Shown here: positions 1 through 42,656 of the stretch, piece after piece
Numbering within the stretch: the stretch's first letter is position 1
How the letters are laid out: each line of letters opens with the position of its first letter
Position numbers and translations under genes: made by a program
DNA from: a virus
Lineage: Duplodnaviria > Heunggongvirae > Uroviricota > Caudoviricetes
Strand: one strand, 5' to 3'
Length of the DNA stretch: 42,656 nucleotides
IMG/VR virus record: IMGVR_UViG_2718218168_000005
Notes under the pieces: generated by a model
The model's input: the letters and a program-made list of their open reading frames with translations, nothing else
Told to the model about the DNA's origin: nothing
Database searches by the model: none

Positions 1-1284
1 TTACAGACTTCTGGAAGGTTGCGCAGCTCTTACAACACGCGGTTGATCTTCCGCAGCGTCTTCCAGCGCACTTAAATCACGGTCTTTCACCTCTGGCATT
101 TTCAGCGCAGAGATTAAACCAATTACTGAATATGCCATGATCATAATGGCGATCGGATACCAGGATTCCGTCATGGTGCAGAAAATACCCGCCAGGATAG
201 GACCAAAACCGGAAGCGATAAGACCACCAATTTCTTTAGAAATAGCCATCCGGGTAAAGCGGTTTTTACAGCCGAACATTTCTGCCATGGTAATGTTTTC
301 CAGAGCAAATAATCCCAGCACCGCACAGTTATGAATCACAATCAGTGCAACCATAATGGTGCTCGGGGCATAGCTTTTATCTACAATGATAGAAAGCATT
401 GGCCATGCCAGCACAATCGCGGAGGTATTCATAATAATATACGGGATCCGGCGACCAATTTTATCGGATAACCAACCAAGGAACGGAATGGTCATAAAGC
501 CGAGAATCGAACTAATCATCAATGCATCTGTTGGAATTGCTTTGTTAAACAATAACGTCTGCACTAAATAGCCTGCAAGGAAAGTCTGAATTAACCCGGA
601 GTTACCCGCCTGACCAAAACGCAGCCCTGTTGCCAGCCAGAAGGATTTGCTCTGGAACATGCTACCAGCAGGTGCAGGTTTTGCTGTGGGTTGGTTGCTG
701 TCATTAACCTTCTCAAAGACCGGGCTTTCTTTCAGATTCATACGTAACCAGATAGCAAAGACCATCACGACAACGCTCGCCAGGAACGGTATACGCCATC
801 CCCACGCCAGCAGTTCCTCTTTACTGAGAATGAAGAACATAAAGGCCCAGATTGCCGTTGCGCTCAAGGTTCCGCAGTTAGTTCCCATAGCTACAAATGA
901 GGAGATAATTCCGCGCTTACCTTTTGGTGCATATTCCGCCAGCATCGTACCGGCACCGGAAATTTCCGCACCTGCACCCAACCCCTGAATAATACGCAGC
1001 GTCACCAGCAAGATGGGGGCAAAAACACCAATCTGTGCATAGGTCGGTAACACACCAATTAAGGTGGTACAGATCCCCATCATGGTGATGGTAATAAAGA
1101 GCACTTTTTTACGCCCTATTCTGTCGCCCATTTTGCCGAAAATAAATGCTCCGACAATACGCGCCACATAACCTGCACCGTAGGTTCCCATTGCCAAAAT
1201 TAACGCCATTGCCGTTGATGATTCAGGAAAAAATATTTCATGAAACACTAACGCTGCGCCGAGCGAATATAACTGGAAATCCAT
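1..1284 (-). CDS. ydfJ: MFS transporter (metabolite:H+ symporter family); 427-aa ORF that appears N-terminally truncated at the prophage junction
   Basis: ORF-track protein has MFS motifs (GxxxDRxGRKK loop) and starts inside what aligns as TM1 of ShiA-type transporters, so about 40 N-terminal residues seem missing; in-frame TGA two codons upstream of the ATG at 1284. Confidence 0.75.
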   Translation of the reverse strand: MDFQLYSLGAALVFHEIFFPESSTAMALILAMGTYGAGYVARIVGAFIFGKMGDRIGRKKVLFITITMMGICTTLIGVLPTYAQIGVFAPILLVTLRIIQGLGAGAEISGAGTMLAEYAPKGKRGIISSFVAMGTNCGTLSATAIWAFMFFILSKEELLAWGWRIPFLASVVVMVFAIWLRMNLKESPVFEKVNDSNQPTAKPAPAGSMFQSKSFWLATGLRFGQAGNSGLIQTFLAGYLVQTLLFNKAIPTDALMISSILGFMTIPFLGWLSDKIGRRIPYIIMNTSAIVLAWPMLSIIVDKSYAPSTIMVALIVIHNCAVLGLFALENITMAEMFGCKNRFTRMAISKEIGGLIASGFGPILAGIFCTMTESWYPIAIMIMAYSVIGLISALKMPEVKDRDLSALEDAAEDQPRVVRAAQPSRSL

Positions 1285-1887
1285 AATTCACAGGTGTTTT
1301 TTCCCATCCTGTGGTTTCCTTGGCGTTTTCTAGGTTTTTTCAGATAGTTGCATTTTTTAAAAAGCATCCTAAGTTCGATCTCTGTGTCTATCTGGGGCCT
1401 ATTTCTGTCCCATATATGCCCCAAAAAAACTCCCCAACAGATAAGTAGTTTTTTCATGGATTTATGCGTAAAATCAAGAACGGCTGGAAATCATTCAATA
1501 CTCACACTATCGAAAAATTTACCAGCCAACCGCAGCACCTTCTTGCATAAGGCGTGTCTGCGGTTTTTCAACTATTCAGATACATCACTCCCATCACATT
1601 CATTCCTCCGCATCAAAGGCATATAGGCTATATCACCTTGATATTTTTCTTTTTCAGATAAAAACTGTTATCTATGTATACTTTTAAACCCAATCCGTGT
1701 AGAGTCTCTGCATAAGATAGTTTGCAGTTGCCGCTTCAGCTTGCGCCATAAACCGCCTGATTTTTGCTGCCACCTGTTAGCATTCCTGTATACCTGAAAC
1801 GACAATGTTTATCTACGAACTTTAAGAACACCCAAGATAAAAATTGTCAACTATATCATATATAACACATTACTAATTCGAGGCTAT

Positions 1888-2001
1888 ATGAACAGCATAC
1901 TGATAATCACATCTCTCCTTATCATATTCAGCATTTTTAGTCATGCCCTAATAAAATTAGGGATTGGCATATCCAATAACCCAGACAAAACCGATGTATA
2001 A
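1888..2001 (+). CDS. hypothetical small hydrophobic peptide (37 aa, [37 protein letters not shown])
   Basis: ATG preceded by AGG 5 nt upstream; single predicted TM helix; below the ORF-track size cutoff; no homolog recognised. Confidence 0.25.
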
Positions 2002-2069
2002 GTCAACATATCCTGAATCAGACATACAATATCGCAATGAAAATCAATAATATTTTAAGGAATATCTTC

Positions 2070-2303
2070 ATGAAATCAAAAGACACCCTAAAGTGGTTCC
2101 CTGCGCAGCTTCCTGAAGTAAGAATTATCCTAGGGGATGCTGTAGTGGAAGTAGCAAAACAGGGAAGACCTATCAATACCAGAACATTGCTTGATTACAT
2201 TGAAGGAAACATAAAGAAAAAATCATGGCTGGATAACAAAGAATTATTACAAACAGCGATATCAGTTCTTAAAGACAACCAAAATTTAAATGGTAAAATG
2301 TAA
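2070..2303 (+). CDS. ydfK: YdfK/YnaE-family prophage cold-shock-induced protein (77 aa)
   Basis: Protein MKSKDTLKWFPAQLPEV... matches recalled YdfK/YnaE; AAGGAA 7 nt upstream of the ATG at 2070; the ORF-track start at 2037 has no SD. Confidence 0.8.
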   Translation: MKSKDTLKWFPAQLPEVRIILGDAVVEVAKQGRPINTRTLLDYIEGNIKKKSWLDNKELLQTAISVLKDNQNLNGKM

Positions 2304-2619
2304 TATAATAAACTTACTTTTTTATCATTTTTCCACTTTAACAACATTTTGCTCCTCTTTTCCACGACCAAACAACTTGAAATCTGGTTAAAATAACACG
2401 CAACACTATTCTTCTTCCTTGAGTCCGCCCGGAACTCGAAAAACAAACCGAGTTAAAGCCATTTTTCACAAAATCGATTTTGGGTCTCACCAAAATTACG
2501 GGGTTGCATACGCATTCGTTTATTTTCGAACGTGTACATACAAATATGCACAAAAATAATCATAATTATTTTCTGAGATGCATTATGATATGAACACCAA
2601 TTTCGTATAGAGTCTCACT

Positions 2620-3210
2620 ATGTCTCAAATTTTTGCTTACTGTCGGATATCAACGCTGGATCAGACCACCGAAAATCAACGCCGGGAAATCGAAAGTGCA
2701 GGTTTTAAAATCAAACCTCAGCAAATAATCGAAGAACACATTAGCGGCTCAGCAGCAACCAGTGAGCGTCCTGGTTTTAACCGGTTGCTTGCTCGCCTGA
2801 AATGTGGTGATCAATTGATTGTGACAAAACTGGATCGCCTTGGTTGTAATGCAATGGATATCAGGAAAACAGTGGAACAACTGACCGAAACAGGTATCAG
2901 AGTGCATTGCTTAGCATTGGGGGGCATTGACCTGACCAGTCCAACAGGAAAAATGATGATGCAAGTAATTTCAGCAGTCGCTGAATTTGAACGAGACCTT
3001 TTACTTGAACGCACTCATTCCGGGATAGTAAGAGCCCGCGGCGCAGGGAAACGTTTTGGTCGACCACCTGTGTTAAATGAAGAACAGAAACAGGTGGTAT
3101 TCGAACGAATTAAGTCAGGTGTAAGTATAAGTGCCATTGCCCGGGAATTCAAAACCTCGCGGCAAACCATTTTAAGAGCCAAAGCAAAACTTCAGACACC
3201 TGACATATAA
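2620..3210 (+). CDS. pinQ: Serine recombinase, Pin/Gin/Hin DNA-invertase family (196 aa)
   Basis: N-terminal catalytic motif YCRISTLDQ and C-terminal HTH typical of Din invertases; position next to ydfK as in Qin/Rac. Confidence 0.9.
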
Positions 3211-3283
3211 AAAATAATCTCGGTGTGAGATGCTTTACGTCTTCCAAGCCCCCTGATCCTACCCACGTAATATGGACACAGGC

Positions 3284-4150
3284 CTAAGCGAGGTTCTTGT
3301 TTTCAAATTGTTCCGGACTGAGGCCGCCACACCAACTGTGCCGCCGCCACCGATTGTAATCACATTCGATATAATTAAACACCGTTGCCCGCATTATTTC
3401 CCGGCTGATAAAGTGTTCTCCATGGATACATTCCACTTTCAGCGAATGAAAGAAGCTTTCCACGCAGGCATTATCGTAGCAGCAACCTTTTGCGCTCATA
3501 CTTCCACGCAGATTATGCCGCTTCAGTTGCGCCTGATAATCTGCTGAACAGTACTGGCCTCCACGGTCCGTGTGAACGATAACGTTCCGGGGCCTCTTAC
3601 GCCGCCACAGCGCCATCTGCAGGGCATCGCAGGCCAGTTGCGCCGTCATGCGTGGCGACATTGACCAGCCAATAACGGCACGTGACCACAGGTCAATGAC
3701 CACTGCCAGATACAGCCAGCCTTCATCTGTACGTAAGTACGTGATGTCTCCTGCCCACTTCTGGTTCGGGCCACTGGCGTAAAAATCCTGCTCCAACAGA
3801 TTTTCTGACACAGGCAGGCCGTGTGCGCGGTAGCTGACCGGGCTGAACTTCCGGGAGGCCTTTGCCCTCAGTCCCTGACGGCGCAGGCTTGCCGCCACGG
3901 TTTTTACGTTAAAGGGGTAACCCTGAGCACGCAGTTCATCCGTCAGGCGTGGGGCACCGTAACGCTGTTTTGACCGGGTAAAAGCCGCGAGGACAACGCT
4001 GTCGCAGTGTTGGCGGAACTGCTGACGCGTGCTTATCCTTGTCCGCCGCTGACACCACGTATACCAGCCGCTGCGGGCCACCCGGAGCACGCGGCACATT
4101 GCTTTGATGCTGAACTCAGCCTGATGTTTTTCAATAAAGACATACTTCAT
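3284..4150 (-). CDS. insF: IS3 transposase OrfB (DDE/rve catalytic domain), normally made as OrfAB by -1 frameshift
   Basis: 288-aa ORF matching recalled IS3 InsF. Confidence 0.9.
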
Positions 4151-4446
4151 TTCAGGCGCTTCGCGAAGTATGTCGCGGCCTTTTGGAGGATAGCCAGCTC
4201 TTCATCCCGTTCTGCCAGCTGGCGTTTGAGACGTGCAATCTCGGTAGACATCTCCAGTTCACGTTCAGAAGACGTCTGCTGATTTTGCTGTTTACTGCGC
4301 CAGTTGTAGAGCTGTGATTCATACAGGCTGAGTTCACGGGCTGCGGCAGTAACACCGATGCGTTCAGCAAGCTTCAGGGCTTCACTGCGAAATTCAGGCG
4401 AATGCTGTTTACGGGGTTTTTTACTGGTTGATACTGTTTTTGTCAT
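4147..4446 (-). CDS. insE: IS3 OrfA (HTH DNA-binding protein, 99 aa)
   Basis: [31 protein letters not shown]... matches IS3 InsE; start taken at MTKTV. Confidence 0.9.
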
Positions 4447-4511
4447 GTGAGTCACCTCTGACTGAGAGTTTACTCACTTAGCCGCGTGTCCACTATTGCT
4501 GGGTAAGATCA

Positions 4512-4683
4512 TCCCATCACTGTCCAGCACCGACGTACTGTTCAGCAGCACGCTTTTTAATCCATCCACCGGACCTTCAATCGGCCCTTCACTGATGGCA
4601 TCAATCACACTCAGCAACTGCGTGGACTTCAGGTTGTCCTTCGCTTCGCGCGGGGTATGCCCCTTACTGCTTCCTTTACCCAT
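4512..4683 (-). pseudogene. J: Lambda J-like tail tip/host-specificity gene, first ~57 codons only, truncated by IS3
   Basis: MGKGSSKGHTPREAKDNLKSTQLLSVIDAISEGPIEGPVDGLKSVLLNST... matches the lambda gpJ N-terminus; reading frame then enters the IS3 end at 4511. Confidence 0.9.
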
Positions 4684-4743
4684 TCCTCACGCTCCATAAA
4701 CGACAAAACCGCCCGCAGGCGGTTTCACATAAAACATTTTGCA

Positions 4744-5415
4744 TCAGCGACCAATCACCACAACCTGACCACCGTCCCCTTCGTCTGCCGTGCTGATCTC
4801 CTGAGAAACCACGCGTGACCCCACGCGCATTTCCCCGTACAGAACAGGCAGAACATTGCCCTGGGCAACCATGTTATCCAGTGAGGAGAAATAGGTGTTC
4901 TGCTTACCGTTATCCGTTGTCTGTGTACGGGGAGTTCTGGCTTTCGGTGCCAGCATCTGCGCCACACCACCGAGCACCATACTGGCACCGAGAGAAAACA
5001 GGATGCCGGTCATACCACCGGCCCCAATGGCTGCCCCCCATGCTGCAAGGGTGGCTCCGGCGGTAAAGAATGATCCGGCAATGGCGGCAGCCCCCAGGAC
5101 AATCTGGAATACGCCACCTGACTTGGCCCCGGCGACTCTGGGAACAATATGAATCACAGCGCCATCAGGCAGAGTCTCATGTAACTGCGCCGTTAACCCG
5201 GACGTGCTGACGTCCCGCCCGGCAATCCGTACCTGATACCAGCCGTCGCTCAGTTTCTGACGAAACGCCGGGAGCTGTGTGGCCAGTGCCCGGATGGCTT
5301 CAGCCCCCGTTTTCACACGAAGGTCGATGCGGCGACCAAATCGTTGTAAATCCCCGTAAAGGCAGATGCGCGCCATGCCCGGTGACGCCAGAGGGAGTGT
5401 GTGCGTCGCTGCCAT
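4744..5415 (-). CDS. I: Tail assembly protein I (223 aa)
   Basis: Matches lambda gpI in sequence and position. Confidence 0.9.
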   Translation of the reverse strand: MAATHTLPLASPGMARICLYGDLQRFGRRIDLRVKTGAEAIRALATQLPAFRQKLSDGWYQVRIAGRDVSTSGLTAQLHETLPDGAVIHIVPRVAGAKSGGVFQIVLGAAAIAGSFFTAGATLAAWGAAIGAGGMTGILFSLGASMVLGGVAQMLAPKARTPRTQTTDNGKQNTYFSSLDNMVAQGNVLPVLYGEMRVGSRVVSQEISTADEGDGGQVVVIGR

Positions 5416-6056
5416 TTGTCGGTGTACCTCTCTCGTTTGCTCAGTTGTTCAGGAATATGGTGCAGCAGCTCGCCGTCGCCGCAGTAAATTGCGGCGTGAT
5501 TCGGCACCGATGAACCAAAACAGCACAGCAGCACATCGCCCGGCTGTGCCGCTGACAACGGCACCTGATACAGCCCTGTGGCCTCCAGATTATCCAGATA
5601 GAGATTCTGGCCGTTACGCCACCAGTCATCCTCACGATGAAAGGCCGGCATCTCAATCCCCGCCAGATGATAAGCATCCCGGAACAGTGTGTAACAGTCC
5701 GTCACACCGTGCTCAAAGCGCCGCCCGGTGAGATGCGGCACACAGCGGAACTTATGAATCGTCCCCCGGCAGACCAGCCACCACGGCAAATCACTCTGCA
5801 CCTGCAGCCGCCGGTCGGCCTCACTCAGCCAGGGCAGACCACCGGGGTGGCTGTGGACCAGCGCCACAATCTCACCCTGCATTTCTGCCTGCAGCCAGTC
5901 TTCCGGCGACATACGGAAATACGCCTCCGGCTCACCGGAGATATTCACGCAGGGGAAATATCTTTCCCCCTCCGGCGTGCTTACCACGAAGCCGCACGAC
6001 TCCGCTGGCGCACATCGCCGGGCGTGCGCCAGAATCGCTGATTCTGTCTGTGTCAT
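5313..6056 (-). CDS. K: Tail assembly protein K (MPN/JAB plus NlpC/P60-like); 247-aa ORF, classical 199-aa lambda start would be 5912
   Basis: Matches lambda gpK; HSHP metal-binding motif present; ORF extends 48 codons upstream of the classical start and abuts L. Confidence 0.85.
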   Translation of the reverse strand: MTQTESAILAHARRCAPAESCGFVVSTPEGERYFPCVNISGEPEAYFRMSPEDWLQAEMQGEIVALVHSHPGGLPWLSEADRRLQVQSDLPWWLVCRGTIHKFRCVPHLTGRRFEHGVTDCYTLFRDAYHLAGIEMPAFHREDDWWRNGQNLYLDNLEATGLYQVPLSAAQPGDVLLCCFGSSVPNHAAIYCGDGELLHHIPEQLSKRERYTDKWQRRTHSLWRHRAWRASAFTGIYNDLVAASTFV

Positions 6057-6061
6057 GGGAT

Positions 6062-6760
6062 TTACTGCGAAAGTTTGTTAATGGAAAGGAAGCCGCCAAA
6101 GTTGCCGACGTTATTGCGGAACTTACAACCGCTCAGGCATTTGCTGCATTTATCCTTCGTGATATCGGACGTTGGCTGGTCATATTCATCCGCGACAGCC
6201 GGACCGCTATAACCGCACTCGTCACCGCGATAGGTCCAGGTGCAGGTGTTGGCCAGCATGATACGTCCCGGAAAAACAGCGCCATCCGTTTCCGTCGGCG
6301 TGGACAGTACAAAGGAGGCACTCACCGCGCTCAGTTCGCTGCACTGCTCAATGCGCCAGCGGCTGATCACCTCCTGCTCCGGATCGGCGCCACTGTTTCC
6401 GTTGACGAAGTTCACCGCATCCAGAAAACGGGCGTAAACCTTACGCCGGACCACCGTTCCACCGACCAGACTCTGCAGATCTTCCGCCATCCCGGTGACC
6501 ATACCGTACAGGTTAGAAACCGTCAGTGTGGGGCGCGTACTGGTGCCTTTGCCATTCAGTTCAAAACCACTCCCCTGAATGGGATACGGCTGATACTGTC
6601 GCCCCTGCCAGGTGACCGGCTCACCTTTTTCGTTCTGCTCATTACAGAAAAAATAACGTTCTCCACCGACCTCTGTCAGGTCGATTTCCCAGAGCACCAC
6701 GCTGGCCGACTGCTCCGCACGGGTGCATTCATTCAGTGTTTCCTGCCGGATATCCTGCAT
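6062..6760 (-). CDS. L: Minor tail protein L (232 aa)
   Basis: Matches lambda gpL; C-terminal Cys cluster. Confidence 0.92.
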   Translation of the reverse strand: MQDIRQETLNECTRAEQSASVVLWEIDLTEVGGERYFFCNEQNEKGEPVTWQGRQYQPYPIQGSGFELNGKGTSTRPTLTVSNLYGMVTGMAEDLQSLVGGTVVRRKVYARFLDAVNFVNGNSGADPEQEVISRWRIEQCSELSAVSASFVLSTPTETDGAVFPGRIMLANTCTWTYRGDECGYSGPAVADEYDQPTSDITKDKCSKCLSGCKFRNNVGNFGGFLSINKLSQ

Positions 6761-7089
6761 CAGTTCACCACCTGTTCAAACTCTGCGCTGAACTCAACAC
6801 GCAGCATACTGACCCGCGACGACCATTTTGCGCAGGTCACCTTTATCTGCCGCCACTCATAAGGCGGCGTCCACAGAAAGGCTTTCCAGCCCCCGTGCTC
6901 TTCCAGAAACGACTCCAGTACCGTGGCCTCCTCACGGGGGACAGAAAGCGTCACGCTGTACGTTTTCAGGTTGGCATTCAGCCCGGCAGGCGCTCGCTGG
7001 GAATAGCCATCACCAAAGCGCACCTTTCTTACAGAAGGGGCCGAAGCCACATCCATACCGGGTTTCACTTTCCAGCGGAAGGTTTTCAT
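6760..7089 (-). CDS. M: Minor tail protein M (109 aa)
   Basis: Matches lambda gpM. Confidence 0.92.
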   Translation of the reverse strand: MKTFRWKVKPGMDVASAPSVRKVRFGDGYSQRAPAGLNANLKTYSVTLSVPREEATVLESFLEEHGGWKAFLWTPPYEWRQIKVTCAKWSSRVSMLRVEFSAEFEQVVN

Positions 7090-9665
7090 CGTCCACCTCC
7101 GGAGAACAGACCACCATCGCGCATCTGTGCCTGGATTTCATCACGGGCACCCTTGCGGGCCATGTCATACACCGCCTTCATCATCTGTGGACCTGGCAGA
7201 CCATTCGTACCGTCGTTCTGAATCACCACGTGATTGTTCTGATTAAAATTAATGCCTTCAGCCCGCCGCATCTGCGCCGGACTTCCGGCACCGCCCACAT
7301 AACCACCTTCCGCATAGCCCCGCATCAGGCGGTACAGGTTGCCGACACCAATCCGGCTGGTTGCCTCCTTCGTGAAGACAAATTCACCACGGTGAACAAT
7401 CCCCGCTGGCTCATATTTGCCGCCGGTTCCCGTAAATCCCCCGGTCGCAAAATGGAATTTCGCCGCAGCGGCCTGAATGGCTGTACCGCCTGACGCGGAT
7501 GCGCCGCCACCAACAGCCCCGCCAATGGCGTTGCCGATACTCCCGACAATCCCCACCATTGCCTGCTTAAGCAGAATTTCTGTCATCATGGACAGCACGG
7601 AGCGGGTGAAGCTGCGCCAGTTCTGTTCACTGCCGGTCAGCATCGCCGCCATATTCTGCGCAATACCATCAAAGGTCTGCGTGGCTGCACTTTTAACCTG
7701 CGACATACTGTCCGTGGCACTCTCTTTCCACTCGCTCCAGCCGGACCTGAGGCCTGCCATCCAGTTCCCGCGAAGCAGGTCTTCAGCCGCCCAGGTCTTT
7801 TTCTGCTCTGACATGACGTTATTCAGCGCCAGAGGATTATCGCCATACTGTTCCTTCAGGCGCTGTTCCGTGGCTTCCCGTTCTGCCTGCCGGTCAGTCA
7901 GCCCCCGGCTTTTCGCATCAATAGCGGCCCGTTTTGCCCGTTGCTGCTGTGCGAATTTATCCGCCTGCTGCGCCAGCGCGTTCAGGCGCTCCTGATACGT
8001 AACCTTGTCGCCAAGTGCAGCCAGCTGGCGTTTGTACTCCAGCGTCTCATCTTTATGCGCCAGCAGGGATTTCTCCTGTGCAGACAGCTGGCGACGTTGC
8101 GCCGCCTCCTCCAGTACCGCGAACTGACTCTCCGCCTTCCACAAATCCCGGCGCTGCTGGCTGATTTTCTCATTTGCTCCGGCATGCTTCTCCAGCGTCC
8201 GGAGTTCTGCCTGAAGCGTCAGCAGGGCAGCATGAGCACTGTCTTCCTGACGATCGCCCGCAGACACCTTCACGCCGGACTGTTTCGGCTTTTTCAGCGT
8301 CGCTTCATAGTCCTTTTTCGCCGCCGCCATCAGCGTGTTGTAATCTGCCTGCAGAATTTTCCCGTCCTTCAGTGACTTGTTCAGTTCTTCCTGACGGGCG
8401 GTATATTTCTCCAGCGGCGTCTGCAGGCGTTCGTAAGCCTTCTGCGCCTCTTCGGTATATTTCAGCCGTGATGCCTCAGACTCGGCCCAGTCCTTTGCTG
8501 CCATCTCTCTGGCCTTTTCAAGATCGGCCTGCAACGTGGCGGCTGAAAGCCCAAGTTGCGCATTCGCTCTCTTCTCCCATGCTCCCCGGAGATTGGCAAG
8601 AAATGCTGAGGTTTTACCGCGCCGGTGGCTCCGGCTCTGATACCACTGCCATTTTTTGTCCGCCTCATCAAAAGCCTTTTCTGCTTTCTCCAGCATTCCC
8701 TGGGCAGTGTCCGGGCGACCAATATCCAGCACCGAATCCCACATGGATTTGAATGCCCGTGCTGTCCTGTCTGCCCAGGTCTCCAGCGTGCCCATGTTCT
8801 CTTTCAGGCGGCGGGTCTGGTCATCAAACCCTTTCGTTGCGGCCTCGTTCGCCGCCTGCAATGCCCCGGCTTCATCTCCGGAACGCTGCAACTGAGCAAC
8901 ATACGCAATCTGCTCCGCCGTCACGTTATGGAACTGACGTGCCATCGCTGTCAGTCCCGACGTCGGGTCTGTGGTCAGCTTCCCGAAGGCTTCAGCGACC
9001 TTGTCCACCTCCACGCCGGATGCAGAGGAGAAACGCGCCACACTCTGGCTGATCGCCTCAAACTGCTCACCACCACGCACACCGGCATTCACCAGCGCCG
9101 TCAGTGACTCGCTGGTCTGGTTAAACGTCAGCCCTGCCGCCTGCCCGGCTCTGGACAGGACCAGCATACGATCTGCCGTCAGTCCCGCCTGATTGCCGGA
9201 AAGGACCAGCGTTTTGTTGAAATCGGACAGGGTTGAGTTGCCCTGATACCAGGCATACGCCAGCGCACCGGTCGCCACCGCCAGCGAGGTGGCCCCCACC
9301 ATCGGCAGGGTGATCGCACCGGCAAGCCCCCTGAACATGGGGATCATCCCGCCGAAGGAGTCCTTAACCTGACCACCCTGTTGCAGCAGGATCAGCCACG
9401 GGCTTTGCCCGCCTGCAAGCTGCGTGGCCACGTCGGTGAACTGTGCAGGCAGCATACGCATGGCGGCTTTATACTGCCCGACGGAAATCCCCGCTTTCTG
9501 TGCAGCCAGCGCCTGTCGGCTCAGCGACTGTTCAACGACTGCCGCTGTTTTTTTCGCATCAGTTTCCGTACCGGAAAAATGACGCCTGACTCTGGCCATC
9601 TGCTCGTCAAATCTGGCCGCATCCAGACTTAAATCAACGACCAGATCGCCTACCGGTTCAGCCAT
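7086..9665 (-). CDS. H: Tail tape measure protein H (859 aa)
   Basis: Matches lambda gpH at both ends, with a divergent central segment. Confidence 0.92.
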   Translation of the reverse strand: MAEPVGDLVVDLSLDAARFDEQMARVRRHFSGTETDAKKTAAVVEQSLSRQALAAQKAGISVGQYKAAMRMLPAQFTDVATQLAGGQSPWLILLQQGGQVKDSFGGMIPMFRGLAGAITLPMVGATSLAVATGALAYAWYQGNSTLSDFNKTLVLSGNQAGLTADRMLVLSRAGQAAGLTFNQTSESLTALVNAGVRGGEQFEAISQSVARFSSASGVEVDKVAEAFGKLTTDPTSGLTAMARQFHNVTAEQIAYVAQLQRSGDEAGALQAANEAATKGFDDQTRRLKENMGTLETWADRTARAFKSMWDSVLDIGRPDTAQGMLEKAEKAFDEADKKWQWYQSRSHRRGKTSAFLANLRGAWEKRANAQLGLSAATLQADLEKAREMAAKDWAESEASRLKYTEEAQKAYERLQTPLEKYTARQEELNKSLKDGKILQADYNTLMAAAKKDYEATLKKPKQSGVKVSAGDRQEDSAHAALLTLQAELRTLEKHAGANEKISQQRRDLWKAESQFAVLEEAAQRRQLSAQEKSLLAHKDETLEYKRQLAALGDKVTYQERLNALAQQADKFAQQQRAKRAAIDAKSRGLTDRQAEREATEQRLKEQYGDNPLALNNVMSEQKKTWAAEDLLRGNWMAGLRSGWSEWKESATDSMSQVKSAATQTFDGIAQNMAAMLTGSEQNWRSFTRSVLSMMTEILLKQAMVGIVGSIGNAIGGAVGGGASASGGTAIQAAAAKFHFATGGFTGTGGKYEPAGIVHRGEFVFTKEATSRIGVGNLYRLMRGYAEGGYVGGAGSPAQMRRAEGINFNQNNHVVIQNDGTNGLPGPQMMKAVYDMARKGARDEIQAQMRDGGLFSGGGR

Positions 9666-10092
9666 ACCGGACTCCTCCTGCGATCCCTTCTGATACTGTC
9701 ATCAGCATTACGTCATCCTCCGTCATGTCCGCCACATCCGGGGAAGCGGGGATAACTTCATTCCCGTCCGGGCCAAAACGAACGCCTCCGGCAAGCCCTG
9801 CCGCTTTCTGCATCAGCACATCATCTTCAGGCTCTTCGTCAGCCTCGCGCCGGTTCAGCAGACTGAAATCCAGCGGATGCATCTCCGGATCGCTGAAAAA
9901 CAGGCTGAGCACGGTGTACGTCAGCCCGGAAAAGTGCATATCCAGCAGAACATCATGAAAATAATGGGTACTGTAAAAGCGGTGCCAGTCGGCATACTCC
10001 GTGGATGACATCCCGGCAAGCATGGCGCGCCAGTCGGGTCGCCCCATCTCACGCGCCAGTTTCAGGGCAAAACTCAGCTCACCGTCGAACAC
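9658..10092 (-). CDS. T: T segment of the G-T tail assembly chaperone, expressed by -1 frameshift from G
   Basis: ORF matches lambda gpT and overlaps the 3' end of G. Confidence 0.85.
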   Translation of the reverse strand: MFDGELSFALKLAREMGRPDWRAMLAGMSSTEYADWHRFYSTHYFHDVLLDMHFSGLTYTVLSLFFSDPEMHPLDFSLLNRREADEEPEDDVLMQKAAGLAGGVRFGPDGNEVIPASPDVADMTEDDVMLMTVSEGIAGGVRYG

Positions 10093-10496
10093 TTTCCCGC
10101 AGAAACAGGCTCTGCAGGCCCGGCGTCCTCTGCCTGTTCAGGAGCATCATTCACCACAAACTCATACATACCGGACAGCCGGTACACCACGTTTTCAGCA
10201 TGAGAAATTGCCTCTGTGGGCCAGGTGGTAAGCACTTCCTGCTCAATCTGTTTAACGGCTTCATTCATGGAAGGCAGCTTTGTCTTCTTCGGATGGTTAT
10301 GCCACAGGGACATCGCCACCAGAAACGCGCCGGTTCTGATGGCGTCTTCCACAGTAAACTTCCGGTTGCTGTCTGACTCCGCCTGTTCTGCCTGCCGTTT
10401 CATCAGGGCGAGATGCTCAATACGCTGCAGGGCTGACAGTTCAGAAAGCGTGACGGTCACACCGTTATGTTCAAATGATTCGGTTTTCAGGAACAT
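10074..10496 (-). CDS. G: Tail assembly chaperone G (140 aa)
   Basis: Matches lambda gpG. Confidence 0.9.
   Translation of the reverse strand: MFLKTESFEHNGVTVTLSELSALQRIEHLALMKRQAEQAESDSNRKFTVEDAIRTGAFLVAMSLWHNHPKKTKLPSMNEAVKQIEQEVLTTWPTEAISHAENVVYRLSGMYEFVVNDAPEQAEDAGPAEPVSAGKCSTVS
10092..10098 (-). other. Programmed -1 frameshift slippery heptamer GGGAAAG (G to G-T)
   Basis: Heptamer read on the minus strand at the G/T overlap, as in lambda. Confidence 0.75.
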
Positions 10497-10511
10497 CGCT
10501 GACTCTCCGGA

Positions 10512-11252
10512 TTAACTGGCGGTGACGTTGATTTCTGCAACCGCAGCAAACTCACCATTACCGGATACGACCGGAATGTTGACCTTGCCTGCAGCAACAC
10601 CTTTCACGGTGATGGTCATACCACTGACCGACACGGTGGCTTTTGTTTTATCCGCAGACACCGCACGGAAGCTCTTGTCGGTTGCGCCATCCGGCTGGAA
10701 TGCCACGGTCAGCGTGGTGCTCTGCCCTTTCACTACGGAAGCACTGGCGGGTGTCACCGTCATGCCGGTTGTCGCCGTCACCGTGCTGCGATCTTCTGCC
10801 ATCGACGGACGTCCCACATTGGTGACCTTCACCGTGCGGGTAATCACTTCCTTCGCCGTCACCGCCTTACCGATACTGCTGACCCAGCCACGGAACACAT
10901 CGACCGTGCCGTTCGGGAAGCGGATTTTATAGGCACGGGTATCGCCTTCATTAAACCACGCCAGCAGCGCCTGCTGCCCCTGCTCTCCGGGCATCCACGC
11001 CAGCGTGAAGCTGGTATCTCCGGCAGATTTCTGCCCCTGCCCGGTCGCAGTCCAGTCTGCATCTTCATCATCGAGATAGCTGTCGTCATAAGACTCAGCG
11101 GTCAGTTCGCCGGGCGTCAGGTCTTTAACTTTTGCCAGACGCGACCAGTCAACGTCTGAAAGCGGATTCGCATAAGGGTCACCACTCCCCTTATAAACCC
11201 ACAGGGTGGTCCCGGCCCCTTTCACCGGCATTACAGGATTTGGTACAGGCAT
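10512..11252 (-). CDS. V: Major tail protein V (246 aa from MPVPNP start)
   Basis: Matches lambda gpV including the C-terminal Ig-like region; ORF-track start at 11282 is probably too long. Confidence 0.92.
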
Positions 11253-11259
11253 AGCGTCC

Positions 11260-11655
11260 TCACATTTCATAGGTAATGACATAAGTCAGATCGGCTGAAC
11301 TCCACAGGCCCGCATCATCGTCGCGCCGATAGTCATAGCCGCTGGTCACCATACTGGTGATCAAATCTGACAGTGCCGGGATATCACTCATCACCGGATA
11401 AATCCGGGACTCCATCCACGCATCCAGCTCTGAATCCGGCACCTGAGCAGGCAGGAAAACTTCAATATGCAGCTCCGCCTGCCAGGTATCGCTGTCCAGC
11501 TCTTCGCCCGTGTATTCAGCGCCGGTGAGATAAACGGCAATTGCCGGAAAATCTTCCTCATCAAAAACAGCGGGGCGACCATCAAAAAGCGTCGCCCCGG
11601 TGTCATGCTTCTCCAGTGCATCCAGTACGGCTGCTCGGAGTTCAGTATGTTTCAT
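11260..11655 (-). CDS. U: Tail terminator protein U (131 aa)
   Basis: Matches lambda gpU. Confidence 0.92.
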
Positions 11656-12230
11656 CGCTTTATTACCATCCTCAGTTGATGCTGCAGCGCATAGCCCAGC
11701 TCTTTCGGAAGACGCTCACGCCGTATCCGCTCAATATTCTGTTTAAACGCCGTGGTCAGCGGCACCGCCATCGGGATTTTCACCACATCAATGGGGTAAC
11801 GATTTTTCCCGGCCACACGCTGCATGACATGCCAGCGGCCATTTTTCAGTTGCTGAATAAACGCGCCGGGAATACGACGGTTTCCCACCACAAGCACGCT
11901 GCCGCCACCTTTCAGGGCTGAACGCTGCCCCTTTTTACGACGCCTGCGTCGGGACAGGACAATCCGCGCGTTACCCAGCTTTATTACGGGCAAATCCCCC
12001 CGGTTAACCTTGATTCTGGCCTGCGGATTTTTGACCGTGGCCCTTTTCAGCCTGGCCCTTTCCTTTACCAGTTTCCGGCGTACCTTTGTCTCACGGGCAA
12101 CCTGTGACGCCGACTGCGATATCGCGGATGAAGCAACGCGGTTAATGGCCATTGCGGCGGCACCGGGCACCGCCGTTCTGCTGATACGGCTGAGGTTTTC
12201 AACGGCCTGCTCAAGACCTTTTATGGCCAT
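11652..12230 (-). CDS. Z: Tail completion protein Z (192 aa)
   Basis: Matches lambda gpZ. Confidence 0.9.
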   Translation of the reverse strand: MAIKGLEQAVENLSRISRTAVPGAAAMAINRVASSAISQSASQVARETKVRRKLVKERARLKRATVKNPQARIKVNRGDLPVIKLGNARIVLSRRRRRKKGQRSALKGGGSVLVVGNRRIPGAFIQQLKNGRWHVMQRVAGKNRYPIDVVKIPMAVPLTTAFKQNIERIRRERLPKELGYALQHQLRMVIKR

Positions 12231-12241
12231 ACATCCCCCTT

Positions 12242-12595
12242 TCAGCGGCGACGGTTAACGGCAGGCGGTACGCCCCGCCCAAGCCAGAGATGACAGCTTC
12301 CGCCATCATCTGGCGAAATCCGGTCTATCCAGAAGTTTTCCTCACCGATGGTCAGCGTGTCGCCGCGCCGCAGCTGCCGCACATCATCAGTCCGGACAAA
12401 CAGGGACGGGCTGGAGCCTTCAACGCGCACGCCCTGTCCGGCATAGCTGATATTTTCAGGGTCATCAAAAACACCACGTATCACAGCACCGGACTGCTCA
12501 CCGGATGTCATGGTGGCTGACGTTCCCATGTACCCGCGTATCGTTTCATCGGCGCGGGCAATGGCAGCATCGAACAGGTTATCGAAATCAGCCAC
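12242..12595 (-). CDS. FII: Head-tail joining protein FII (117 aa)
   Basis: Matches lambda gpFII. Confidence 0.92.
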   Translation of the reverse strand: MADFDNLFDAAIARADETIRGYMGTSATMTSGEQSGAVIRGVFDDPENISYAGQGVRVEGSSPSLFVRTDDVRQLRRGDTLTIGEENFWIDRISPDDGGSCHLWLGRGVPPAVNRRR

Positions 12596-12606
12596 AGCGC
12601 CTCCCG

Positions 12607-13005
12607 TTATTGCATTCTGGCCAGGCCGCGCTCTGTCATTTCAGCTGCCACACCGGCAGAGACACGGAACGCCGTTCCCGGCAGCACAAATGCCACAGGC
12701 TCATCCCGCGTGGCGTGAAGTGCATCAGTATGCAGCGTCACCAGTGCCACGACCGTGACCAGAGCAGCCGTATCAATCACGGTATCCGGCTGCGCTGATA
12801 CCACCTCATTTTCATGTCCGGTCAGCGCATTTTCCGGGCTGACAGATGTGTCCTGACCGGCAGCGTCATCCGTGTCATCAAGCTCCTCTTCCAGCTCTGC
12901 CACACGGAGCACCAGTTCTTCTTTCGTCCCCGTCAGGCTGACATCACGGTTCAGTTGCTCACCCAGCACCTGAAGACGGGCAATCAGTTCATCTTTCGTC
13001 ATGGA
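12607..13005 (-). CDS. FI: DNA packaging protein FI (132 aa from MTKDEL start)
   Basis: Matches lambda gpFI; ORF-track start at 13041 is probably too long. Confidence 0.88.
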   Translation of the reverse strand, partial: SMTKDELIARLQVLGEQLNRDVSLTGTKEELVLRVAELEEELDDTDDAAGQDTSVSPENALTGHENEVVSAQPDTVIDTAALVTVVALVTLHTDALHATRDEPVAFVLPGTAFRVSAGVAAEMTERGLARMQ

Positions 13006-13043
13006 CTCCTCCACAGAGAGAAAATGGCCCCGAAGGGCCATGA

Positions 13044-14069
13044 TTACGCCAGTTGTACGGACACGAACGCATCAGGGTCAGCCAGCAGCATCAGCGGTGC
13101 TGACTGAATCATGGTGAACTCACGCGCCGGATCGCCGGTGGTCACCCAGTTTTTCGGGTAGCGGGCAGAGGCGTTAATACCTTCGCGCTGTGCGTCCGCA
13201 TCCTGAATGCAGCCATAGGTGCGCAGACCGCGTGCCTGAGTGTTCCCCAGCACCATCGTGTTGTCCGGCAGGAAGTTCTTTTTGACGTCGTTTTCCACGT
13301 ACTGTCCGGAATACACGACGATCGCCGTATCGCCATACATCCCCTTATAGGACACCGCTTCGCCCAGGTCTTTTACCGCTGTCTCCAGCTCGGAATTAGA
13401 GCCGCGACGGGTATCCAGCTTCTCCTTGACGGCTTTGAAGGAACGGAACAGCGCCCAGCCTTTCGGATCAAACACGATGATATTCACCACACCGCTGGCG
13501 TTCAGCGCGTAGGCTTCGATATCGTCGGTCGGGTCATACGTGGACTTGTCACGCTTGCTCCACTCCGTACCGCCGGACTGTGTGATGTTGTTCGCCGCAC
13601 TGCGGCCCATATCCACCTCAACCGGATCGAAGGCTTCACCGGTCATGGTGTATTTGCCCTTAAGCACAGCAGAAACTGCCTGCATCTCTTCGACCTGAGC
13701 AATGGCCAGCTCTTCGTCTCGCATGTTCTGCATGATGATGCGACGGCGGCGGTAAGCCGGGTCCGCCAGATTCTGCGGATCTTCATCCGGCAGGCGACGC
13801 AGGGTCATCTGCGGATTCACCTCATGCTTGGGTTTGACATATCCCGGCGTAAATTCAGAGGTGGAGCCGCCACGGGAACGGATAACCTCACCGGAAACAA
13901 TCGGCGAAACGTACAGCGCCATGTTTACCAGTCCCGGAATTTGTGAGAGATAGACTTTCTCCGTGGTGAAGGGATAGCTCTCACGGAAAAAGAGACGCAG
14001 AAACAGCGGATCAAACTTAAATTTCTGCTCATTTGCCGCCAGCAGCTGGGCGGTTGTGTACATCGACAT
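13044..14069 (-). CDS. E: Major capsid protein E (341 aa from MSMYTTAQ start)
   Basis: Matches lambda gpE over its full length. Confidence 0.95.
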   Translation of the reverse strand: MSMYTTAQLLAANEQKFKFDPLFLRLFFRESYPFTTEKVYLSQIPGLVNMALYVSPIVSGEVIRSRGGSTSEFTPGYVKPKHEVNPQMTLRRLPDEDPQNLADPAYRRRRIIMQNMRDEELAIAQVEEMQAVSAVLKGKYTMTGEAFDPVEVDMGRSAANNITQSGGTEWSKRDKSTYDPTDDIEAYALNASGVVNIIVFDPKGWALFRSFKAVKEKLDTRRGSNSELETAVKDLGEAVSYKGMYGDTAIVVYSGQYVENDVKKNFLPDNTMVLGNTQARGLRTYGCIQDADAQREGINASARYPKNWVTTGDPAREFTMIQSAPLMLLADPDAFVSVQLA

Positions 14070-14124
14070 AAAAAAATCCCGTAAAAAAAGCCGCACAGGC
14101 GGCCTTTAGTGATGAAGGGTAAGG

Positions 14125-14457
14125 TTAAACGATGCTGATTGCCGTTCCGGCAAACGCGGTCCGTTTTTTCGTCTCGTCGCTGGCAGCCTCCGGCCAGAGC
14201 ACATCCTCATAACGGAACGTGCCGGACTTGTAGAACGTCAGCGTGGTGCTGGTCTGGTCAGCATCAACCGCCAGAATGCCAACGGCAGTACCGTCGGTGG
14301 TGCCATCCCACGCAACCAGCTTACGGGTGGAGGTGTCCAGCATCAGCGGGGTCATTGCAGGCGCTTTCGCACTCAATCCGCCGGGCGCGGTTGCCGTATG
14401 TGCCGGGTCACTGTTGCCCAGCGGCTGGTAATGGGTAAAGGTTTCTTTGCTCGTCAT
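14125..14457 (-). CDS. D: Head decoration protein D (110 aa)
   Basis: Matches lambda gpD from [12 protein letters not shown]. Confidence 0.95.
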
Positions 14458-14466
14458 AAACATCCC

Positions 14467-15766
14467 TTACACTGGTGTGTTCAGCAAATCGTTAACGGCA
14501 TCAGATGCCGGGTTACCTGCAGCCAGTGGTGCCGGTGCCCCCTGCATCAGACGATCCAGCGCAGTGTCACTGCGCGCCTGTGCACTCTGTGGTGCAGCTG
14601 CCAGAATGCGGCGGGCCGTTTCCACGGTCATACCGGGGGTTTCGGCCAGCACACGTGCCTGTTCTTCGCGTCCGTGAGCTTCCTCACAGTTGAGGATCCC
14701 CATAATGCGGCTGTTTTCTGCCGCAACCGCAGCGGTGATCTGCGCGTTCACGTCCGGCTGCGCCGCGCTGGCGTTTTCGCCCTCCGTCGCTTGCACCACG
14801 TCAGTAACGTCAGCCTGCGAAGCAGTGGCTGAAACAGTTGTTGATTGAGTCTCTTTGGTCATTCGCCCTCCTGAGAGACGGGATTTACGTGCATCCAGTG
14901 CATCACGCATAACGGTGATCGCATCGGTGCTGTTGACAAGTTCATCAGCCAGTCCGGCATCAATGGCCTCCTGACCGCTGTACATTGCAGCCTCGGTATC
15001 CAGCACAGCCTGCACGGACAGGCCGGTATATGCCGACACCTTCTGCGCAAACATCCGGCGGGTTGCATCCATCCGGGACTGCAGTGTCTCCCGGACATCA
15101 CCCGGTAGATGGCTGTAGGGGTTGCCATCCACCTTATGGCTGCCGCTGTAAATCAGCGTGATTTCCACGCCCTGTTTCTCCAGCGCAGCGCCGTAATTAC
15201 TGTGAGCCATCATGACGCCGATGGAGCCTGTCCGGGCGGTCTGCGTGACCAGACGCCGGGAGGCGGCGCTGGCAAGCAGCTGACCTGCACTGCAGTTCAT
15301 GTCGTTGGCCAGCGCCCATACCGGCTTTATGTCACGCACACGGGCGATGATGTCAGCACAGTCAAATGCTCCCGCCACCATCCCGCCCGGTGTGTCCATA
15401 TCGAGCAGAATGCCGTCCACCATCGGATCGCTGGCAGCCTGTTGCAGACGAGCGATAATGCCGTTGTAACCGGTCATTCCCGAATACGGCTGCAGCGCCC
15501 GCGTCCGGCTGACCAGCGTACCGGACACCGGCAGCACGGCGATGCCGTTCATGACCTGATAACTGCGGGCCTGTCGTGGTCCGTCATCATCACCGGATAA
15601 CGCCAGCGCCGCGGGTGCCTCTCCGGCAGTCAGGCTATCGCCGGATACTGCATCCGTCAGGCGACTGATCCCAAGCTGGCCTGCAAGCGCACAAAAGAAA
15701 ACCCGCGCATAGGCGGGTTCAAGCATCAGCGGCTCATTAAAAGCCATGCTGGCAATATGCGGGAGA

Positions 15767-15786
<20 letters not shown>
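14467..15786 (-). CDS. C: Capsid assembly protease C (439 aa) with in-frame Nu3 scaffold in its 3' part; GTG start
   Basis: Matches lambda gpC from (V)TAELRNLPHIASMAF; GTG codon at 15786..15784 overlaps the end of B by 20 nt as in lambda. Confidence 0.9.
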
Positions 15787-19467
<3,681 letters not shown>

Positions 19468-19493
<26 letters not shown>

Positions 19494-20013
19494 TCAGCAA
19501 CCCCGGTATCAGTTCATCCAGCGCGGCTGCTTTGTTCATGGCTTTGATGATATCCCGTTTCAGGAAATCAACATGTCGGTTTTCCAGTTCCGGAAAACGC
19601 CGCTGCACCGACAGGGGGATCCCGTCGAGAATACTGGCAATTTCACCTGCGATCCGCGACAGCACGAAAGTACAGAATGCGGTTTCCACCACTTCAGCGG
19701 AGTCTCTGGCATTTTTCAGCTCCTGTGCGTCGGCCTGCGCACGCGTAAGTCGATGGCGTTCGTACTCAATAGTCCCTGGCTGGAGATCTGTCTCGCTGGC
19801 CTGCCGCAGTTCTTCAACTTCCCGGCGCAGCTTTTCGTTCTCAATTTCAGCATCCCTTTCGGCATACCATCTTATAACGGCGGCAGAGTCATAAAGCACC
19901 TCATTACCCTTGCCACCGCCTCGCAGAACGGGCATTCCCTGTTCCTGCCAGTTCTGAATGGTACGGATACTCGCACCGAAAATGTCAGCCAGCTGCTTTT
20001 TGTTGACTTCCAT
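19468..20013 (-). CDS. Nu1: Terminase small subunit Nu1 (181 aa)
   Basis: Matches lambda gpNu1 (MEVNKKQLADIFGASIRTIQNWQEQGMP...). Confidence 0.95.
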
Positions 20014-20230
20014 TGTTCATTCCACGGCCAAAAACAGAGAAAGGAAACGACAGAGGCCCAAAAGCTCGTTTTCAGCACCTGTCGTTTCCTTTCTTTTCAG
20101 GGGGTATTTTAAATAAAAACATTAAGTTACGACGAAGAAGAACGGAAATGCCTTAAACCGGAAAATTTTCATAAATAGCGAAAACCCGCGAGGTCGCCGC
20201 CCCGTAACCTGTCGGATCGCCGGAAAGGAC
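20014..20230 (-). other. cos region (cosB, cosN, cosQ); cosN 12-nt cohesive-end sequence at 20191..20202
   Basis: Reverse complement reads GGGCGGCGACCT followed by CGCGGGTTTTCGCTATTTATGAAAATTTTCCGG..., the lambda left-end sequence, directly upstream of Nu1. Confidence 0.9.
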
Positions 20231-20401
20231 CCGCAAAATGATAATAATTATCATCTGCATGTCACAACGTGCATCTACGCCATCAAACCACGTCAAATAA
20301 TCAATTATGACGCAGATATCGTATTAATTGATCTGCATCAACTTAACGTAAAAACAACTTCAGACAATACAAATCAGCGACACTGAATACGGGACAACCT
20401 C

Positions 20402-20635
20402 ATGTCAACGAAGAACAGAACCCGCAGAACAACAACCCGCAACATCCGCTTTCCTAACCAAATGATTGAACAAATTAACATCGCTCTTGAGCAAAAAGGG
20501 TCCGGGAATTTCTCAGCCTGGGTCATTGAAGCCTGCCGCCGGAGACTGTGCTCAGAAAAAAGAGTTTCTTCTGAAGCAAACAAAGAAAAGAGTGACATTA
20601 CTGAATTGCTCAGAAAACAGGTCAGACCAGATTGA
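20402..20635 (+). CDS. Conserved lambdoid right-end ORF, putative small DNA-binding (ribbon-helix-helix-like) protein (77 aa)
   Basis: ORF next to cos; basic N-terminus then a short conserved segment; I recall this reading frame from the lambda right end but cannot name the family with confidence. Confidence 0.5.
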   Translation: MSTKNRTRRTTTRNIRFPNQMIEQINIALEQKGSGNFSAWVIEACRRRLCSEKRVSSEANKEKSDITELLRKQVRPD

Positions 20636-20692
20636 AGCAATTTAGATAATCGTGCAGACTACGCCCCCTCATATCACATGGAAGGTTTATCT

Positions 20693-21103
20693 ATGGATCA
20701 GGTAGTCATTTTTAAACAAATATTTGATAAAGTTCGAAACGATTTAAACTATCAATGGTTTTATTCTGAGCTAAAACGTCACAATGTCTCACATTACATT
20801 TACTATTTAGCCACAGAGAATGTTCATATTGTATTAAAAAATGATAATACAGTGTTATTAAAGGGCCTAAAAAACATTGTGTCTGTCAAATTTTCAAAGG
20901 ATAGGCATCTTATAGAAACGACCTCTAATAAGCTGAAATCCAGAGAGATCACATTTCAGGAATACAGAAGAAACCTTGCTAAAGCAGGAGTTTTTCGGTG
21001 GGTTACAAATATCCACGAACAAAAAAGATATTACTATACCTTTGATAATTCATTACTATTTACTGAAAGCATCCAGAAAACTACACAGATCTTACCACGC
21101 TAA
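20693..21103 (+). CDS. ydfO: YdfO-family prophage protein (DUF1398-like, 136 aa)
   Basis: Protein [38 protein letters not shown]... matches recalled YdfO; GGAAGG 7 nt upstream of the ATG at 20693. Confidence 0.75.
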
Positions 21104-21254
21104 ACCATAACGTCCGGCTTCTCTCACTCCTGAGCCGGACTGCATTGGTTTAATAAAAACCATCAACAATTGTGATTTAGATATTCGGAACCATTCAAAT
21201 ATAACAAAACCCCGTAAAAACGAGGTTTATGGATAAATTTTATTATTGAATACA

Positions 21255-21428
21255 TCAGATTAAATTAATCTTGACATCATAGCTTTCAAGACCCGTCATT
21301 TTTTCCCGTGCGGTAAACTGAATACTGGTAACTTCTTTCCCGGTCTTTTTCTTAAGTTCAATAATTTTTTTTGTTATATATTCAGAAATATCTGCTTCTG
21401 CTTTTGTTTTTAAGTTTTCAATATTCAT
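21255..21428 (-). CDS. gnsB: GnsA/GnsB-family small protein (57 aa)
   Basis: Translated by hand as MNIENLKTKAEADISEYITKKIIELKKKTGKEVTSIQFTAREKMTGLESYDVKINLI; AAGAGGA SD upstream; not in the ORF track (under 60 aa). Confidence 0.75.
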   Translation of the reverse strand: MNIENLKTKAEADISEYITKKIIELKKKTGKEVTSIQFTAREKMTGLESYDVKINLI

Positions 21429-21599
21429 CATTTCCTCTTTTAGTCTGTTATGACTTTCCAGTTACACAGTAAGTCGATTATATGGTGCAAACGTGTAAAA
21501 GATAAGATGAAACATCGCAATAATCAACATACGATAGTCTAAATTTTACACAAACAGACAAAGAGAATTTTCCTGAATTATCAATGCAATAGCATCAAA

Positions 21600-21830
21600 T
21601 CAACTCAAGAGCCTTATTGCTGCTTCCAGAATTTCTTCTGAAGTAACATGTCGATCCGCGGCTACATAAATGACTTTATGATCTCCGGTCAGAGATGGAA
21701 ACCCTGCGGCCATTACAGTAAGGTGTGTTTTTTCGCCATTTGGATATTCACGCATGATGGTGTTAACTCCAGTCATCGCTGGCACTACCACTGCTGGTTC
21801 AGAGTTAAAAAAAACTATGATTTTTTTCAT
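21600..21830 (-). CDS. ynfN: Small prophage protein, YnfN-like (76 aa from MKKIIVFF; ORF-track start at 21872 gives 90 aa)
   Basis: Position between gnsB and cspI as in Qin; the name is assigned from gene order and recalled length, not from a sequence match. Confidence 0.45.
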   Translation of the reverse strand: MKKIIVFFNSEPAVVVPAMTGVNTIMREYPNGEKTHLTVMAAGFPSLTGDHKVIYVAADRHVTSEEILEAAIRLLS

Positions 21831-22101
21831 GATGTTACCGTAGTATGTGAGTATCCATCGAATAGACACCAAGCCAAAAAGCTCCCGAAGGAGCCTTCAT
21901 TTTCACTTTTTTAAATCCAACGACAGACGGCTGGCATTTAAGTATTGTGAAATATTATCAAATGTAATCATCATTGATTTACAAAAGATACATTTTGCCC
22001 CGAAAGGATTCATGTCAGAAACATCAAAAGATGATGTTCTATACTGGGAACCATGACAACACGGGCATCTAAAGTGAATATGGTTTGTAATATTGTCTAC
22101 C

Positions 22102-22314
22102 TCAAAGCGCCACTACATGAACAGCGGCAGGACCTTTAGGTCCGTTCTCAATACCAAATTCAACTTCCTGATTCTCAGTTAATGTTTTGAAATCGTTGCT
22201 CTGAATTGCTGAGAAATGGACAAACACATCTTTGCTGCCATCTTTCGGCGTGATGAAACCAAAACCTTTTTCAGGGTTAAACCATTTCACTAAACCAGTC
22301 ATTTTGTTAGACAT
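22102..22314 (-). CDS. cspI: Cold shock protein CspI-like (70 aa)
   Basis: CspA-family motifs ([20 protein letters not shown]); Qin position. Confidence 0.9.
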
Positions 22315-22676
22315 AATTATTACCTTTTGAAGAAATTAGCCCTTGGGCAGAATGGTCCGAAAAAAAATATCAGAGAGAAAAACCAACAAGGAAATCTCAA
22401 GAGGTACAAATAATAAAATTATAACAATGACTGCTTCAGATAAATTTGTAACAAACCAGAACACCATTAACGCATGATTAACCACCCATAGCAAGGATTA
22501 CTTTTGTAAAGAAAAACACAGCAATGAAAGAATAGCTTTATTTATTAATAAAACGTGTCATTCTGATTAAGACCTTTTATCTTACCCTTAAGATTTCAGG
22601 AATTTTGGCTCATGGAAGAGTCCTTTTTATTTAAATTTTACATTCCGCGATGTAAATGTTCCGATTTAATATTACC

Positions 22677-23700
<1,024 letters not shown>

Positions 23701-23704
<4 letters not shown>

Positions 23705-24012
23705 AGATATTTATGATGAGGACGCTCGTGCTTATTGGCAGGATTTTCAATCTTAAAGGAGTACTGATGCTGCAGATAAGACTCAACTTTTTCTGACAAT
23801 TTTTCTGCTACTTCCAGGAAGACTTGCCGGACGCTCCTTCTGGCTGCTGCCTCATAAAACTCCAGCGCAGCTCCTTCAACACGGTCCATGGCGACATCCA
23901 GGTCAAAAATTTCACCGTCAAAGCGTTCTTTGTCCTGTAAGGCTACAGTTACCGTAACTTTATTCTCAAAATTACGGACTCCTTTCACAACCAGTTCATA
24001 GTCTTGAGTCAT
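23701..24012 (-). CDS. ydfR: YdfR-family protein (DUF1327-like, 103 aa)
   Basis: Position between holin and lysozyme as in Qin; function unknown. Confidence 0.6.
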
Positions 24013-24016
24013 TGGA

Positions 24017-24232
24017 TTACTCTCCTCTCGCAGCCTTACGCCTGTCTTCTTTAATCTTGAAATAAAGATTTGTCAGATACGTCAGCAGGCCAAAAACCAG
24101 GCTACCCAGCACACCGATTGCAGCCCACTGTGACGGAGTTACTTTATCGAGTAACTGCAATGCCCAGAAACCAGCATTACCCGCCGATGTGCCATAGGCA
24201 ACACCTGTTGTTAACTTATCCATTGATTTCAT
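24017..24232 (-). CDS. essQ: Class II holin (phage 21 S-like, 71 aa) with dual-start motif MKSM
   Basis: [26 protein letters not shown]..., two TM segments, charged C-terminus; GAGG SD upstream. Confidence 0.85.
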
Positions 24233-24450
24233 ATCCTCACCCCGATGTACACGGATGGTGCAATATGTTTGAAAAGATCGGAGTCTACGGGGTAGTTTTG
24301 ACAGCACACGTTGTTCTCAACGGCGCTAAAAAACATACACATTAAAAATGTGGGTAATTATTTTGAAAGAAAATCATATATAAAATAATAATACGAGAAA
24401 TGTTTTCATATTTAGTGTACTGTATACGGCCATTTATACAGGAAATGCCT

Positions 24451-24621
24451 ATGTCAGAACGTAAAGACTCAAAATCACGCCGTAATTATCTCGTTAAATG
24501 TTCCTGCCCAAACTGCACCCAAGAGTCAGAACACAGTTTTTCAAGAGTACAAAAAGGTGCCCTTTTGATCTGCCCTCATTGCAACAAAGTATTCCAGACA
24601 AATCTTAAAGCTGTAGCCTGA
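24451..24621 (+). CDS. Small zinc-ribbon protein (two CxxC pairs, 56 aa), possibly YnfU-like
   Basis: CPNC...CPHC motifs; GGAA upstream of the ATG at 24451; opposite strand to the lysis genes. Confidence 0.45.
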   Translation: MSERKDSKSRRNYLVKCSCPNCTQESEHSFSRVQKGALLICPHCNKVFQTNLKAVA

Positions 24622-24683
24622 TTGATTTTATTAGTAACAAGTATTTTTTATATTTTAATAATATATTTAAAGCAGATAATAAA

Positions 24684-24703
24684 AAACCCGCCTGAGCGGG
24701 TTT
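24684..24703 (-). terminator. Rho-independent terminator for minus-strand transcripts downstream of cspB
   Basis: Hairpin aaacccgc-ctga-gcgggttt followed by a T-run on the minus strand. Confidence 0.6.
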
Positions 24704-24984
24704 GAGATTGTGGTGCTTTTTGTGGGAGTCATCCACTTACGCACTTTGTTTTGCGATGCCAGCAGTTAGCTTCTGCTGTGAAACTATTCATGCAGCAAAC
24801 CTGCACTTCACCACAATGGTTAGCATACTTTTCCTGATTAAGATTTTGCCAAATATGCTGGCCATTGTTTCATGTATTGGACCTCCTTACTTTTTATTAA
24901 AGAGATCCAATATTCACTACTCTGTCCGTATCTCTACTCAGGCATCAGCCTTCTTCGTTATCGTATACAGACGAGCGATGAATT

Positions 24985-25200
24985 TTAATCAGTAATGATG
25001 ACATTTACTGCTGCAGGACCTTTAGCACCACTCTCTATAGAGAAGGTAACCTTTTGACCTTCAAATAAGGTTCGATAATTATCATTCTGAATCGCAGAAA
25101 AATGCACAAACACATCTTTACTACCATCAACAGGAGAAATAAAGCCGAAACCTTTATCAGCGTTAAACCATTTTACTAAACCAGTCATTTTATTTGACAT
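24985..25200 (-). CDS. cspB: Cold shock protein CspB-like (71 aa)
   Basis: CspA-family motifs; divergent from cspF. Confidence 0.9.
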
Positions 25201-25510
25201 TCTACATTCCTTAACTTGAGCCTTTCGGCATAAATGGTTTGCATAACAGAAACGACTTCGTACTTAATTGGAGAGACTCAAAGAAGGAATAAGTGAATAA
25301 CACCTGAAATGAGAACTGCTTTAGTAAACTACTTCGTATATCGTCTGTTCTTCAAACCGACGCAGTCATTAACTCATAGTTGAACATATGAAGCAATGTT
25401 TATTTTAGACATCCAGCCACCTTCAATCCTATCAAAAAAGTAGTTTTCTCCAGGAACGTGTGTATGGTGCACCAGGTTATCAGTATTAAGGAGTTTTTCT
25501 GTCCCCTAAA

Positions 25511-25711
25511 ATGACAGGAATTGTCAAAAACTTTGACGGCAAAAGCGGCAAGGGTCTTATCACCCCATCCGATGGTCGTATCGATGTCCAGCTTCATGTT
25601 TCAGCGCTCAATCTCCGCGATGCAGAAGAAATTACCACCGGATTACGCGTGGAATTTTACCGGATAAATGGTCTGCGTGGCCCTTCAGCTGCCAATGTTT
25701 ACCTTTCATGA
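25511..25711 (+). CDS. cspF: Cold-shock-domain protein CspF-like (66 aa)
   Basis: Divergent CSD ([22 protein letters not shown]...); in-frame TAA just upstream fixes the start. Confidence 0.8.
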
Positions 25712-25765
25712 GCTATATTAAAGCTTTAATTTCAGGCCCCATCGGATCACACATGGAGAGTTTTT

Positions 25766-25855
25766 ATGAATAACCCCGTCTGTCTTGATGACTGGTTGAT
25801 TGGCTTTAAAATCTTATGCTGTACTTTGGCCGTAATAGCTCTGCTAATAATATAA
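25766..25855 (+). CDS. hypothetical 29-aa hydrophobic peptide downstream of cspF
   Basis: GGAGAG 6 nt upstream of ATG; [29 protein letters not shown]; no homolog recognised. Confidence 0.25.
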
Positions 25856-26004
25856 TAAGCAGACTCATTGTGTTTAGGGACATTGTACTGGAAGAAAACA
25901 TTTTAAACATCAGGCAAATAACCAAGTCACCAGCTAAATAATAAGTTAACAGACATGAGTCCCGGGATGAGATTCAACATTACCATTGCCCCATTTAAAG
26001 CACA

Positions 26005-26026
26005 AAACCCGCTCATCAGCGGGTTT
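26005..26026. terminator. Bidirectional intrinsic terminator between convergent cspF and Q (candidate tR' for the late promoter downstream of Q)
   Basis: Hairpin aaacccgc-tcatca-gcgggttt with T-rich tracts on both strands. Confidence 0.55.
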
Positions 26027-26132
26027 TCTACTTTTTCTTAACGTCGGGTATACAAAGCCCATCGTTGAAAAAATTTTATCCATATTTTTTGAAAAATGCA
26101 AACATCATGTCGCCATCTTCAGCAAAAATCAT

Positions 26133-26885
26133 TTATCTCGTCACCTTCCTCAATTGCGCTTCCGCGTATGCTTCTTCCTGCCAGCACTTTGTTACCAGTT
26201 TACCAATGACGTCCGCATACCCCTTATACCACTGATAATCGGTCAGGTCTGGTACCAGCTTCTGGACATGACGTCGTGCCAGCGTGGTCGGTAAACGACT
26301 AAACCGGTTTCCATTACAACGCCCACAAATCTTATATACCGGTACGCCATGAAACCGGGTTCTTTTTTCATCCAGAACAATCCCTTTACCCTTACACCCT
26401 CTGCACGCTGTGCTGGCTTCGCCCTTACCATGGCAATGCTGACATAGTTCCTTCACCCATTCTTCCTTGATTACAGATTCCCCGCGTCTGTAGTGTTTCA
26501 CCACTTCGCGCAATACATTATAAAATCCCGTACCTGAACAATGCTCACAGCGAGCCTTACTTGCCGCAGACCTGGAGTAATCAGCAAAGGCAAAACTCAC
26601 GAGGTAAGGAATAATCTGTAACCGGATTTCTTCACTCAATTTGTTCAATGTCGGGTTATCCAGTGCCATCGCGTAATTTAGCAGGCCTTCAATCGCAAAC
26701 TGAGGGTCCTGAACACCAACTTTTGCCAGAAATAAGGCCAACCCAAGTGGTGCTTTCGACTGCACCATCCCCTGCGCTGCCATTACATCCGTAATTGTTA
26801 AACAACCGGTGCCTGTCGCTGGAGCGTCATCGCTCAATTTTGGAGATTTTGGGGAGTAATATTTTGGTAAGGCTTCAAGGTTCAT
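26133..26885 (-). CDS. quuQ: Late-gene antiterminator Q-like protein (250 aa from MNLEALPKYY)
   Basis: Cys-rich C-terminal half (CEHCSGTG...CQHCHGKG...CRGCKGKG) typical of Q-family zinc-binding antiterminators; position upstream of the lysis genes. Confidence 0.75.
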   Translation of the reverse strand: MNLEALPKYYSPKSPKLSDDAPATGTGCLTITDVMAAQGMVQSKAPLGLALFLAKVGVQDPQFAIEGLLNYAMALDNPTLNKLSEEIRLQIIPYLVSFAFADYSRSAASKARCEHCSGTGFYNVLREVVKHYRRGESVIKEEWVKELCQHCHGKGEASTACRGCKGKGIVLDEKRTRFHGVPVYKICGRCNGNRFSRLPTTLARRHVQKLVPDLTDYQWYKGYADVIGKLVTKCWQEEAYAEAQLRKVTR

Positions 26886-26898
26886 GCTCGTTCTCCAC

Positions 26899-27948
26899 TT
26901 ACGCCAGTACGCCAATTGCCAGCGCGCGATCGATAAAACGAAATATCAGCTCCAGTTGGGAGCCATACTTATCTTCAAATGCCACTGTATCCGTATGCAG
27001 CTCGTTGTGATGCTTTCTGCACAAAGGCAACACAAAGAGATCATGTGCTTTTGTTCCCATTCCGCCCTGCCCGTGACCAATCAGATGATGCGGATCGTCG
27101 GCTGGCATACCGCAGCAAGCACACGGCTGTGTCTTAACCCAACGTGTGTATTTCTCCTTAACCCAGCGGCGACGTTTAGGCAGCTTCATGAAAGATTCCG
27201 GAGACTCTGGATCAACGGTGATGCTTACCACCGTCTTTTCCTGTGGTGATTTTTGTTGCTGGTGGGCGTAAGGCAACGGTGCAAGATTTTTTGTGCGTTG
27301 TTTCAATATGCTGGTGGCGGTCTGCTCTCCCGGTACGATGTCGCTTTCGCGGTACACCGAGCAGATTTTTTCCGCTGGTAATCCCAGCGAACGACGCGAT
27401 ACAGCCTCAGGTAGTGCATCCACCACCTGATTGCAGACCGTCCACCAGGATAATTCAGCCAAAGATAATTCCCGCTCCTGCGTACCGCTTATTGCGTGAC
27501 GGATGACGTCAATCACCCATGCTGTCAGATTTTGTTGAGCAAGCAGCTCCAGTGATTCCGATGTCTGGTCACGCAGTTGGTTGTCGCAGTGCCAGCACAA
27601 CACCATTGCGCCGGTACCATAACGGTGAATGACTGTTTCAGTGTGATGGTAATCGCCATTAGGCCACTGGCAGGATGTAACATGACGTAATAGCCAGTCG
27701 GACAATGCGCCAACGCCGCCAGCAGCACGAATCACCCGTTCGTTACTAAAAAACGGCAGCAATGTTTTGTCTTCCGCCAGCGGCTGGCGAACGGCAGGAA
27801 CGACTCCGGATGGCAGATTACGCATGCTTTTTGGTTCCGGTTCCACCAGCACTCGAGGATTATGAAATATCTGTATGGATTCACGGCCCGGCTTAAGGAC
27901 CACCAGCCCAAGCTCAGGCACCAGAACAGGTCTAAGTAATACCCGCAC
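26899..27948 (-). CDS. ydfU: DUF968-type prophage protein with C-terminal HNH-like Cys/His cluster (349 aa, GTG start)
   Basis: GTG at 27948..27946 gives 349 aa and lies 1 nt after the TAA of the upstream ORF; C-terminus QPCACCGMPADDPHHLIGHGQGGMGTKAHD. Confidence 0.65.
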   Translation of the reverse strand: MRVLLRPVLVPELGLVVLKPGRESIQIFHNPRVLVEPEPKSMRNLPSGVVPAVRQPLAEDKTLLPFFSNERVIRAAGGVGALSDWLLRHVTSCQWPNGDYHHTETVIHRYGTGAMVLCWHCDNQLRDQTSESLELLAQQNLTAWVIDVIRHAISGTQERELSLAELSWWTVCNQVVDALPEAVSRRSLGLPAEKICSVYRESDIVPGEQTATSILKQRTKNLAPLPYAHQQQKSPQEKTVVSITVDPESPESFMKLPKRRRWVKEKYTRWVKTQPCACCGMPADDPHHLIGHGQGGMGTKAHDLFVLPLCRKHHNELHTDTVAFEDKYGSQLELIFRFIDRALAIGVLA

Positions 27949-27949
27949 G

Positions 27950-28228
27950 TTACCTCCAGATCCGTTGCTGGAAAGTGCGGGACGCACGTGGTGGGCGTTC
28001 GGAATAAGGCAGCCTGACAGAGATTATCCAGTGCCGATAGTCGAGACTGAGAGCTTTCTTAACCTCGAACCCGCGCCTGCGGTAAGAATGAATCAGCCAT
28101 TCGGCCTGTTCTGCAGTGCATGGAGGGTGCTGGAACCATTCAGACTTGAATGCGTGAGAATACCGCCCGTGCGTGCAGGCAAGAACGGGCGAATTATCAG
28201 AATTGTAATATTTTGCGTTGCGTGCCAT
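27950..28228 (-). CDS. hypothetical protein (92 aa), translationally coupled to ydfU
   Basis: ORF MARNAKYYNSDNSPVLACTHGRYS...; stop codon adjacent to the ydfU GTG start; no family recognised. Confidence 0.5.
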   Translation of the reverse strand: MARNAKYYNSDNSPVLACTHGRYSHAFKSEWFQHPPCTAEQAEWLIHSYRRRGFEVKKALSLDYRHWIISVRLPYSERPPRASRTFQQRIWR

Positions 28229-28294
28229 CGGTTTTCTCCGGTGGCACGGTGTTACTCAGCGGGAGTTCAGCCCCGCGCAAGATTGTAGATGAGT

Positions 28295-28546
28295 TTATTC
28301 TCCTGAAAAAGCAGAAAAGCCAGCTTTTATTCCGATCTCTTTCAATGCCTGTAATGAAGTGACAAACTCACCTTCGCGCAAGATAAATCCGTCCGTGACC
28401 CGAGCATCCACAAAATTAATTAACGCAGCCCCATTCTTTCGCAAACACATAATGCGGTAATGACTAACAAGATTTCCATTTTCAACGCACACAGCATAGA
28501 GGCCATCTTCACAAAAAATTTTACGCAGTTCTTCGATGTTCATCAT
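28295..28546 (-). CDS. hypothetical protein (83 aa); probably the Rem ORF historically found beside relB-relE-hokD
   Basis: GGAAGGA SD upstream of ATG; first gene after the hokD terminator; the Rem assignment rests on length and position only. Confidence 0.55.
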   Translation of the reverse strand: MMNIEELRKIFCEDGLYAVCVENGNLVSHYRIMCLRKNGAALINFVDARVTDGFILREGEFVTSLQALKEIGIKAGFSAFSGE

Positions 28547-28674
28547 CAGAATCCTTCCGGATAATTAGCTCTCCCCTTTAAGGGACCATCCCTCTTATCC
28601 CTGCGCGCTACTTAAGTATTTTTGATTCTATTCCGGCACCGTCCAGAACTTCAAACGCGTTGAAAATAAAAACA

Positions 28675-28694
28675 AAAACCCGCCGAAGCGGGTT
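28675..28694 (-). terminator. Rho-independent terminator of the relB-relE-hokD operon
   Basis: Hairpin aacccgc-cgaa-gcgggtt followed by T-run on the minus strand. Confidence 0.7.
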
Positions 28695-28762
28695 AAGTGC
28701 GGGTGCGTTGAGGATGCCTGCCACATCAGAGGTGGCGAGGGATTTCTCCCCCGCCGGGTCTC

Positions 28763-28918
28763 TTACTCCTCAGGTTCGTAAGCTGTGAAGACAGCGACCT
28801 CCGTCTGGCCGGTTCGGATTCGTACCTCGCAGAGGTCTTTCCTCGTTACCAGTGCCGTCACTATGACGGTTAAACAGATGACGATCAGGGCGATTAACAT
28901 CGCCTTTTGCTGCTTCAT
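28763..28918 (-). CDS. hokD: Hok-family type I toxin (51 aa)
   Basis: Translated by hand: MKQQKAMLIALIVICLTVIVTALVTRKDLCEVRIRTGQTEVAVFTAYEPEE; below the ORF-track cutoff. Confidence 0.9.
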   Translation of the reverse strand: MKQQKAMLIALIVICLTVIVTALVTRKDLCEVRIRTGQTEVAVFTAYEPEE

Positions 28919-28989
28919 AGCCTGCTTCTCCTGTCAACGCAAAGCAGAAGTGTCACCTTCGGTGCGAAACAGAGATGTCATGCTTTGGT

Positions 28990-29277
28990 TCAGAGAATGC
29001 GTTTGACCGCCTCGCTATATACTTCCGAGCGTTCTCTTTTCCCAACAGAAATCACGAAAACGACAACTTTCTCGTCTATAACCTGGTATACAAGGCGATA
29101 GCCTGAAGACCGGAGCTTAATCTTGTAACAATCAGGCATACCACGGAGCTTGTTTGCTTCAATCCGGGGTGACTCAAGTACTTCAACCAGCTTCTTTTTC
29201 AACTGTTCACGTACCGTCGAGCCCAGCTTTCGCCATTCCTTTAGTGCCCGCTCGTCAAAATCCAGAAAATACGCCAT
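28990..29277 (-). CDS. relE: RelE mRNA-interferase toxin (95 aa)
   Basis: Matches recalled RelE. Confidence 0.92.
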   Translation of the reverse strand: MAYFLDFDERALKEWRKLGSTVREQLKKKLVEVLESPRIEANKLRGMPDCYKIKLRSSGYRLVYQVIDEKVVVFVISVGKRERSEVYSEAVKRIL

Positions 29278-29516
29278 CAGAGTTCATCCAGCGTCACACG
29301 TACTGGCTTAGGATTACGAAGCCGTTCTTTCACTATCTCCACAAGTTCAGCATCTTCATCACTCAGGAGTGTCTGTTTGAACGGCAAGCGTTCATTGTCA
29401 GCGATATACTCGAGCATGAGACGAAGCGCTTCAGAAGGAGTTACACCCATTTTTTCAAGCGCGGCGTAAGAACGCGCTTTAAGTTCATCGTCAATACGCA
29501 GGTTAATGCTACCCAT
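29277..29516 (-). CDS. relB: RelB antitoxin (79 aa)
   Basis: Matches recalled RelB; overlaps the relE start. Confidence 0.92.
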   Translation of the reverse strand: MGSINLRIDDELKARSYAALEKMGVTPSEALRLMLEYIADNERLPFKQTLLSDEDAELVEIVKERLRNPKPVRVTLDEL

Positions 29517-29540
29517 GTCTTACACCTCTTGTAATTACAA

Positions 29541-29846
29541 ATGTCATTACAAGTATCGCACTACAACATGCTTAGGGCAAGTCACGAAGGAAGTCAGAAA
29601 GTAGTCGTAAGAACGGTGATCACTGTCCGCTTTGTGCCAGGAGCAGCCATTGCTAAGTCCATCCTGTATTGTGCAGGTCAGCTCGTTTTTAAAGAGTCCG
29701 GCCATCATCTTACTGGTACAGACACCATATACTTTGTGACGGTCAGGCTACATATGCACAACTCAACTTATTCATCTATTTTTTGCTTTAGCATGTCAGT
29801 GTTGCTTTCTCGTCGGCGGGTGAGCGGTGACCTGACCTGTCGATAA
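29541..29846 (+). CDS. ydfV: hypothetical protein YdfV-like (101 aa)
   Basis: Position between relB and flxA as in Qin; function unknown. Confidence 0.5.
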   Translation: MSLQVSHYNMLRASHEGSQKVVVRTVITVRFVPGAAIAKSILYCAGQLVFKESGHHLTGTDTIYFVTVRLHMHNSTYSSIFCFSMSVLLSRRRVSGDLTCR

Positions 29847-29998
29847 AGGAACGTAACACGTTTTATGCAACACCCGCATGCGGCAGAAAATTATTGCCGA
29901 ACGTTTACCCCTGTCAACAAGCTTTACTTTCTGAGGCGCGCCAGCCCGCGAGGAAAACAATCTGAACATCAAACAATTAATGACACAAGAAATACGAT

Positions 29999-30025
29999 TA
30001 AAGATTTTTTTGTACATGCCGATAG
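29999..30025 (+). promoter_or_regulatory. Sigma-28 (FliA) promoter for flxA
   Basis: TAAAGATT-N11-GCCGATAG, close to the class III consensus TAAAGTTT-N11-GCCGATAA, about 25 nt upstream of flxA. Confidence 0.7.
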
Positions 30026-30048
30026 TGCTTTTTTAAAAGGAGAAATCT

Positions 30049-30381
30049 ATGTCTGTCACAATTCAGGGAAATACCTCAACCGTTATTTCAAACAACTCCG
30101 CCCCGGAAGGAACATCAGAAATAGCCAAAATCACAAGACAAATTCAGGTGCTGACTGAAAAGCTTGGGAAAATCTCATCGGAAGAGGGGATGACGACACA
30201 GCAGAAAAAAGAAATGGCTGCATTGGTACAGAAGCAAATTGAAAGCCTCTGGGCTCAACTGGAGCAGTTGTTAAGGCAGCAGGCAGAGAAAAAGAATGAA
30301 GACGCGACAGTTCAGCCTGATAAAAAAGAAGAGAAAAAAGACGATACAAATACCGCTGGCACCATTGATATTTACGTCTAA
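30049..30381 (+). CDS. flxA: FlxA (FliA-regulated protein, 110 aa)
   Basis: Matches recalled FlxA; AGGAGA SD upstream. Confidence 0.85.
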   Translation: MSVTIQGNTSTVISNNSAPEGTSEIAKITRQIQVLTEKLGKISSEEGMTTQQKKEMAALVQKQIESLWAQLEQLLRQQAEKKNEDATVQPDKKEEKKDDTNTAGTIDIYV

Positions 30382-30395
30382 GTGACAGCCGTATT

Positions 30396-30420
30396 GTGGC
30401 CCTCATCGGGCCACTTTTCG
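30396..30420 (+). terminator. Rho-independent terminator downstream of flxA
   Basis: Hairpin gtggccc-tcatc-gggccac followed by TTTT. Confidence 0.65.
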
Positions 30421-30817
30421 CCATCAGCCTTTTCTTTAAAGACATATTATCTTTGTATCATTTCTGATAGTTAACATTACAAGATATAAGTAATGGACGC
30501 ACTCCCAATTAGTCTATTTAAATCGCCACGAGTTTAACTGACAACCCATGATCAATTATGAATTGCAACTATTTCTGTAGTCACTTTTGTGGGGACAGTC
30601 CACAAAACTGCCAACTTCCGCTTCTTGCTCTTAGCGGACATTAGCATAGGCTATTTACCATAACGCCTCATTACGCGCACCGCCCAGACTGACTCAGCGC
30701 GTTTCTGGCATATCCCCGGTAAAACAAGTAACAAACCACCCGAAAATGAACACCAGAAACGCGACTTAAGAATCTACCCTATGAATGGATATGCACTCAA
30801 CCGAATCGATCTTGGTT

Positions 30818-32158
30818 TCAATCTTTTTTATCGGGATCAGGCTTCTTTTTAGGTAACTTCGGGGGCTTAACTTGCTGATGACTTTGCGTTCGGCGCGTAA
30901 GCCAGGGATGGTCAGCTTTAGGTTTAACATAGTATTTTGAGCGTAAATCAATACGGGCATTATCCACTCGTTCATGGACACTCTTTTCATCATCCAGTGG
31001 TATAGGCTCCGGGCCATCAACATACTTTTCCCAGCCCAGCGCTTTCCCGTCATACAGAACGTTAATTTCACCGTCAAAGTTCTCGCATACAGTAACAACC
31101 GAATGCCTAAGTCGATATCCCCGGCTCTCACTGCGTACCTGAAACGCACTGCTTTTGTACTGGAAAGTGAGATTTTTAGACAGAACGCGCTTCGCCTGTA
31201 GGCTGAAGATATAACCCAGTTCCTCTTCAGAATGGTGCACATCAAGATGAGCATTATCAGTAGTACGAGGCGACGTAGCGAACCGGTTGTTATAGGCTTC
31301 AATAAAGGTCGGCAACCATGCATTTGCTGTTTCAATATCACTGATATTCTGAAGCCGCATTTCTTTGACCAGCCTGTCCTGTAGTGTCTGATTGGCGCGC
31401 TCTACCCGCCCTTTTGCCTGCGGGCTGTTGGCATGGATTGGCTCGATGCCCAGTGTCTTTATCGCACGAGTGAACTGGGTCAGCTCACCTTCCCGCTCTG
31501 GGTTATTTACCCTGAATATACTGTGTCTATCAGAGTAGAGAGCGAGCGGTACGCCATGATCATTAAGGTAACCCCGGAGGGTTTCCATGTAAGCCCGGGT
31601 TGTTTCAGCAGGCACAAAACGCAACGCCATCAACGCACTGGTGGCATCATCAATGAAAACGATCAGTGTACATCTGGGGCCTCGATTTTCAAACCAGTCA
31701 TGAGGTGAGCCATCAATCTGGATCAGTTCACCGTAAGATGGTCGTCGCATGCGGCGTTGATATATACGGGCAATTTTACGACGGCGTTCACGCCATAACC
31801 CCTCTTCTATCATCCACTTTCTGAGAGTTTCAACGGATAAAGATAAACCGTGTATCTCGCGCAATTTTTCGCACGCAAACGTAGGTCCAAAATCAGCGTA
31901 ACGGCCTTTGAGGAGTGAAATTACTGTTGCTCTGAATTCAGTAGAAAAGGAATTATTAGGACGCTTTCCACGTCGGTGGGAAACCAGACCAGAAGGCCCT
32001 TCATTTCTATACCGTTGCACCAGACGTTTAACCTGCCGAATAGAAATGCCAATGCGTGCCGCAGCTTGTTCCTGAGTAATATGTCGATTAATTGACTCCT
32101 GAATAATCTGAAGTCGGTGGAGTTCCTTATGACTCATCGTAACAGTCTCTTTGATCAT
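30818..32158 (-). CDS. DDE transposase with rve (integrase core) domain and N-terminal HTH, IS481/IS1202-like (446 aa)
   Basis: Motifs IQIDGSPHDW, FIDDATS and ANSPQAKGRVERANQTLQ form a DDE triad; element boundaries not identified. Confidence 0.75.
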   Translation of the reverse strand: MIKETVTMSHKELHRLQIIQESINRHITQEQAAARIGISIRQVKRLVQRYRNEGPSGLVSHRRGKRPNNSFSTEFRATVISLLKGRYADFGPTFACEKLREIHGLSLSVETLRKWMIEEGLWRERRRKIARIYQRRMRRPSYGELIQIDGSPHDWFENRGPRCTLIVFIDDATSALMALRFVPAETTRAYMETLRGYLNDHGVPLALYSDRHSIFRVNNPEREGELTQFTRAIKTLGIEPIHANSPQAKGRVERANQTLQDRLVKEMRLQNISDIETANAWLPTFIEAYNNRFATSPRTTDNAHLDVHHSEEELGYIFSLQAKRVLSKNLTFQYKSSAFQVRSESRGYRLRHSVVTVCENFDGEINVLYDGKALGWEKYVDGPEPIPLDDEKSVHERVDNARIDLRSKYYVKPKADHPWLTRRTQSHQQVKPPKLPKKKPDPDKKD

Positions 32159-32166
32159 GAAAAATC

Positions 32167-32186
32167 CCCCAGAGAATTGTCTGGGG
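32167..32186 (-). promoter_or_regulatory. Hairpin overlapping the transposase Shine-Dalgarno sequence
   Basis: Perfect 7-bp stem ccccaga/tctgggg with 6-nt loop; on the minus strand the GGGGGA SD lies within and next to the 3' arm. Confidence 0.4.
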
Positions 32187-32492
32187 ACATTTTAGAATGG
32201 TTCAAAGGGGACATTACAGCTTGGTGTTAACAATAGCCTGCTTCTCCGTGCCTTTCGGCACGTAAGAGGCTAACCTACATGTGTCTAGCATGAAATTGGC
32301 CTCAGATTAATGTTAAGCGTCTTGCAGGACGCGTAATGTTAACTGGGGCTTTTCTCTATCTGCCGTTGGTGTCCATGCCCGAGGCAGATAGCCTCAAGCA
32401 CCCGCAGTCATTCTACTTAACTAAGATTTCCCCGCAAACCGTTTTTGTCCAGCACAGTAAATATCCAACTAAACCAATGGAGTTCGCTGTAT

Positions 32493-32672
32493 TTACCGCC
32501 AGTATTCAATGCACATGACCGCCATGAACACCCCTAAAAAAAGGGCATTTATATATCCAAATATTAATATCAAAACATCAACTTTTTCCATATACCTTGC
32601 TGTGAAGATGATGGGCATACATGATGCGAACAACCAGAACGCAACAAACAAAAACTGCAATGCGTTTTTCAT
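32493..32672 (-). CDS. hypothetical small membrane protein (59 aa, two predicted TM segments)
   Basis: AGGAGG 5 nt upstream of ATG; MKNALQFLFVAFWLFASCMPIIFTARYMEKVDVLILIFGYINALFLGVFMAVMCIEYWR. Confidence 0.45.
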   Translation of the reverse strand: MKNALQFLFVAFWLFASCMPIIFTARYMEKVDVLILIFGYINALFLGVFMAVMCIEYWR

Positions 32673-32958
32673 TATTCCTCCTACAATCAATGTGCAATTA
32701 CATTTAAACACACCTCAATTTGGCCGGACATATAAATATCTAAACCAGAAAAAATCACTTACATAGCGTTACAAACTCTTTAGTCTAAAGGTTCATCGTA
32801 AAACATTCCCCATACTTATCAGTCCGTTCCGCGCCAGGTAGCTCATTGCCTTATCTGGCAACCTGTAATCAGGTTTCCGCTTTTTCAGTTGGCTGGTCGT
32901 TTAACCGACATAGTTAATCCATTAATCTAGTTGCCGGATGTTGGTGGATTTTCGCGTT

Positions 32959-33213
32959 TTAGTTGTTCATAAAAGTGCACAGCTTTAACCAGTTCTTCTG
33001 ATGTAACCGGGACTGGTGAGGCAGTGAATAAGGCCTGAATTTGATAGTTCGGCCTGTCGTTACAATCCTCTTTTTTCGGTACATATTTCCAGTCACCAGA
33101 CCACTACTTCCCCTGAAAGTCCGTAACGCTTTTTTCACGTAGCGATATCGCCATGCCACTGGTTTTGCTTGCCCCGCCGTTTCATGCCCTTCCTGATAAT
33201 TAATCTCGCTCAT
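32959..33213 (-). pseudogene. Possible disrupted gene: best-looking reading frame is interrupted by an in-frame TAG and flanked by A6 runs
   Basis: Hand translation in three frames; the frame ending ...PVPVTSEELVKAVHFYEQLKRENPPTSGN looks protein-like but is cut by TAG, and the ORF-track 84-aa frame looks low-complexity. Confidence 0.3.
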
Positions 33214-33823
33214 TCATCGCCCCACTCATCACAATATGCTTCGACCGGAGTTTTTCCCGCTTCATAGTCATCACGTTAGGATTCGACATCAGCAGCACTT
33301 CCACCGCGTAATTCACCATAGTCCATTAATAGTTCATCCCGCTCTTCAAAACTGATGTTATATTTAGCTGAACAAAAATCAGCCACTTTGTTCTTCCTCA
33401 TCGTCTTTTATTTCGTGGTATGAGTAATTGCAGTAGTTAAAGAAAATTTCTTATGCTCCGTCATGAATTTCATCAGGTGTTGCGTCATCGTCCACTTCGA
33501 ATACATCCTCAAAATCTCCACCAGCTATTTCCGTTTCAATAATAATTTTGAACTTTCGCATTTCACTACCGCCCTTTCGGGCGGCCTCCTGATGTTCTGA
33601 GGGTGCAGAAATCCATCCGGTTAAGGATTAAGTTTTATTTACAGAACTGAATTTAATTATTCAGATATACGTATCTGTAACCTTACGAATCTACTCACTG
33701 GATGCCTCTTTCATAAAAATAATCCAGTGGGTTTTATCGTTTTTTCCCTGTTCGTTGACAGATAACAGGCTTTCTATCTGTCAGTGCCAGAATCTGGCTT
33801 ACCGGTATTTGCGTTTCATTCCA

Positions 33824-34180
33824 TTAAAAAATCAGAACGCCGTGCGGCCTCAACACCCGAAAAGCTTCTTTAAATCTCTGTCGCAAATCATCACGCCAGG
33901 CATCTTTATTCAGCCGTCCATATTTCTTTCCCATCCAGGCGTTATCACCAACACGCTCAAGATGCGGAGGGTCTAATACAACCATCGAAAAAGATGCGTC
34001 TGCAAATGATAATGCACGAAAATCTGCGATAATGTCAGGGCTGATAATCAAGCGTCTCCCATTGCGTAATGTGTATCCTTCTTTTCTGATATCGCTGAAT
34101 ATCGCCCGTTTGTCAGACTTATCGAACCAGAACATGCGGCTGCCACAGCACATATCAAGAATGGTTGCCGGTGCACTCAC
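33824..34180 (-). CDS. SAM-dependent DNA methyltransferase fragment (118 aa; motif I-like and DPPH motif IV, no target-recognition domain)
   Basis: ILDMCCGSRMF (motif I-like) and VVLDPPH (motif IV-like); ORF stops at a T6 run and no extension exists in any frame. Confidence 0.5.
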   Translation of the reverse strand: MSAPATILDMCCGSRMFWFDKSDKRAIFSDIRKEGYTLRNGRRLIISPDIIADFRALSFADASFSMVVLDPPHLERVGDNAWMGKKYGRLNKDAWRDDLRQRFKEAFRVLRPHGVLIF

Positions 34181-34599
34181 TGCGCCACGTCCTGAAAATT
34201 ACCCTGATAGAAAGCCAGTATGCGCTGCATAACTTCGCTCTTCCGGCACTCGCGACAGATTATGTTTAGGCGACTGTCGTAGCGACGTATTTCTCCGTCA
34301 GGTGATGACCAGATAAGGTCCGGATCAACCATAGCAGGTTTCTTCACCTTTGCCCTCGAGAGTTTTTTGCGGGCGTTTTGCCAGTCCTTACGCGCCTGTT
34401 CAGAGGGGAATAACCCGTAGCCGGAGTTGTATACATCGCCACTGGCTACCAGCTCTCTGGCAAGAACGCTCATCAGATATCTAGTCGCACCTGTTTTAGC
34501 TTCCAGTTGCCGTAACGTCTCACGGCCGCTCTGGCGCACGAGTTCCACCACCTGCCATTTAATTTTTTCCCGCTCTTCTTGTGTAAAAACTTTTGCCAC
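34177..34599 (-). CDS. hypothetical protein (140 aa) downstream of the replication gene
   Basis: 4-nt overlap with the methyltransferase fragment start; basic central region, C-terminal CxxC; no family recognised. Confidence 0.5.
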   Translation of the reverse strand: MAKVFTQEEREKIKWQVVELVRQSGRETLRQLEAKTGATRYLMSVLARELVASGDVYNSGYGLFPSEQARKDWQNARKKLSRAKVKKPAMVDPDLIWSSPDGEIRRYDSRLNIICRECRKSEVMQRILAFYQGNFQDVAQ

Positions 34600-34639
34600 A
34601 AGTCCCCCTTAAAATTACCTCATGACCTGAAATCAACAC

Positions 34640-35605
34640 TTATCCTCTGAAACCAGGCGGAATTTCTGTATCCGGTTCAGAAATATGATTAACACAACGC
34701 TGTACAGGTGAACGTCCCAGGCGGATGACCAGTTCGTCCCATTTTTCGCGGAGCTTTGACGGGCTCATGATGTTTTTTACCCAGAATGGATCTCGCTGAA
34801 CCCGACCAAACATTTCGCAAATTTGTCTGTGGCTTCTGCCATCCAGCATCCGCATTGTGCGCACGTCATTGGCCCAGGCAGTCCAGTTAGGCTCTTTTGG
34901 TCGCATGATCTCGCCATCATCACTGGCTGCCTGTTCGTAGAGACCCACGATCCGCCCCCAGATCCACTGCGCACACGCCAAATCCTCCCTGCTACCCCAC
35001 TGGCGTTTTTTCGCACTAAACACAACCGCGTCGGAGTTCCGGGTTAAAGAATCCTGTTCAGTCGTCTGCGGGTCCGGTTGCGAAGCTTCCGGACGAAAAG
35101 TGTTTTTATTCTCTGTAGTAATCTCTGTTGTATTCTCTGTAAGATCATCAGGCCATTTTGACCCGATGACATTGGGTCGTTTTGAACCAATGGAGCGTTT
35201 CATTTTGACCTCTTCCATCGTGTCATTTTGACCTGATGGAGCGGCGCATTTTGAACCGATGGATTCGCTCAATTTGCCACCATCTAAAAGCTCGCTCCCA
35301 TAGTTGATCGTGTAGAAATTGGTCATATCGCGCTTTGATTTATTGAGCTTTTCACAACGCAAAAGCCCCAGCGTTTTCAGACTTGCAAACGCGCGCTTTA
35401 ACGTTGACTCTGACCAGAATGGGAACTGTTCCAGCCATTGTTCCGTTGTGTTATAAATCCAGCGAACACCATCACATTCCATGCCGGAGTTGGTATCTCT
35501 CAACCAGTAGTGCAGTTGTTGCAAAACAATGGCTTCGTTTAAGCCAATTTTCATTGCCAGCTGCGTGTTTATAACCAGTGGGCGTTCAGCAAAAAGAAGG
35601 CTCAT
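34640..35605 (-). CDS. Phage replication initiation protein, lambda O-like organisation (321 aa from MSLLFAERP; ORF-track start 35659)
   Basis: Position after cro/cII-like genes; iteron array lies inside the coding sequence; GGATGG upstream of the ATG at 35605. Confidence 0.6.
   Translation of the reverse strand: MSLLFAERPLVINTQLAMKIGLNEAIVLQQLHYWLRDTNSGMECDGVRWIYNTTEQWLEQFPFWSESTLKRAFASLKTLGLLRCEKLNKSKRDMTNFYTINYGSELLDGGKLSESIGSKCAAPSGQNDTMEEVKMKRSIGSKRPNVIGSKWPDDLTENTTEITTENKNTFRPEASQPDPQTTEQDSLTRNSDAVVFSAKKRQWGSREDLACAQWIWGRIVGLYEQAASDDGEIMRPKEPNWTAWANDVRTMRMLDGRSHRQICEMFGRVQRDPFWVKNIMSPSKLREKWDELVIRLGRSPVQRCVNHISEPDTEIPPGFRG
35154..35284. repeat. Iteron array (5 to 6 copies of CATTTTGA(C/A)C(C/T)GATGG at about 23-bp spacing) plus adjacent TCTCTGT repeats: putative replication origin
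   Basis: Repeats start at 35154, 35179, 35201, 35224, 35247 and 35270; TCTCTGT x3 at 35110..35140. Confidence 0.7.
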
Positions 35606-36107
35606 AATTCCATCCAGCTTTTTGTTGGTATTGCTGTCGATACGCAAGCTTGAAAGCAATTGCTTTTTCTATAAGTTCGTCAGTTTCACGATCCACTACG
35701 GCAGGATCAGCAAAAAGCAGTCCGGACTCCACCACATCGCCATATTCTTTGTTTAACCCGGCGATCATGCACGTGATGCTTTTTCCGTCAGTAATTTCAC
35801 GATACAACCTGAAATCACTAATCCGGATAGCCTCCATAATCGCAGGCACTAGCGCCGTGAACTTTTCACGCTTATCCCTGGTGTCGATAGCCTTCCAGCG
35901 TTCGAATATCTTCACTCGATTAACACCAAGCGCTCGCTGATCAACCGCGCCACCTTCATCTGTGACACGCTGAACATCGATGTTCGGGCGCTCTTTCAAA
36001 GCCCAGAATGCTTCAGTGATTAATATCGTCGCCTGCTCCTGTGTCATTCCTGGTCGACATATCCAGGCATCCAGAGCCTCACGAGCCTGTTCAGGAGTGA
36101 TTTTCAT
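35586..36107 (-). CDS. hypothetical protein at the cII position, possibly YdaT-like regulator (173 aa)
   Basis: Directly downstream of the cro-like dicC with 17-nt overlap; YdaT-likeness is from weak recalled similarity only. Confidence 0.45.
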   Translation of the reverse strand: MKITPEQAREALDAWICRPGMTQEQATILITEAFWALKERPNIDVQRVTDEGGAVDQRALGVNRVKIFERWKAIDTRDKREKFTALVPAIMEAIRISDFRLYREITDGKSITCMIAGLNKEYGDVVESGLLFADPAVVDRETDELIEKAIAFKLAYRQQYQQKAGWNYEPSFC

Positions 36108-36318
36108 TGTTCAACCGCCCCGCCCGCTTCGTCTTACGATATTCATCATAAACTTTGGGATCATACTGAAGCTCCCCGCCAGATGCCTCCTGTAGACGCA
36201 TCGCGCGACCTTCAGGAACCAGTATCCCCCAAGCAGCAACACTTGCCAGCCTCACTCCTGCGGCATTGGCAAGCTTTGTTTTGCTGCCAAAAAAAGTAAT
36301 TGCGTCAACTTTAAGCAT
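36091..36318 (-). CDS. dicC: DicC, Cro-like regulator (75 aa from MLKVDAITFFG)
   Basis: Matches recalled DicC; GAGGGGGG SD upstream of the ATG at 36318; divergent from dicA. Confidence 0.85.
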   Translation of the reverse strand: MLKVDAITFFGSKTKLANAAGVRLASVAAWGILVPEGRAMRLQEASGGELQYDPKVYDEYRKTKRAGRLNNENHS

Positions 36319-36332
36319 CAAAGCCCCCCTCT

Positions 36333-36350
36333 TGTTAGACTTTTCTAACA
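36333..36350. promoter_or_regulatory. Operator palindrome TGTTAGA-N4-TCTAACA in the dicC/dicA intergenic region
   Basis: Perfect 7-bp inverted repeat with 4-bp spacer just upstream of the dicC start. Confidence 0.6.
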
Positions 36351-36399
36351 TTATTGTGCGCGGGATACCTAAGTCAAGAAAAATTAGAATTACCTAACT

Positions 36400-36807
36400 A
36401 TGGATACAAGAACCCTGGGCCAGCGAGTTCTGGCGCGACGAAAAGAATTACGCTTAACACAACGAGAAGCCGCGCGCCTCGCTGGAGTTGCTCACGTCAC
36501 AATTTCACAATGGGAAAGAGACGAAACCCAGCCAGTCGGAAAACGATTGTTTGCTTTAGCGGATGCTCTGAAGTGCTCACCTACATGGCTAATGTTTGGT
36601 GACGAAGACAAGGCACCAGTGCCTGCACAAGAACTTCATGTGGAAACAGAGCTAACTCCCAACCACAAAGAATTGATCGAATTATTCGATGCTCTTCCAT
36701 CTTCCGAGCAGGAAGCCTTGCTGTCTGAAATGCGCGCAAGAGTAGAAAACTTCAACAAACTCTTCGAAGAAATGCTTAAAGCGCGTAAAAATAAATCAAT
36801 AAAATAA
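36400..36807 (+). CDS. dicA: DicA, CI-like HTH repressor (135 aa)
   Basis: Matches recalled DicA (MDTRTLGQRVLARRKELRLTQREAARLAGVAHVTISQWERDETQP...). Confidence 0.92.
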   Translation: MDTRTLGQRVLARRKELRLTQREAARLAGVAHVTISQWERDETQPVGKRLFALADALKCSPTWLMFGDEDKAPVPAQELHVETELTPNHKELIELFDALPSSEQEALLSEMRARVENFNKLFEEMLKARKNKSIK

Positions 36808-36842
36808 CATTCTTTTCAAGTGATTAGTTGCGCCCACCCTTT

Positions 36843-36862
36843 TTGTTAGATCAATCTAACAA
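36843..36862. promoter_or_regulatory. Second operator palindrome TTGTTAGAT-CA-ATCTAACAA between dicA and ydfA
   Basis: Perfect 9-bp inverted repeat with the same TGTTAGA-N4-TCTAACA core as 36333..36350. Confidence 0.6.
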
Positions 36863-36879
36863 AAAACACTTGCCTCTCA

Positions 36880-36897
36880 TGTTAGGTTATTCTAAAT
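36880..36897. promoter_or_regulatory. Third, degenerate operator-like site TGTTAGG-N4-TCTAAAT
   Basis: One mismatch per half-site relative to the other two sites. Confidence 0.35.
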
Positions 36898-36975
36898 TAT
36901 TTTCCATCAAGACACCGCACGGTGTTCTCAGCAAACAGTTCCGCTACCCCGGCGTTAAGGGGAAATGAGGTCAGC

Positions 36976-37131
36976 ATGGATACTATCGATCTTGGCAACA
37001 GCGAATCTCTGGTATGTGGCGTGTTCCCCAACCAGGACGGTACGTTCACCGCGATGACGTATACCAAAAGCAAAACGTTTAAAACCGAAAATGGTGCCCG
37101 TCGCTGGCTGGAAAGAAACCCAGGTGAGTGA
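36976..37131 (+). CDS. ydfA: YdfA-like small protein (51 aa)
   Basis: MDTIDLGNSESLVCGVFPNQDG...; GAGG SD upstream of the ATG at 36976. Confidence 0.75.
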   Translation: MDTIDLGNSESLVCGVFPNQDGTFTAMTYTKSKTFKTENGARRWLERNPGE

Positions 37132-37132
37132 T

Positions 37133-37261
37133 ATGGATTTCGACACAATCATGGAAAAGGCTTACGAAGAATACTTCGAAGGTCTTGCCGACGGCGAAGA
37201 AGCTCTCAGCTTCAACGAATTTAAACAGGCGCTTTCCAGTTCGGCAAAATCTAACGGCTGA
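37133..37261 (+). CDS. ydfB: YdfB-like small acidic protein (42 aa)
   Basis: Hand-translated MDFDTIMEKAYEEYFEGLADGEEALSFNEFKQALSSSAKSNG; starts 1 nt after the ydfA stop. Confidence 0.7.
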   Translation: MDFDTIMEKAYEEYFEGLADGEEALSFNEFKQALSSSAKSNG

Positions 37262-37290
37262 TAAGCGAAACAGCACCGCGAGGAATCAGT

Positions 37291-37509
37291 ATGCAGAAAC
37301 GAGAACCCGTCATCATCGCGCCAGACTATACCGATGATGAACTTTATGAGTGGATGCGCCAGAAAATTAATGCAGCGCAGGATTTGAAATGGGCCAATGA
37401 AACCAGGGCTAAGCAGGCTGAAAATCTGTCCGCTCTGGAGCAGGATATCACCAATCTGGAAAAAGCAGCGGCATTAAGCATTGCCAGAATGATTACATAC
37501 CCGCGTTAG
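37291..37509 (+). CDS. ydfC: YdfC-like protein (72 aa)
   Basis: ORF-track protein; position in the dicB operon. Confidence 0.7.
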   Translation: MQKREPVIIAPDYTDDELYEWMRQKINAAQDLKWANETRAKQAENLSALEQDITNLEKAAALSIARMITYPR

Positions 37510-37849
37510 TAGCTAATCAACAAAGCTAAGGTTAGTAATTAAGGAGTTCTCCACGGGTGAGGTGGAGTGCGTGCGCCGGACACGGGTGAGCATCCGGCAC
37601 TGACAGTTTACTGAAAGGATATTTCCCTGAAAAGTCAGACCATAACGCGAAAGCGCACGGCGAGGTAGCTGGTTCATAGATAGCCTGTCGTTAAATTTTC
37701 GTCGACCGTGCGCTTCCGGTTGTGGCAACCCGCGAAATGGCGCGGCGGTAAGTATGGCGGGGTTATTCCTTCCCCGTTGAGGACACCGGGTTGTCAGGTT
37801 GACCATACGCTTAAGTGACAACCCCGCTGCAACGCCCTCTGTTATCAAT

Positions 37850-37906
37850 TTTCTGGTGACGTTTGGCGGTATCAGTTTTACTCCGTGACTGCTCTGCCGC
37901 CCTTTT
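37850..37906 (+). ncRNA. dicF: DicF small regulatory RNA (ftsZ-targeting sRNA) with intrinsic terminator
   Basis: Sequence TTTCTGGTGACGTTTGGCGGTATCAGTTTTACTCCGTGACTGCTCTGCCGCCCTTTTT matches recalled DicF; ends are approximate. Confidence 0.85.
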
Positions 37907-38076
37907 TAAAGTGAATTTTGTGATGTGGTGAATGCGGCTGAGCGCACGCGGAACAGTTAAAACCAAAAACAGTGTTATGGGTGGATTCTCTGTATCCGGC
38001 GTTAATTGTTAACTGGTTAACGTCACCTGGAGGCACCAGGCACTGCATCACAAAATTCATTGTTGAGGACGCGATA

Positions 38077-38265
38077 ATGAAAACGTTATTACCAAACGTT
38101 AATACGTCTGAAGGTTGTTTTGAAATTGGTGTCACTATCAGTAACCCAGTATTTACTGAAGATGCCATTAACAAGAGAAAACAAGAACGGGAGCTATTAA
38201 ATAAAATATGCATTGTTTCAATGCTGGCTCGTTTACGTCTGATGCCAAAAGGATGTGCACAATGA
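38077..38265 (+). CDS. dicB: DicB cell-division inhibitor (62 aa)
   Basis: MKTLLPNVNTSEGCFEIGVTISNPVF... matches recalled DicB. Confidence 0.9.
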   Translation: MKTLLPNVNTSEGCFEIGVTISNPVFTEDAINKRKQERELLNKICIVSMLARLRLMPKGCAQ

Positions 38266-38453
38266 ATTCAGCATTTGTGCTTGTTCTGACAGTTTTTCTT
38301 GTTTCCGGAGAGCCAGTTGATATTGCAGTCAGTGTGCACAGGACAATGCAGGAGTGTATGACTGCAGCAACCGAACAGAAAATTCCCGGTAACTGTTACC
38401 CGGTCGATAAAGTTATTCACCAGGATAATATCGAAATCCCGGCAGGTCTTTAA
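38262..38453 (+). CDS. ydfD: YdfD-like small membrane/lysis protein (63 aa)
   Basis: ATGA overlap with the dicB stop; N-terminal hydrophobic segment. Confidence 0.8.
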   Translation: MNSAFVLVLTVFLVSGEPVDIAVSVHRTMQECMTAATEQKIPGNCYPVDKVIHQDNIEIPAGL

Positions 38454-38545
38454 AACAGTTCCGTAATAAATATCCGGTTTCATTCTTATATGCCAGCAAT
38501 GGCAGGGATTTGTTCATCCTTAAATCTGTCATGAGGTTAAAACAA

Positions 38546-41017
38546 ATGAGTAAAGTCTTTATTTGCGCCGCTATTCCTGACGAACTGGCAACAAGGGAAG
38601 AAGGCGCTGTGGCTGTAGCCACAGCCATTGAAGCTGGCGACGAACGCCGTGCTCGAGCAAAATTTCACTGGCAATTCCTGGAACATTATCCGGCTGCTCA
38701 GGACTGCGCTTATAAATTTATTGTCTGCGAGGATAAACCTGGCATACCCCGCCCTGCCCTCGATTCATGGGATGCTGAATATATGCAGGAAAACCGCTGG
38801 GATGAGGAGTCTGCTTCTTTTGTCCCGGTTGAGACTGAATCCGATCCGATGAACGTCACTTTTGACAAGCTGGCCCCTGAAGTACAGAACGCTGTCATGG
38901 TTAAGTTCGACACATGTGAAAACATCACCGTTGATATGGTTATTAGCGCACAGGAATTGTTGCAGGAAGACATGGCAACATTCGACGGACATATCGTTGA
39001 AGCGTTGATGAAAATGCCAGAAGTTAACGCCATGTATCCGGAGCTTAAGTTGCACGCCATTGGGTGGGTTAAGCATAAATGTATTCCTGGTGCTAAATGG
39101 CCCGAAATTCAGGCAGAGATGCGCATCTGGAAAAAACGTCGCGAAGGTGAACGCAAGGAAACCGGAAAATACACGTCTGTTGTTGATCTCGCCCGCGCCA
39201 GAGCCAATCAACAGTACACTGAAAATTCAACAGGAAAAATCAGCCCGGTCATTGCTGCCATTCATCGCGAATACAAGCAGACATGGAAAACACTGGATGA
39301 CGAACTGGCCTACGCTCTCTGGCCTGGTGATGTGGATGCCGGAAACATTGACGGCAGCATCCATCGCTGGGCAAAAAAAGAAGTTATCGACAACGACCGC
39401 GAAGACTGGAAGCGTATCTCGGCATCAATGCGCAAACAGCCTGATGCCCTTCGCTACGACCGCCAAACTATTTTTGGCCTTGTCCGTGAGCGTCCGATCG
39501 ACATTCACAAAGATCCCGTAGCACTGAACAAATATATCTGCGAATACCTGACGACAAAGGGCGTGTTTGAGAATGAAGAAACAGACCTGGGCACTGTTGA
39601 TGTTCTCCAGTCATCAGAAACACAAACTGATGCAGTGGAAACTGAGGTATCTGATATCCCAAAAAATGAAACCGCGCCGGAAGCTGAACCATCTGTAGAG
39701 CGTGAGGGGCCGTTCTATTTCCTCTTCGCAGATAAGGACGGAGAAAAATACGGTCGCGCAAACAAACTCTCTGGTCTGGATAAGGCACTGGCTGCTGGCG
39801 CCACTGAAATCACAAAAGAAGAATATTTTGCCCGAAAAAATGGCACATACACGGGCTTACCGCAAAATGTAGATACCGCTGAAGATTCAGAACAACCAGA
39901 GCCGATAAAAGTTACCGCTGACGAAGTAAACAAAATTATGCAGGCAGCCAATATCAGCCAGCCTGACGCCGATAAGTTGCTTGCTGCATCACGTGGTGAA
40001 TTTGTTGAAGGGATTAGTGACCCGAATGATCCGAAATGGGTTAAGGGGCTCCAGACCCGCGATTCTGTGAACCAGAACCAGCATGAATCGGAACGGAACT
40101 ACCAAAAAGCGGAACAAAACAGTCCAAATGCGTTACAAAACGAGCCAGAAACGAAACAGCCTGAACCAGTAGCGCAACAGGAAGTGGAAAAAGTCTGCAC
40201 CGCCTGCGGTCAGACCGGCGGCGGCAACTGCCCTGATTGTGGCGCGGTGATGGGCGACGCAACATACCAAGAAACATTCGATGAAGAGTATCAGGTTGAA
40301 GTTCAGGAAGATGATCCGGAGGAAATGGAAGGCGCTGAACATCCACACAAGGAGAACACTGGCGGCAATCAGCATCACAATAGCGATAATGAAACTGGCG
40401 AGACGGCAGATCACCCAATTAAGGTGAACGGTCATCACGAAATCACATCCACCAGCAGGACGTGTGACCATCTAATGATCGACCTTGAAACCATGGGAAA
40501 AAATCCTGATGCCCCGATCATCTCAATAGGTGCAATATTTTTCGATCCGCAAACCGGAGATATGGGACCGGAATTTAGTAAGACTATCGATCTGGAAACT
40601 GCTGGCGGAGTCATTGATCGGGACACCATTAAATGGTGGCTTAAGCAATCACGCGAAGCGCAATCTGCCATTATGACCGATGAAATCCCGTTAGATGATG
40701 CACTGTTACAATTGCGAGAATTTATCGACGAAAACTCCGGTGAATTTTTTGTTCAGGTTTGGGGAAATGGAGCCAACTTCGACAACACGATTTTGCGCCG
40801 TTCATACGAACGGCAGGGGATCCCCTGCCCGTGGCGTTACTACAACGATCGCGATGTACGCACAATCGTTGAGCTGGGGAAAGCCATAGACTTCGATGCC
40901 AGAACGGCTATTCCATTCGAAGGTGAGCGCCATAATGCACTTGATGACGCCCGTTACCAGGCAAAATACGTTTCAGTTATCTGGCAAAAACTGATCCCGA
41001 GTCAGGCTGATTCTTAA
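38546..41017 (+). CDS. ydfE: Large prophage protein (823 aa): N-terminal domain of unknown function, CxxC-x10-CxxC zinc ribbon, C-terminal DEDDh (DnaQ-like) 3'-5' exonuclease domain; intact counterpart of the K-12 ydfE fragment
   Basis: Exo motifs DLET (I), WGNGANFD (II), HNALDDARY (III); GAGG upstream of the ATG at 38546; the ORF-track frame begins at a TTG at 38510. Confidence 0.8.
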   Translation: MSKVFICAAIPDELATREEGAVAVATAIEAGDERRARAKFHWQFLEHYPAAQDCAYKFIVCEDKPGIPRPALDSWDAEYMQENRWDEESASFVPVETESDPMNVTFDKLAPEVQNAVMVKFDTCENITVDMVISAQELLQEDMATFDGHIVEALMKMPEVNAMYPELKLHAIGWVKHKCIPGAKWPEIQAEMRIWKKRREGERKETGKYTSVVDLARARANQQYTENSTGKISPVIAAIHREYKQTWKTLDDELAYALWPGDVDAGNIDGSIHRWAKKEVIDNDREDWKRISASMRKQPDALRYDRQTIFGLVRERPIDIHKDPVALNKYICEYLTTKGVFENEETDLGTVDVLQSSETQTDAVETEVSDIPKNETAPEAEPSVEREGPFYFLFADKDGEKYGRANKLSGLDKALAAGATEITKEEYFARKNGTYTGLPQNVDTAEDSEQPEPIKVTADEVNKIMQAANISQPDADKLLAASRGEFVEGISDPNDPKWVKGLQTRDSVNQNQHESERNYQKAEQNSPNALQNEPETKQPEPVAQQEVEKVCTACGQTGGGNCPDCGAVMGDATYQETFDEEYQVEVQEDDPEEMEGAEHPHKENTGGNQHHNSDNETGETADHPIKVNGHHEITSTSRTCDHLMIDLETMGKNPDAPIISIGAIFFDPQTGDMGPEFSKTIDLETAGGVIDRDTIKWWLKQSREAQSAIMTDEIPLDDALLQLREFIDENSGEFFVQVWGNGANFDNTILRRSYERQGIPCPWRYYNDRDVRTIVELGKAIDFDARTAIPFEGERHNALDDARYQAKYVSVIWQKLIPSQADS

Positions 41018-41089
41018 TGTTCAACTGTCGCCGGTTGTGACTGGTATTCTGCAACCGGCGCTCGTCTGATGTAAGAGATAAAGAAATCG

Positions 41090-41341
41090 ATGAGCGAAGT
41101 AATCATGATTGTCTCTCCCGGCAAATGGGTATCCGAAGAGCAGTTAATTGCGCTGAAAGGAATAAAAAAAGGTACGTTAAAAAAGGCCCGGGAAAAATCG
41201 TTTATGGAAGGAAGGGAATATAAGCATGTCGCTCATGACGGTATGCCATGGGATAACAGTCCATGCTTTTACAACCTGGAAGAAATTGATCGCTGGATTG
41301 AGCGCCAGGCATCAGCGAGACCAAGACGTCATCTTACTTGA
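41090..41341 (+). CDS. Excisionase-like protein (83 aa)
   Basis: Small protein immediately upstream of the integrase gene; start uncertain (41090 or 41105). Confidence 0.55.
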   Translation: MSEVIMIVSPGKWVSEEQLIALKGIKKGTLKKAREKSFMEGREYKHVAHDGMPWDNSPCFYNLEEIDRWIERQASARPRRHLT

Positions 41342-41375
41342 CTAAAAGTCACACTAACTAATGAGAGAAGTTGAA

Positions 41376-42656
41376 ATGAAATATCCGACAGGCGTGGAAA
41401 ACCATGGAGGGAAATTACGTATCTGGTTTGTTTATAAAGACGTAAGAGTCAGGGAAAATCTGGGGGTTCCTGACACAGCAAAAAACAGGCGCGTTGCAGG
41501 TGAACTACGCTCCTCTGTTTGTTACGCAATAAAAACTGGTGTTTTCGACTATGCAAAACAGTTTCCCTCCTCACGCAATCTGGAAAAATTTGGTGAGGCC
41601 CGACAAGATTTAACCATAAAAGAACTGGCTGAAAAATTTCTGGCGCTGAAAGAAACTGAAGTCGCCAAAACATCACTCAACACATACCGTGCCGTCATCA
41701 AAAATATCCTGAGCATAATCGGTGAAAAAAATCTTGCCTCATCGATTAATAAAGAAAAATTACTGGAGGTTCGTAAAGAGTTACTGACTGGATACCAGAT
41801 CCCCAAAAGTAACTATATTGTTACACAACCAGGGAGATCGGCTGTAACTGTAAATAATTACATGACAAATCTTAACGCCGTGTTCCAGTTTGGTGTTGAT
41901 AACGGTTACCTGGCAGATAATCCGTTTAAGGGGATCTCGCCATTAAAGGAATCAAGAACCATTCCGGATCCTCTTTCGCGGGAAGAATTTATCCGTCTTA
42001 TCGATGCGTGCAGAAATCAGCAAGCAAAAAATTTATGGTGTGTTTCTGTTTATACTGGAGTTCGCCTTGGTGAGCTGTGTGCACTTGGATGGGAGGACAT
42101 AGATCTGAAAAATGGAACAATGATGATCAGGAGAAATTTAGCAAAAGACCGTTTCACGGTACCAAAAACACAGGCGGGAACCAATCGGGTCATTCATCTT
42201 ATTAAGCCAGCAATCGACGCTCTCCGGAGTCAGATGACATTAACGAGACTGAGCAAAGAGCATATCATTGATGTTCACCTCAGAGAGTATGGCAGAACAG
42301 AAAAACAAAAATGCACCTTTGTTTTTCAACCTGAAGTGTCAGCGAGAGTAAAAAATTATGGTGACCATTTTACCGTTGACTCAATAAGGCAGATGTGGGA
42401 CGCAGCGATAAAACGTGCCGGACTCCGCCATCGAAAATCATATCAGTCGAGACATACTTATGCCTGCTGGTCGCTGACAGCTGGTGCTAACCCGGCATTT
42501 ATAGCAAACCAGATGGGCCATGCAGATGCGCAAATGGTATTTCAGGTATACGGAAAATGGATGTCTGAAAACAATAATGCACAGGTAGCTTTGTTAAATA
42601 CACAGTTAAGCGAGTTTGCCCCAACCATGCCCCATAACGAAGCAATGAAAAATTAA
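41376..42656 (+). CDS. intQ: Tyrosine integrase, lambda Int family (426 aa), apparently intact
   Basis: C-terminal catalytic region with R (GVRLGE), H-x-x-R (SRHTYACW) and HADAQMVFQVYGKW containing the catalytic Tyr; stop codon at 42654..42656. Confidence 0.85.
   Translation: MKYPTGVENHGGKLRIWFVYKDVRVRENLGVPDTAKNRRVAGELRSSVCYAIKTGVFDYAKQFPSSRNLEKFGEARQDLTIKELAEKFLALKETEVAKTSLNTYRAVIKNILSIIGEKNLASSINKEKLLEVRKELLTGYQIPKSNYIVTQPGRSAVTVNNYMTNLNAVFQFGVDNGYLADNPFKGISPLKESRTIPDPLSREEFIRLIDACRNQQAKNLWCVSVYTGVRLGELCALGWEDIDLKNGTMMIRRNLAKDRFTVPKTQAGTNRVIHLIKPAIDALRSQMTLTRLSKEHIIDVHLREYGRTEKQKCTFVFQPEVSARVKNYGDHFTVDSIRQMWDAAIKRAGLRHRKSYQSRHTYACWSLTAGANPAFIANQMGHADAQMVFQVYGKWMSENNNAQVALLNTQLSEFAPTMPHNEAMKN

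Follow-up and report, generated by a model that had tools for sequence, protein, structure and literature searches.

The window, by which we mean the whole 42,656-nucleotide stretch analysed here, carries a Qin-like lambdoid prophage in which the genes run dicA, ydfA, ydfB, ydfC, DicF, dicB, ydfD, ORF, xis and int. The ORF, a ydfE-type gene, is thus the last of the early-left operon before xis/int, and no recT, bet, erf or other gene for a single-strand annealing protein (SSAP) lies beside it, xis coming straight after. Its ATG is preceded by a GAGG 9 nt upstream, and PGAP annotates the same 823-aa CDS in genomes of 100% identity (WP_000048327.1, “3'-5' exonuclease” or “exonuclease”); a mechanical ORF call from the TTG at 38510 gives 835 aa. 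The match to Pfam family PF16473 (E = 2e-67), low dN/dS and presence in 3536 of 5426 complete Escherichia coli genomes rule out a chance ORF. A scan of positions 36300-41500, including the gap between ydfD and the ORF, found no promoter-like site on the + strand and so offers no evidence for a promoter of its own, and terminator-like sites in the scanned early-left region are no more frequent than in shuffled sequence. The operon is repressed by DicA, and the distal position of the ORF, together with the null promoter scan, means that it should be silent in the lysogen. The DicF sRNA is processed out of the same operon transcript.

Table 1. Features of the ydfE-type gene and its surroundings (window positions; aa, residues of the 823-aa protein).
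Feature	Position	Strand	Basis or remark
Whole CDS, intact ydfE-type putative exonuclease gene	38546..41017	+	823 aa + stop; full-length phrog_2082 match
YdfE-type head, aa 1-204: alpha/beta subdomain (1-100) and helical subdomain (105-204)	38546..39157	+	K-12 YdfE identical to aa 256
Helical domain, aa 245-340, common to RecE (about 278-350) and all family classes	39278..39565	+	
Beta-hairpin/helix mini-domain, aa 388-432, GPFYF...GRANKL...EI..EEY	39707..39841	+	
aa 470-627, ~80% identical to RecE 450-592: LLAASRGEFVEGISDPNDPKWVKG motif, zinc ribbon, acidic linker	39953..40426	+	BLASTP vs K-12 RecE
CxxC-x7-CxxC zinc ribbon, aa 551-565, also in RecE (CNAC...CPDC)	40196..40240	+	
Domain-swap junction, aa 623-641	40413..40468	+	blastn vs recE, epsilon34 gene 34 and phage 1720a-02 gene
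Predicted DEDDh 3'-5' exonuclease domain, aa 641-823, PF16473 (Rv2179c/DexA-like)	40466..41014	+	Profile match, alignment
dicB and ydfD, directly upstream, same early-left operon	38077..38453	+	As annotated by PGAP in identical DNA
xis (41090-41341) and int (41376-42656), directly downstream	41090..42656	+	PGAP annotation

Residues 1-256 of the protein are 100% identical to K-12 YdfE, and a 94%-identical cluster representative (P0001) has precomputed matches to PF27430 (YdfE_N) and PF27432 (YdfE_C), which place the 823-aa protein, by sequence, in the YdfE family. In K-12, ydfE (b1577) is a pseudogene of the Qin prophage that sits at the same locus beside rspB, behind the same upstream genes as here. 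An IS2E element cuts it after codon 256 and the rest is gone, including xis and part of int. The gene in the window is thus the intact form of the K-12 pseudogene. The original prediction, which had read the ORF as an intact 823-aa counterpart of an IS-disrupted K-12 ydfE in the slot between dicB and xis/int, and had allowed that it might turn out to be simply a full-length RecE, agrees with all of this except for that last proviso, which is taken up below. At the level of annotation the gene is already known, under names as varied as “exodeoxyribonuclease VIII”, “exonuclease” and “3'-5' exoribonuclease”; the first is wrong, since the RecE nuclease domain is absent from the protein. Published work on ydfE, on PF16473 and on Rv2179c-type phage proteins yielded no functional study of the 823-aa protein, and the fact that K-12 holds only a broken copy may explain why.

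RecE (exonuclease VIII) of the K-12 Rac prophage occupies the same operon position, distal in the early-left operon and ahead of xis/int. Identity as RecE can nonetheless be rejected: the protein scores 281 bits where the NF007259 equivalog requires 1269, and the match is limited to residues 246-623 (model positions 271-600 of 877), and recT does not follow. There is no Pfam match to the PD-(D/E)XK nuclease domain (PF12684, DUF3799; RecE 606-866), BLASTP homology stopping at RecE residue 592, nor to the Exonuc_VIII head (PF06630), residues 1-260 forming an alternative YdfE-type head. What the two proteins share is the central non-catalytic region of RecE with its zinc ribbon and acidic linker. 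In BLASTP against K-12 RecE, residues 262-627 are homologous to RecE 278-592, and homology to recE at the DNA level spans window positions 39970-40412. This makes the protein a RecE-scaffold chimera rather than an unrelated protein. Between disordered acidic linkers in the scaffold lies the mini-domain of residues 388-432, predicted with pLDDT 80-89, which contains 8 of the 17 invariant columns in an alignment of 125 homologues (G388, P389, F390, Y391, R404, K407, E421 and I422).

The C-terminal domain scores 226.5 bits with PF16473, whose gathering cut-off is 27 (E = 2.4e-67), over positions 2-177 of 177 in the profile. Its Exo I, Exo II and Exo III motifs (DxE, D and H-x4-D) are complete, and the catalytic D646, E648, D746, H796 and D801 are invariant with respect to T4 DexA (D7/E9/D119/H186/D191) and two stand-alone phage homologues. 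The original prediction of a DEDDh nuclease at the C-terminus is therefore upheld for about the last 180 residues, with the motifs DLET (646-649), WGNGANFD (739-746) and HNALDDARY (796-804) at the places claimed. It fared less well further upstream. The zinc ribbon that it described as CxxC-x10-CxxC is present, with a spacer of x7 (C551-x2-C554-x7-C562-x2-C565), and of the roughly 600 residues that it left unassignable some 365 (262-627, ribbon included) are homologous to the RecE non-catalytic region, at ~80% identity over 470-627.

T4 DexA (exonuclease A; PDB 8KEL/8KEN), a member of the same Pfam family, was the sole chain found when PDB sequences were searched with phmmer at E <= 1, and hence the only solved structure (E = 1.5e-6). 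Identity to the domain here is just 26%, and DexA is a stand-alone protein of 227 aa with extra loops, from a virulent phage. The match to 8KEL suggests an RNase H-like DnaQ fold for residues 641-823, and it is family membership that points to DNA as the substrate and to 3'-5' polarity, the opposite of the 5'-3' polarity of RecE. The family takes its name from Rv2179c, a 3' exoribonuclease of Mycobacterium tuberculosis that is chromosomal and stand-alone, with RNA reported as its substrate, and too distant to be found by the same phmmer search.

Much closer are the stand-alone nucleases of lambdoid phages, gene 34 of epsilon34 and AGR48394 of phage 1720a-02, which show 56-60% identity across the whole domain. 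These are single-domain proteins of ~180-190 aa, whereas the domain here stands behind a 640-residue RecE/YdfE scaffold. They begin MNHLM(I/V)DLET, exactly at the domain start, where the window encodes CDHLMIDLET. RecE homology stops at 40412 and homology to the stand-alone DEDDh genes begins at 40469-40473; as one ends and the other begins within 40413-40468, the gene is an in-frame nuclease-domain swap on a RecE/YdfE scaffold. Gene 34 of epsilon34 lies within a Rec module (Rad52-family SSAP, SSB, DEDDh, Abc2). Stand-alone DnaQ-type nucleases are one Rec-module nuclease type in lambdoid phages, and their genes were described in 2025 both in Rec modules and near int (PMC12315714). Unlike gene 34, the ydfE-type ORF has no neighbouring SSAP, SSB or anti-RecBCD gene.

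Among relatives of the protein, one of two N-terminal heads is paired with one of three tails, namely a PD-(D/E)XK nuclease, the DEDDh domain or a Rad52-fold domain. The E. albertii protein P0332 exemplifies the third class, with a putative Rad52-type domain in its C-terminal 270 residues. The same DEDDh tail type occurs on two different heads, chimeras with a RecE head and a DEDDh tail are known, and sister proteins with a RecE-type nuclease do match PF12684. That three interchangeable tails are carried on two heads argues that DNA recombination is the business of the YdfE/RecE scaffold. No SSAP gene adjoins any DEDDh-tailed version of the scaffold, and the DEDDh segment is joined to a K-12-type recT in none of the 5426 genomes by megablast, a search that divergent recT alleles would escape.

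What would such a protein do? Its most likely role, we infer, is to trim DNA ends as a 3'-5' exonuclease in the early programme of the phage. The fuller reading, to which we give an even chance, is of a modular early-left protein in which a RecE/YdfE scaffold targets a captured DEDDh domain to DNA ends and works alongside host RecBCD/RecA. The scaffold comprises the first ~625 residues, non-catalytic and shared with RecE (head, helical domain, mini-domain, linker motif and zinc ribbon). The last ~180 residues are a complete DEDDh exonuclease domain of the stand-alone type, which belongs to the T4 DexA family and was taken up in frame, and its capture displaced the PD-(D/E)XK 5'-3' nuclease of RecE together with the recT that follows it. 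Expressed upon prophage induction, the protein would act as a Mg2+-dependent 3'-5' DNA exonuclease and shorten the 3' ends of phage DNA or of DNA undergoing recombination, whether these are tails, flaps or non-homologous ends. Its scaffold would bring the DEDDh domain to the same partner or substrate to which sister proteins bring the RecE nuclease or the Rad52-like annealase. Since phage SSAP and anti-RecBCD genes are absent, the partnership would be with host RecBCD/RecA instead of a RecET-type single-strand-annealing pair. The case bears on how DNA ends are processed in lambdoid phages that lack an annealase. It also bears on RecE, whose non-catalytic two-thirds are needed for efficient linear-linear recombineering, an assay in which full-length RecE outperforms RecE588; one scaffold bearing three recombination effectors offers a concrete way into the old problem of what that part of RecE does.

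A wider generalisation is, in our judgement, unlikely to hold: that the YdfE/RecE N-terminal region of ~450-620 residues is a general delivery module for interchangeable recombination effectors in Enterobacterales prophages. Its cargo may be a PD-(D/E)XK 5'-3' nuclease, a DEDDh 3'-5' nuclease or a Rad52-fold annealase, its target one common partner or DNA structure, and its docking elements the mini-domain of residues 388-432 and the G-x-F-S-I-D-G-L-type linker motif. The DEDDh version may then let the many lambdoid prophages without a Rec module process 3' ends by an SSAP-independent route, in cooperation with host RecBCD/Chi.

Could the nuclease instead serve in defence? A prophage-borne defence or superinfection-exclusion enzyme of the HREX/EcD kind would degrade incoming modified (e.g. 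5hmC) phage DNA from its ends and thereby protect the host cell, whether lysogenic or induced. The E. coli protein EcD (189 aa, stand-alone) belongs to PF16473, is 38% identical to the domain here (E = 2e-37) and is itself located in the early region of a P2-like prophage; it digests T4 DNA, shields cells from T4, and is reported to be specific for 5hmC-DNA, with a defence role (PMC12153337). The ydfE-type gene has also stayed intact, with purifying selection acting on it, in 65% of genomes and in many prophages that have partly decayed, as would suit such a function. However, the HREX/EcD signature combines loss of the tetramerisation residue D90 with retention of W152/D169-type residues, and the domain here shows the reverse. 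The Asp whose loss reportedly makes EcD modification-specific, Ala in EcD, is kept (DexA D90, here D718), and the 5hmC-recognition residues proposed for DexA are not (W152 is Y766 and D169 is A780, in an alignment that is uncertain near D169). The sole match in PADLOC-DB 2.0 is a weak one to a generic Cas-associated DEDDh model (23.4 bits, E = 1.8e-5). A gene that should be silent in the lysogen is poorly placed for exclusion, and defence accounts neither for the RecE scaffold nor for the sister proteins in which such a scaffold bears a RecE nuclease or Rad52-like domain. We consider this reading improbable.

Less probable again is a scavenging nuclease that, after induction, turns fragments of host or competitor DNA into nucleotides for phage replication and has no part in recombination. 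One of the two roles described for T4 DexA, whose structure is the only solved one in the family to match, is the scavenging of host DNA. The fusion to a RecE scaffold and the occurrence of stand-alone homologues inside Rec modules favour end processing over bulk degradation, and scavenging would require a degradation of host DNA that temperate lambdoid phages are not known to carry out. The frequent database name raises another candidate, a 3'-5' exoribonuclease that processes or turns over host or phage RNA, such as DicF or other early-operon RNAs. The naming of the Pfam family after Rv2179c, a weak RNase_T match (PF00929, E = 4e-4, below cut-off) and the origin of DicF in this very transcript speak for it. 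Against these stand the deposition of DexA, the one PDB match, as an exodeoxyribonuclease, the action on DNA of both assayed phage or prophage family members, and the sister fusions on the same scaffold, all to DNA-recombination domains. We hold an RNA substrate to be very unlikely.

The distribution of the gene bears on whether it has a selected function at all. At a coverage of at least 80%, a ydfE-type gene is contained in the 3536 genomes mentioned above (~65%), frequently in multiple copies per genome, which puts it among the commonest E. coli prophage genes. The inducible Escherichia phage PhiR42_1 carries a version that is 99.9% identical. The earlier supposition that a DEDDh exonuclease would be unusual in this slot is contradicted by that frequency and by the similar genes described in 2025 (PMC12315714). 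A full-length homologue search yielded near-identical E. coli proteins without diversity; comparison with diverged alleles gives the head a dN/dS of 0.07-0.10 and the DEDDh domain one of 0.14-0.28, so that every folded domain falls within 0.07-0.28 and the gene is under purifying selection. dS is 0.02-0.09 in the DEDDh segment, far below the 0.15 to >2 of the N-terminal parts, which indicates recent exchange. That exchange, the high mosaicism of lambdoid genomes and the disrupted copies in K-12 (IS2) and ETEC1746 (frameshift) are what one would expect of a functionless by-product, in which illegitimate or homologous exchange replaced the recE nuclease and recT and the new segment hitch-hiked without selected activity, yet we give this the least credence of all, given the constraint on every folded domain, the five of five catalytic residues intact, the recurrence of one DEDDh tail type on two heads, and an ORF that is intact in most of the 3536 genomes and in isolated phages as well.

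The 823-aa ydfE-type protein carries one strong Pfam domain, PF16473 (Rv2179c-like; aa 642-813, E = 2e-67), and the only solved structures matched by sequence search are those of T4 DexA (8KEL/8KEN). The three DEDDh motifs of the original prediction are borne out at aa 646-649, 739-746 and 796-804, with D646, E648, D746, H796 and D801 invariant in an alignment with T4 DexA and two stand-alone phage homologues, epsilon34 gene 34 and a phage 1720a-02 protein. The zinc ribbon is likewise present, with a spacer of seven residues instead of ten (C551xxC554-x7-C562xxC565). The NCBIfam RecE equivalog matches only within aa 246-623 (281 bits against a cut-off of 1269), and BLASTP pairs aa 262-627 with residues 278-592 of K-12 RecE, ending where the RecE nuclease starts; identity is ~80% over the last 160 aligned residues, zinc ribbon and acidic linker included. 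Homology to recE DNA stops at 40412, that to stand-alone DEDDh genes starts at 40469-40473, and the start of the stand-alone proteins, MNHLM(I/V)DLET, corresponds to CDHLMIDLET in the ORF. A complete stand-alone-type DEDDh ORF is therefore fused in frame to a RecE-type linker.

An AF2 model of aa 1-470 (125-sequence alignment, mean pLDDT 77) divides this region into subdomains separated by disordered acidic linkers. Ahead of the effector domain, the disordered linker (aa 470-495; window 39953-40030) holds a short conserved motif that may serve in docking. Most classes have it as G-x-F-S-[IV]-[DE]-G-L, the ORF and RecE as AASRGEFVEGISDPNDPKW, and equivalent linkers occur in homologues P0126, P0134, P0154, P0169, P0184, P0198, P0212, P0226, P0239, P0250 and P0264.

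Out of 1.84 billion clusters at 50% identity, only 248 representatives match the non-nuclease part (aa 1-640) at E <= 1e-3, and all named organisms among the retrieved relatives are Enterobacterales species. Mapping ORF and RecE segments onto long representatives reveals two head types, YdfE (ORF aa 1-260) and RecE (PF06630), freely combined with tails. DEDDh tails occur in the ORF and in P0128, whose RecE head is 100% identical to K-12 and whose tail is 99% identical to ours; PDDEXK/DUF3799 tails occur in K-12 RecE and, behind a YdfE head, in P0131, P0198 and P0226. A third tail of ~270 residues, for which no Pfam match was found, is probably an annealase, and these probable Rad52-fold fusions are widely mislabelled exonuclease VIII. 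One scaffold therefore carries any of three effectors, namely nucleases of 5'-3' or 3'-5' type or a probable annealase.

The window consists of an almost complete, Qin-like lambdoid prophage that has integrated beside rspB in E. coli. PGAP annotation of 100%-identical DNA runs through tail, head, lysis and Q genes and a partly decayed replication region to dicC/dicA, ydfA, ydfB, ydfC, dicB, ydfD, the ORF, xis and int, confirming the predicted intact 823-aa frame between dicB and xis/int (WP_000048327.1, 'exonuclease' or '3'-5' exonuclease'); a mechanical ORF list has a longer version with a TTG start at 38510. K-12 ydfE, described beforehand as an IS-disrupted fragment, is indeed a pseudogene cut by IS2E, its remaining part 100% identical to ORF aa 1-256. 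In the partly decayed replication and nin region (window ~31090-34140; 8522-11569 in L041), a SAM-dependent methyltransferase gene and a hypothetical gene both carry frameshifts and an ISEsa1 transposase is truncated, so the prophage may not be fully functional despite intact exonuclease, xis and int.

In each of the eight loci of DEDDh type that were examined, the early-left genes end with this one, ahead of xis/int, and no annealase (SSAP) gene is present; these loci occupy at least four integration sites (rspB/ynfA, ompW, potC, yccA), with either head type. A chimeric megablast query, which divergent recT alleles would escape, found the DEDDh segment adjoining K-12 recT in 0 of 5426 genomes. 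Of 5426 complete E. coli genomes, 3536 cover at least 80% of the full-length gene, some of them at as many as 10 places, and isolated phages also carry the gene. In the DEDDh segment (window 40466-41017), dS against loci L004, L007, L008, L039 and L040 is 0.02-0.09, several-fold to more than 20-fold lower than in the N-terminal regions of those genes. Such low values indicate that the tail has recently moved between prophages and head types, presumably through recombination within the RecE-like segment that they share, aa 470-640.

What might such a fusion do? The best explanation, which is given an even chance, is that a RecE/YdfE scaffold carries an exonuclease acting 3'-5' on DNA as part of the phage's early programme, arising from an in-frame swap that would have taken out the RecE nuclease and recT. 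The architecture, catalytic residues, junction, context, frequency and selection are seen directly in the sequences. The product would trim 3' ends during recombination-dependent DNA transactions. This role, the DNA substrate and the polarity are suggested by the alternative tails, which are recombination domains, by the part of DexA in intron homing (PMC12153337) and by stand-alone homologues in Rec modules; that of epsilon34 comprises a Rad52-family SSAP (PF04098), SSB, DEDDh (56% identical to ours) and Abc2. Since the prophage lacks an SSAP or anti-RecBCD function and is Chi-rich (7 GCTGGTGG octamers in the window against 1.5 expected from shuffles, 0 of 100 shuffles reaching 7), the product would cooperate with host RecBCD/RecA and would not act in a RecET-like pair. 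Lambdoids that lack a Rec module and are rich in Chi sites form a large class (Zheng et al. 2025, PMC12315714).

Could it instead be a defence nuclease of HREX type? The structure of T4 DexA is solved, and its E. coli homologue EcD breaks down DNA containing 5hmC and gives protection from T4 (Kang et al. 2025, PMC12153337). EcD is 38% identical to the ORF's DEDDh domain. DexA D90 is kept (D718), and W152 and D169 align with Y766 and A780; the residues tied by those authors to 5hmC recognition or dimer state appear to have no match in the ORF. With the specificity residues not kept, the gene in a repressed operon where no promoter-like site of its own was found, and a weak, generic PADLOC match, an HREX-like role is unlikely. 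A DexA-like scavenger is less probable again, and an exoribonuclease slightly more doubtful than that. Least credible is a selectively neutral mosaic relic, given purifying selection: comparison with alleles of 89-90% identity gives dN/dS values of 0.07-0.10 in the head, ~0.2 in the middle domain, 0.3-0.4 in linkers and 0.14-0.28 in DEDDh.

The gene was already annotated in RefSeq, PHROGs (phrog_2082) and Pfam (YdfE_N, YdfE_C), and literature searches found no studies of YdfE itself. That lambdoid Rec modules contain DnaQ-type nucleases or have them nearby is also published: DnaQ-like 3'-5' enzymes are one of four nuclease types there, sporadic DnaQ-type genes near int were excluded from module membership, and 'RecE-2' proteins have no recognisable nuclease domain (PMC12315714). 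Added here are the exact chimeric make-up (RecE scaffold plus captured stand-alone DEDDh ORF), the head/tail repertoire with its probable Rad52-fold fusion, the lack of an SSAP partner throughout and the very high prevalence. The main worth lies in the way in that the gene offers to what the N-terminal region of RecE does.

The primers in PMC12153337, a text in which the word 'prophage' is absent, trace EcD to a 189-aa PF16473 protein in IMG/VR contigs. It lies in the early operon of a P2-like prophage (int, cox-like ... DUF4761 ... EcD, Dam methyltransferase, DUF4406), and the 'bacterial' anti-T4 exonuclease is therefore prophage-borne.

Features of the window, the ORF product (aa) and the EcD locus
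Feature	Position	Strand	Basis or remark
ORF	38546-41017	+	ATG start, GAGG 9 nt upstream
Alpha/beta subdomain	aa 1-100		AF2 model
Helical subdomain	aa 105-204		AF2 model
Second helical domain	aa 245-340		AF2 model
Small, highly conserved mini-domain	aa 388-432		AF2 model
DicF	37851-37902	+	Rfam, above gathering score
Two cspA thermoregulators, upstream of prophage csp genes	22075-22460, 24938-25361	-	Rfam, above gathering score
sok antitoxin RNA, hokD locus	32232-32403	-	Rfam, above gathering score
Chi octamers	23279, 27258, 27310, 27843, 27900, 33518, 40449		
EcD gene	L033 6401-6970	-	loci L012, L017, L027, L028, L030, L033
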